Made by a program: the position numbers and the translations under genes. A model generated the notes under the pieces. It did not search any database. It saw only the letters and a program-made list of their open reading frames with translations, and was not told the DNA's origin. Shown here one piece after another: positions 1 to 64,000 of a stretch of DNA of 64,000 nt. Origin of the DNA: Octopus sinensis (lineage: Eukaryota); contig NC_043003.1 of assembly GCF_006345805.1 (NCBI RefSeq), forward strand, positions 92,132,001 through 92,196,000. Direction: 5' to 3'. How positions within the stretch are numbered: position 1 is the first letter of the stretch; each line of letters starts with the position of its first letter.

Positions 1-171
1 GATTCTGCGAGAATGTACTGAGAATGACTAGATACTTTAAAGCTAACACAATTTGTTTGACTTATTATCGATAGGGCAAATATTTTAACCTTAAAAATTG
101 CCTGAGTTTAATCTTATTTTCATACTTTTCCAAATTTTATTTTTTAACTTTGTTGATAAATTTTAACATTA

Positions 172-177
172 TTATTA

Positions 178-259
<82 letters not shown>
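172..259. repeat. (TTA)n microsatellite flanking a 550-bp element
   Basis: Perfect TTA run; the array resumes at 807-970. Confidence 0.95.
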
Positions 260-802
260 GTGTGAGAGAGCAGAGCATGCCATCAAAGTGACACTGGGGT
301 AAATATACAATACCCATCATGATTACCCGTCTGATAAGGGTACACTAGGCACATGCATCACAACCATATGTGAGCGTCATGGTGATCTCATATCAAGATA
401 AACAGCACATGAACTTGCAGTTGGGGCCCAGTTAGAATTTTCTTCTGGTCGAGTAATCCATCCCGCTCAAAAGGACCCTGAATAAGGGTTGTTTAAGGAT
501 GTTGAACGAAACACCCATGTTTCCAGAGATGAATTATTCAAACCCAAAGGATTTGTCTCTATTCATGGTTATGATGCTCTCCCACTACTTTTACATGTGA
601 TCAGAGATGCACATATCGTCAGCTACCAAGGAACATGCTCAACTAGTTAAGGTCAAACAACTGACAGGCAAATCTGCGGTATTGAGCAGAATATTTGCTG
701 TAGCCCATCTTTTATACCAGGACAAAACAATGTACATGATAACACTTCCAATCAGGTAAGATCAGAAGCCACGAGAACCACTGCCTGGTACTGCATTAGG
801 AC

Positions 803-806
<4 letters not shown>
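260..806 (-). mobile_element. ~550-bp non-coding (TAA)n-associated interspersed element, copy 1 (full length)
   Basis: Aligns with copies at 23734-24260, 56559-57012 and 57812-58369; flanked both sides by TTA/TAA arrays. Confidence 0.85.
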
Positions 807-869
<63 letters not shown>

Positions 870-895
870 GTTGTTGTTGTTGTTGTTGTTGTTGC

Positions 896-956
<61 letters not shown>

Positions 957-970
957 GTTATTATTATTAT

Positions 971-2744
<1,774 letters not shown>

Positions 2745-2919
2745 TATTATTATTATTATTATTAAATCCATAAACAGCAGGGAGTTCACTCTAGTTTTTA
2801 TTAATTTATGATCTACTAGTATTGTCAAAACAATAAAAAAAATTATCTATGAAATTTATTACAGTACAATATGATATGCTTTAAATTTGTAGGCAAAAGA
2901 TTCCTGTCTTTTGCAAGTA

Positions 2920-4150
2920 TTTTTTTCAGCACAGAAAAACTGCGTTCTGTAGCAGCTTATGTTGCTTGGCATTGTATCAAATTTGCATTTGTGTGGGTGA
3001 AACTTTAGGGTACATTAGTTGAATTATTGAATTGATTTGGTCTTTATTGAATGTAAAATCAATATAAGTCATGATGCAACATCGTAGATGGTGAAGGCTT
3101 TCAAAACCAACTCTTTCAACTGCACATAGTTTGAACAAATTCGATGTGGTTAGTCCTGATCTCAGGGTTTCATACAGCTTCTTTTGCTCACTGCTCCAAA
3201 ATGCATTCGTCCTCAAAAGTCTCTACAATTTTTGTAATTTCTTTAAGGTTTTTGGCATAGTAATTTCAAGCACCCAACGTTTTTTTTTTACAGTAGCAGC
3301 TTTGACAATGGCAATCAGACAATCGACTGCAGAAAAGGAAGCCCTTATTTTTAGAGCACAGTTGTGCAGTAGATGGAAAAAACAGGTTACATGGAAGAGT
3401 TTAGGCTACATAACTTGCAATGTCTCTCCAGCAACTACCATATACCAAGCAACATCAGAGGAGAAACTTTGTTTTTGGAACCGCCATACTTCTTAGCAAA
3501 TCAGCGATGATCTGAGCAATGACTGTATCAGAGCTGATTCGAGTGGTAAACATTATATTAAGAACGTTTTGAGAATTTTCAACTGAACCAATTAATACAT
3601 TAGCAATTTTTTGTCATCGATCTCACTTTCATCAACAATTAAAAATACATTTCGGTCAGCCGGGCATCTGATCAAAATGCACTAAACATGTTAACATATT
3701 TCTGGCAGCTCTTGCAATTTTCAATCGTATTTTGCCTAAGCTTATCAACATATTTTCGGCACGTAAATTGAAATGGCAATGCCTTATTGATAGAATCAAA
3801 GAGTCTACTCAAACTTGAATTAGTGAGTCCAATGTCTGCAACAGGAAACACATCAGTCACCATTGCGCCCCCAAATTTATCGTTTTCGGTAAATTCAATC
3901 GATTTGATAAATGTCGGTTCACTTTTGGTAGTGTTTTAAAAAGTTTTGATGTTTTTTGTTCATTTTGTGCAACTCAACAAAATGCCATTTATCGCATTTG
4001 ACATTAGCGTGGTACAGCCTGCATTTTAACAGGTTACTGTGAGTCGGTACAAATTCTTTTGATACTTTTTCTGTAAATTCAAGGGCTTTTGCCTTCTGAG
4101 CTGTTTTTGGCTTTGACAGCTGAGTTAAGAATAAGAAAATCATAATAATC
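2920..4150 (-). pseudogene. Decayed hAT-superfamily (DUF659/CGGBP1-like) transposase
   Basis: Minus-strand fragments SDVAWYMVVAG..PKLFHVTCFFHLLHNCA..VDCLIA.VKA and VADIGL...LFDSI; many stops and frameshifts. Confidence 0.6.
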
Positions 4151-5579
4151 AAAATTGAAACTACTTCGAACAGGCAAAAAGCAGTTCAGTAAAGCAATGA
4201 CAAAAGAACTCTACAATCTACTTCAAAAAGCTCCAGCAATGCAACAGCGAAAGAAAATGACTCAATTCAATTAACCTCGGATAAAAATTTACATAATATT
4301 TAACAACAAATTTAAACGATACAGAAAATATACTTTTTGGAATATTATTGAGAAACACCTAGCAAACTGTACATTTACGTATAATGAAAAGAATAGCAAG
4401 GAAATGGTAAATTTAAAATACCTAAATAACAGGTGAAAAGAATTAAAACTTTAAGTAAATACATATACAAAAGGATGGTAATAAATTATTCTATTCTCAA
4501 AGAAGCTTTTTTCATGATCAAATAATCAATATTAGCTATTGGTATCGATCAACAATAACTAATATTGTTAAAAGTATCTTGAAGTGAGAACGTTTAACTT
4601 CCAGAAAACTATACGGACATACTGGACTTTTGTTTGTGATCAAATGACTGGGCGCACATGGTGTCAAATCATTTTCAGCATCGAAGGTTAGGACAAACCA
4701 TAGGGAGTGCTAGAAATAACTCCGAATTGGTAGTCCAATACAACAACTCTACTAAAAGTTAGCAGAAATATATACATCAAATTTTGGTCTAATAATTTAG
4801 GTCTAATACATAAAGATATATATCAATGAATTTATTTATTCTTTTGAGTATCTAATATAAAAAGTTCTCGTTTGTGAAATTTTATATTTTAAAATCTTAA
4901 TTTAAGCTCATTGCCCGATTTATTTTTATTAACTTGAAACTGTGATTAATTATGATGATTCATCGTTAAAAAACCTTATCCTTTCTTTTTAATCTTGAAA
5001 CGAACGTTTTTATGAATTTTAACTTATTTTCTGAACTATACATATTCCTTCCAGACATTGCCTTTGGCGATTTTTTGTTCTTTTCTTTAGAAGATGAAAA
5101 TGAACACAAACAAATCTCATACATACAATTGAAATTTTCCCACTCTTAATTCTGTTGCTGTTGAAGTTATAAGAGTGCATACAGTTTTGGTATCATGCAA
5201 CAACAACAACAACAAACAAAAATTATTTCAGAAATAGTTGTCTGCTGTCCGCGGACACACACGCACAAACACATACATGCAGATACAGATGCACTATACA
5301 TGCACTTATTTGTATGTAATGGATGTGCATGTTTCTTTAGTAGACAAGTGTGCATTTGATTACTTTTTATGTACATGTGTGTGTGTGTGTGTATGCCGTA
5401 TACACAACTGATTGGTTGGAAAAGGAAAGTAAATGTTAATTCCAAGAAACGCAAACAGAATCTTTTGTGCATTTTGCAAATGTTCAGTTTGTGAGCGGTA
5501 CCATTAGTTACTGTTGTAACAAGCAAGAGTGTCCGTATATTGGACCATATTCACGGAAGGGATACAACGAGAGAGGGAC

Positions 5580-5684
<105 letters not shown>

Positions 5685-6249
5685 AACAAAAACGAAGAAA
5701 GGAGAGCACGCGCGCGAGAGAGGGTGTATGTTAATTCTATGAAACAGAATCTTTAAAATATTTTACAAATCCCGCTTTGTGTCTATGTTTGTCCCCCATT
5801 ATCGCTTGACAACCGATGTTGGTGTGTTTACGTCCCCCTAACTTAGCAGTTCTGCAAAAGAGGCCAATAGAATAAGTACCAGACTTTAAGGAAAAATATA
5901 AGGTATTGGGGTCGGATTGGTCGATTAAAATCTTTCAAGGGGTACCCCAGTATGGCTACAGTCTTATGACTGAAACATGTGTGGTGTGTGTCTGTGTGTG
6001 TGTGTATGTGTGTAAGTGCGTATGTGTGTGTGTATGTATAAAGTCAACTGGTGAGATGTAGAGATGATAAATATAGAAATTGCGTAAATGATTTTAAATT
6101 CGAAGTTCAGAGTAAAGAGTGGCTACAAGAGAAATTCGGGTGAGTTGATATGGAGATAGTGATACAGATAAACAGGATTAGGCTTGATATATAAATTTAC
6201 ACGCGTTGCAAAAACACATATAAATATATTCTTTTATTTTTTTTTTATT

Positions 6250-6452
6250 CCTTTCCTTATTTCAGTCATTTTGCCAGCGGCCATGCTGGAGCACCACCTT
6301 TAGTCGAACAAATCGACCCCAGGACTTATTTTTTTGTTAGCCAAGTACTGTCGATTACTTTTGCCGAACCGCTAATTTACGGGGACGTAAACACACCAAC
6401 ATCGGTTGTCAAGCGATGAAGGGAGGACAAACACAAGGAGACACACACACAA

Positions 6453-6492
<40 letters not shown>

Positions 6493-6562
6493 GACGGGCT
6501 TCCTTCCGTTTCCGTCTGCCAAATCCCGAGGCTATAATAGAAGACACTTGCCGAAGGTGCCT
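6250..6562 (-). mobile_element. tRNA-derived SINE family A, partial
   Basis: Matches the full copy at 39057-39480, including the internal TA/CA microsatellite. Confidence 0.8.
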
Positions 6563-8143
6563 TTCTTATTTTAATAGACCATAAACCAAATTTCAAAATA
6601 AAGCTACTTGTAGATCGCTAAACCCAGCAGCTCTGAAATTGGGGTAGTAGCTAAAAAAATACTAAGAAACATTGATAATAAAATTAGAGAGAACACTGGG
6701 CTTCAACAATAGAATAATAGTTTTACTGTAGTAGATTGGTTCAAGAATATTAAGATTAAGAATAAGGCTAGATTCGCTCAGTTTGTCATTATAAGTTTTT
6801 ATCCCTCCATATCTAGATCACTACTTGATAAAGCCATTGGGTTTACTAAATCATATGTTGATATAGACCCCTTAGACCTGGATTTTATCAGGCATGCGAG
6901 AAAACACTAGTATTTAGTAAGGAATTAGCATGGGTAAAAAAAGGTCGAATAATGATGAATTATTTGATGTAACTATGGGGTCGTACGATAGTGCTGACGT
7001 CTGCGACATTTTGGGTCTCTTTGTATTAAACACATTGAGATCCAAGTACTCATCTCTCGATGTTAGTTTATACTGAGACGACGGTTTGGATATTTCCCAT
7101 CGCAGTGATGGCCACACCCTTGATAAACAACTTATTTCTATCTTCAGTCAATTAGGCCTTAAAATCAGTAGCTACTAATCTGTCTATAGATGATTTCTTA
7201 GATGCTTTCCCAGACTTGAACTCCTCCTCTTATAAACATTTTCATAAGCCTAACGAGAAAATCGCCAATATACATACACAGGCTTATCATCCTCCTGTAA
7301 TACTTAAAAACTTGATAGCTAATATGAGTAAAGGAGTGTCTTACTTCTCTTCCTCTAAAGAAATTTTCGAGAAAGTAACCCCTTACTATAATAATGCCCA
7401 AACCAATAGTGGCTTTAAAGATAAATTAATATACAACCCTTCTAATATTAATCAGAATAATAATAAACCTAAAAATAGACCAAGGGAAACTATTTGTTTC
7501 GCCTCTCTTCCTTTTCCATTAACGGAAAATCTAACGTAAGTAAAGGATCCCCGTGTCTCTTAAACATTTTTCAGAAAATCACAGATACAGGGTAATATTT
7601 AACAGGCGTTCTGTGAAATTATTACATAGATGTTGCCCCAATAGGAAGAGTATCATTACACGAGGTCAACACCAAGAGCCTAAATCTAGTTGTAACTGTT
7701 GAGGCCCAGAAACCTGTCTATTTGACCAGTGATATATGATTAAATCCGTCATATATGAGGCCGACGTTACTGCAACGCTAGATGATAACACAGCCGATAA
7801 GAAGAGCTATATCGGACTTTGTGAAGGAGAATTTAAGAATCATTATACTAATCGCATGTCTTCCTTCCGACATAGGGATAAAAGCAAAGCTACTAGGTTC
7901 GCTAGCCATGTATGAAGTTTGAAATCTGACGCAACTCCACAGTGGAAAATAATCGAACAATCCACACCGTGTGTTAACGGATCAAAAAATTATAAGCTAT
8001 GCTTTACTGAAAGAGTTCAGGTCCTTTTCAGATCTAAGATCGCTAACTCACTGCTGAACTCTAGATCTGAAATGTTCAGTGGTTGTAAGCATATGCCTCA
8101 GTTCCTGTTGAAGAATTGGGAAGTTCATCTTTTATCTGATTAA
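6563..8143 (+). mobile_element. Decayed Penelope-like element (Naiad-type signature): RT plus GIY-YIG
   Basis: FDVTMGSYDSADVCDILG, LY*DDGL, CNC..C, VIYEA..SYIG, KLC..E..LLNSRSE..CKH motifs; frameshifted. Confidence 0.8.
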
Positions 8144-8320
8144 TAACTGTACCATAAACTTTAAGCAACTATTTTTTCAGCCTTATAATTTACGGTCTAA
8201 AGGAGATAACTCCTTCTCCCCATTTAGTTTCTTTTTGATTACTTATTCGTTTTCCCTTTTTTTTCACTTTTTCACTTTTTCTATACACTTCCTTCTCGCC
8301 TTTTCTCATTTCTTCTTTCA

Positions 8321-8483
8321 TTTTTAGTTCGTTATGCTGTGTAGGCTGTGCCTGATGACTATTATGAAACAGACGTGTTATAAAACATTTTTTGGCTTGT
8401 TCTGAGCACATGAAAGTTTTAGTAGCACATAAAACATGTATTGTGTTTATCATATATATATATATATATATAGTATATAATAG

Positions 8484-8539
<56 letters not shown>

Positions 8540-9427
8540 GTTTAAATATTTGTTGTGCAAGATTTTTTATGTGAAGTCGTGTGTTGAAACAGATATTGTT
8601 GTATTTCGAATGGTCATTTTGCCAGTTTAGCCAATAAAACACACGTACTATATTTTTGTGTTACTTTGCTTCAGTGTTATTTATTTTTACATTAATCTTA
8701 ATCTTATTTCGGCCAGAGTTCTTTCGTCACACTCCGTGACCGCATCAGTGGTCCTTTGTTTTCTTCTTACTTATTTGTGTCTCTCCTTACTAACCGTCAG
8801 CAATTTTGTATTTCTATTGTATGTCTTCATTTGCGCATGCTTATATCTCTATGTGCGTTTATGTTTATTTAGTGTGTGTATGTGGGGGATGCTTGTAATA
8901 TTTGTATCTTCTGTTTATATATGTTCATGTAATTTGTAATTTTATATGTTCATGTAATTTGTTCATGTAATTTGTATTTTGTATTTTGTGCTAAAACTTT
9001 CATGTGCTCAGAACAAGCCAAACAATGTTTTATAACACGTCTGTTTCATAATAGTCATCAGGCACAGCCTACACAGCATAACGAACTAAAAATTACATGA
9101 ACATATATAAACAGAAGATACAAATATTACAAGCATCCCCCACATACACACACTAAATAAACATAAACGCACATAGAGATATTAAGCATGCGCAAATGAA
9201 GACATACAATAGAAATACAAAATGGCTGACGGTTAGTAAGGAGAGACACAAATAAGTAAGAAGAAAACAAAGGACCACTGATGCGGTCACAGGAGTGTGA
9301 CGAAAGAACTCTGGCCGAAATAAGATTAAGATTAATGTAAAAAATAAATAACACTGAAGCAAAGTAACACCAAATATATAGTGCGTGTGTTTTTATTGGC
9401 TAAACTGGCAAAATGACCATTCCGAAT

Positions 9428-9437
<10 letters not shown>
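8321..9437. repeat. Composite inverted repeat A-(TA)n-B...A'B' of pLTR-like sequence
   Basis: 8321-8422 is the reverse complement of 8991-9091; 8593-8935 is the reverse complement of 9090-9437. Confidence 0.85.
9272..9316 (+). ncRNA. Hammerhead-like fold, core CUGAUGC (A9C); mirror copy at 8711-8754 (-)
   Basis: cca CTGATGC G GTCAC aggagt GTGAC GAAA gaac TC tgg. Confidence 0.5.
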
Positions 9438-9488
<51 letters not shown>

Positions 9489-10101
9489 ACACATATTGTA
9501 TACACGCATATGTTGTGTAGGATTTAACTGTGCTGTAGATATCATCAGTTACCCGGTATGACAGCGCCACCTATAAGCATTCGAGCCAGGTCTCCTGTCT
9601 GAGGATAACTTTTTTGCCATTCCTCCCTCAATAATCTTAGAAACCCTGAAAATGTCACGAACACTCTCGGAAAAATATCTCAGAAAATGTCATAGACATT
9701 CCTCCTCTAACTAAATAATGTAAAGAATGAAAATAAACAGCAAAAGAATTCATCTTTTTTACTTCATCAATAGGTTCATATGCACTTGGAATTCGTCTCT
9801 TATACTAAAAGGTTAAACCGACTTACGCTTGACGTCACAATGGTAAAAACCATATGAGTAAGCTAGGTTAGTGTACCAGATGACTATAGAAGGGACGGTT
9901 ATATGCGTCGTGAAAATAATGTACGATGTTAATGAAAAGGATTTGGAATATACGTCATTAGAATTTGACTTAATTCTTTCCAGGTGTGTTTAATGACAAA
10001 ATGAGTTTCATACATACACATGAGTATTTATTTTCTTCTTTCTTTTTGGCTTTGGTCTTTCTTAAAAAAGTTCTGCGTTCGTGCTAATAGTTAACAGTTT
10101 C

Positions 10102-10139
<38 letters not shown>

Positions 10140-10238
10140 GGAGGTAGGCGCATGAATGCTTGCATAAGCAGGGTAATTGGATTTGAAGTGTACGTATGTG
10201 TGTATGTATGTATGTATGCATGTGCATATATATATATA

Positions 10239-10284
<46 letters not shown>

Positions 10285-10391
10285 GTATATATGTGTGTAT
10301 GTATATATATATTCATATAATATACGTGTATAAATATATATATATCTATGTATAATATATATATATATATGTGTGTGTATGTATATGTGTG

Positions 10392-10434
<43 letters not shown>

Positions 10435-10481
10435 ATATATATATATATATACATGTATATATATAATATACATGAATAAAT

Positions 10482-10529
<48 letters not shown>

Positions 10530-11217
10530 GCACATGCGCACACACATGCTGGGCTGGTGTGTGTGCGCGTGGTGTGTGTGCGTGATGTGTGTGTATGTGT
10601 TTGTATGTGTGTGTATCTGTGTGTGCGTGCGTGTGTTGGTACGTGTAAATGGGACATATTTGTAAAGTTTCTGAGATAATAAAAATAGAATACTCGGAAT
10701 TGCAACTTTTATTTTCAATATTACATAACATATATGGTATACACATACATTACACACACCCACATACACACACACCCACATGCACACACACGCGCATAGA
10801 CGCACACATACATTCGTTGTCTTCTTCTCTCTCACCTTCCATCTGTCTCATATCAGCCTAGTTCACATATACCTACATGTATATACATACATACATACAT
10901 ACATACATACATACATACATACATACACATACATATACATATACATAGATTATATATATATGTGTGTGTGTGTGTACATATATATGTGTATATATACGTG
11001 TGTGTTTATTATCAATGTTTCTTGGTATTTTTTTAGCTACTACCCCAATTTCAGAGCTGCTGGGTTTAGCGATCTACAAGTAGCTTTATTTTGAAAATTT
11101 GGTTTATGGTCTATTAAAATAAGGAAGGCACCTTCGGCAAGTGTCTTCTACTATAGCCTCGGGATTTGGCCGACGGAAACGGAAGGAAGCCGGTCGTGTA
11201 TATATATATATATATAT

Positions 11218-12313
11218 ATAGTGTAATAAATAAAATATATGCATACGTACAAACATATATGTACGTACCGACATCGTCATGTATATATACATGCATATAT
11301 AAATATATATACGTACAGGACACCACAAGAAGACGTAAAAATCAACAGAAACGAAAACGGAAAACCCATTTTGTTACAACGGAAGAACAGAGACGTGGAA
11401 CAAGACGAAACGAAAACGGGAAAAACAATTATGTACAGCAGAAAAACGAAGTACAGGACATGCTGCACAAGGAAAAATCCCCTTCATCAGCTGTCGCTAG
11501 CAGACATAGCGTGTTTCGAAGGCAAGACATGACACGTCTGGTCATGCTAGGCCTTCCTACGAGAGAATTAAAATAAAATAACCTCGTAGAGGGGTAAAAC
11601 GAGCAAGAAAAAAATGTAACACAAAAAGGGACGTAACAAAGAACTGCACGAAAAAATACAAGAAAATAAATACAAAATTAAAGATACATGTACAAGAAAA
11701 TACAAAACGAGAATTAAATTACAATACGAGAAATCACAATAAACAAGAGAACAAACGAAAAAGACGAACGAAGGCCTTTGTTCTGGCGGGGACGAGAAGG
11801 TAACTGGCGAGCGCGAGGAAACATGACCTTATGGCCTGAATGCAACAGGCGAAAGGATTAGCAGTGACGAAAGTGAGGAGGAGTGGGAGAGAGAGAGAGA
11901 GAGAGATAGATAGAGGAAGACAAGCGGCTAAAGAGAAGGGTGAGGCAGAGAGAGAAAGAGGGAGAGAGAGAGAGGGAAAGGCAAAGCAAAGGGAGAGAAT
12001 TTCACCTCATTGTAGTAAACTGTAAAACAAACTGGGATGAAAGAGACGGAACGAAGTGAGAATTCGAAAAATCGAAAATTCAAACGAACCCGACGCGAAG
12101 CGCTGTCAGACAATAGTGTAATAAATAAAATATATGCATACAAAGAAACATATATGTACGTACCGACATCTACATGTATATATACATGCATATATAAATA
12201 TATATACGTACAGGACACCACAAGAAGACGTAAAAATCAACAGAAACGAAAAACGGAAAAGCCATTTTGTTACAACGGAAGGACAGAGACGTGGAACAAG
12301 ACGAAACGAAAAC
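11218..12313. mobile_element. ~1.1-kb non-coding element with ~200-bp terminal direct repeats
   Basis: 11218-11418 is nearly identical to 12113-12313 (period 895); flanked by TA runs. Confidence 0.75.
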
Positions 12314-12482
12314 TGGAAATATATATATATGTATTTGTGTGAAAGCACGTGGTTGGATGTATAAAAGACAAAATAGAGTGAAAAAGCTACAGGAGACTTG
12401 TGTTATATGGTTAAAGAATATATTTAAATCGTTATGTTAGAAAAATGTTATATAATTTTGCGTATAGTAACATAGTATTTGG

Positions 12483-12520
12483 AGAAATAACCGGTTTCTT
12501 TTCAAATTTATCAAATTTCT
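12483..12520 (-). ncRNA. Minimal type I hammerhead-like fold, U3:A8 core
   Basis: agaaat TTGATAA atttgaaaa GAAA ccgg TT atttct; 6-bp stem I, palindromic ACCGGT stem III, weak stem II. Confidence 0.5.
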
Positions 12521-12571
12521 TTACTTATATCGTGTCATGTCTTCGCTATGTTGTGAAATATATATATATAT

Positions 12572-13017
12572 TTGGCTGCTTGCTTCTCTGGAGGCTGTCA
12601 GAATGATGTGGACGCCTCTGATGAGAACCCAATATGACTCAAAAATAGATTACGGTGGTCCATCATTTTTCAGTCTGCGGAGAAATGGCTAAAATCGTCC
12701 CTGTTTATAATTATACCATATGTTACATATTTATTATATCATACCTTGGTACTGTGTGGACTAGGATCCCCGTTGACAGGCCATTGGTATTTATAGAGTG
12801 TTAAACACTTTCGGTATGCAAATTAAAAACTCCTTCATATGTTGAGTATATAAACAGCTTGGCTGCTTGTTTCTCTGGAGACGTCAGAATGATGTGGACG
12901 CCTCTGATGAGAACCCAATAAGGTTCGAAAATCGATTAAGGTTGTTCCTAATTTTTTTCAGTGTGCGGAGAAATAGCAAAACTTTGCCCTGATTAAAATT
13001 ATACCATATGTTACATA
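12572..13017 (+). mobile_element. Retrozyme-like tandem unit (period ~287 bp, about 1.5 copies)
   Basis: 12572-12729 repeats at 12859-13017; each copy carries a hammerhead motif. Confidence 0.7.
12896..12948 (+). ncRNA. Minimal type I hammerhead ribozyme, canonical C3:G8 core
   Basis: gcct CTGATGA GAACC caataa GGTTC GAAA atcgat TA aggt; palindromic stem III AATCGATT. Confidence 0.8.
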
Positions 13018-13084
13018 AATATAAGATCCAAGAATTGAAGTGTAGGGAGAAAATTATCCACTCCATTCCTTAACTCTTGTATAT

Positions 13085-13430
13085 ATGATTGTGGTTAAGA
13101 AGTAGACTGCCTTAATAACGCAATTCCGAGTTCAGTCCCAAGGCGTGCTACCTTGGCCAAGTATCTTTTTATATAGCCTCTGACCTGGCAAAGCCTCGTG
13201 AGTAGATTTGATGCATGGAAACTGAAAGAAGCCTATCGTAATATATATGTGTGCGTGTGTGTGGGTATGTGTGCATGCGTACGTGTGTGTTTGTACCTCC
13301 TTATCTTGATTGTGTGATAGTTGTAAACAAGTGTCGCAGTCAAACAAGCGTCTCTTTCGTTCCCAATTTCCATGAAAGCTCCTATGGCCATGGGAAAAAT
13401 ATCCTACTTGGAAACAGGTGAGTGCTGTTA
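13085..13430 (+). mobile_element. Diverged SINE family A-like copy
   Basis: ccttggccaagtatctt...gaaactgaaagaagcc matches family A. Confidence 0.6.
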
Positions 13431-13699
13431 AGGGTACTTGTGCGTGTATCTATGTGCATTGCACAGTTTAAGTTTTCTTAATAGGAAAGTAATAGAACCA
13501 ACAGTCTGATCTATTCTTGAATGGCCAAGTTTATCTACAAACTATTTCTGAATCCTAAAGCATAACAAAAGCCAACCTTATATACAAAGAGTAGGTTTTC
13601 GGAGCCACAGGTGAAATTTGATTTAATCTTAGATATTTCATATTGTTTAAAGTGGAACAAAATGTACAAGAACGACCGTAAAAATAATCAACTTATCAA

Positions 13700-15690
13700 A
13701 GAAAATTTTAAGTATTTTACAAACTAAAATTCTAGCAAAGGGGTTAAAGTTTACACAAAACCCTCGCAAATCGAACCCGAATGAAATTAAGGATAACATT
13801 GGATTTCTGCTGAAAATTACGCCTCACAGAAGCACTTCACAACTACATCGGGGAAGATGACTCAATAGTAAAAAACAAAAGCGAATACTATCCTACAAAA
13901 GGTAGAAATAAAGCACTTGATGCTTTTTATTAACACATTACCAATTATGGTATAGAAGCGATCACTTTCATAATTGCAGCACTCAGATTCATAATTGCAG
14001 CACTCAAATTCATCCTACTGAACAGCTATTTCATGTTCGATACAGTTTACTATCGATAAAAATGTGGAATTGCAATGCGAAACCGAGCTGCTCCAGTGAT
14101 TGCGAACCTTGTAATGGGTTACCTAGAACTTGAAATATACCAATCATCACTACAAAAATACGATACCTCATTTCATTGCTATTTAAAGGAGAACTGGAAG
14201 AGGTATTTGGACGATTGTTTTATACTTTGGAAAGATAGCATAGACAAACTCCTCGATTTCAAAATAATGCTTAACAATACAGCAACATACAATTCACCAT
14301 GGAGCACAGCAGTAAATAACTGCATTTTCTTGACATCCTAAATAAAATAGTCAATAACCATATCGAAACAGACATCTTCTATAAACCTACAGGTTCTAAA
14401 TAATACTTATTATTCAACTCATGCCACCCCAAACACATAAAAATTAATATACCTTATAAGCTAGCGAAAAGAATCTGTACAATAGTTTCGGACACCTATA
14501 CTCGTGAACGAAGACTCCGTGAACTCAGATCTATACTAATCAAAAGACATTACACAATATCATCAATAAATGATGGCATTAAACAAGCTAAGGAAATAGA
14601 TATATGAGCATTAAGGGAAGTTAACCGAAATACTACACCAGACTTAAAAATACCCCCATACATCGCCACACATAACCCTAGAAACAATGAAGCCTTCAAC
14701 ATTATCATCCAAAATCTACCCATCCTCACAGAAGATAAAACAATGAACAAAATTTTAGGCTCACATAAAATTATCAAAGGCAAAATGCAACCGAAATCAT
14801 TGAAAAAAATATTAAGCAGCGCAAGACTATATCCATTAACAACGGAACCAAAAGTGAAAAAATGTGGTCGACCAAACTGTGGTACATGCTTCCACCTTTT
14901 GGAGGGTTCAGAATTCCACTTTAAACAAGGTGAAATATTTAAGATTAAATCAAATTTCACCTGTGGCTCCGAAAACCTACTCTATGCCATTACATGATTA
15001 GGGTGTGGTAATCATTATATTGGCCAAACAGGAATATCACTCCGTCGAAGAACTACTCTCCACAAAGAACAAATCCGCCACCCACAATACAGACAGATAC
15101 AGGTCAGTGAACATATAGAAAGGTGTGTTAGAAACCTTAATCCTAATTTTCTAAATTTCCACTTCTATCAATGTTCACAGAACACCTCAGTAAAGCAAAG
15201 AATGAATAAAGAGGCAACTTTCATCAATAAATATCTTCCACAATTCAATATGAACACATACCTTAATACAGAACACTATAAACCTTTCAATTAATACCAT
15301 TAACCCCCATACATCCCATAAACCATTCACATTACAAATTTATATCTACCAAATCCAGAATTACTTACCTCCCTTATACATAATCTTTTTACTCAGGGAC
15401 TAGTAGACCCGACACCGTTCGGTAATCGGTACGCATTCAAAGCAGTGATCAGTAATTTTACGAAACCGGTATGCCTTTGAATCTCTTTAACAATTCACAA
15501 TAATGACCTTCATTACCTTTATTCCTACCTCAGTTCATCTAATTGTACATATGTATCATTACTTTTCGTAAAAACCTTTACTTTTTTATTTCCAATGTGC
15601 ATTTTCGCTTATTTTTCTTCCTACTTTCCCCTTACATTTCGACGTGTAGTTTCTATTTTCTTTTTGTTACATTTTTCTATTCTATTCAAT
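13700..15690 (+). mobile_element. Decayed Penelope-like element (Neptune-type Cys-rich linker): RT, GIY-YIG and 3' pLTR
   Basis: GIAM..AAPVIANLVMGYLE, WKRYLDDCFILW, TDIFYKPT, CGRPNCGTC, NLLYAIT*LGCGNHYIGQTG; stops and frameshifts. Confidence 0.9.
15435..15482 (+). ncRNA. Minimal type I hammerhead, G3:C8 core variant, in the PLE 3' end
   Basis: attcaaagca GTGATCA GTA attt TAC GAAA ccgg TA tgcctttgaat; ~10-bp bulged stem I. Confidence 0.75.
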
Positions 15691-15695
15691 TCTAT

Positions 15696-15780
<85 letters not shown>

Positions 15781-15832
15781 AGATGTACTTGCATAGCAAG
15801 TGACCTGATCTGAGATTCTGTACTGGAACGAA

Positions 15833-16113
15833 AACAATTGCAGCGTAGAAGGTGTTTATAAGCCATTTAAGAAACACACAAAAACCGTTAGATTAACTTC
15901 AACATTGAAATTTAATTTGCCAAAATATTTTCGTCGCTTTGAGACCGCGACCTGTTCACTGACAACATTCCGTGCTTTATTTTTATCGGTGAACACGTCG
16001 CGGTCTCAAAGCGACGAAAATATTTTGGCAAATTTAATTTAAATGTTGAAGTCAATCTAACGGTTTTTGTGTTTCTTAAATGGCTAACAAACACCTTCCA
16101 CGCTGCAATTGTT
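15833..16113. repeat. Fold-back palindrome 1 (arms ~125 bp)
   Basis: 15833-15959 is the reverse complement of 15989-16113. Confidence 0.9.
15917..15965 (-). ncRNA. Minimal type I hammerhead, G3:C8 core variant
   Basis: ttgtca GTGAACA G GTCGC ggtctcaaa GCGAC GAAA atat TT tggcaa. Confidence 0.7.
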
Positions 16114-16638
16114 ACTCGGAGTTTCACGTTCCTGTTCGTCGGACAGTTTTTGTTAAAATAGAACCGATATGCCAATTCTATCAAGACTAGTATAAACGTT
16201 ACACCTTTAAAAATGGACTTGTTTGATTGGTCCTTTCAAATAACGGTCATATTCGAGCGATAAACAAAAACGAGCTCAATATAAAATATAAAAAATATAT
16301 AAAATTATTAAAGTCGAGGAAAAAACCTTACATCGAATCTTTTTATAATTTTATATATTTCATATTGAGCTCATTTTTGTTTATCGCTCGAATATGACCG
16401 TTATTTGAAAGGACCAATCAAACAAGTCCATTTTTAAAGGTGTGACGTTTATACTAGTCTTGATAGAATTGGCATATCGGTTCTATTTTAACAAAAACTG
16501 TCCGACGAACGGGAACGTGAAACTCCGAGTAACAGGTTTTGTTGAATTTCTGCTGCTTTTAAATAAAGCATATTACTCTACCCCTGGTATTTGAGTACTC
16601 TTTTTTCCACCTTGTTTCACATTATATGTTTACTCCGG
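16110..16638. repeat. Fold-back palindrome 2 (arms ~190 bp) of pLTR-like sequence; homolog at 32070-32348
   Basis: 16110-16300 is the reverse complement of ~16345-16534; right arm and tail align with 32070-32348. Confidence 0.9.
16494..16540 (+). ncRNA. Minimal type I hammerhead, CCGACGA core (U4C)
   Basis: ctgt CCGACGA ACG ggaa CGT GAAA CTC c GAG TA acag. Confidence 0.7.
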
Positions 16639-17174
16639 TATATATATATATATATAGACATACATATATATATGTATATAGATATGAATGTGTATCTGTC
16701 TATCTATACATACATGCATGCATGCGTACACGCACACGCACGCACACACACACACACATACACACATACACGTAGATGAAAACAACACCACGAACTCAGC
16801 ATCATGCAGTGTTGTACATAATGAAATAAAACGACTCTCTGTTATAACATCGTATACTAACGTCGTTACCACCAAAATGGATGCAGTAACTCTAGAAACA
16901 ATCGTTTGGAGAGAAAAGAACCCCGAAACCAAAAGCCGAAGGTATTAACTGGTAAGAAAAAAATAAGCACGGATACCTAAAAATCCTGCGATTCTTCAAA
17001 AATAAAACAGAGCCTGACTGACTATCTTTATTTGCCATATAGAAATGATTAGTCGTGAAGTGAAAACAATTATAAAATATTCCAGGGGTTTTCCATTTGA
17101 GGCGACAGGGTTGAACACATGTATACAATCACATATAGATATGGAATACATACATACACACACACATACACACA

Positions 17175-17209
<35 letters not shown>

Positions 17210-17519
17210 GCACGCACACGCACACACACACACACACACCACACACACGCATGCTGAAAATTCCAAGAGCTGACTTGACATAAACAAAAGAGCCTTGTCA
17301 CTTTGTTAGCGATCGGCTTGAATTTCGAGAAAGGAATAGTTCATATAAATCCTTAAGAAAGGCTTAATAAATGTTAAGATGTTTGTGTCACTACTAGAAG
17401 TATTGCGCAGTATCGTCGGCACGTGTCTTCTACTATTGCTCTGGACTGCCGGATTGACCAATGCCTTCTGAGTGAATTTGTTGGCGAAAAACTGTATGGA
17501 AATCCGTCTTGCGTCCGTG

Positions 17520-17599
<80 letters not shown>

Positions 17600-17601
<2 letters not shown>

Positions 17602-17822
17602 AAAGAATCGGAATCGATATGACAGCAGAGCAAGTCTCGAAACTGCTCTGCTGGAAACAGTTAGGATTTTGAGATTGGTACTTGGATGTTGAATGTCTCA
17701 CACGATAATTAACAATCAAGTATCAAAGCTTATAATGTGCAGGAAGAGATCCTGGGAGACCTCTCACGGAATCTATCAGAACAAACAAGACCGAACGTTC
17801 TGAGAAGTAAACCAATAATAAT
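17600..17822 (+). mobile_element. 3' end of an R4/Dong-like LINE
   Basis: TALLETVRILRLVLGC followed by a 3' UTR matching 57720-57780, ending in aataataat. Confidence 0.65.
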
Positions 17823-18016
17823 CACAAACTAATCTATATAGATAAAATTCATTTCAATTAAATAGAAATTGTTGATAATACAAGTTTCGGCAACAAATAG
17901 ATTTCATACACAATAGCATAGTTATACACTTAAGATCGAATATCGATGAAGCAATTGTAATTTTATGTAATAAAATAACTTGCTCATTCCATTCTGCTTG
18001 TGAATATTAATACATT

Positions 18017-18019
<3 letters not shown>

Positions 18020-18068
<49 letters not shown>

Positions 18069-18400
18069 TGTATGTATGTATGTATGTATGTATGTATGTA
18101 TGTATGTATGTATGCATGTATTAATGTATGTATGTGTGTATGTATGTATGTATGTATGTATGTATGTATGTATGTATGTATTATGTATGTATGTGTATGT
18201 ATGTATGTATGTATGTATGTATGTATGTATGTATGAATGTATGTATGTATGTATGTGTGTATGTATGTATGTATGTATGTATGTATGAATGTATGTATGT
18301 ATGTATGTATGTATGTATGTGTGTGTGTGTATGTATGTATGTATGTATGAATGTATGTATGTATGGATGTATGTATGTATACACACACACACACACACAT
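18020..18400. repeat. (TATG)n compound microsatellite
   Basis: Direct reading. Confidence 0.95.
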
Positions 18401-19019
18401 GTTGATTCACAAGAAGTGATGAATTACGGAACTCAGTACAGATGCAGAGTATTCTTTATTACTTTATGACTGAAAGGCTCTTCCGATCATAAGCTGGTAA
18501 ATCGAGCCTGGTTTTCTTTTGAATAGCCACTGTCCTGAATATGTTTTGAAGTATGAAATGGAAGTTTGAAGGAAAAGCTTACCCTTATGTTCTTTCGTTT
18601 AAAAATCTTTGTGAACAACACCTGCAAACACGACTGATTCAAGCACACGCTTTTGATTTTACTTCTGGTTCTTGAGGTAATATTATTATAAACATCACAA
18701 ACTCCATGCAATCGTAGTCACGAAATTGCCTCGCTTTTTAAGCAAAGTTTCAAAATAATACTTTTAAGAAATAATGTTAATTAATACTTTTAATTAATGT
18801 TTTAAACAACAATGATTGTGTACGCGGGTGTTTATTTTACACATACACATATCCACACTTATAGACACACACATATATATACACAGAATTACATATTCAT
18901 GTATACGTGTATACATACACGTATGCATATACACATATGCCTTTATATATATACTCACACACAGACACGCAAAGCACATATATTAAATCATATATCAATA
19001 AAACCTATTAATTAAACAT

Positions 19020-19330
19020 TTCGAAATTCGAGGAGGCTTGTATTTGCATAAAAGATACTTAGCCACGTTAACAGCTCAGTTCTTTTGTTCAAACTATTGG
19101 TGCCTTCAATAAAAATTCTCAGTTTTTCACATCGAATTTGATTTGAAGCTCCGTTCCTGTATGGTTGCACATTATCTACAATAGACCAGGTAATTTTGAA
19201 TTCATGAGGTCTTGCTTCACACAGAACCACATGAACTTCGACAAATCCGTAGCACATTTTCTGAATGTTTATGTTTGAAGAGAGTGAGTTTTAAATATAG
19301 ATTTTAAGTTCATCTCTGCTGTTTCAACCT
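19020..19330 (-). mobile_element. PLE GIY-YIG C-terminal remnant (Naiad-type)
   Basis: KITWSIVDNVQPYRNGA...EKLRI...SLNKRTELL. Confidence 0.6.
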
Positions 19331-20059
19331 TTGCATTGTATACTATCGACTTTGCTAGGAAGTTTCCATCTAGTGGATAGTTCTTACTCGTGTTTGAATG
19401 TGTGTCTTTGTGTGTTTGTCCATCTCCACACACAACACAACCGGTATTAGTTTCTTTACACTACCGCAACGTAGCAGTTTGACAAAGAAAGACCAACAGA
19501 ATGAGTACCAGTCTTAAAACATAAGAACTGTGGTCGTCAGCGAATAAACCGTGCAAGGGGATGCTCCAGCATATTCGCAGTCCAAAGACGAAAACAGGTA
19601 AAAGAATAAATGAATACAAGAATAATAAAATACGCATATACATGTATACATTTCAGTGGTAGAACCATTCAGTTACCGTGGTTTAACACCAGCACCTGAC
19701 TTTTGAGTGCTTTTGGTGGAATGTATTCTGTTATAAACATTTAGATTGAGTCTCAGCTATAAAAGGCAACTTTTACATTTTCTTGCAGTAGTTTCCGAGG
19801 CTCTAAAAAAGGAATATGGCAGCTAACCTTCTTCCTCTAAGTTATGCGAGTTGATAGATAGACACACAAATTTCTTGTTAAATAAATATATGACACGTAT
19901 TAATCACACTGAAGTATTTCTAGAAGGCAGTTGGGAAGAAGGTAAAAGAAAACAATAATTATTGTTGACATAGGAATTTTAGAAACTTTGAGAGAGATGA
20001 AAAAGTTTTTAACATGGAACTCGAAGTAGATAAAGCTAAAAAGGATTCTTCGTAATATG

Positions 20060-20380
20060 GACACAAGGCCTGAAATCTTGTGGGATAGGCTAGTTTATTA
20101 GATCGACTCCAACACTTGACTGGTGCTTAGTTATCGACCCAGAAAGGATAAAAAGCAAAGTCGAATTCGGTAGAATTTGAACACAGAATATAAAGACTGA
20201 CAAAATTTCCACAAAGCGTTTTTTTCTGGCGAGTCAACGATTCTGTCAGCTCGCTGTCTTGCCTTTTTTGCCAGCTTAGTGGACTGGAGCAACGCGAAAT
20301 GAAATGTTTTGTTCAATAACACAACGCATCGCCCTGTCCAGGAATCGAAATCACAATCTTACGATCATGAGTGCAACGTT
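20060..20380 (-). mobile_element. Diverged SINE B and SINE C fragments
   Basis: Similarity to 59603-59833 and 40252-40500. Confidence 0.55.
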
Positions 20381-21931
20381 TCTTCACCTTAAAATTATAA
20401 ATAATAAACACAGAATAGATGGCTTTGAGTTCAGGGACTGCCTACGACTTTTCATATAAGATTTTTAACCCTAATATTTTACAAATTATTCTATATAGCT
20501 TTGACTGAAGAAATCTGTGACAGAGGGTGTTCAAGCTGTGACCCTCTCATCGTTTTTTAAGGCGTAACGGATTCAGGACTACATTATCGTGGGCACATAC
20601 GTTTTCTATTTTTAAGCACAGAAGGGTGTGATTTGATAGAAATTTGCTTGCTATTTCTAATGAGTCGATTGGTAACGTAGAAACCCTCTTCCGCGTCCTT
20701 TGTAAGCAGCACTTCCTATCATCACAGATAATGACCGCATACACTGCACCTTAAGGTTTTAAAATCGTTGACGCCTCGACACATATATGAGATATAAATA
20801 ATGATTTTTAAAATCCATTTAATATTTCTTGAACATTCACAGTCTTTATGAAACGTAAGTGGACTAGAATTGTCTGGAATTTTACCCCTCCTTGCAGCAG
20901 GAGTGACAAGAGAAAATGACACTATAGCCGGATATACGTCAGTCATAAATCTGATATTGTAAGAAAAACAGTGAAATAAACATGTTCAGAACCTTATTTG
21001 TTTCATAAACAAATCTTGCAACAAGCAAATTAGCTAGTTAGAAAATCTTTATAAGGGATAAAAGCAGTAACTATACTGAGAAGTAATGTTTACCGCCACT
21101 TAAACATGGCTGTGCCGTAGGAAACGACGTTACTGCTATTTATGATCCCAGGGGAACGTCTCCTCTTGCTAGTTATTTGATACAAATTACACCCGATATA
21201 TGTTGCAAGCAAGAGAGTGAACTCCTACCATATTCTAACCACAAGACCACTAGACTCTACAGCTTCGATCTCTTTGTGGTCATCCTCAAAGGTGGATACT
21301 CGTCCGCTAGAGATAGCAGTAGTAAACAATCTTAAGACAACTTTTGGCAAAATAAAATAAAAAGTACAGAAGCTGAAATCTTTTCACAAGACAAACGAAA
21401 ACAATATAACGTTTTAGAAACAGTAGCAGAATAACTATAATTGAAATGCATGTGTGTGTGTGTGTTTAAGTAAGTTTAAGTAAGTTTGACTGTATATATG
21501 TATGAGTGTGTGTACGACGTACTATATATTTATGTTCTCTTTCTCTTTTTAATTTTAGAGTAAATTTTGATCGACTACCTGCTTGGTAGCAAGGTTGTGA
21601 AGGAAAGTAGCTGGTTTTAACCATCATTCTTTAAATCTTAAGAAGGTATATCTGTCTGTGTCTCTGTCTGTATTTTGGATTTATCTTAAGTTTTCCCGCT
21701 GTAGAATCCAAGCCGGACACTAATAAAAAGGCAAGCGCCTTCAAGTCAATTATTCTACTTTTGGGGTTTTAGTTAACGGAATTGACTGATGCATATATTT
21801 GAGCGAAATTGTGCGCGAATGTGCACGCGTGGATAAATATGTTCGCATAGCGTACGTGACACAGTAGAACGCTGTGTATGTTTCATTACCGTTTACGTGA
21901 TGCTGTGAATGTATGTACAGATGTAACTATG

Positions 21932-22945
21932 TAGGAGGGGCGTTCAATAAGTAATGCTCCTGACCCACTTCCCATAGCAGTAGAGCAACGAAACTTGGCA
22001 CAGTTATTAGTCTTTTTCTACATAGGAACCACTCAGAGTTACACATTTCTCCCATCGTTTGATGCAACTCTGGAGACCGTTTTTGTAGAAGACCCCAGCT
22101 TGGTCCTCCGACCACGACGTGACTTCAGAAATCAAGGCTGCATCATCCGGGAAACGCTTTCCTTTCAAAAACAACTTCATGGCTGGGAAGAGGTGAAAAT
22201 CAGAGGGTGCAAGGTCAGGAGAGTAGGGGGATGGGGGAGGAGTTCATAGCCGCACGCCTGTGCTTCTGATCTGGCGACACGCGAGTTGTAGACCAGAGCG
22301 TTGTCCTGCAGGAGGAGGATGCCTTTGCTGATCTTGCCCCGCCTCTTGATTTTGATAGCTTCTCTTAATTTCCTCAAAAGTGAAGCATAATAGGCTCCTG
22401 TAATTGTGGTACCCTTTGCCAGGAAATCTGTCATCACTACTCCGTCCTGGTCCCAGAAGATTGTGAGCATGACCTTGCCAGCGGAGGGCTGCACCCTTGC
22501 CTTCTTTGGAGGAGGTGAGTCACGGTGCTTCCACTGCATTGACTGGGCTTTGGTCTCTGGATCATAGTGATGGACCCAGGTTTCATCCTGTGTAATCAGT
22601 CTTTTGAAAAATTTTGACTCATCTTCTTGGCACATCTCCAAATTCATCCTCGAGCACTCGACGCGTTCTTGCTTCTGGAAAGATGTGAGCAACTTGGGAA
22701 TCCATCTGGCAGACACCTTTTGCATATGCAAATGGTCATGAATGATAGTTTCCACAGACCCGGTACTAAACTTGACCTCATGGGCTATTTGGCGAATAGT
22801 TATGCGTCGATCTTCCAAAATGGCAGCCTCAACTTGACGGACAGATGCCGCATCAATGGCAGAAGGGGGGCGACCAGATCTGGGAGCTGTTTCCACAGAG
22901 TTCCAACCATGTTTGAATTCACGATGCCAGCGTTTTACAAGGTCA
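21932..22945 (-). mobile_element. 5'-truncated mariner element with frameshifted D,D34D transposase
   Basis: ORF 22177-22896: WIPKLL, ITQDETWVHHYDPETK, KVMLTIFWD, LLQDNA, HPP..(S)PDLAPSDF; TA plus TIR-like end at 21932. Confidence 0.9.
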
Positions 22946-22972
22946 TATATACATATATATATATATACATGT

Positions 22973-23357
22973 ATTAGGTCGTCGAGTATGAAATTTGTAG
23001 TTAGGTATATGACAGCTGCTCATTTTGCGCCATTATCATATTTTGACAATCTTTATTTTTTGTTAGAAAACTGACACATCTATTTCTTTATTCTAACCCA
23101 TTTTGTGCTTTAAATTGTTTTTTTACTATTTTTGATTAGTGATGGATAAGTCGGAAATTCTTACAGTTTTTAAATATGAGTTCTTTCTTGGAAATACAGC
23201 ATCACAGACAGTTCGGAATATTAATGGACCATTTCATTCTAATGTTATTACACAGCAGACAATATCAAATTGGTTTGCAAAATTTCGTTCTGGTAACTTT
23301 GACTTCACAAATAGGCAACGTGGTCGATCAGAAACAATGGTGGATAATGACGAACTG
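22973..23357 (+). mobile_element. Mariner 5' fragment (TIR plus N-terminal HTH)
   Basis: TA-TTAGGTC start; MDKSEILTVFKYEFFLG..TVRNIN..WFAKFRSGNFD..RGRSE. Confidence 0.8.
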
Positions 23358-23579
23358 GAAACAGGTTGTTTTCGTCCAGGTGCTTGTTTAATCTTTGTGA
23401 TATTACTGCAGTGAATGCTTTGTGCATTGTAGGGAGACAGGTTATAGGTCTGTAGTTTTCTGGTTTTGCTGTCTCATTGGATTTGGGAATTAAGATGGTT
23501 TTTCCCCTTCGTGAGCCCTTCAGGCATTGTCTCTGGCCCTGCCAGTATGTTGTTAAAGTTTTCAGCCAGCTTTTTGTTG

Positions 23580-23580
<1 letters not shown>
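23358..23580 (-). mobile_element. R4/Dong-like RT fragment beginning directly at a (TAA)n array
   Basis: LTKGKTILIPKSNETAKPENYRPITCLPTM.KAFT. Confidence 0.8.
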
Positions 23581-23643
<63 letters not shown>

Positions 23644-23733
23644 TTTTTTAAAAATTTTATTATTATATTATTATTATTATTATTATATATATTATATTAT
23701 TATTATTATTATTATTATATTATTATTATTATT

Positions 23734-24259
23734 GAGTGAGAGAGCAGTGCATGCCATTAAAGAACACTGGGTAAAATATACGAAGCCCAGTATACCCATC
23801 ATGACTACCCGTCTGATAAGGTACACCAGGCACATGCATCACAACCATATGTGTGCGACATGTGATCTCATATCAAGATAAACAGCGCATGACCTTGCAG
23901 GTGGGGTTCAGTTAGAATTTTCTTCTGGTCGAGTATCCCATCCCACTCAAAAGGTCCCTGAATAAGGATTGCTTAAGGATGTTGAACGAACCACCCGTGT
24001 TGCCAAAGGTGAATTATCCAAACCTCCAAGAATTCCTTTCAACACATGGCTATGATGCTTCCCCACTACTTCTGCTCGTTATCAGAGATGCAGATATCGT
24101 CAGCCACTAAGGGACATGCTCAACTGGTTACGGTCAAACAACTGACAGGCAAATCTGTGGTATTGAGCAGAATATTTGCTGTAGCCCATCTTTTATACCA
24201 AGACAAAACAATGTACATGATAACACTTCCAATCAGTTAAGATCAGAAGCCATGAGAGC

Positions 24260-24260
<1 letters not shown>
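23734..24260 (-). mobile_element. 550-bp TAA-associated element, copy 2 (lacks ~30 bp at its 5' end)
   Basis: Alignment to the other copies; TTA arrays on both sides. Confidence 0.85.
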
Positions 24261-24349
<89 letters not shown>

Positions 24350-24356
24350 CATCATC

Positions 24357-24433
<77 letters not shown>

Positions 24434-24504
24434 GTTATTATTATTATTATTATTATCATCATCATCATCATCATCATTATTATCATTATTATTATTATTA
24501 TTAA

Positions 24505-24680
24505 GGCGGTGAAAGGATGTGAGCTGGCAGAATCGTTAGCCCGTCGGGCGAAATAATTAGCCGTATTCGGTCTGTTTTCAAGGATGTCGATAAAATAAGT
24601 ACCAGTTGCGTACTGGGGTTGATGTAATCGACTATCCCTCTCCCCCAAATTTCAGGTCTTGTGCCTATAGTAGAAATAAT
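24505..24680 (+). mobile_element. SINE family B, internally deleted
   Basis: gagctggcagaatcgttagc...gtcgataaaataagtaccag. Confidence 0.65.
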
Positions 24681-24775
24681 TATTTAGATGGTGAACTAGT
24701 AGAATCGTGAGAGCATTGGAAATATTATTTGTGTTATTTGTTCCGAAAGTTTTACTAATTAAAAGGTTAAGTGAT

Positions 24776-24807
<32 letters not shown>

Positions 24808-25080
24808 TAATCATGATAGTGACGAGGAGGATGATGAAAAACGAAAAGGAAAAGAAGACGAACAAGAACAACAAAGAGTAGAAGTCGTGCACTCGCTTAG
24901 AGTTAGAATTGTTCGACCCAGGCTCTTGCACGTCTTCTTTCTTACTCTGTGTGAGTGTGTGTATGTGCATGTGTACGTGTGTATGTGCATGTGTATGTGT
25001 GTGCATGCATGCGTGTGTGTGTAACTACACACATATATATGCATATTTATATATACATACATATATATATGTTCTCAAAT

Positions 25081-25112
<32 letters not shown>

Positions 25113-25674
25113 GATATATATATACACACACACACGTGCACACACACACACACAACCACACACACACACACAAACACACAGACATATATATGCAGAGATA
25201 CATAATCATATTATACACATAATTAATTATAAACACATACATCCATGCACATACACATACACACATACATAGGCGTTTAAACGAGCGCTCGTATACAAAA
25301 TTGATGTTTAGTGACGTTTTCCTCTGACCAATTAATAAGAACCAAGTTGTCACAATTAAAGAAAAGAAAGAAAGGAAAAAAGATACTCTTGATGGACATA
25401 TTTTAATATCTGTCTCATCACGTAACTTAACACCGCGTATTATATACTTTGATATATATCGCAATGGCGCTTATATTTCTCCATCACCTCCTTTCCACAT
25501 TTTTCCCACGCGCACATACGCGCATACACATACGGAAACACGCGCACGCACACATAACACACAGACACAGACACACATGCGTGTTTTTTGTATATGTATC
25601 TATCTGTCTATCTATACACAAACGCAAACACGCTCACGCACGCTTACACACACACACATACACACACACACACA

Positions 25675-25712
<38 letters not shown>

Positions 25713-25775
25713 ATTTATGCATGTGTATCTATTTATCTATAGATAAATATGCATAGAGGTATATACATCCATCTA

Positions 25776-25851
<76 letters not shown>

Positions 25852-25863
25852 CCTACCTACTTA

Positions 25864-26612
25864 GCGGCGAGCTGGCAGACACGTTAGCGCGCCGGTCGAA
25901 ATACTTTGCAGTATTTCGTCTACCACTACGTTCTGAGTTCAAATTCCACCTAGGTCGACTTTGCCTTTAATCATTTCGGGGTCGATTAAAAAAGTACCAG
26001 TTACGCACTGGGGTCGATATAATTGACTTAATCCGTTTGTATGTGCTTGTTTGTCCCCTCTATGTTTAGCACCTTGTGGGCAGTAAAGAAATAGGCATTT
26101 CGTCTGCCGCAACGTTCTGAGTTCAAATTCCGCCGAGGTCGACTTTGCCTTTCATCCTTTCGGGGTCGATTAAATAAGTATCAGTTACGCACTGGGGTCG
26201 ATATAATCGACTTAACCCGTTTGTCTTCTCTGTGTTTAGCCCCTTGTGGGTAGTAAAGAAATAGGCATTTCGTCTGCCGCTACGTTCTGAGTTCAAATTC
26301 CGCCGAGGTCGACTTTGCCTTTCATCTTTCGGGGTCGATAAATAAAGTACCAGTTACGCACTGGGGTCGATATAATCGACTTAATCCGTTTGTCTGTCCT
26401 TGTTTGTCCCCACTGTGTTTAGCCCCTTGTGGGTAGTAAAGAAATAGGTATTTCGTCTACCGCTACGTTCTGAGTTCAAATTCCGCCGAGGTCGACTTTG
26501 CCTTTCATCCTTTCGGGGTCGATTAAATAATTACTAATTACGAACTGGGGTCGATGTAATCGACTTTCCTTGTTTGTTCCCTCTATGTTTAGCCCCCTGT
26601 GGGCAATAAAGA
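25864..26612 (+). mobile_element. SINE family B (tRNA head, Meta-like core): one head plus four tandem bodies, inside (CTAT)n
   Basis: Units of ~170-185 bp restart at gg(c/t)atttcgtct after aaagaaata; B box gagttcaaattcc. Confidence 0.9.
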
Positions 26613-26614
26613 TA

Positions 26615-26680
<66 letters not shown>

Positions 26681-27749
26681 AATACACACACACAACATTA
26701 CATCGACACAAAACACACGCGCGCACACACAAACACACACGCACACACACACACATGCACATTCATACATATACACACAACTTTCATTAATATCTGTTTA
26801 ATGCAATTTCAACCAATTTTCAAGTCATTCCACGTCAGTAGACACTAATTAGAGGGCGGTATTCTTTATGCTCTACATTACGTTAATGACCCAGAAATAA
26901 TTTTCTGTCTCTTTATTTCTCTCCTATTCCTTTCTTTCTATGTAATTTAGGTCTCTGAATTTTTCTGCACTTTTTTTTTACTCATCTGCGAGCCACCAAT
27001 TATCTTAAATAGTGCTTTCGGTTTTCAAGCTTGTATTTCTGGTTATCTCTATTTCAAGATCTTTATATTTGGATAATTTCTTTTAGGTGTATTATCGCCT
27101 ATTGGGATTGATTCTTCAACGGCAAAGCATTTCCTTCCTTGGCGCTCCTTGACAAAATCCAACCGATTTGCTTCATTAAAATTATTTATGGGGCGAGGGT
27201 GAGGGTAAATGCGTGATATATGGATTTGACAGAAATAATAGTCAAATCTCCCTAAAATCAGACTCCAGCAAGCTAAAAAAAAAAAGACAGAACAAATGTC
27301 CGATATATACAGAAGAAATGGTCATCTCAAGACACTCATTAATCGTGGCTGACTTGATAAAAAAACAAAAAACAAAAATATAGCTATGGTTTCGTGGTAG
27401 AGTTTACAGTCTTTGTCAACTTCTGTCGACATGCATGCATGCGAGCAAGTATGTATGTATGTATGTATGTATGTATGTATGTATGTATGTATGTATGTAT
27501 ATTATGTATGTATGTATGTATTTGTCTATCTTTTTTGTATATGTCATTAATTTGTATAACCCAATTCCTTCTACCCAACATTAATGATATTGCACGTTAA
27601 TAGATTCATGTTGCATGTCATTATCCTTTATAGGTTATACGCTTTTAATGAGCCTTCAATAATGTTCTCTTTCTTCCCTTCTCCTTGCATGTATATATGT
27701 ATGTATATATATGTCTGTGTGTGTGTGTGTCTGTATGTATATATATATA

Positions 27750-28276
<527 letters not shown>

Positions 28277-28572
28277 GCATTATATATGCATATATACTGC
28301 ATACACACTCACTCACTCATAACACTCACAAGCACGCACACATTCTTTTATTCTTTTATTTGTTTCAGTCATTTGACTAAGGCCATGCTGGAGTACCGAA
28401 TTTAGCCGAACAAATCGACCCCAGTACTTATTGTTTGTGAGCCTAGTACTTATTCTATCGGTCCCTTATGCCGAAATTCTAAGTTACGGGGGCGTAAATA
28501 CACCAGCATCGGTTGTCAGCTACCATCTTGTTTTAAGTTTTCCTTTACCAAACATCGTGATATTGCTTCTAA

Positions 28573-28987
28573 GGCGGCGAGCTGGCAGAGACGTTAGCGC
28601 GCCGGGCGAAATGCTTAGTGGTATTTCGTCTGCCGTTACGTTCAGAGTTCAAATTCCGCCGAGGTCGACTTGGCCTTTCATCCTTTCGGGGTCGATAAAT
28701 TAAGTACCAGTTACGCACTGGGGTCGATGTAATCGATTTAATACCTATGTCTGTCCTTGTTTGTCCCCTCTGTGTTTAGCCCCTTGTGGGTAATAAAGAA
28801 ATAGGTATTTCGTCTGCCGCTACGCTTTGAGTTCAAATTCCGCCGAAGTCGACTTTGCCTTTCATCCTTTCGGGGTCGATTAAATAAGTACCAGTCACGC
28901 ACTGGGGTCGATATAATCGACTTAATCCGTTTGTCTGTCCTTGTTTGTCCTCTCTGTGTTTAGCCCCTTGTGGGTAGTAAAGAAATA
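28573..28987 (+). mobile_element. SINE family B dimer (head plus two bodies) with 14-bp TSD
   Basis: GATATTGCTTCTAA at 28559-28572 and 28988-29001. Confidence 0.92.
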
Positions 28988-29510
28988 GATATTGCTTCTA
29001 ATAAATCATGATTTTTATGACTATACCAACTATGATGTCTGTCTGCACCCTCAGCCCTACCCCGAACAGATAATGCTCCCTCTGTTCTCTCATGCTTAGA
29101 TAAACAAGGATTTGATAAACTATTCTATAAATTAAAACTGACCCCATAAAAAGAAAAAAAATCAGTGACAGGCAGAGTCTGTAACAATGTATATCTTTTT
29201 GATAACTTATTAACTTCTATGCTGGAGTGGAGACAGCATGTTCTTTGTCTATCACCTTAACTTCTTGGAGATTTTAGGTATAATTATACTAATGTGTCGA
29301 TCTGTTCTAATTTAATTAAATTCTATGTAATTGATGTAATGATTGTTCAATTAAATGGAGTTGCATGAAACGATCGTACTGCATTACCTCTAGATATCCT
29401 TGTTGCCTATTTTGATTTTAATCACCTTACATTGAAATTGTATGGCTAATACCGTACTAAATCATGGTGCCTCAACTTAAGTACCATATTCATCTGAATG
29501 TAAATTTTTG

Positions 29511-29563
<53 letters not shown>

Positions 29564-29920
29564 TTCTCTTTCTCATATATATATATATGTATATATACAT
29601 ATATATACATATGTATAAATATATATGTGCACAATATATATGCATTTATATGTGTACACACACACTCACACACACACACACAAAATAATAATCTCTCGAA
29701 GTAATAATTCTGTAGCCGTTATTGTCAACTTTTCATTTTCAGGAATTTTCTTTTTTTTTTTTAGATATTCATTTATTACGTAGAGTTCAAAGAATGAATT
29801 AGAGAAGCAGAAAAATTAACATCACTTAATTAGCTGTGGAAAAAATTCCAAAATATCGGGGACATCATTTAAATCAACTCGCGAAGTATAGATATACATA
29901 CATACATACACACACACACG

Positions 29921-29952
<32 letters not shown>

Positions 29953-29970
29953 CACACACCACACACACAC

Positions 29971-30016
<46 letters not shown>

Positions 30017-30059
30017 CATACACACACACACACACGCACACACATACGTATATCTTTTA

Positions 30060-30235
30060 TCTTTTACTTGTTTCAGTCATTTGACTGCGGCCATGCTGGA
30101 GCACCGCCTTTAGTCGAGCAAATCGACCCCGGGACTTATTCTTTGTAAGCCCAGTACTTATTCTCTCGGTCTCTTTTGCCGAACCGCTAAGTGACGGGGA
30201 CGTAAACACACCAGCATCGGTTGTCAAGCAATGCT
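30060..30235 (-). mobile_element. SINE family A 3' part
   Basis: Reverse complement of 39295-39460. Confidence 0.8.
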
Positions 30236-30270
30236 TACATACACATACACATGTATGTATGTATATATAT

Positions 30271-30648
30271 TATTAACAACATATACTTAATGTATATGCC
30301 TTATGTATTTTCCGGTGGCTGTAATAGCGTGGTGGAGTATATACGCTCTTAAAGTGCCGGCTGGTAAAGGACTTCAGGGTGATAGGCAGGCGAAATAACT
30401 CTCTCTCAATCCCGTTTCAGAGTGATGGACATCGGTTGTTTCGCCATTTTTGTGGCTTGACAACATCATGTACCCGCCAGTGTTGAAGGTAAGTCACCTA
30501 GCCAGTCTGTGACTTATATGCTCATGGGGTATAAAACCATGTGCTGACCTACCCCAAAATTGCATACCTAAGAGAAAATTTACATATGAATTAAAGGCAG
30601 CTCTTCTAGAATAAATATTAATTACACATACTTAATGTATATGCTTAT
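30271..30648 (-). mobile_element. Terminally redundant ~345-bp non-coding unit with a hammerhead-like fold
   Basis: Direct repeats 30271-30304 and 30616-30648; fold at 30423-30468; TA arrays flank. Confidence 0.6.
30423..30468 (-). ncRNA. Type I hammerhead-like fold, U3:A8 core with A6U change
   Basis: tgatg TTGTCAA GCCA caaaaa TGGC GAAA CA accga TG TC catca. Confidence 0.6.
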
Positions 30649-30679
30649 ATATACATATATACATATATACATATACTAC

Positions 30680-30772
<93 letters not shown>

Positions 30773-30899
30773 GTATATGTATTTAAGGATATTATTGTTT
30801 GCAATAATATCAAGTGTATAGCATGCGTAAATAACCATCAAGGTAATATAAAGTGGCAGTGAAAATCTGTGGTTGTAGACATCTTCTGGCTGCGATTTT

Positions 30900-31110
30900 T
30901 AGCGTGCTGGAGCCACTTGTAGCATCCTTAATTATTAATACATATATATTATATACAGGCATGGAGCTTACAAAAATAATTTCAAGTGCAAACTTTGTCT
31001 ATTAGAAAAAATGTACATCTTATTCAAAGACAATAATTCTTTGAATCAAAGAAGCGAGCTAATGAACTTATGTAGGCACGCGGCTAAATTTAAAATGTCG
31101 AATATAAATA
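30900..31110 (+). mobile_element. PLE GIY-YIG C-terminal remnant (Naiad-type)
   Basis: FKCKLCLLEKMYILFKDNNSLNQRSELMNLCRHAAKF. Confidence 0.7.
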
Positions 31111-32344
31111 TACCATATGGATAGAGTATATATTTTGTATTTTTGATTTTTGAAATTTTGATTTTGACTCTTGAACGATGAGCGCTACAATGGATTTTGT
31201 TTTCCAAGCTATGCGGATCTTAATCCGTATAGCAAAGTCTTATGTTTCTACATATACATCAGAAAAAAACCTTCGACCCTGTTTTCAGGTTACTGTATTG
31301 TATAGGATTACCTTGATTATTTATATTACCTTGATTATTTATAAATGATCCAAAATAGGGTGTTATTTTATTTTATATGTCTTTCGTATATATTTTTATT
31401 AATGCACCCATTCTTTTAAAAAGCAATGTTTTTTTCAAAAAAAGCAATGTTGTCAAAATTAAAATGTTGATGTAAGTATGTGTATAGCCGAGGATATGTA
31501 TTTGTAAGCATGCGTATCTGTGTATGTGTAAGTGAGAGTATGTTTGTGCTTAAGCACACATATACACGACTGTATGTATGTATCCATACGAACTTGTTTG
31601 TATACTTGCCTCCATATATGCCAATAACGCCGTTACACAGATTGTATACATAATTTTTTCTTATTTCGTTTTTTTCCCCACCCCTCCTTCGTTCCTTTTT
31701 TCTCTCTCTTCCTTTCTTTCGTTCCCCCCCTTACTCAGTATATGAGAATCGCTACATACACGATTTTTAACTTGCGTGCGAGATGGTTTTGCGTGAATAT
31801 ATGTACACATGCATTTATGTGTATATTTAGATTTATATTCATACGTCTGTATATGTATGGCGTTGGCGCGCATCCTTTTTTGTATGTTGATATATATATG
31901 CACATTTTAATAAAAATATTGTATTGCAGTGTAATATTTATAACAGGTTTAATTCCTATGAATTAATTTATACTTTCTTCATTAATGTCAATATGTATTT
32001 TATTCAATGTAAGGTTTTTTCCTCGGATTTTATAATTTTTATAAGCTTTTTTATATATATATACATATATTTTTGACCTTTTTGTTATCGCTCGAAGATT
32101 GACCGTTTTTTTCTAAAGGGCCAATCAAACAAGTCCATTTTTTTAAAGGTGTAGCGTTTGTAAGAGTCTAGATTGAATTGATATATCGGTTCCATTCTAA
32201 CAAAAAACTGTTGATGAACGGCAACGAGAAACTCAGAGTAACAGATTTTGTTGAATTTTCTGCTGCTTAAAATAAAGCATATTACTCTACCACTGGTATT
32301 TGAGTACTCTTTTTTCCCTTGTTTCACATTTATGTGTTTACTCC

Positions 32345-32412
<68 letters not shown>

Positions 32413-32501
32413 TAAATAAATTTAGGGTAAAAATTGATATTTATCAATTAGAACCAGTGGTCTAGCATATTAAAGAAAGAATCCGAAGATTAAAATATTT
32501 A

Positions 32502-32799
32502 TATATACCAATTAAGGACTGTACACGAAAAGTGGACAGTCAACATGCTAGATATAGACGTCATACTTATGTACACATATATGGGACCATGCTGATGATG
32601 CTGCACTTTTCCTTGCGGAAAATAACAGCCGAACAAATTTAGTACAATGGGTAAATATTATTTCGTATATTTTTCACTTGTTTATTGCTTGTTTTGTTGA
32701 GTTTGATCTGAGAACATAAACTTTTGTGGGAAATGGCGATCTGAAACGTCTATATCTAGCATGTTGACTGTCCACTTTTCGTGTGCAGTCCTTAATTGG

Positions 32800-32805
<6 letters not shown>
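32502..32805. repeat. 60-bp inverted repeats enclosing ~185 bp, between TA arrays
   Basis: 32502-32561 is the reverse complement of 32746-32805. Confidence 0.8.
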
Positions 32806-32843
<38 letters not shown>

Positions 32844-32897
32844 ATATATATAACCTTCATAAACTTCTTATTTTGTCTATTTTCATAAAGCTTCCCG

Positions 32898-32939
<42 letters not shown>

Positions 32940-32949
32940 AAGCACGTAT

Positions 32950-33130
32950 AGGCGCAGGCGTTACCGTGTGGCAAGTGGTTCGCTTCCCAATTACACGGTT
33001 CCCGGTTTAGTTCCACTGTGTGGCACATTGGGTGAGTGTGTTCTAATATAGCTCTGGGCTGACTAAAGTCTTGTGGGTGGATTTGGTAGACGGAAACTGA
33101 AGGAAGCTCGTCGTACACACACACAGACAC
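32950..33130 (+). mobile_element. SINE family A 5' part
   Basis: ggcgcaggcg...gtagacggaaactgaaggaagc. Confidence 0.75.
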
Positions 33131-33439
33131 ACACACACACACATACTTATGTACACACAAATATAAATGATTTGGCTTATACTTTTTGCCTCCCAAAGTG
33201 TGAAATACATATTTATATTAGAAATGTTTTGAGACTGATATTTGTGCAGCTGTGTCTAAGTCTATGTAAATAGTAAAACTTTGGAATCCACATTGCAAGC
33301 GATTAATTACGAGATTTCTATATACTATCAGTAGTAATTTACATGTGTTGCATTCAGTCGAAACTGTTTTTATGTTGATATAGATTGTTGAATGGATGCG
33401 TGTTATGTTAGCATGTTAAATTTGAGTTACAAATTTTCA

Positions 33440-35787
33440 TAAAGTTTTGTTTCTCATATTGTTTTTAGTGATCTTAATGCAGAATTTTGTGCTGATTCCA
33501 AAAATGTGTTTAGTTTTTCTCTATCATCAACCGTTTGCGAGATATATAGAATTATGCCAATATACACATATCATCATACATCACGTATCATCATACATCA
33601 TACATACATCCACATCATACATGCATCATACATATCATCATACACCACATATCCATCATATACACATATCACACACCTGGCAACTGCCTGTCTAAACACA
33701 AGCTCTCACATCACTTGATCACAGTTTGTTGCATGACGTAACTCTTGCTGTAAAGCATTTTTCTATTCTACTAATAAATCATTCATTCCTAAAGTTTATA
33801 TTTTACCGCCATTATTCGTATAAAATTATTGAAAGGTTCAAGTGAAAAGGCAGTGTTGCCACCACCTTCTGCTATACACAACAGACACAACAGAAGCCTC
33901 AGTGGTCTCGTGGCTACCACAGCTGGTGAAAGGAAGCTTAGAAGTACAAAAAAGCAATGCCTTTGGCTGTTCCGCGAGTTTGGCGAGAGCCAAAAAAGAA
34001 TCACGATGATTGCTATTTTTGCATGGTTAATATATCAAAGTACAGAAGAGTTAAGGGAAGAAAACCCCTTCTGTATCCCAGCATTCAATCTTCCATTGCA
34101 CATATGCCACATGATGATGACTTACCGGTTCCACAGCAGCCAGAAAATGTTAGTACATCCTATCATAGTAACAAATTTAAATTTAATTCATGATAACAGA
34201 GTCACTATTGAAATAATATATGATTACACATAAAAATCTTATTAAGATTTCAACTATTAAACGCAACCTTTAAAATTTTTCAGGCAGAGGATATGATGGA
34301 GGTTTTAGCAGGAGAGTCTGAAGGTGACGATAACAAAGATATGGATGAAACATTTGAGCTAGTAATAAGTACCTGCCTACACTTTCCAAATCAACATGAA
34401 CTGGATATTTTCTTTAGGGACTTGGGTCTCACCAAGAGCTTTTAGCATCCAGGCTGAATGAAAGGAATCTCTTGGGGAAGGACTGCAGATTAACAGTATA
34501 CAGGAGGTGCCATGGAGAATTCGAAGTATACTTTTGACATAAGTGAGGATATCTGCTTCTGCAAAAATATAAATGGCTTGTTTACAGCTATTGGAATTTA
34601 TCAGAACCTTGAAAAATGGCGATGTTTCATAGATAGCTCAACAAAATCCTCAAGGCCGCTTTATTACACAATGGAACCAGCATCCATGCCTGCCTATTGT
34701 ATACTCGGTACATATGAAAGAAGAATATTACAATGTAAAAGAGCTTCTTGAGAAAGTAAACTATGATAAATTTAAATGGGATGTTTGTGGTGACTTTAAA
34801 ATGCTTGTCTTCTTACTTTGATTACAAGGTGGGTACACTACGTATTCGTGTTTTCTTTACCTATGGGACAGTAGGGCAGATCATGAACATTTCCAGAAGC
34901 TGAGTGGCTCCCATGAGATGACATCTAGTCAGAAAAGCTAAATGTTATAAGACAACCTCTTGGAGAGCCTGCAAAAGTATCGTTACCTCCACTTTACATA
35001 AAGCTGGGTTTGGTCAAACAGTTTGTAAAGGTTTTAGATCGCGGTGGAGAAGCCTTTCAAGAAATTCATCTATTCTTTCCAAAGCTATCTGAAGCAAACG
35101 TTAAGGGTGGTATATTTACTGGATCACAAATAAGGAAAATGCTGAGTGATCTAGAAAGAGAGGCATGGTGTGCATTTCGATATATTGTCAATGGATTTCC
35201 TGGTAATAACAAAGACTCAAACTACAAGCAGCTCGTAGCAAAATTTATTGAGAGTTATACGAATTTAGGCTGGAGAATGTCATTAAAGGTATACTTTTTG
35301 CATTCGCATTTAGACTTTTTTCGTGAAAACTTAGGTCAGATGAGTGAGGAACATGGTGAGAGATTCCATCAAGATATTGATACAATGGAGAAAAGATATC
35401 AAGGAAGATGGGACACTGCAATGATGGGGGACTATAAATGGTCATTGGTGCGTACAGATATAGGAGATCACAGTAGGCGAGGACGATCTTCGGTGCATTT
35501 CTTGTAAAATCTTATTATGATCTCATCATAGTTTTGCTTATATTTCTCATTAGTCTAATAATAATATTAGGACAAAATATTTTTAGTTCTTATTAATGAA
35601 CAATGTGAATAAGTTGAATAAAGTACTATCGCAGCTAAATTGTGTTCCCATTCTCTAGAAAACCGCAGTTATCTCCTAAAATATCAATGTTATGCAATTT
35701 TCAAGGTTAGTTTTGAAATCAGGAGAAAAAATTACTTTGGAAACATTAAAAACATTTAGAGAAGAGAGGCTTCAGTTACCCAGTGTT
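33440..35787 (+). mobile_element. Decayed Chapaev3-like DNA transposon with a probable intron at 34149-34283
   Basis: AVPRVWREP..DDCYFC, LPPLYIKLGLVKQFVK, MSLKVYFLHSHLDFF, SEEHGERFHQDI..MEKRYQGRW; ends in ...CCCAGTG; left boundary uncertain. Confidence 0.8.
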
Positions 35788-36319
35788 ATCGTCATTTTTG
35801 TTACATTTATAACACTTAAGGTTTTACTTTACAATGTTTTACAATCAAGAAGTAATTGTCAGAGAAAGAGAGGAACAAGATCGTTAGTAGTAACTCGAAT
35901 AAGTTTTTGGTGTAGAAATTGAGGGATGAATATCGTTTTATCAAATTTGAAACTGAAAATACCCACAGCTTCCAGTTCTAATAAGTCAAATGTCCTCAGA
36001 AAGTTGAAAATATTAGTTGTTTCTTTATGTGTTTTGTTCAGAAATTCTCGAAAGTTCTGGCAGCAACTTTAGGCGCGGAAATTTAAATTTTCCTTTGGGC
36101 TAGTATGTCTACCACAAGCTGACATCACAGATACTTGGCTGAGAATTGACATATATCGTATTGTTGTACACACAAACACAAACACACTAACTCTCACTCC
36201 CTCTCACCTACACACACAGCACGCACACACACATACATATTTGCACATACATATGAAAGTATGTATGTATGTATGTAATGTATGTATGTATGTATGTATG
36301 TTGTATGTATGTATGTATG

Positions 36320-36394
<75 letters not shown>

Positions 36395-36413
36395 GAGAGA
36401 GAGAGAGAGAGAG

Positions 36414-36812
36414 AGCAATAATAAATCTCTGAACGAGATGTAATCAGTAACCGCTCCACAACGTAAAGTATAATAGCCATCTCAATATGGCTAACAACTA
36501 AGGGTGGGTGTTACTGTAGCTTTTAGCCCCAGGAGATCATCGTCTCCAGCTGGCTTTAGGCACACTATCTGTGCCCTTATGGTATTTGCAAAGGGAGGTC
36601 ATCCCTCTCTTGTAAGCCAAGGTGATACGCACGGACCGCAGTTTCGAGGTAGTTGCCTCTTGTCAACGGGCGGTAATCACCGGTTTACGATGAAAAGGAA
36701 GACCTTGTATGCAAATACTTAAGTGTTTTTCTAGTAACTTCCGTCACTGATTTCGAAAAACTGTCTGCAAGCAACAATAAATCTCTGAACGAGATGTAAA
36801 CATTAACCGCTC
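36414..36812 (-). mobile_element. Terminally redundant ~356-bp retrozyme-like unit
   Basis: 43-bp direct repeats at 36414-36456 and 36770-36812; internal hammerhead; diverged relative near 21095-21230. Confidence 0.7.
36621..36681 (-). ncRNA. Type I hammerhead, U3:A8 core variant
   Basis: ggtgat tac cgcccg TTGACAA GAGG caacta CCTC GAAA ctgcgg TC cgtgcg t atcacc. Confidence 0.75.
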
Positions 36813-37012
36813 GATATATAGATATAGATATAAACCATAAAAGTCAGGAGGCATGAGAGATAAATATATTTATCTAGCACGTAACACCCTCAGGAATATG
36901 GAAGTTTCGCATCCATCATATACACAACATATAAATACACAAATACAAATATATACATGCATTTATATATGGATATATATGCACATATATAGGCACATAC
37001 ACACACACACAC

Positions 37013-37047
<35 letters not shown>

Positions 37048-37198
37048 TATATATATGCTAGCTTAGATATGTATAGATTATATATATACGTGGACATGAA
37101 GCATAAGCACACAGACCAATATGTATGTAAGTATGTATGTATGTGCTCGTGTGCCTGTGTAAAAAAGCATGTACAAACACAAAGCTATGAGAAATTCT

Positions 37199-37241
<43 letters not shown>

Positions 37242-37469
37242 AATCAATATAAGGGTAGCAAAAAAATTCAAGAAAAATTCAAGAAAAATTTTCTGCAACC
37301 AGCGGATTACGTAAAAATGTTGAAACTATGCATGGTACAAAGTTGAAGGGGATAAATGTTTTTATTTCTCCTTTAGTTTCAGAATTACTACTATTTGCGT
37401 TTTGAGTTTAGCTGCTCTTTCAAGTGAGTTGAACGGCCTGTCAGGGTCATTCCTTAATGACTATTGTTG

Positions 37470-37499
<30 letters not shown>

Positions 37500-37502
<3 letters not shown>

Positions 37503-37730
37503 CTTTATTGCCCACAGGGGGCTAAACATAGAGGGGACAAATAAGGACAGACAACGGGATTAAGTGGATTACATCGACCTCCATGTGTAACTGGTACTTA
37601 TTTAATCGACCCCGAAAGGATGAAAGGCAAAGTCAACCTTGGCGGAATTTGAACTCAGAACGTAACGGCAGACGAAATACCACTAAGCATTTCGCCTGGC
37701 GTGCTAACGATTCTGCCAGCTCACCGCCCT
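37500..37730 (-). mobile_element. SINE family B monomer
   Basis: Reverse complement of 59603-59833. Confidence 0.85.
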
Positions 37731-38386
37731 ATGAGAATTTCTGGTATATATGGTATATATATATATATATATATATATATTAATAGTATATTATTGTTAT
37801 ATATTACAACTACTACTATATATATGCATATATATATGTATATATATATATATATATTACGCATTACTGTTATATAAATTATTGGTATAAACATGCAGCA
37901 TCCGAACATAAACCCACATTTAATCTAAAACACTTCAAATAAAAAATAAAACTGAATTAAACATAATTTACTTCCACACGCAGAAATTCTTGTCATAATA
38001 TTTAAGAATAACATTTGGATGTTATGAATGGTTATATTTAGTCTATTTTTTGCGAAATATAATGATGTTATCCGTAAATTCTTTTGGTTTTAGAGCTCAA
38101 ACATTTAGGTTCGAGACTCAAGGAATGCCAACAGCTACAAGATCATCAGCATGACAAGAAATAAGATCAGATCAAGGTGAAATGTGGCATTTAGCACATT
38201 TCCAGGTTATGGCCCACCAACCCTTCCAATTCTCTCGATCATCATAACTGTATTATATACAGGCCATTCTTTAAATAGCTATCATAGCAGTAAGCAATAC
38301 AAGTATTTATTTGCCTATAATGAGGACAATAAGAAAAAGAAAAATGCAAAATTTCAACACATTCTAGATAACGCAGTAATTTACTT

Positions 38387-38680
38387 GCGGCGAGTCGCAG
38401 TATAGCGGTGAGTCGCAGTATAGCGGTGAGTCGCAGTATAGCGGTGAGTCGCAGTATAGCGGTGAGTTGCAGTATAGCGGTGAGTCGCAGTATAGCGGTG
38501 AGTCGCAGTATAGCGGTGAGTCGCAGTATAGCGGTGCAGTATAGCGTATAGCGGTGAGTCGCAGTATAGCGGTGAGTCGCAGTATAGCGGTGAGTCGCAG
38601 TATAGCGGTGAGTCGCAGTATAGCGGTGAGTTGCAGTATAGCGGTGAGTCGCAGTATAGCGGTGAGTCGCAGTATAGCGC
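38387..38680. repeat. 18-bp GC-rich minisatellite (GCGGTGAGTCGCAGTATA)n, about 16 copies
   Basis: Direct reading. Confidence 0.95.
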
Positions 38681-38760
38681 TGCCAGTCACCATGCGGGGG
38701 CTGGAATAGCATAAGAGAGGTAATCTTTTAATTCAGCTAGCAGTGTCGTTTGCTTGGTGT

Positions 38761-38808
38761 CTGTGATCGATGAGGAGACAACTACTCCGAAATGTTAACA
38801 TCTCACAG
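38761..38808 (+). ncRNA. Type I hammerhead-like fold, core UCGAUGA
   Basis: ctgtga TCGATGA GGAG acaacta CTCC GAAA tgttaaca TC tcacag; perfect stems, palindromic stem III ATGTTAACAT. Confidence 0.7.
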
Positions 38809-39056
38809 CTGATCTAGGTGTATGCACACTGTTTGTCAACGAGCGAGATATATTCTCCGTGACAAAACGCAGTGAGTAGCTTGTTCCCTACTTCGAACGT
38901 GCATCAGACTCATTCGGACTGATAATAACATTGTAATTTCACTTATCACTGCTTAGCGATCCCACTCTGTAATTTACTTTTATGTAGTCTGTTAGTCTAC
39001 TAGAAACAACAGTGCGCTCTCTGATATGGATCTCTAACTGTTTCAGGAGTGGTTAT

Positions 39057-39480
39057 AGGCGCAGGAGTGACTGTGTGGTAAGTAGTTTGCTTGCCAACCA
39101 CATGGTTCCGGGTTCAGTTCCACTGCGTGGCACCTTCGGCAAGTATCTTCTACTATAGCCTCGGGCCGACCAAAGCCTTGTGAGTGGATTTGGTTGACGG
39201 AAACTGAAAGAAGCCCGTCCGTATATATGTATGTATATATATATATATGTATGTGTGTGTATATATTTGTGTGTCTGTGTTTGTCTCCCCAACATCGCTT
39301 GACAACCGATGTTGGCGTGTTTACGTTCCCGTAATTTAGCGGTTTGGCAAAAGAGACCGATAGAATAAGTACTATGATTACAAAGAATAAGTCCTGGGGT
39401 CGATTTGCTCGACTAAAGGCGGTGCTCCAGCATGGCCGCAGTCAAATGACTGAAACAAATAAAAGAATAAAAGAGTAAAA
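39057..39480 (+). mobile_element. tRNA-derived SINE family A, full length
   Basis: tRNA-like head (ggttccgggttcagttcc), ccttcggcaagt core, internal TA/TG microsatellite, A-rich tail. Confidence 0.85.
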
Positions 39481-40251
39481 GAGTTCCACTCCTTTACTTT
39501 TACTAACATTTTCAGTACCTCTGTGTAGAATTCACCGCCCATTTTTAATGTACATGCACATAATATTAGGTCAGTGTAATTTAGTTTTAGCTACTAATTT
39601 GAGGCTGGTAACTACTTACCAAGCACCACTCTACTATAACTGAATACTATAAGAATAAGTGGTATATATTCGGTTTTTGCTTACTTATTCACATTTCATC
39701 GTCTCTTATTATTGATGTTGTTGTCATTGTTATTAACCTTGTTGTGATTGTGATTAACGAGCTTGCTTTCCAACCATGTGATCTTAAGACTACTCGTCAA
39801 AAAAAAAAAGTTCCATATTTAAAAATAAGTACTGGGGTCAATTTGTTCAACTAAACCCATTAAAGGCGGTGCCCCAGCATCGCCGAAATTCAATCACTGA
39901 AATAGGTAAAAGATAAAAAGCTAGATGCTATTGTCACAGCTGGAATGCTTTTAATCATAGATTTGCTTGATCAATCACAAGAACATTAATAGTAAAACCA
40001 CAACAACAACAGCAGCAGCAGCAGCAACAACAACAAAAACAGCAGCAGGAACTTCATCGCCACCATCAACATCAACGATGCAATTGAAATGCCTACATTC
40101 TTTTGCAGGAACGTTTAGTAAAAAGCCTCCTGGTGTTAGAAATGGCATTTGCCATAGTACTAATTATTTACAGTGACTTTTATTGGCAGTAATCAAACAT
40201 TTTCTGCAGTTATTTATTATTTATTATTTTCATTCCGCAATAGGTTGCATG

Positions 40252-40500
40252 GTGGAGGCACGTGGCTTAGTGGTAAGGGTGTCAGCATCATGATCGTAAG
40301 ATTGTGGTTTCGATTCCTGGGCCGGGCAACGCGTTGTGTTCTTGAGCAAAACACTTCATTTCGCGTTGCTGCAGTCCACTCCGCTGGCAAAAATGAGTAA
40401 CGCTGCGATGGACTGGTGTCCCGTCCAGCTGGGGAACACATACGCTATTGAAACCGGGAAACCGGGCTCATAGCCCGGCTAGGTTTTAAAAGGGCGCATT
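40252..40500 (+). mobile_element. tRNA-derived SINE family C (V-like core)
   Basis: A box tggcttagtgg, B box gtttcgattcc, tgtgttcttgagcaaaacactt core. Confidence 0.8.
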
Positions 40501-41099
40501 TATTTATTTATTTTTTATAGGTTGCATGAAATATTTAAATATGGGTTTGTAATGTACAAACACACACACACCCACACACACATACACACCCTCCTTATCT
40601 CTTCCTCATATCTTTCCCCCTCTCACTCCCTAAGGATTATCCCATTGAGGCGCTAGAGCAAACGTAGAAGCCTCTACGTGGTCACTCAGCTTACTAAAAA
40701 TAAGTTGTCAAATTTTCCTCAAATCACACCCTACCGAATTAAAACAAAGACACATTTGATAATATAGTCCTAAATGATGTTCCTAAAATTGATGGGGTAT
40801 TCATGGTTGGATTACCTTTCGTCATTGTTTTGCTCAAAAGAGGCTGGACGCTACTCAACAAAGCAATACTGAAGCACTTATGTCAGTTCGAGCCCCGCCC
40901 CACAAAATATATGCATCTTTGTTTTTTGAAATGTTTCACATTGTTAAAATACAGAAACTTCTATGTTAAATCTAAGTTGAACCAACAAGTTTACTTTCAT
41001 TGTCCAATCATAAAGTAAATGACACATCGTTATCCAGTGTGGTTTGTTGAGTAATAAATACCTGGAGACACCGTATACACTGGCTGTTAGGGCTTAATT

Positions 41100-42060
41100 T
41101 GACGGTTTTTTAACGTCTCTTTTTTCAGGAACCGCTTCATGAATTGGTGAACAGTCAACGGAGTTGAAGAGGATAAAGACTGAAGTTGCAGTTGAGGAAA
41201 AGTTAGCTGACATGGAGGACTGGAAGCCATCTGAATATTGGAAAGAAGTTACCAGTATCATGATAATTCACGACAGGTGTCAAAATGACGATATCATGAC
41301 TGCTGCTTAATACTCTGTGAATACTGTAAAGGCTGTAAGATGTGACAAGGACGTGTACCACGTATCACGAAAGCCAAGTTCCCCCAAACTGTGATGGTCT
41401 TTGGGTGTGTCTCTAATGAAGGCGCATGGCTAAGGAGTTAAGTCATTCGGCTCACGATCGTAAGGTCGTGAGTTCGATACCTGGCGACGGTTGTGTCTTT
41501 GAGCAAGACACTTTATTTCGCGTTGCGCCAGTCCACTCAGCTGGCAAAAATGAATAGTATCTGTATTTCAAAGTACCAGTCTTGTCACATTCTGTGAACA
41601 TCCCTGAGAACTACGTTAAGAGAATGTGTATCTGTGGAGTACTCAGCCACTTGTACTTTAATTCCGAGAGCAGATGCTCCGTTGATCGGATCAACTGGAA
41701 TCCTTGTCGTCGTAAACGACGGAGTGACAATCAATGAGGGTAATATCATGCCGCCCCACGTCCTTGAACAGAGCCTTAGGCTCAATTCAGACGGCTATGT
41801 GAAGCTGCTAGAGACTCTGGCTTGAAAGGGTTGCTGCTAGAAGGCAGCAGAATTCAACTCCTTGCCATACCACCGGAAAGAGTCACCAGCCCCAATTTCT
41901 GGCTCCCTAATCCCATGAATTACTATGTGTGGGGGTCAGTTGGGAAAAACACAAACCGTTCTGCCTGCAACATCAAGGCCAAGTTGGTAGCCAAGATAAA
42001 GGAGATGTTTGAAGATATCTTGAGACCGCGGTGAAGCTGAGAGCGGCTTCTTCGGGTAAG
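41100..42060 (+). pseudogene. Decayed Tc1/mariner-superfamily transposase interrupted by a SINE
   Basis: KFPQTVMVFGCVSNE|GNIMPPHV..LRLNSDGYVKLLE..PNFW..NPMNYYVWG. Confidence 0.7.
41420..41730 (+). mobile_element. SINE family C inserted into the transposase
   Basis: tRNA head gagttcgatacc; short AATGA duplication; removing it restores VSNEGN. Confidence 0.85.
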
Positions 42061-42155
42061 CTGTTATCTCCCTTTCCGAGTCATATAGATTCATAGGGCT
42101 GGCTTCCTGGATTCTCTGGTGTATATACCACCCACTGGATGGGACGGTGTATATA

Positions 42156-43418
42156 TTAGGTTATTCCGAAAATAATAGCCGCTCTAAGCGTTGTGTTTTG
42201 AAACGCAATTTTATCATTGTATTTTAATTATATTTTAGGTAAATATCAACATACTTAATAATTGATGTATGCTCTTTAATAATTTTATACTTATTTCAGA
42301 CAGAAAACATTCTTGAAGCAAAGGTACCCTTAACTATGAACATGACAAAAAAGGACCTTCGCTTACTTTTCTTGCATGAGTTCAAGCTTGGGCAAAATGT
42401 CTCTCAAATTGCCGCCAATATCAACAGAGCATGGGGTGAGGTGTCCACAAGTGATCGCACAGTACGAAGGTGGTTTCAGAAATTCCGTAGTGGTGATGAG
42501 AGCCTTGAAGATGAAGAAGGTGGAGGACGGTCATGCAGTCTTGACAATGAACAGTTGAAGGCAATTGCTGAACAAAACCCATTCAAAATGTCAGGCACTT
42601 GGTGACGGTATTGCAACAGTCTCACGCAATCTGCAGAAGATTGGTAAGGTGAAAGAGCTCGATAAATGGGTATTGTGTGAGCTCAATGAAAATCATAAAG
42701 TTCGGCATTTTGAAGTGTGCTCGATGCTCTTCTGCGAAATATCAATGATCCTTTTCTTGACCGAATAGTTACTTGTGACGAAAAGTGGATCCTTTATGAT
42801 AACCGTAACCGATCAGGTCAATGGCTTGATCGTGATGAGTCCCCCAAACATTTCCCAAAGCCAAAGCCGCATCAGTAAAAGATTATAGTGACTGTCTGGT
42901 GGTCTGCAATTGGTGTTGTCCATTACAGCTTTCTGGAAGTCAATCAGAGCATTAAAGCAGAGGTTTACAGCAATCAACCCACTGAAGTGCATGCTCGCTT
43001 GTAAGAGACCTGCATTGGTGAATCAGCATGGCCCAATTCTGCCCCACGATAATGCAAAGCCACATGTTGCAAGAATGATGCTGCAGAAACTCACAGACTT
43101 GGGATACGGGACTTTACCACACCCTTCATATCCTCCTGATCTTTTACCCACTGACTACCATTTTTTAAAGCATTTAAACACGTTTTTAAGTTATAAAACT
43201 TTCAGGTCCAAACCAGAGGTGGAATCAGCTTTCAAAGATTTCTTAGCATGAAAGCCAATAAATTTTTATCAACGAAGCATAAAAAATCTCGTTGATTGAT
43301 GGCAGAGGTGCATAGATGTTCACGATTCATACTTTGACTAATCAAAACATTTCTAGTGTTAATTTTTCCAGAATAAATTATGTTTTTGAAATCGGCCTTT
43401 ATTTTCGGAACAACCTAA
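42156..43418 (+). mobile_element. Full-length decayed mariner element with TIRs and TA TSD
   Basis: TTAGGTTATTCCGAAAATAA / TTATTTTCGGAACAACCTAA termini flanked by TA; [25 protein letters not shown] motifs; frameshifted. Confidence 0.92.
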
Positions 43419-43815
43419 TACTATCCCTTGGATGGGACCTAAGTCCGTCGCATGAACACTTCATGCTTTCTTCTATAATTGAAGCGAGGATAAATATATT
43501 TTGCTTTTAAAATAAAAGAGTTATTTAGATCTAAACTTGATTGGTGGCGTTAGTTACTCTCCTATAACGTCGCTACAAATTTTGATCTAAACTTTTTTTT
43601 CAACTGGTTCAAATCTGAATTTTGTTATGCTAAAATGTACCTAGGAACCAGTGCTCTTCAAAAATGCTAACAATCTTACAAATTGGTTAAGAACTGAATT
43701 AGAGACAAGCCCTGAAAGATGCTGCATGTAAGTAAATTGCGGCCTTAAGAATATTATTCAACTACTACCGTGGTTGAATGATATAACAGTAATATATACC
43801 AATAATATATACTAG

Positions 43816-43895
<80 letters not shown>

Positions 43896-44028
43896 ATATA
43901 CTCACATACATACATACATACATACATATTGGTCTGTGTGCTTATGTTTTATGTCCACGTATAAATATAATCTATACATATTTAAGCTAGCATATATATG
44001 CAGTGTGCCTATATATGTCTATATATCC

Positions 44029-44104
<76 letters not shown>

Positions 44105-46060
44105 GTGTGTGTGTTTATACATATAATAACATATGCATTTATATTTGTTACACACATACACACACATACCAAGCCTACGCTACCATTACACGTACAAATT
44201 CGCTGTTCATATATGTCTATTGTTTATTGTTAGATTATAACTTAATCATTATTTTAAACAGCAATAATGCTCTCGGTTAAGTTAAGTTTAAATTTCCGTT
44301 TCCTAGTGGGCTTCAGCTGATAAACAACTGATGCTATTGAACAACAAATAAAGTAGGTGAAAATAATAATAATGACGATAAATCTTATAACTCTTGATGA
44401 ATTTGTTTTTGAAAAATAAATGAACAGTAGTTTCATTTCTAAGCTCAGGAAGAGATCACAAGATCGAAAGTAGAACGCCCTTGTTTCTATGATGCAAACA
44501 ATAATTACTTTAAAACAATAGATTTAAAGTATTCTAAATTTAAAACTTACTGTCAAGATTTTATGCGTATTCATGCTCCGAACATCAGCTTTATAATGAG
44601 AAAGTTATAATAAATCAGTTCTTATTTTAAAAATTAATGGAAACAGAGCGAGTAGGGTTCATAAGTAGTCTCTTGATAACTGCAAAGGCTCATAGCCTAG
44701 TGGTCAGACAACTGACTTCTTGACTATAACTTCCTAGGTTCGATTCCCATTTCAGTGAGTGCACTGTCTCCTTGCATTGACTGAAGCACTTTACTTCACG
44801 CTATTTTAATCTACCTACTTGCAAAAATGAGTATCAAGACTAACATATTGCGGGGTCAGCGTCAAGGCAGTGCAAAAGCGCTTACGGGTCCAAAACACTT
44901 CCAGCAGACCAAAATACTTCCAGCAGAAAGAAGAATATATCCAGCAGTGGACTGCTGTCTTTACCCAGAGAATACGCCAACAGTGCACTGCTTATATCCC
45001 GCTGTTAACCTTTACTATCTAGATTTGAGACATTGTGAAAAAGAGATAAGCAAATTCTGATATATCCGGTCGGTTCAGCGCTTACTCAAATCTGCCGAAA
45101 ATCTTCCCCTTGTCAGCAGTGAATGCTTATATCCTGTCTTTAACCTGTACCAGTGCTACTGAAATTAGTTAGTGGCTTGGGCAAGGCTGCGTAAGAGAGT
45201 TGATGGTTTAAAATGAAATGAAATAGAAAAAATAGTTTATACTTATAGATTTTATTGAACCGTTGCGAAAATTTTTGCAGCTAAGTCGAGTTAGAAGTAA
45301 AACAAGTGTTAGTCAATCTTGATAGAGAACCTTTGGCTATGGAGTTTGAAGTAGTTAGCTGTGTTGAATGGAAGGGAGAAGGTTATAACTGCAAAGCTCG
45401 CACGAACTTATTGTGCGTATGTAAAAACAGATCTCGATGAAGGTGCCAAGAAGTTAAGAAGGAGCGGGTGTTTTTTTTACATGTCACTCGATTTTATAAC
45501 TGCGCTAAAGTCGAACTAGTTCAATAACAATGGTTATTCGATGATTTGTCAAAATCGAACACTATCTCACCTAGAATAGTTGCGAGCTTGACAGATAACA
45601 CAAATAAAATTTTAAGTGTAGATTCCAAGAACAATGGAAACTAGCGTACAAACCGAAGTTTTGATACTTAGTTGCGAATTCAGCGAGTATCTGCTAAAAA
45701 CCTTTGAGCTTCTAATATTTAAATTTGGAGCCTTCGAAATAAAGAGGTAAAAAGATTTTGATAAAACTGATGGAATTGGTCTCTATGTCAAGCTTCCGGA
45801 AAGATCCCGACGGGATTAATTTCACATATTATACTACATACATATAGACATACATACACACTCACAAATATACATACATGTACGTATGTGTATGTATATA
45901 TATATATATATATATATAGACATGCGCACACACAAAAACACACACACATACCAGTGCGAACACGCTATCTTTAAGATAGCATATTTTACATTGGTTTGAT
46001 ATCATTGTATCATACATTCTTATAATGTGCGTAAGTATATATATATATATATATATATGG

Positions 46061-46264
46061 CACTTCGAAACTTCGAATACTGGTAGAATGTGACACTCAT
46101 TAAGAGGGTTTACTCTTAACGTTTTTGACAAACATTTGTATTTTAGAAGTTATTTCGTATTAAAGTTGTCGTATTTGGGTAATTTTAACCATTCAATGAC
46201 GTGTATTCAGCTGAAAAAATTACTACTGCTGTTTGCAAACAACAACTTCCGGGTCCATTATATA

Positions 46265-46348
<84 letters not shown>

Positions 46349-46609
46349 CATACATACATACATACAGAGTGACAACGGCCAAATAGGGATAATCTAGGGC
46401 ATTACGTGCAATGAGCGTGTGATTTAGGTAGGGGGATATTTTGGCTGCTATTTTTAGCGTGTCGAGCGATCAGGTAGACGCTTTTTCATTGGTTCAATTG
46501 CGAGATGAGATTTTTTACACATATATGTATGTATATATATCATCGGCATATATGTATACCAAACACGAATTTGGCCTTTTGTCAGTCTGTAACTTCTGCC
46601 TAATATTAA

Positions 46610-46656
<47 letters not shown>

Positions 46657-46854
46657 ATAATAGACCTGGAAGTTATTTGCAAACAGCAGCAGTAATTTTC
46701 TTCAGCTGAATACACGTCCTTGATTGGTTAAAATTACCCAAACACGACAACTTTAACTCGAAATAACTTCTAAAATACAAAAGTTTGTCAGAAACGTTAA
46801 GAGTAAACCCTGTTCTATGTGACACATTCTACCAGTATCCGAAGTGTCAAAGTG
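46061..46854. repeat. ~200-bp diverged inverted repeats enclosing microsatellites
   Basis: 46061-46262 is the reverse complement of 46656-46854. Confidence 0.8.
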
Positions 46855-46929
46855 TTTAGTTAAAAAAAAAAAAAACAAACCTGGTCGTCAAATTGAATAG
46901 ATCCTACACAACTATATCTATGTTTTTTC

Positions 46930-47107
46930 TACTTGTTTTTGTCAGTTGACTGCGGCCATGCTGGCACATCACCCTGAAGAATTTTTAGTTGAATGAGTCA
47001 ATCCGTGTACTTTTTTAAAGTTGATACTTATTCTATCGGTTTCTTTTGCCGAATCTCTGGATTACGGGGACGTAAACACACCAACACTGGTTGTCAAGTG
47101 GTGTTGA

Positions 47108-47179
<72 letters not shown>

Positions 47180-47345
47180 AACACACACACGCACACACGC
47201 TTACAACGGGCTACTTTCAGTCTCAGTCTCCCAAATCCATTCAGAAGGCTTAGGTCGGCCCGAGGCTGTAGTAGAAGACACCTGCCCAAGGTACCACGTA
47301 GTGAGACTGAACCCAGAACCATATGCTTGGAAAGCAGTCTTCTTG
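46930..47345 (-). mobile_element. SINE family A
   Basis: Reverse complement of 39057-39480. Confidence 0.75.
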
Positions 47346-47424
47346 TACATACATACATACATACATACATGCATACATACATACATACATACATACATAC
47401 ATACATACATACACACGCACACAC

Positions 47425-47792
<368 letters not shown>

Positions 47793-47852
47793 GTATGTAT
47801 GTATATATGTATGTATGTATATATATGTATATATATATACATACATACATAA

Positions 47853-47892
<40 letters not shown>

Positions 47893-48834
47893 TTATGTAT
47901 GTATATATATATATATACACGAATATGTGAGTGTATGTGGACAGGGGAAGCCTTGCGATGGGTTCACTTTGGGTCGAAGCCTTTTCGATAACTTAAACCA
48001 ACTGCTAAATTTAAATAAACTATTTAAAGTTCGACAGTCGTCAGTTGATGACGTTGTGCGCTCACAGTGAAAGTCCGTGCGTATTCGTATATGTGCGTGA
48101 GCATATACGTCAGTTTCTGTTTTGTTTCTTTTAGCCCAATTCAATTTGCAAGTTATTGGTCAAACCAAGGCTAAAAAAAAGGAAGAAAATCACTTAATTA
48201 CAATTAGATTTACATACAAAAGAAACAAACGATATTGCTTAGCAAAATTCCGAAAAATAGAAAAAAAAGAAGAAATAAATAACTTTAGCACGATATGCAA
48301 GTCATATGTCCTCATTTCCTTTCCTCTCTCAGACAAGTTCCGATGTAAAGAAAAAAGAAAAAAACCAGGGATGAAAACATCAGGAGTGGCATGTTAAAAT
48401 CTAGGTCAATTTCATTGATGCCAATGTTTACGAAATTAAAGATATGTGCTGACGTGTGTGTGCGAACGTAGGGTGATTTATATTACCTCAGTGTCAAATG
48501 AGATGAGCTGGCAAATTCTTAAAGCATGACACAATTCTTTGCGGCATTTTATCTGAAAATTCACGTTTTGAGTTCAATTCCCACCAGAGTCAACTTTGCT
48601 TTAGTTTCATCTTTCTATCGTAGATGAGGTAAAGAATCAGTCAAGCACTATGGTCGATGGTATCGACTAACCTTTTCCTCTCGAAATTCCTAACCTTGTG
48701 CAAAATTGGAAACAGTATTTCATTGTTTTCACTCACTACTCTAAGTGCACTTTTAGCAATGTTTTGATATTATTTTGAAGTTTATATTTCGTGTCGGAAG
48801 CAGGAAAGTGATAAACGACATACAAGCAATATAA

Positions 48835-49065
48835 TCCATCCATCCATCCATCCATCCATCCATCCATCCATCCATCCATCCATCCATCCATCATCCATAC
48901 ATCCATCCATCCATCCATCCATCCATCCATCCATCCATCCATCCATCCATCCATCCATCCATCCATCCATCCATCCATCCATCCATCCATCCATCCATCC
49001 ATCCATACATACATACATACATACATACATACATACATACATACATACATACATACATACATACA
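48835..49065. repeat. (CCAT)n-(ACAT)n microsatellite
   Basis: Direct reading. Confidence 0.95.
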
Positions 49066-49069
49066 AAGA

Positions 49070-49387
49070 GCACTCCGTCGGTTACGACGACGAGGGTCCC
49101 AGCTGATACGATCAATAGAACAGCTTGCTCGTGAAATTAACGTGCAACTGGCCGAGCAATCCACAGACACATGTACCTCTAGCGTAGTTCTCAGGGAGAT
49201 TCAGCATGACACAGAGTGTGACAAGGTTGGCCCTTTGAAATACAGGTACAACTAATTTTTTCCAGCTGAGTGGACTGGAGCAAGGTGAAATAAAGTGTTT
49301 TGCTCAAGGAAATAGCTCGTCACCGGGAATTGAACTCGCGACCTTACAATCGTGAGTCGAATACCCTAACCACTAAGCCACGCGCCT
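49070..49387 (-). mobile_element. SINE family C
   Basis: Reverse complement of 41420-41730. Confidence 0.85.
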
Positions 49388-49619
49388 TCACACATACATA
49401 CATACATAGCAGTAGATATAGTAAGGTACGCCAGAAAGTGATGCAAATAAAAATTGCTGTATGGATGCAATTAACATTGGATGAGACAAGTCTCCGTCAT
49501 CAAGATAAAGATGGTCTTACATATCAAATCTTAATGCAAAGAAGTTCAAAGATGGAATTATTAAATGTGGAGAGCTTGTTGTATTAGAGGGGAGGGTATA
49601 AAATAAGGAATGATGACAA

Positions 49620-50225
49620 GAGAAAATGTAGTTCAAGGAGAGTGAGTGGTTAATAATGTGAGTACTAAGAGACGTAGTAGTAGAGGCGGAAAGTAGGAAG
49701 ATGAGTAGGAGAGCCGGGTAGATAGTATTTGAATGATAGTCTGTTGTAATGGGTTTGTTAAGGTTTCGGGATAATAGCTATAGAATTATTGGCAGTTGAT
49801 ATAGTAAGAAAAGGAATGGCAATTTTTTGAGGAAAGTAAAGTGTCTAGTTCAGTGGCAGAGGGAGATTACTTAGGTATGTTGAAAAGTATGAGAGAAGAT
49901 AGAGGGGACAGTGTGTGTGTGTGTAGGGTGGGAGGTGAGTTGGTAGTCAAAGTAGCAGTGGTTAGTGAAATAATGAATATGGGTTGGTATTGGAGGGGAA
50001 ATACTGATATATGCAGAGGTATATGAAATTGAATAGAGGGAGATGAATGGAAATGAGGGGAGGGGTTGACAAGTTAGTATTCAAACTTCCGATCGAGAAA
50101 TGGGTGTGTACTTCCGAGCGAAGATTAAAGCTTTATTTAAAAGAATTGGTGATATTGGAGAATAATAATTTGAGACGTCAAACTGAAGGAAGCAGGTGTG
50201 CTGTTTATCAGGAAGACAGGGGAAG
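49620..50225 (-). mobile_element. Highly decayed PLE RT remnant
   Basis: TCFLQFDVSNYY..IT..LLNKALIFAR-like segment at 50110-50200. Confidence 0.45.
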
Positions 50226-50719
50226 AAAATGATGACGTCATCAGTACAATTCCAAAGTAGAAGCTTAACGTTAGTCCTCCAAAGCGGAAGCTTAGCTCCT
50301 CCCCATCTCCATTCACCTCACGAGTTTGATTTTGCCTTTTATCCTTTCGGGTTTGCTAAAATTAGTATCATTTGAGTCCTGGGGTCGATGAAGTCGACTA
50401 ACTTCATCTCCCCAAATTTCAGGCCTATAATAGAAAAACATTTATCATTATTGTGCCTATAATAGAAAAACATTTATCATTATTGAAGGTGGCAAGCAAG
50501 CAGAATCATTAGTGTGTCGGACAAACTGCATGACTGCATTTCTTTCGACTCTTTACGTTCCGAGTTAAAAATTCACTGAGTTTAACTTTGCCTTACATTC
50601 TTTCGGTCGGTGTATTCGACTTACTCCTCCCCTTAAATCGTTGGCTTTACGCCAAACTTAGAAAGATTTTTAATGGTCGAGTTAGAAGAGAAAATGTTCA
50701 CCCATGACTTTTTTTTAGG

Positions 50720-51685
50720 ACTTCACTAAAATGAACGACATCCTGAAAACACACAAACTCATCAAATGCAAAAAAAAACAAGACAAATCGCTAAAGAGAC
50801 TACTAAAAAATGCGAAGCTTTACAAAACAACCACGAAACCAACGGCTGAAAAATGTGGATGTCCAAGCTGTGGAACCTGCCCCAACCGCTTCAAGGTTCG
50901 GATTTCCTTTTCAAACAGGGACAGAGGTTCACAATTAAAACTAGTTTCACTTGTGCCTCTGAGAAAATAATTTATGCAATAACCTGCTCGGGTTTCGGAC
51001 ACAACTATATTGAACAAACGAGTATGATCTTAAGAAAGAGAAGCACTCTACATAAAGAGCAAATCCGTTTCCTGCAATACAGACAAATTCCTCTCAGTGA
51101 ACATATATAAAAATGTGCAGATAACATCAACCATTATTTCACAGTCTTCCCTTTCTACCAGTGCAAAGACACAATCTCTCAACTAGAACGTTTAAATAAA
51201 GAAACTTTTTTCATTGAAAAATACAAAACACTTCTTAATATGCACGCATAACCAACTTTTATCTTTTTACATATTTCAATTCACGATTACATCACTGTAC
51301 ATAAATCCCCTCACTAAACAAGGTTTTTGAAACGTTTTCTCTGTCTGTACACATATATAATCCCCTTCCATTACCGAAAGCTAAACAGTCATCTCCCTTA
51401 CTCACAACAATAAAAATAATAACGACAACCAATTACCTCCCTTTATTTATCTACTTGTGAAGTCATTCACTCGTGAATTTCATCAACATGGACAAACTTT
51501 CTTCTTAAGAAAAATATATATATTCAAATAAGTAAAACAATATCATGAATAGCGATAGCGAAACCGGTCGATATATTAAAAATTAAATTAAAACTATTTA
51601 AGTGTGCGTATTTTCCTTTTTTAATTTCTTATATACATTACAACTCACCACGTGGGGATAATCGAAATTCCTCTTTTCTGTTATA
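50720..51685 (+). mobile_element. 5'-truncated Neptune-type PLE (GIY-YIG and 3' pLTR)
   Basis: CGCPSCGTC, IIYAITCSGFGHNYIEQT..LHKEQIR..YRQIPLSEHI; homologous to 14740-15260. Confidence 0.85.
51540..51574 (+). ncRNA. Minimal type I hammerhead, A3:U8 core variant
   Basis: atatc ATGAATA GC gata GC GAAA ccgg TC gatat. Confidence 0.7.
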
Positions 51686-51691
51686 TATATA

Positions 51692-51859
<168 letters not shown>

Positions 51860-52689
51860 TGTATGTACATTTTAAATCTTTTAATGGATCGAAAGTTATG
51901 AAACACCAAAAGCTAAAAAACTAAAAATTTTATTTTATATACCCACGTTCGTTTGTTCTGCGAAACAGCGACCAACTGGAGATCCAAGTGTTATTATGAA
52001 TGTAGTTACTATGTTTTCAATAGTCCATGAAGAGTCCATGAAAATACTATCTCAGGACTAATACTGCAGTGATTAGCTTATCGACAGTGTTTATATATTA
52101 AGTATGATACACAGATGGCTATTGCAAATAGATACTGCCTCGATTATGTATATCCGAATTTGAATTAGCCGTGTGGCTATTCGTAGCATAAAACTTCATG
52201 TCGTTTAAAGAACTTTAAACCCTATTTGCATCATTCGAGTTCTTTTTACTTTTTGTCATCGATATATATTTCAACACCATTTTTAACAACATTTTTAACA
52301 TTGTTTTAGCATTATTTTTAGACGTAATTTTTTAACATCAGTTTGTATCATAATTTTTAATACCATTTTAATATCATTTTAACATTACATTTTTTAACAT
52401 TATATTTCAATCAAAAATATTATGATATCTTTAGCATCGTATTTCAACCAAGATTTTCTCCAAGAGCTGATAATTTTAAGCGTTTCACTCATAATATTCA
52501 CACAAATTTCTGTGTTTCGAGAAAGTAAAAGGAGAGAAAAAAGAGTTCAATTGCTTTATGGTAGTCTATATATCTTAATTCAATTGTTGACATCTTACAC
52601 TCGCTTCTTCATTAGAAAATTTTTCGCCTTTAGACTTTCAACCCAACCTGCAGATAGTATATATATCTATAAATATAATATGCGACAAT

Positions 52690-52890
52690 TAGTTGGAAGA
52701 TCTTGGTCAAGTGTAAGCCTTACACCAACGGCAGTGGAAAGTGCGGTCTTTGCGATATGGAAAGATGGCTCATCTGGAAAAGTTCGTTAGACCCTGCTAC
52801 ATGTCTAAATTCAAGAACTGAACTTTTTGGGTCATATCCACATAAGGCAAAACATTTCTATAACACGTACTTCCCAAAAATATAATTAAC
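52690..52890 (+). mobile_element. PLE GIY-YIG C-terminal remnant (Naiad-type)
   Basis: KCKPYTNGSGKCGLCDMER...CLNSRTELFG..PHKAK. Confidence 0.7.
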
Positions 52891-53249
52891 GAACATAACA
52901 AAGTGGAGCTTTATTGTTTCAGAAAGGAAAGGAATGTTGATGCTTATTTATGAATATTGTTTTACTACTAAGAATAATAATTAAAAAAATACTGAAATGA
53001 AAGCATTTTTATAGAAGTATGTTTAACCAATTACTCATATCAGTGGTTTTAAACAGATGAACAAACAACAATTTATAAATTTATAAATTTATAAATACTT
53101 TTCAAGCAACATAAAAGTAAATATATAATATCAATTGTTTAAAGCAAAACAATAGGAATGTATCATTTGTGAAATATATCATAAAAGGTTTTGGAAAGAC
53201 TTGAAAAACAAAACAACACACACACCTATTTATCAATATTGTATTTTGG

Positions 53250-54800
53250 TTGTTTTAAAAGTAATACACGCAGCGCAAATTTTATCAGTAAGATTATTGT
53301 TACAATTACACTTGACAAAGTTTATTACCAAAAGCAATCACTCAGATAAGTATCTTTTATAAAATATTGTTAATACTGAATGAGTTTTCAAACAGGCAGA
53401 AGTTTCAGGAATGAAAATGCAGAGTCTTAGAACCTTGTCTTCTGAATTTTATTCACTGTTCTTGCCACTAGTCGATCTATTTCAATTGTTTCTAATTAAT
53501 TTGTTAAGTCTCCGAAATTGAGCTGCTCTGTAAGTAATTCAGTTTGAACAACCCAAGTTGTCCAAATTAATCCAATGGAACAGTTCCAAATTTAGCATGT
53601 CTAAAGTTATTTTGACAGCACACTTAATAAAATTTACATTTTCTTCAAATGACTTGAGGATAGAAAATATTAAAGGAAATTGTACACTGGTTAACTCAAC
53701 AATGGCCGATAATTGTTTGTGTATGCTCTACAATCTCTGGCTTTCCTCCAGAAATTCGAAGACTAGTCATACATTTCTACAGGTTAGCGAAATACTTAAA
53801 GTCGCCGCCGTTATGATCACGTTGAAAAATTTTCAATTTGATTTCACTGCTTATATTATCAAATATGACATCAATTGCTTTTCCAGATCTCTATAAATGG
53901 TGTTCAGATAGTTTAAACGTGAAGCAAATCTGTAAATCAATTCAGTCTATTAACCTACACAACATAGATCAGTCTTGACAAGAAAATTTTTCACTAAAAA
54001 AAAAACGAATTTTATCTAAAAATACAATAGTTTAAGGAAGTCAACGAATGTAACTAGTTTTGAGTACACTGATTCCACTTTGTTCTGCAAGTTTTAAAAT
54101 TGACTTTCTTTTATCAACGTATGCATATACATACAAGATAGTTGACTACTTTGTTGATAATTTTAGTCACATTTTCAGGTTATGTTAGGTCAGATTTTGT
54201 ACACAAAGTCACTTCATGTACAACATAAGGAATGAAAGGATATCTGGTAAGACCCAACACATTTTGCAAGCAAATTCCACGGATTCACTTCTTCATCATT
54301 CATATTGAGCGCCGTCAGTTGGACAGAAACTATTTTGGAAAGGTCAGTCTCTTTATACAATCTATTTATATATTCCAGTCCTTGTGGTACATATAGGCAA
54401 TGTAAGCCAGTTTTTCACATATATCAGCTTTGCAAAATCAAACAATAATGGCTACCATATAAGAGAATACAACTCCAGTGCACTCATCGTTTATGTTCTT
54501 CCTTTTTCTTTTTCTTTAAAATCATCAAAAAGGAAATGAGCATATTCTAGTTATCGTTCTTTAATACACTCTCCCTAAAACCTACCCATTTCTATCCATT
54601 TCTCCGCGTGAAAACCACTGAGTGACTTTTTATGTTGAGTGTTAATCGTTGTAATCTCAAAATTGTCTGAAGTAAATTTCATCAAAACATCTGATTGTAA
54701 TTATTTATAGCTGATTTCTCAAGAATTGCGTTATGTCTGTCCTTGGTCTCGCTGAATGCAGAACCAACTTTGAACAGTTTCATAATGGTCACTTTACAGA
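53250..54800 (-). pseudogene. Highly decayed hAT (Buster/Charlie-like) transposase
   Basis: Remnant TDGA..M near 54310 and a VH.E..LC-like motif near 54210; heavy decay. Confidence 0.45.
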
Positions 54801-54916
54801 GGCCGTTCTGCATACGACTGTTTCAGAACATAAACAACATAACGCCTTGTCGTTCTTATCGGCCATGCCAGATCATCCATTTCATATTTTTTAAAAACGT
54901 CAACGACGACGACGAC

Positions 54917-55081
54917 AAGAAGAAGAAGAAGAAGAAGAAGAAGAAGAAGAAGAAGAAGAAGAAGAAGAAGAAGAAGAAGAAGAAGAAGAAGAAGAAGAAG
55001 AAGAAGAAGAAGAAGAAGAAGGAGGAGGAGGAGGAGGAGGCGAAGAAGAAGAAGAAGAAGAAGAAGAAGAAGAAGAAGAAG
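54917..55081. repeat. (AAG)n/(GAG)n microsatellite
   Basis: Direct reading. Confidence 0.95.
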
Positions 55082-55373
55082 CAGCTCTGCTGTAAACACT
55101 TTCATTTGAACTGTTGAATGGTTTCATTTATTTCTTCTTTGAGTTGACGCTCTGAAGTAATTGAAGGTGGGTGAATGCTAATTTAAAACTATTTCATCAA
55201 TTTAATTTACCGTAACATGCGACCCTAAATTCTCAGGAGTGAGCTAATTCCTCATAATCGCACATGTTCATTTACATAGTTTACAATTGGCAACAGCTAA
55301 TTAATGAAAGATCATATGAACTATAATCTAGTATAGCACGGAGCCTGAGAGTATAATAATAATAATAATAATG

Positions 55374-55433
<60 letters not shown>

Positions 55434-55452
55434 GTAATGATAATAATAATAA

Positions 55453-55984
55453 TTCAAACTGACAGAAAGATAGACGCGAATAGGCCAGACATCATAGTAA
55501 AAGACTTCAGATAAAAAACATGCCTCCTCATTGATATGACTGTTCCAATCGTTATAAACGTATCTGTCAAGACCTACCAGAAACTGAGCAAATATACAGA
55601 TCTGGAAATAGAAATCAGCAAAATGTGGAACCTAAACACTAAAACAATACCTGTTGTCATAGGTGCCTTAGGAATGATAGCAAAAGGGGCTGATTGCTAC
55701 CTAACTCAGATACCAGGAAACCCCAAAATGGCAGAAATTCAAATGATAGTGCTCATAGGAACTGCCCATATCCTACGTAAAATACTTTCTATGTTATCTC
55801 AAGTTTTAAAACAAACATAATTTTCGTATGTTTTTTTAGGTATTCACTAGTACAACACTAAGTACAAAACAAACTATATGGCACTCTAGGCATAACACCA
55901 ACATGAACTTCCAACTTGTTGTCTCTTGAGGTCTCTGGGTGAGACTTGGAGCTAGCTTGTGTAAATGTAAAGCAAAAGTCAAAC

Positions 55985-55985
<1 letters not shown>
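55453..55985 (+). mobile_element. 5'-truncated R4/Dong-like LINE (RLE domain and 3' UTR) inside (TAA)n
   Basis: QTDRKIDANRPDIIVKD..CLLIDMTVP..KLSKYTDLEIEI..VVIGALG..GTAHILRKIL; TAA arrays at 55353-55452 and 55987-56032. Confidence 0.9.
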
Positions 55986-56033
<48 letters not shown>

Positions 56034-56059
56034 TATTATTATTATTATTATTATTATTT

Positions 56060-56420
56060 TAGTGTTCCTTTCGTAAACCAATTCTACCTATTTTTTATAG
56101 CAACTTCTGTTGTGGCTTCATGGAATTGATTGTGTAGTCTCTTGTTTTGTAATTCTTCTTCATGTCCTTTTTGCACTTCCTCCTTTGATTTCCCTTTTTT
56201 TTCTCTGCTTTCAATACTCCCTCGTTCCTAACTGACACTAGCAAAGTTTCCTTACTTTGGGCTAATTATCTCATTAAGCTCTCGAGTTCGATACGCACGT
56301 AGTCTTCCACACTTATCAGTTCCCTTCCTCCATTTGCTCTCTTCATGTATACGCGATCAGTTTCTGCACATGGATGATTGGCTCCATGCATCGTTAGGAG
56401 CTTTCTTGATTTTCCCTCCA
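56060..56420 (-). mobile_element. R4/Dong-like post-RT fragment, same family as 62591-64000
   Basis: Reverse complement aligns with 63800-64000 (KRANGG.GLISVEDYVRIELESL). Confidence 0.75.
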
Positions 56421-56429
56421 ACTCTTCTT

Positions 56430-56460
<31 letters not shown>

Positions 56461-56509
56461 ACAATAACGACGACAACAACAACAATAATAACAAAATTGT
56501 GATACAGAG

Positions 56510-56558
<49 letters not shown>

Positions 56559-56561
<3 letters not shown>

Positions 56562-57012
56562 AGCAAATATTCTGCTCAATACCACAGATTTGCTTGTCAG
56601 TTGTTTGACCTTAACCAGTTGAGCATGTCCCTTAGTGGCTGACGATATGAGCATCTCTGATCACGAGCAGAAGTAGTGGGGGAGCATCATAGCCATGTGT
56701 TCAGAGGGATTCTTTGGGGTTTGAATAATTCACCTCTGGAAACATGGGTGGTTCTTTCAACATCCTTAAACAACCCCTATTCAGGGACCTTTTGAGCGGG
56801 ATGGGCTACTCAACCTGAAGAAAATTCTAACTGGGCCCCACCTGCAAGGTCATGTGCTGTTTATCTTGATATGAGATCACCATGTCGCGCACATATGGTT
56901 GTGATGCATGTGCCTGGTGTACCCTTATCAGACGGGTAGTCATGATGGGTATATTGGGCTTCGTATATTTTACCCCAGTGTCACTTTGATGGCATGAACT
57001 GCTCTCTCACTC
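56559..57012 (+). mobile_element. 550-bp TAA-associated element, copy 3 (5'-truncated by ~105 bp)
   Basis: Alignment to copy 4; TAA arrays on both sides. Confidence 0.85.
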
Positions 57013-57019
57013 AATAATG

Positions 57020-57082
<63 letters not shown>

Positions 57083-57199
57083 GTAATAATAATATCGTGA
57101 AATAATTGTGATAAAGAGATAAAAATGATAATATCTTGAAATAAATGGCGTAGTGTCAACAGTGCAGATATCCAGTAGGATATAGGAGTGGAATTTGGG

Positions 57200-57780
57200 A
57201 CTAAAACGTGTGGTCTGCTTATAATACAAAGAAGTAAAGTAGTGTAGTCTGATGGTGTAGAGCACCCGGCGAGAAAATCAAGGATGTTGAGACCAATAGA
57301 TATAAATATTTGGCAATTTTAGAATACGACAAAATCAAGGTTGCACGATAACGAGGCTATGTGAAAAGTATGATCTGAACAGAGCACGGAAATGGTAAGA
57401 ACATGAATCAGGAGTCATTGAGAACAAGGAATATAAGATACTATGGGATTTTACAATCCAGTGTGACTCCCTAATCGAGGCTCTGAGACGAAATATTAAT
57501 GTGGTGGATAAAGGAAAAAAAGAAATCAAGATGATAGATAATGCAATACCTGGGGATTCACGCATAACTGACAAAGAACTAGAAAAAGTTGAAATGTACA
57601 GACTACTAAAAGATGAAATTGCAAGAACTTGGACGGACTATGAGGAGAGTGTCTGTCGTTCTAGTATTTGTAGGGGCACTAACAACCAAGTCCGAGAAAT
57701 ATGTCAGAGAAATCGGAATTGTCCGCTTTCACAGAATCTACTAGAACAAACGAGACCGAATGTTCTGATAAGTAAAACAA
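57200..57780 (+). mobile_element. Internally deleted R4/Dong-like LINE 3' part
   Basis: YKYL.ILE; ENKEYKILWDFTIQCD..VVDK..IDNAIPGDSRITDKELEK. Confidence 0.75.
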
Positions 57781-57811
57781 TATTATTATTATAATAATAA
57801 TTATTATTATT

Positions 57812-58365
57812 GAGTGAGAGAGCAGTTCATGCCATCAAAGTGACACTGGGATAAAATATACGAAGCCCAATATACCCATCATGACTACCCGTCTGATAAG
57901 GGTACACCAGGCACATGCATCACCACCATATGTGCGCGACATGGTGATCTCATATCAAGATAAACAGCACATAACCTTGCAGGTGGGGCCCTGTTAGAAT
58001 TTTCTTCAGGTTGAGTAGCCCATCCCGCTCAAAAGGTCCCTGAAAAAGGGTTGTTTAAGGATGTTGAACGAAACACCCATGTTTCCAAAGGTGAATTATT
58101 CAAACCCCAAAGAATCCCTCTGAACACATGGCTATGATGCTCCCCCACTACATCTGCTCGTGATCAGAGATGCACATATCGTCAGCCACTAAGGGACATG
58201 CTCAACTGGTTAAGGTCAAACAACTGACAAGCAAATCTGTGGTATTGAGCAGAATATTTGCTGTAGCCCATCTTTTATACCAAGACAAAACAATGTACAT
58301 GATAACACTTCCAATCAGTTAAGATCAGAAGCCATGAGAGCCACTGCCTGGTACTGCATCAGGGC

Positions 58366-58369
<4 letters not shown>
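57812..58369 (-). mobile_element. 550-bp TAA-associated element, copy 4 (full length)
   Basis: Alignment to the other copies; TTA arrays on both sides. Confidence 0.85.
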
Positions 58370-58447
<78 letters not shown>

Positions 58448-58741
58448 ATTATTTATATTGTTACTACCTCAGAAAAATATAGTATTTTAGCATAATTTGC
58501 ATTGAAAGTTTAATTGAACATCAAACTGACTTCTCAGCAGACGAACGTATTGATAATACAAAACAGAGACAAAAGATGGCGAAAAAAAAAAAACGTTTTG
58601 GAAACTATGTCAAAACGTGCATGCGATAGAGATGGCTCTGGATTCGTGTAAACGCAAATATTAATTAGGAAAATTAATTACGATCATTATTGAGATACAG
58701 ATCAGATAATTATGAGAAAACATATCGACACTAGAGAAATG

Positions 58742-58807
<66 letters not shown>

Positions 58808-58917
58808 TAAAGAAAGAGTGGGTAGGGAGAGAAAATGCTGTACCAACATAGTAGGGAGGAAATAAAATTAGAATATGTGTATGTGAGAATGCATGTAATG
58901 TATACACATGTACACAT

Positions 58918-59320
58918 AGGCACAGGAGTGGCTGTGTGGTAAGTAGCTTGATTACCAACCACATGGTCTCGGGTTCAGTCTGACTGCGTGACACCTTGGG
59001 CAAGTGTCTTCTACTATAGCTTCGGGCCGACCAAAATCTTGTGAGTGGATCTGGTAGACGGAAACTGGAAGAAGCCCGTCGTACATGTATATATATACGT
59101 ATATGTATGTATGTGTATATGTTTGTATATCTGTTTGTCCCCCAACATCGCTTAACAACCTATGCTGGTGTGTTTACGTCCTCGTAACTTAGCGGTTCGA
59201 CAAAAGAGACCGACAGAATAAGTACTAGGCTTACAAAGAATAAGATTTGGGGTCGATTTGCTCGACTAAAGGCGGTGTCCCTGCATGGCCGTAGTCAAGT
59301 GGCTGAAACAAATAAAAGAG
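58918..59320 (+). mobile_element. SINE family A, full length
   Basis: Matches 39057-39480. Confidence 0.85.
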
Positions 59321-59357
59321 TATGTCGGATATATATTTATATAGGTATTATATATAT

Positions 59358-59413
<56 letters not shown>

Positions 59414-59602
59414 TACGTATATTCTTTTATTCTTTTATTCTTTTACTTGTTTCAGCCATTTGACTGCGGCCAAGCTGAAGCACCGCCTTGAAGGATTTAA
59501 TCGAACAAATCGACCACAGAACTTATTTTCTTTAAGCTATCGGTCCCTTTTGCCGAACCGCTAGGTTACGGGGACGTCAACATACCAATACCGGTTGTCA
59601 AA

Positions 59603-59833
59603 TGGCGGCGAGCTGGCAGAAACGTTAGCACGCCGGGCGAAATGCTTAGCGGTATTTCGTCTGCGTTACGTTGTGAGTTCAAATTCCGCCGAGGTCGACT
59701 TTGCCTTTCATCCTTTCGGGGTCGATAAATTAAGTACCAGTTACGCACTGGGGTCGATGTAATCGACTTAATACCTATGTCTGTCCTTGTTTGTCCCCTC
59801 TGTGTTTAGCCCCTTGTGGGTAATAAAGAAATA
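59603..59833 (+). mobile_element. SINE family B monomer nested in an antisense SINE A (59430-59945), 10-bp TSD
   Basis: GGTTGTCAAA at 59593-59602 and 59834-59843. Confidence 0.92.
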
Positions 59834-60284
59834 GGTTGTCAAACGGTGAAGGGGGTACAAACACAAACACAAAGAACATGCATATAGACATACACACATA
59901 TATACGACGGGCGTCTACCAAATCCATTCACAAGGCTTTGGACGCGCGGGCTTTCGACTCCTTTCTGCTATATTATTCTTCACCAGCTGCGTTAAGTATG
60001 GCTTATACAGTTAAAGTGGATGAATATCTTGGTTTTCTTTTCTTTTCGTTTTTCTTCTACTTTTTGCATCAACTGCATTTGCGTTTTTCTTCTCTTTTTC
60101 TTTTTTTTTTTCACACTTTCTCACAGTCGAGCATCTTACCTTGTAAATACATCTAACGAATGTACAGTGCCTAAAATATTGCTTGAAGATACATGGCATG
60201 GTTTATACATCTATCAATTTAAAGTATTATAAAGCGGAAGACTATTAGTAGCTCCTTTATAACAGTGTATCAAATATATATATA

Positions 60285-60336
<52 letters not shown>

Positions 60337-61423
60337 CGTGTGTGTAACAGAATTCTTTCAGTTTCCGTCTACTAAATCAACTCGCAAGACTTTGACCGGC
60401 CCTGGCTAGAGTAGATGTTTGACCAAGGTGTCACGCAGTGGCCCTGAATCCGAAACCATGCTGGAAAGCGATTTCCTCTCACAGAACCCTACCTGTGCCT
60501 ATCTATGCATGTATAAAAAGGCAGTTGACAATAGACAAGAAAAAGGTTACTCTTATTCATATGTGACAGGATGGTTGCAAGTAGCCTAGCTGCATACAGC
60601 TTATGTTATTTCGTATTAGCTCCTTCGTGTCTCAGTACTCAGAGCATTATCTTTGATGAAACCACGCAAGAAAGAGTGCAACATCTACGTTGCAATGACT
60701 GTCACTATTCAGAAACTTTCGGGCACTCAGAAACTCTCTTACAAACAAAATTGTGGAACTTCGCCATTTAATTACTCATGGGTATTTACGCATGTCTAGG
60801 TCCAGGTCGCAGTTAAAAACAAAATAACAAAACACTTGTCATCTTTTGTGAATAGATCATGTTTACTAGCATACTTCTCTAATTTGGACCGAAAATCGAA
60901 TGAACATGAAATGACTCATCCGGTATTCCTAAGTGTTCTCATCCAAATTTGAATATAATCTTTCTTCTGACTTGACGATTTGAAGTGGCATACATTCCTC
61001 ACGAGCTATTAAGAGCTTTTCAGCCAAGTTTTATAGTAGCCACTCTGTGGATCTACTCAGTTTTAACTTAAATACTTGGTTACTATATTTTTCTTGTGTA
61101 AAACCCTTTGACGTGTCAGTTTGTGACAAGGCTCCAACCAGATTAGAGCCAGTTACTCTCATTTCAAGTTTAAAACCACGGCCTTATTATATTTCCAAAT
61201 ATGGTATGACCAGCTCTTTGAACTTAATCATATCATTATTAAAACACGAACGCCTATATAAATGTTTTTCGATCAATCAGAATAGCCAAGCATATGAATA
61301 GACTTTAAAGAAAACTTGTGCAAATACCCGCCAGATTGCATTTCTTAAGGTCCAAGAAGCTTGGTTCCAGACCGACCAATGGCATGTGAGTAAACTTGGT
61401 CGATAGAAACTATAGAAGTCCGA

Positions 61424-61522
<99 letters not shown>

Positions 61523-61776
61523 GCATCTTTATCTTTTAATTGTCTCTGTCATTGGACTGTGGCCACGTTGGAGCATCGCCTTGAAAGGTTTTAGTCGAAC
61601 AAATGGTCCCATGTATTTATTTTTTTCGTTTTTGGATTCGGTTTGCAAGATTCTTTATGTGAATTCGTGTGTTGGGGCATATTTTGTTGTGTCTGGGGAG
61701 AGTCATTCTCTTTTAGTGGCTTATTATTTAACACACTCACCGGTAAAGTTTGCACTCATTTACTTATTTATTTTTC

Positions 61777-61813
61777 CTAAAATTTTCGTTGCGTCTTGCA
61801 ACCTTTTCAATAG
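61777..61813 (-). ncRNA. Ultra-minimal hammerhead-like fold, U3:A8 core
   Basis: cta TTGAAAA G GTTGC aagac GCAAC GAAA at TT tag; neighbouring 61642-61690 resembles 8553-8602. Confidence 0.55.
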
Positions 61814-62590
61814 TCGTTGGCTCTCTCCGGCGAAAAAGCTAGTATAAAGACTAGGATAAAAAAATCCTTGTTTACCAGGATATTATTTTCACTCGACCGC
61901 ATTCTTTTTTTTTTTGATGTTTTCTACAACAGAATATTACCAAAAGTAGACCAAATCTTATTTTCTTCGATAATTGCTGACAAACTTCGCCCGAATATTT
62001 CTTCCAAAACTAAGGCCCACTCACTCGCGATAAAAAAGAAAGAAAAAAGAAAACTAAAACAAATTAATGTAAAAGGAACAGTAATCCTAACAATCAACAA
62101 ACGTTCATTACGTAGACTTTTATAGCTATATGACATTTTTGTTTCAAAGAGAAAGAAATGAAATGCCATGTCCACGCTGTTATAAAGGACATCGTTGACG
62201 TAAGGAAAGAGAAAGCGAAGAGGAGGGTTTTAAGCAATCGTTTTACTTTTGAATGGCGACTGAAACCGACTTCGGACTTAGTTTGTCCCACATCGATGTC
62301 TATCAATAGTTACAGCAATATGATTCTTTCTACTGTAGGCAGAAGGCCTGAAATTTAGGGAGAGGGGGGTAGTTAATTACTTCGATTCCAGTACTTGACT
62401 GGTACTTTACTTTATCGATCACGAAATGATCTAAGGCAAAGTGGGTCTCTATAGAATTTGATCTTAGAACTTAAGGAATCGGAAGAAATGCCGTCAAAAA
62501 TTTTGTCCGGGAAACTGCCTTAATAATAATAATAATAATAATAATATAATAATAATAATAATAATAATAATGATGATGATGATAATAATA

Positions 62591-64000
62591 CCAGATGCAG
62601 AGGAAAGCAAGGTATTCTGGAGAAGGATCTGGAACCAACCTGGAGAGCATAATGATGAAGCGGAATGGCTGCATGAGATCCAAGATAGGTTAAGAAATAC
62701 AGAAGTCCATGAAAATATAAAGATAACTACAGAAATGATAGAAAAGCAGTTAAGAAAATTGTCAAATTGGAAGAGCCCAGGACTAGATGGGGTCCAAGGG
62801 TATTGGCTAAAGAAGCTGAGAGGGTTCCATGAAAGGCTAGCACAACAGCTAGATGACGGCTTGTAGGATGACAAAGGGAAAGACTTTGTTATATGCCAAG
62901 GATCCTGAAAAGGGAAATGCTGCATCTAACTTTCGACCAATTACATGCCTTCCGCTAATGTGGAAACTAATGTCAGGTGCTTTGGCCGGTGAACTGTACA
63001 AATACTTGGAAAAAAGTGGGCTGCTACCCATTGAATAGAAAGGATGCCGAAAAAGGACCCGGGGATCGGAGGATCAGCTCTTAATTGATAATATAATTAT
63101 CAGGAACTGCAAGAGAAAACATATAAACATGAGCATGGCATGGGTTGACTATCGAAAATCATACGATATGATACCGGACTCCTAGATAATAAGAACAATA
63201 GAAATGTATGGAGTAGCAGAAAATATGAGAAGTCGTACATGGAATAACATGAAATACTGAACGGAATTGACAGCAGGGAAGCAAGTACTAGGAGAGGTGA
63301 AATAGTACAGAAAACAAAGTTGGGTCATGATCTGGAAAGAGGTAAGGGAAAACTAAACCACCTGCTATTCAAGGACGACCTGAAGCTTATTCCCAAAAAT
63401 TGAAGCAGAACTGGATAGCCTAGTCCAGTCTGTGCGGATTTTCTCCAATTGTATCAAGATGGAGTTTGGACTCTCAAAATGTGCTGCGATCGTGATGAGA
63501 CGAAGAAAGCTTGCCAGGACAGAAGGCATATGGTTGTCAAGTGGTGAAATGATGAAGGCAATCCAACCTCAATCCAGCTATAGATATCTGGGAATACTTG
63601 AGACTGAAGGAATCAAACATCACGACATGAAGGAGAAACGACAAAAATAGAATACCTGCGGAGAGTGAGAAAAATATTGGCTTCAAAGCTGAATGTCAGA
63701 AATATAATTTCGGCAATAAACTCGCGCGCATTTGTAGTAGTTCGGTGTGGTGTTGAAATCCTGAGGTAGACGGAAAAGGAGCTAAAGGAGATGGCCAGTC
63801 AAGAAAGCTCCTAACGATGCACAGAGCCCATCATCCTGGTGCAGACACTTATCGCCTATACATGAAGAGAGCAAATGGAGGAAGGGGACTGATAAGTGTG
63901 CAAGACTAGGTGCGTATCGAACTCGAGAGCTTAATGAGATACATAGCCCAAAGTAAAGAAACCTTGCTAGTGACAATTAGGAACGAGGGAGTATTGAGAG
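62591..64000 (+). mobile_element. 5'-truncated decayed R4/Dong-like LINE RT region starting at a (TAA)n array
   Basis: [72 protein letters not shown]. Confidence 0.92.

What the first reader, a model, noticed from the sequence alone, without database searches (positions are those of the whole stretch)
15435..15482. G3:C8 hammerhead in the 3' pLTR of a Neptune-type Penelope element
Seen: ~170 bp after the GIY-YIG ORF end, on the sense strand, a clean fold with a 10-bp bulged stem I, GTGATCA core, ACCGGT palindromic stem III and a GUA site. The position is where PLE hammerheads are expected, which supports the swapped core being genuine.
Basis: partly seen in the sequence, partly recalled or inferred. 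Interest (0 to 1): 0.75.

Follow-up and report, generated by a model that had tools for sequence, protein, structure and literature searches.

The report
Hammerhead ribozyme with reversed core pair
A dead copy of a Penelope-like jumping gene carries a hammerhead ribozyme motif whose central C-G pair is replaced by G-C; related copies carry A-U there, so the pair has co-evolved, and the motif likely still cuts RNA weakly when two copies pair up.

Summary
Window 15435-15482 (+) reads as a type-I hammerhead: a 10-bp bulged stem I, core GUGAUCA, 3-bp stem II, GAAA, palindromic helix III ACCGGU and a GUA cleavage site.

It lies 141 nt after the stop codon of a decayed Penelope-like element (RT, CX4CX2C linker, GIY-YIG) and about 215 nt before the element's 3' end, which abuts a (TCTA)22 microsatellite.

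The swapped core is not copy-specific decay.
- No related copy I examined has CUGAUGA.
- GUGAUCA is the state of one subfamily only.
- The wider family has A3:U8: 67 of 76 distinct copies, and the majority in contigs from four organism labels.
- So 3:8 covaries G:C <-> A:U by two non-CpG transitions.
- Stem I and stem II pairs and the helix III palindrome also change in a compensatory way along the family tree.

A purine-3:pyrimidine-8 hammerhead fold therefore looks selected in the master lineage. Cleavage is untested. Rfam models miss the motif.

Published natural covariation that I could read is only C3-G8 to U3-A8, and the engineered C3G/G8C mutant is partly active.

This copy has no partner motif in the window and is likely a relic. 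I class it as a new variant of a known kind.

The parts
13984..15294 (+). Decayed 3' part of a Penelope-like element ORF. It holds RT motifs B/C (..RYLDDCF.., frame 14060-14341), a thumb/linker with CGRPNCGTC (frame 14608-14997) and a GIY-YIG-like end (HYIGQTGISLRRR, frame 14998-15294). An in-frame stop lies at 14995-14997 and there are further breaks.
   Evidence: Frames were read. Homology to other copies runs from 13984. Relatives with long open frames hit Pfam RVT_1 and GIY-YIG. The window's own fragments give no Pfam hit.
15295..15690 (+). 3' untranslated region of the element (the pLTR-equivalent part); homology with other copies ends at about 15685-15720.
15435..15444 (+). Hammerhead stem I, 5' strand (ATTCAAAGCA)
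   Evidence: stem I pairs covary in the family
15445..15451 (+). Core G3 U4 G5 A6 U7 C8 A9 (GTGATCA). 15445 is position 3 and 15450 is position 8.
   Evidence: 3:8 states
15452..15461 (+). Stem II hairpin GTA-ATTT-TAC (G10.1-C11.1 closing pair)
15462..15464 (+). Core G12 A13 A14
15465..15470 (+). Helix III, the self-complementary ACCGGT (A15.1 ... U16.1). It is predicted to pair with a second copy of itself.
   Evidence: RNAcofold dimer; palindromes kept across subfamilies
15471..15472 (+). H17 (A) and N1.1 (T). The predicted scissile bond lies between them (GUA|U).
   Evidence: Position in the hammerhead numbering; cleavage was not tested.
15472..15482 (+). Hammerhead stem I, 3' strand (TGCCTTTGAAT). 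The bulged C at 15475 is T in most copies.
15691..15780 (.). (TCTA)22 microsatellite abutting the element's 3' end, the likely insertion target.
   Evidence: other copies mostly end in (TA)n or other dinucleotide repeats
13585..13658 (-). Short inverted fragment of the same element; it matches the part around 14860-14975.

Best explanation
This is a hammerhead-ribozyme motif in the 3' untranslated region of a decayed Penelope-like retrotransposon copy; its G3:C8 core pair was inherited from a subfamily founder, and the motif is predicted to self-cleave after GUA (15471|15472), weakly and only when two copies pair through the ACCGGU palindrome.

Shown:
- The motif and its place in the element.
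- The family majority state is A3:U8, and one subfamily has G3:C8.
- No copy I examined has C3:G8.
- Pairs in stems I and II and the helix III palindrome change in a compensatory way between subfamilies.

Inferred:
- Selection acted on the active hammerhead fold in master copies, because positions 3 and 8 pair only in that fold.
- The reversed pair supports catalysis, by analogy with engineered C3G/G8C mutants.
- Processing of tandem or multi-copy transcripts is the function.

This particular copy has a broken ORF and no second motif in the window. It is most likely an inactive relic.
For: (1) Anatomy. All invariant hammerhead positions other than 3 and 8 are present.

(2) It is not chance.

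(3) The 3:8 states across copies:
- 42 exact-context genomic copies: 21 A:U, 17 G:C, 4 unpaired, 0 C:G, 0 U:A; the reversed-pattern control gave 0.
- 76 distinct CM-aligned copies, sampled through the GIY-YIG protein and not through the motif: A:U 67, G:C 5, other 4, so 94.7% are paired.
- Contigs of 4 runs carrying 4 organism labels: G>A at 15445 and C>T at 15450 are the majority, and no G>C or C>G row appears.

(4) The two changes are transitions outside CpG. Over the 396-nt 3' region only 4 positions separate the G:C group from the A:U group. Two of them are positions 3 and 8.

(5) Covariation elsewhere in the fold:
- Pair 2.1-1.1: A-U 35, G-C 32.
- Pair 2.3-1.3: G-C 41, A-U 28.
- Whole-structure covariation score: 0.206, against 0.131 +/- 0.008 in shuffles (0 of 500 reach it) and at most 0.102 with slid partners.
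- Cells paired: 82.5%, against 30-43% with slid partners.

(6) Helix III stays self-complementary through ACCGGU, ACYGCGGU, ACCAUGGU, ACCAUUGGU and ACCAAUUGGU. These follow a ladder-like tree that was built without the motif columns.

(7) H17 is A, U or C in 72 of 76 rows.

(8) RNAcofold gives a double-hammerhead dimer with the 6-bp ACCGGU helix at -22.3 kcal/mol, against 2 x -6.4 for monomers.

(9) Literature, read as passages:
- G8C lowers the rate about 1e5-fold and C3G partly restores it (PMC8495972).
- The same partial rescue was seen in a PLE hammerhead (PMC11167929).
- Natural U3-A8 covariants exist (PMC3088659, PMC4209133).
Against: - No cleavage data exist.
- No RNA run with raw reads was available, so no ends could be mapped.
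- Copies do not pile up with 5' ends at the predicted cut. About 4 of the 100 listed rows (159 hits in all) have unrelated sequence upstream.
- All copies examined keep about 215 nt downstream of the cut site. The RNAs that were copied were therefore not cut at this motif.
- Published PLE hammerheads cleave poorly in vitro (PMC4209133) and are dispensable for insertion in vitro (PMC11167929).
- The engineered G3:C8 rescue is only partial.
- G:C <-> A:U is one evolutionary event, not several. The G:C core in the other subfamilies' context gave 11 hits against 13 in the control, whereas A:U gave 369 against 8.
- On the tree, 4 of the 6 G:C copies cluster and 2 sit in the unresolved base.
- In the youngest sublineages the column aligned with G12 reads U, A or C. 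Either those copies are catalytically dead, or the conserved G just before that column serves as G12.
- One sub-branch has an imperfect palindrome, AGCAUGGU.
- The A2 alignment was fitted to the model structure, which leans the pair counts towards it.
Confidence: 0.6

Rival explanations
1. It is a hammerhead-derived fold kept for a non-catalytic role, for example RNA dimerisation through the palindrome or recognition by the element's RT. The 3:8 pair and the stems would be selected for shape, and the motif would no longer cleave.
For: - The youngest sublineages, which have the longest open frames (627 and 563 aa), have U, A or C in the column aligned with G12, yet they keep evolving compensated palindromes and stems.
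- All inserted copies examined extend past the cut site.
- In vitro, PLE hammerhead cleavage is weak (PMC4209133, passages) and is not needed for target-primed insertion (PMC11167929, passages).
- G8C alone lowers the rate about 1e5-fold (PMC8495972, passage).
Against: - Positions 3 and 8 pair only in the catalytically active hammerhead conformation. Their Watson-Crick covariation is hard to explain by a generic scaffold.
- U4, G5, A6, A9, A13, A14 and H17 (not G), which matter for catalysis rather than for helices, are kept in the subfamily founders.
- In the E-type lineage a G directly 3' of stem II is constant while the next base varies (U, A, C or G). This fits a retained G12 plus one inserted base.
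Confidence: 0.3
2. Copy-specific or subfamily-specific decay of a canonical CUGAUGA hammerhead, with the G and C arising as neutral mutations.
For: - The copy is old and broken.
- Rfam hammerhead models do not hit it.
Against: - No CUGANGA core occurs in 42 exact-context copies, in 76 distinct aligned copies, or in the listed variants of 4 runs.
- C to G and G to C are transversions, and they would have to occur together.
- The nearest relatives have A3:U8, not C3:G8.
Confidence: 0.02
3. Chance resemblance within a conserved 3' UTR. On this view the apparent covariation reflects linked neutral changes in subfamily founders.
For: - Related sequences can beat column shuffles without any structure (a caveat stated by the tool).
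- The whole 3' UTR is well conserved between subfamilies.
Against: - The descriptor was found in 0 of 200 shuffles.
- Slid-partner controls, which keep relatedness, give 30-43% pairing against 82.5%.
- Several different helices change compensatorily. The palindrome is restored after each length change.
- Two of only four diagnostic differences fall on the 3:8 partners.
Confidence: 0.05

Closest known systems
Minimal type-I hammerheads of Penelope-like elements (Cervera and de la Pena 2014, PMC4209133; Lunse, Weinberg and Breaker 2017, not readable here)
   Same: - It lies on the sense strand in the non-coding terminal region of a PLE.
- It is a type-I layout.
- Helix III is very short and palindromic, which implies action as a dimer.
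- Stem I is AU-rich.
- The family is high-copy, mostly as single motifs in 5'-truncated copies.
   Different: The published consensus is NNN-CUGANGA-...-GAAA-palindrome-UH. About 50 representative metazoan rows in supplementary file 2, part 2 have CUGANGA or UUGA(A/U)AA cores. None has a purine at 3 with a pyrimidine at 8. Here the core is GUGAUCA, and AUGAWUA in relatives.
Natural U3-A8 covariants of the hammerhead core (Perreault et al. 2011, PMC3088659; Cercyon PLE of Schistosoma, PMC4209133)
   Same: The C3-G8 pair is replaced by another Watson-Crick pair across a whole family, with the rest of the core unchanged.
   Different: Those variants keep pyrimidine-3 and purine-8. Here the polarity is reversed (purine-3, pyrimidine-8), in both the A:U and the G:C versions.
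Engineered C3G/G8C double mutants (Martick and Scott 2006, as cited in PMC11167929 and PMC8495972; a G3-C8 variant is mentioned in PMC3884650)
   Same: The core pair is identical to the window's motif. These mutants show that the reversed pair can support cleavage, including in a PLE hammerhead (Poseidon of Anolis).
   Different: They are laboratory constructs with only partial rescue. Here the state is natural and fixed in a retrotransposon subfamily.
Double hammerheads of newt and schistosome satellites and of some viroids (Forster et al. 1988, as cited in PMC4209133)
   Same: A weak helix III that becomes stable only when two motifs pair; the predicted dimer is.
   Different: Those have canonical cores and occur in tandem satellite repeats. 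This motif is dispersed with a retrotransposon.

Membership tests
Hammerhead ribozyme (type I) | Three helices around a junction, with the open end in stem I | tested here: met
   Seen directly in the sequence. Family pair counts give 82.5% of cells paired, against 30-43% with slid partners.
Hammerhead ribozyme (type I) | Core U4 G5 A6 N7 and A9 | tested here: met
   15446-15449 and 15451. UGA is kept in 70 and A9 in 72 of 76 distinct family rows.
Hammerhead ribozyme (type I) | C at position 3 and G at position 8 | tested here: not met
   G3 and C8 in the window. No relative examined has C3 with G8. The Watson-Crick character of the pair is kept: 94.7% of family cells.
Hammerhead ribozyme (type I) | G12 A13 A14, the A15.1-U16.1 pair, and H17 not G | tested here: met
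   15462-15465, 15470 and 15471. In the family, AAA is kept in 70 of 76 rows, U16.1 in 73 of 76, and H17 is G in 3 of 76. The column aligned with G12 is G in only 47 of 76, because the E-type sublineages differ there.
Hammerhead ribozyme (type I) | Match to the curated covariance models (Rfam Hammerhead_1 and relatives) | tested here: not met
   No match at gathering score in the 64-kb window. No hammerhead family appears even at E up to 10 in 15300-15620. The same model finds 7 canonical hammerheads elsewhere in this genome.
Hammerhead ribozyme (type I) | Site-specific self-cleavage giving 2',3'-cyclic phosphate and 5'-OH ends | not testable with these tools
   Only assembled contigs of public runs were on offer, so no read ends could be seen.
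PLE-associated minimal hammerhead | Short palindromic helix III that allows a dimeric active form | tested here: met
   ACCGGT at 15465-15470. The MFE dimer contains the 6-bp intermolecular helix. Palindromes of 6-10 nt are kept in most subfamilies.
Penelope-like element, C-terminal EN+ (Neptune/Nematis type) | A single ORF with RT followed by a GIY-YIG endonuclease | tested here: met
   Relatives: RVT_1 plus GIY-YIG in the L118 frame, and GIY-YIG in the 627-aa frame of L117. The window copy matches them at DNA and protein level, but it is broken and its fragments give no Pfam hit.
Penelope-like element, C-terminal EN+ (Neptune/Nematis type) | CX2-5CxxC zinc-finger-like linker between RT and EN (criterion from PMC8557442, passages) | tested here: met
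   CGRPNCGTC in frame 14608-14997; CGRSNCGTC in L117.
Penelope-like element, C-terminal EN+ (Neptune/Nematis type) | Pseudo-LTRs from partial tandem or inverted copies | tested here: inconclusive
   There is one motif in the window and an inverted fragment at 13585-13658. Three long copies have no upstream repeat. One partial tandem (L128) and one inverted pair (L060) were seen.
Penelope-like element, C-terminal EN+ (Neptune/Nematis type) | Insertion into microsatellites | tested here: met
   (TCTA)22 lies at the 3' junction. Most copies whose homology reaches the 3' end run straight into (TA)n, (CA)n or (GA)n.
Penelope-like element, C-terminal EN+ (Neptune/Nematis type) | Placement inside the Neptune clade in an RT phylogeny with reference elements | not tested
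   No reference PLE set was at hand. Nematis shares the linker criterion.

The most novel reading that the evidence does not exclude
A whole, very abundant lineage of Penelope-like elements uses a hammerhead with the core pair in reversed polarity. A3:U8 is the family state and G3:C8 is a compensated offshoot. I found this core in no published natural hammerhead, and the standard descriptors and Rfam models cannot see it. If it is active, natural hammerhead sequence space is wider than the CUGANGA/UUGANAA rule. PLE clades reported to 'lack canonical hammerheads' may then simply carry unrecognised core variants.
Probability: 0.4. Interest if true: 0.7.

Novelty: new variant of a known kind. Interest (0 to 1): 0.6.

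Why it matters
The C3-G8 pair sits in the hammerhead active site, and G8 supplies the 2'-OH that acts in catalysis. Natural variation reported so far (U3-A8) keeps pyrimidine-3 and purine-8. A retrotransposon family of many hundreds of copies here has evolved with purine-3 and pyrimidine-8, and has switched between A:U and G:C by compensating changes. This is natural evidence that the pairing matters and not the identity of the bases.

It supplies ready-made natural sequences on which to test that idea. It also shows that motif searches built on CUGANGA, and Rfam, under-count hammerheads in retroelements.

It bears as well on an open question: what hammerheads do for Penelope-like elements. 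The fold is maintained through many subfamily turnovers, even though every inserted copy examined extends past the cut site.

Tried and rejected
- **Rfam.** No hammerhead hit at gathering score or at E up to 10. The only row was snoR28 on the minus strand, E 0.23, far below its cut-off, so I dismissed it.
- **Single-strand MFE z-score.** It is -0.52, which is uninformative.
- **Minus-strand reading.** The reverse complement holds CTGATCA, but no GAAA/helix arrangement follows it (read by eye). The CM hit is on the + strand only.
- **RNA evidence.**
  - No RNA holder is listed, and all runs are kept as contigs.
  - Contigs show no common start or end at 15471/15472 (table 6: none).
  - The depth dip at 15420-15460 is also present in the DNA-like runs, so it tells nothing.
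  - A second read-laying run (X15, X19, X20, X17) did not complete four times because the machine was busy.
- **Genomic signature of cleavage.** I looked for copies that begin exactly at the cut site. Of 159 hits to the 23-nt post-cut string, the 100 listed almost all keep the upstream motif. About 4 have unrelated or deleted upstream sequence. This gives no support either way.
- **5' pseudo-LTR.** None was found in three long copies. The CM finds only the 3' motif in L117, L118 and L119.
- **The tandem pair in L127.** It turned out to be a 584-bp local duplication of a truncated copy, not a retrozyme-like array.
- **A second, independent G:C event in the other subfamilies.** None was found above background.
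- **Earlier scan notes.** Nothing on this motif or sequence.
- **Literature.**
  - Full-text searches for hammerhead with 'A3-U8' found 0 papers. With 'G3-C8' they found 1 paper, an engineered variant. With 'C3G' plus 'G8C' they found 2, both engineered. With 'U3-A8' they found 1.
  - The search for G8U/C3A gave nothing relevant.
  - These papers are not held: PMC5785218 (Lunse 2017), PMC1986816 (Przybilski and Hammann 2007), PMC2271363, PMC4447102 and PMC4008931. A prior report of purine-3:pyrimidine-8 natural hammerheads in one of them cannot be excluded.
  - Supplementary file 1 of PMC4209133 was not searchable.
Full report
**What is there**

Window 15435-15482 on the + strand reads ATTCAAAGCA / GTGATCA / GTAATTTTAC / GAAA / CCGG / T / A / TGCCTTTGAAT. 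In hammerhead numbering:
- stem I is 15435-15444 paired with 15472-15482, 10 bp with one bulged C at 15475;
- G3 U4 G5 A6 U7 C8 A9 is 15445-15451;
- stem II is 15452-15461, with G10.1-C11.1 plus two A-U pairs and loop AUUU;
- G12 A13 A14 is 15462-15464;
- helix III is the self-complementary ACCGGU (A15.1 to U16.1, 15465-15470);
- H17 is A at 15471, so the predicted cut is after GUA, between 15471 and 15472.

The motif is not a chance match. The 27-nt core occurs once in the window at up to 3 mismatches and in none of 100 shuffles. A structural descriptor of my own finds this site alone, and nothing in 200 dinucleotide-preserving shuffles. Rfam does not see it. There is no match at gathering score in the window and no hammerhead family even at E up to 10 in 15300-15620. 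The same Rfam model finds 7 canonical hammerheads (CUGAAGA and CUGACGA cores) elsewhere in this genome.

**Context**

Upstream, on the same strand, lie broken frames with:
- RT motifs (..RYLDDCF.., 14060-14341);
- a cysteine linker CGRPNCGTC (14608-14997);
- a GIY-YIG-like end (HYIGQTGISLRRR, 14998-15294).

These fragments give no Pfam hit by themselves. Relatives in the same genome with long open frames hit RVT_1 and GIY-YIG and carry the same CX4CX2C linker.

[quoted passage not shown] I made no phylogeny to choose between the two.

Homology with other copies runs from 13984 to about 15685-15720. The 3' end abuts (TCTA)22 at 15691-15780. Most other copies end in (TA)n or other dinucleotide repeats, which is the known target habit of these elements.

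The family is very large. The 98-aa GIY-YIG piece gave 12,019 first-look candidates, of which 150 were scored at 71-100% identity. The 121-nt motif region gave 835 candidates, of which 40 were scored.

The window holds only one motif. This copy therefore has no partner in cis. Together with its broken frame, this suggests it is a relic.

**Is the swapped core genuine?**

But GUGAUCA is not the family-wide state either.

- In the 30 loci most like the window (a query-biased sample that includes the window's own locus), G3 with C8 occurs in 25.
- A pattern that fixes the flanks and leaves positions 3, 7 and 8 free finds 42 copies, with 0 for the reversed control:
  - 21 are A3:U8 (20 AUGAUUA and 1 AUGAAUA);
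  - 17 are G3:C8 (9 GUGAUCA, 7 GUGAACA and 1 GUGACCA);
  - 4 are unpaired;
  - none is C:G or U:A.
- I also sampled copies through the GIY-YIG protein rather than the motif, taking the top 30 and bottom 56 of the 150 scored. A covariance model built from 29 representatives finds 79 motifs in 209,916 nt.
- In the 76 distinct rows the 3:8 pair is A:U in 67, G:C in 5 and other in 4.
- Contigs of four public runs with four different organism labels, laid at 85% likeness or more, show G>A at 15445 and C>T at 15450 as the majority. For G>A the depths are 137.5 of 167.4, 87.3 of 87.3, 376.8 of 724.7 and 825.4 of 1043.6. No G>C or C>G row appears.

So the family state is A3:U8, and the window belongs to a G3:C8 subfamily that also exists in related organisms.

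**Covariation**

G:C <-> A:U needs two transitions, and neither position lies in a CpG (AGT and TCA contexts).

I aligned 44 other rows of the 396-nt 3' region; four of these loci had been fetched twice. Only four positions separate the G:C group from the A:U group at the 70% level: 15410 (a CpG), 15422, 15445 and 15450. The groups are defined by the last two, so the informative figure is that only 2 of the other 394 positions differ. Two neutral hits landing on both partners of one pair are therefore improbable.

The half-changed states are rare. In the same context there are 0 G3/U8 copies and 1 A3/C8 copy.

The switch happened once. In the other subfamilies' context the G:C core gives 11 hits against 13 for the control, while A:U gives 369 against 8.

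Other parts of the fold covary as well:
- pair 2.1-1.1 is A-U in 35 rows and G-C in 32;
- pair 2.3-1.3 is G-C in 41 and A-U in 28;
- the whole-structure covariation score is 0.206, against 0.131 +/- 0.008 in shuffles (0 of 500 reach it) and at most 0.102 with slid partners;
- cells paired are 82.5%, against 30-43% with slid partners.

This alignment was fitted to the model, which leans the counts towards the structure. The slid controls and the raw sequences show the same thing.

A tree of 76 copies, built from the flanks with the motif left out, is ladder-like. Along it helix III goes ACCGGU, ACYGCGGU, ACCAUGGU, ACCAUUGGU, ACCAAUUGGU. Its length changes, but it is self-complementary again after each step. 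One four-copy sub-branch (AGCAUGGU) is imperfect.

Stem II changes from GUA/UAC to GC/GC. H17 is A, U or C in 72 of 76 rows.

Positions 3 and 8 pair only in the active hammerhead conformation. I therefore read their covariation as selection on that conformation in the master copies. This step is an inference.

**Mechanism**

Published work, seen as passages:
- G8C lowers the rate about 1e5-fold, and C3G partly restores it (PMC8495972).
- The same partial rescue was seen in the hammerhead of the Anolis Poseidon PLE (PMC11167929).
- PLE hammerheads have short palindromic helices III and cleave, weakly, as dimers or trimers (PMC4209133).

RNAcofold of two copies of the window motif gives the double-hammerhead with a 6-bp ACCGGU helix at -22.3 kcal/mol. 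Two monomers give 2 x -6.4.

My best reading is a weak, dimer-dependent self-cleaving motif that acts on transcripts holding two copies. One partial tandem (L128, motifs 907 nt apart) and one inverted pair (L060) were seen.

**Evidence against, and what remains open**

- There is no cleavage or end-mapping evidence. No RNA holder was listed and all runs were contigs.
- There is no pile-up of copy 5' ends at the cut site.
- All copies examined keep the ~215 nt downstream of the cut, so the RNAs that were copied had not been cut there.
- In vitro, the Poseidon hammerhead is dispensable for insertion (PMC11167929).
- In the youngest sublineages (open frames of 627 and 563 aa) the column aligned with G12 reads U, A or C. 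Over the 76 rows it is G in 47, U in 21, A in 7 and C in 1.
- In those sublineages the G just 3' of stem II is constant while the next base varies: GCG-U/A/C/G-AAAC.
  - This fits a retained G12 followed by one inserted base.
  - A dead core kept for another role is the alternative, and it feeds the main rival explanation (a non-catalytic, shape-selected element, 0.3).

**Comparison with what is known, and novelty**

Natural 3:8 covariation that I could read is C3-G8 to U3-A8 only:
- PMC3088659, passage;
- PMC4209133, passage;
- supplementary file 2, part 2 of PMC4209133, with about 50 representative metazoan rows, all CUGANGA, UUGA(A/U)AA or UUGAAGA.

Full-text searches found no paper with hammerhead plus 'A3-U8', and only engineered G3-C8 or C3G/G8C cases.

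Lunse et al. 2017 and Przybilski and Hammann 2007 were not held, so a prior report cannot be excluded.

I class the finding as a new variant of a known kind: a PLE hammerhead with a purine-3:pyrimidine-8 core pair, invisible to Rfam and to the standard descriptors.

Noticed in passing
L073:244-294 (-), L109:422-472 (+), and the genome places listed: The youngest sublineages of the same element have the core ...GC-loop-GC-G-N-AAAC.... The G is constant and N is U (most copies), A, C or G. This reads either as a G12 followed by one inserted base or as a lost G12. Helix III there is ACCAUGGU, ACCAUUGGU or ACCAAUUGGU.
   Followed up: partly
L054:3150-3291: A perfect head-to-head inverted repeat whose two arms each hold a minimal hammerhead with a U3:A8 core (UUGAAAA ... 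GAAACCGGUA). It belongs to a different element, next to a copy of the family studied here.
   Followed up: no
L120-L126 (own genome): Seven canonical Hammerhead_1 matches (CUGAAGA or CUGACGA cores, 5-bp stem II). Two of them (L125, L126) lie 431 nt apart on the same strand with identical flanks, which looks like a tandem retrozyme-like repeat.
   Followed up: no
window 13984 and 13967-14013: Five other copies (L002, L025, L028, L029, L030) lose homology with the window at the same point, 13984. This point sits inside a 21-nt unit repeated 2.2 times. The RT motifs upstream of motif B are missing between the KGLKF-like frame (13651-13860) and 14060. This may be a shared internal deletion that marks a non-autonomous subfamily.
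   Followed up: no
window 13124-13280: A ~150-nt stretch matches six of the fetched loci at 74-81% identity, in varying orientation and distance from the element. It is probably another dispersed repeat.
   Followed up: no
own genome C9:36253-1319783: Six copies with the same 35-nt string lie on one strand within 1.3 Mb at the start of contig C9, which suggests a segmental or tandem large-scale duplication.
   Followed up: no
L127:1976-3121: A 584-586-bp unit is duplicated at 100% identity. It holds a 5'-truncated copy that starts about 20 nt before the motif, plus its flanking microsatellites.
   Followed up: partly

Follow-up and report, generated by a model that had tools for sequence, protein, structure and literature searches.

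A variant hammerhead motif in relics of Penelope-like elements

The stretch of Octopus sinensis DNA analysed here (64,000 nucleotides, referred to as the window) contains, in the 3' end repeat of a decayed Penelope-like element (PLE), a minimal type I hammerhead motif in which the core pair between positions 3 and 8 is A:U in place of C:G. The features of the window that bear on it are collected in Table 1, in which family A is the PLE family of the motif at 51540 and family B that of the motif at 15445.

Table 1. Coordinates of the hammerhead motifs and their host elements in the window
Feature	Position	Strand	Basis or details
Minimal type I hammerhead, A3:U8 core pair	51540-51574	+	Sequence; descriptor scan and cofold; covariation
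Palindrome ACCGGT (A15.1-C-CG-G-U16.1)	51563-51568	+	Sequence; homodimer MFE equals double hammerhead
5'-truncated, frameshifted family A PLE with 3' end repeat and tail, ending in (TA)n	50728-51698	+	91% nt identity to L187 over 50728-51682; tail match to 51698
Broken coding remnant: Cys-rich linker and GIY-YIG endonuclease	50731-51224	+	tblastn 57-58% aa, E 1.5e-43; translation
Second family A hammerhead, A3:U8, loop GAUU, stem I of 6 bp	47544-47580	-	N3 at 47574
Miniature insertion of its own, in which an inverted end repeat (47481-47636, minus) is followed by a direct tail of 44 nt (47641-47684, plus)	47481-47684	.	Self-BLAST, alignment
Family B PLE relic (RT, linker, GIY-YIG, end repeat) with stops and frameshifts	13650-15690	+	Sequence comparison
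Family B hammerhead, G3:C8 sub-lineage	15435-15482	+	G3 15445, C8 15450, A17 15471

Stem I of the 51540-51574 motif consists of 5 bp between ATATC (51540-51544) and GATAT (51570-51574), and its core reads A3 U4 G5 A6 A7 U8 A9, with A3 at 51545 and U8 at 51550. Straight after A9 comes stem II (GC-GATA-GC, 51552-51559), of 2 bp with a GAUA loop, then G12-A13-A14 and the palindrome, which would make a 6-bp intermolecular stem III in a dimer; C17 is 51569, and cleavage is predicted at 51569/51570. The letters that define a hammerhead core (U4, G5, A6, N7, A9, G12, A13, A14, A15.1:U16.1 and H17) are all present, stems I, II and III surround them (stem III as a dimer only), and the 3:8 pair is of the Watson-Crick type, as A:U. 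The consensus letters C3 and G8 are the ones replaced, which is the variant itself, and natural U3:A8 hammerheads fail the same letter test. Type I topology with a palindromic vestigial stem III, the dimer being the cofold MFE, corresponds to the min-HHR of PLEs; the motif lacks the additional base following A9 and the long stem II that are typical of min-HHRs, though not present in all of them.

Only a single register fits the motif. A structural descriptor allowing any paired 3:8 finds 4 matches in the window (15445 G:C, 47574 A:U, 51545 A:U and 61810 U:A), whereas 100 locally shuffled windows give 0.04 on average, and shuffling the non-core letters of the motif rebuilds the stems in 0 of 2000 trials; the motif is therefore not a chance occurrence. 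A loose pattern (TGANNA..GAAA) was uninformative, with 182 matches against 113 expected. No Rfam hammerhead model matches 51540-51574 in a local scan, even at E<=10, nor does a whole-window scan report a hammerhead there, its miRNA matches elsewhere being driven by microsatellites. Taken together with the copies across the genome described below, the sequence and the descriptor comparison bear out the A3:U8 hammerhead that the sequence-only reading had proposed at this position, and the observation proves real and more extensive than the window copies alone suggested. Two other places in the window also deserve mention. The only Rfam hammerhead match in it (HH9, 30423-30468, minus strand, 27.4 bits against a gathering threshold of 52) looks like the decayed form of a U3:A8 hammerhead in which A6 has become U, and 61773-61815 on the minus strand (N3 61810) is a further minimal hammerhead-like motif with U3:A8, an AT palindrome, a 3-bp stem I and a stem II of 5-6 bp with an extra base.

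As for the second family A motif, it had been described as differing from the first in the stem II loop only; this holds over the 35 nt (GATT), but the motif is on the minus strand, and a sixth pair extends its stem I. The possibility that it is the inverted 5' arm of the 51540 insertion was rejected, as its insertion has its own tail and flanks. Being separate insertions on opposite strands, the two copies cannot pair on one transcript as dimer partners.

The 51540 motif stands about 295 nt downstream of the broken GIY-YIG ORF remnant, and the claimed homology of its host to the PLE at 13.6-15.3 kb is confirmed, the GIY-YIG parts being 57-58% identical in amino acids and 68.6% in nucleotides. 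A near-full family A copy (L187) contains an RT (RVT_1, E 7e-7) with the DKG motif, a CX4CXXC linker and GIY-YIG, an inverted truncated copy on its 5' side and also a one-sided tail. EN+ PLEs have one ORF with RT and then GIY-YIG, which is what is found here (RVT_1 in L187, GIY-YIG at E 3.6e-4 in a related copy), and the CX2-5CXXC linker of Neptune/Nematis is present between RT and EN, the tree including no reference PLEs; read from sequence, the layout of family A is that of EN+ Penelope-like elements, possibly of the Neptune/Nematis type, to judge by the linker. In the 4 copies that keep the 5' end repeat, the cleavage site lies 137-167 nt upstream of the ATG. Tandem layouts place the hammerhead upstream of the ORF (L224, L231, L245 and L240) or show two same-sense hammerheads (L255), and the location is that of min-HHRs, i.e., in the pLTR of the PLE, at the 3' end and, in tandems, upstream of the ORF. 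Among the copies fetched, none of family A was seen to keep two intact end repeats or a full-length ORF free of breaks; the copies seen are without exception old relics that differ by about 8%, and the 51540 copy itself is a dead, lone relic. The family is also contained in contigs assembled from runs labelled organisms A to D, with no change at 51545 or 51550 among the matches listed. An intron beginning after the hammerhead (GTAAGT at about +27) was considered and rejected, a conserved acceptor not having been seen.

Several neighbouring features and related loci were recorded along the way. The segment 49400-50230 is a purine-rich block, a decayed minus-strand element with no match to the PLE queries, and 8707-9320 and 15929-16060 are fold-back (inverted) repeats, seen as mirrored pattern matches. 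L213:1581-3942 holds an open frame of 787 codons without a Pfam match. Two three-copy tandem arrays, L197 (G000:C2:15873150-15874267) and L125-L127/L198 (G000:C1:150622824-150624006), with units of 544 and 575 bp, carry family A and family B hammerheads in a retrozyme-like layout; G1.1 is changed in the former and position 17 is G in the latter, and they are probably inactive duplications.

Genomic extent and covariation of the 3:8 pair

The A3:U8 pair is fixed in hundreds of family A copies. A3 and U8 are kept in 30/30 best-matching loci (from the best 40 of 1575 candidates, own copy included), and a family A pattern with positions 3, 7 and 8 left free has 501 matches in the genome and 0 in controls, a hand count of 100 listed among them giving 95 A:U, 2 A.C, 2 C.U and 1 G.U. 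Conservation among copies, the lack of which the sequence-only reading had named as refuting its claim, thus extends for A3:U8 to 95 of these 100. The backbone pattern shared by the families yields 4,705 genome matches against 12 in controls, 1,050 of them (against 1 control) with A3:U8; a tight pattern with G or C at both 3 and 8 yields 188 (against 1), which divide, over the 100 listed, into 49 C:G, 46 G:C and 5 mismatched; and the remaining backbone matches are mostly U:A among the matches listed. It is only the tight pattern that separates G3:C8 from background, since a loose one had fewer matches than its control (423 against 976). Minimal hammerheads of the canonical C3:G8 type, with different stems, are numerous as well (9,553 against 681 in the control). 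A metagenome scan with the A3:U8 pattern gave 4 of 119, among the matches listed, with stem I >=4 and stem II >=2, which were treated as chance; L282, a metagenome locus with the pattern and with 4 bp in both stems, could likewise be chance.

Other hammerhead-like sequences were met in the same searches. In L066, L075, L077, L078, L084 and L209, which are U3:A8 or U3.G8 subfamilies with an unusual junction, stem I pairs only with an extra base before position 3 (or with 1.1 missing). A short tandem-repeat family with units of about 350 bp and stem II GAGG..CCTC (L085, L086, L170, L196, L206-L208, L425 and L426) has both C3:G8 and U3:A8 forms and CCGG or CTCGAG palindromes, and no PLE ORF was found beside it. 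L423 (G000:C4:153131102 and 153135694) is an inverted pair of hammerhead-like motifs with G3/G8 unpaired and without stem I.

The sequence-only reading had assigned G:C to the first family and A:U to the second. The family B copy of the window does belong to a G:C sub-lineage, but its family as a whole is mostly A3:U8: the 100 listed of 130 copies comprise 88 A:U, 6 G:C, 2 A.C, 2 G.U, 1 A.G and 1 U.C, and the 31 rows nearest to the window copy comprise 20 G:C, 9 A:U, no A.C or G.U and 2 others. When positions 3, 7 and 8 are masked, 43 copies still sort largely by their 3:8 state, with six linked sites (p<1e-3), so that G:C and A:U are both master-lineage states in family B. Half-changed states appear in 5/100 (family A) and 6/100 (family B) listed copies, scattered and never as a subfamily.

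Beyond families A and B, the 3:8 pair is intact in 19 of 19 hand-picked subfamily representatives (A:U 9, U:A 6, G:C 4), in which all six pairs of stem I show two-sided changes, and 94.3% of cells pair, as opposed to 66.0+-2.3 in shuffled and at most 40.7% in slid controls, a figure favoured by relatedness and by the hand choice of rows, some of which were fetched by core patterns. The second pair of stem II is broken in 5 of the 19. Over 78 distinct fetched sequences, again partly fetched by core patterns, 3:8 is Watson-Crick in 71 and U.G in 3. The 15 fixed core letters are all kept in 12 of 18 rows and 12-14 of them in the others, a conservation that is inflated and partly circular (many rows were found by core patterns), while the row flanks are 30-91% identical, and 30-59% between families. 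Families A and C share A3:U8 with flanks that are 45-59% alike and with compensatory changes in stem I. Position 17 is linked to position 3 as well: G3 always comes with A17 (15/15 distinct sequences, 18/18 listed) and A3 with C17 or A17 (42/45), as expected if 3:17 pairing, which blocks cleavage, is avoided; C3-G17 trapping is discussed in PMC3884650. The U3 families, which carry A17, count against a strict rule of this kind.

The sequence-only reading had also suggested mapping the 3:8 state onto an RT/GIY-YIG phylogeny, and its contention that related PLEs use different 3:8 pairs is upheld by the G:C, U:A and U.G families found in the same clade as A:U. The RT+EN tree (LG+G4, rooted on an unlabelled distant element) covers the 16 of 46 elements with the best coverage. 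Support is 99 for A+C (A:U), 98 for G+B (G:C with nested A:U), with B nested at 99 among G:C families, and 92 for D+E (U:A, U.G), the branching among these three groups having a bootstrap of 49. Since a single clade of all A:U copies is rejected (dlogL 115) and the A:U members of family B are nested among G:C families, G:C and A:U have been exchanged at least twice, and because its neighbours are G:C, the parsimonious direction inside family B is G:C to A:U. A single purine-3 clade is not rejected (AU p 0.335 with 2000 replicates, which are too few; bootstrap 49 for the alternative), and a GIY-YIG-only tree does not separate G:C from A:U within family B. In family E, two of three copies are C:G, both 77-80% like L189 in the end repeat and with too little ORF for the tree; the family probably includes C:G, which would put all four pairs in one clade.

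Dimer fold and the question of self-cleavage

We consider it probable that the motif is the end-repeat hammerhead of a PLE family in which A3:U8 has replaced C3:G8, and that it would still cleave itself slowly after C17 when two copies pair through ACCGGT, perhaps helped by the protein of the element; a lizard PLE hammerhead is protein-assisted (PMC11167929). Two element RNAs would pair through the palindrome to make the intermolecular stem III; the cut, slow and dependent on the dimer and probably on protein, would set the element RNA free from tandem or read-through transcripts and give it a defined 5' end. Selection, we infer, would have acted on master elements, as the active fold requires a 3:8 pair of the Watson-Crick type. 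In the cofold prediction for the 51540 homodimer, the double hammerhead is the MFE (-15.3 kcal/mol, pair probabilities 0.64-0.73), and in the same background a G:C swap places it 5.6 and a C:G swap 1.2 kcal/mol behind misfolds; misfolding of these swaps is a possible reason for A:U in family A. The monomer folds only at -2.6 to -3.6 kcal/mol and cannot close stem III.

Some other results count against an active ribozyme. Stem II has 2 bp and stem I is A/U-rich, with no sign of loop I-II tertiary contacts, and the predicted MFE is the active dimer for just 12 of 40 distinct natural copies and for 0 of 6 copies with the GAUU loop, for which a stem II-swapped dimer is preferred. Stem-loop II (51552-51559, 47559-47566) is nearly self-complementary, so that two molecules of its GAUU variant can pair over 8 bp, and a direct repeat of ATAGCG spans core and loop. 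Nearly all copies run 65-115 nt beyond the cleavage site, so that the RNA templates were mostly uncut at the 3' motif. In the lizard PLE, the hammerhead was dispensable for insertion in vitro and no RNA-seq reads had their ends at the site (PMC11167929). Of the 27 matches of a truncation screen, 10 were truncated, the other 17 retaining hammerhead sequence whose register had shifted. The 3 simple truncated copies within the tested 21-nt range all begin at about +2 of the cleavage site, and the other 7 are fold-backs with direct-arm junctions at +6 to +13, two of them having an inverted arm that ends near +1 or +2. The +2 starts are a weak hint of cutting in vivo, and microhomology between ATATAT and the (TA)n targets can account for them.

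Is the motif, then, kept for something other than cutting? It may, although we find this unlikely, persist as a folded RNA element (a signal for PLE protein binding, packaging, translation or dimerisation) that no longer cuts usefully, the 3:8 pair covarying as part of a junction shape that is recognised. The mostly uncut templates would suit such a signal, as would the lizard PLE hammerhead, mutants of which had no effect on insertion in vitro (PMC11167929); non-cleaving roles were also left open by Cervera and de la Pena (PMC4209133), and when all double mutants of a type III hammerhead were scanned, activity was restored by C3G/G8C alone, the other doubles, A3:U8 among them, remaining low (PMC9901934). 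Nevertheless, G5, A6, A9, G12, A13, A14, A15.1:U16.1 and a non-G 17 are all retained, as catalysis needs, and the invariable company of G3 and A17 looks as if a blocking 3:17 pair were avoided. Cleavage of the monomer under protein chaperoning, with a palindrome that is incidental or serves other pairing, seems quite improbable to us: it would fit the mostly single genomic copies and the lizard hammerhead, which cut only with protein (PMC11167929), but ACCGGT is kept across families A-G, and a monomer cannot close a stem of 2 bp over a loop of 2 nt, in keeping with the weak monomer folds given above. Finally, the idea that A3:U8 is a product of neutral decay in a dead hammerhead, fixed in a single master element and then spread by amplification, is very improbable and largely refuted by compensation, masked sorting, flank comparison, tree and covariation: decay most often turns G into A and C into T, the copies are old relics and PLE clades without canonical hammerheads proliferate well (PMC8557442), yet A3:U8 is common to families A and C despite their divergent flanks and compensated stem I, occurs also in family B, in a different clade of the tree, and its half-changed states never form a subfamily.

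Relation to known hammerheads and significance

The 3:8 pair of the hammerhead positions the general-acid ribose. Przybilski and Hammann are said to have found in 2007 that any Watson-Crick pair at this position was somewhat active in two type III ribozymes, depending on the context, and many PLE hammerhead variants were reportedly presented by Lunse in 2017.

Natural U3:A8 hammerheads have been described (Perreault 2011, PMC3088659; Schistosoma Cercyon PLEs, PMC4209133) and, like the present families, exemplify natural 3:8 covariation, whereas the available text of these sources names only U3:A8 and the octopus families have a purine at 3 and a pyrimidine at 8 (A:U, G:C) as fixed family states. 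A 2-bp stem II, as in the 51540 motif, was described as common in the former (PMC3088659). The metazoan PLE min-HHRs of Cervera and de la Pena (2014, PMC4209133), known to cleave weakly as dimers (PMC4209133, PMC6765202), share with the motif the type I topology, the palindromic vestigial stem III, G10.1:C11.1, the end-repeat position, the occurrence mostly as lone copies in truncated elements and the frequent inverted pairs. They differ from it in their 3:8 pair, which is C3:G8 or U3:A8 (A3:U8 is absent from the readable rows of Fig. S3), in their stem II of 4-8 bp (though Fig. S3 lists short forms) and, typically, in an extra base between 9 and 10.1; three or four 3:8 pairs in one clade of one genome, as seen here, also set the octopus elements apart. 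G3:C8 rescue is documented in vitro (PMC9901934, PMC11167929), and unlike these engineered swaps, the present one arose in nature and was amplified, and the ribozyme that carries it shows no evident tertiary contacts. The elements themselves resemble the Neptune/Nematis EN+ PLEs in their single ORF, DKG RT, CX4CXXC linker, C-terminal GIY-YIG, inverted 5' copy, one-sided tail and (TA)n targets, and their hammerhead core would escape the CUGANGA descriptor used in that work (PMC8557442). Searches of literature text found no report of a natural A3:U8 hammerhead, the scope excluding figures, bioRxiv supplements, the source data of PMC9901934, Lunse 2017, Przybilski 2007, Hammann 2012, Nelson 2008 and Arkhipova 2017, and none stands in the available text of PMC6155905, PMC7151607, PMC13725137, PMC10085705, PMC7229834 or bioRxiv 10.64898/2026.07.22.740005. 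These text-based searches, figures apart, are consistent with the remark of the sequence-only reading that A3:U8 is rarely reported.

The finding concerns a known ribozyme with an altered core pair, housed in a type of element that is likewise known, and points to neither a new ribozyme class nor a new kind of element. A wider scenario is conceivable and is offered tentatively: one clade may have sampled all four Watson-Crick 3:8 pairs through wobble transitions (C:G to U.G to U:A, and G:C to G.U to A:U), the pair that can fold correctly being set by position 17 and the weak stems, and A3:U8 might be a natural core that is active and has evolved repeatedly, unseen by CUGANGA descriptors and Rfam; many "hammerhead-less" PLEs may then carry such cores. 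Standard descriptors and Rfam models do miss cores of this sort, and counts of animal hammerheads and claims that a PLE lacks one are consequently underestimates. Laboratory scans disagree on how far the 3:8 pair can be swapped, and evolution now supplies natural matched pairs: the G:C and A:U forms of family B, in otherwise near-identical ribozymes, together with their U:A and U.G sisters, make a ready test panel for this position, and the same panel suits asking a more basic question, namely, are PLE hammerheads selected for cutting at all?
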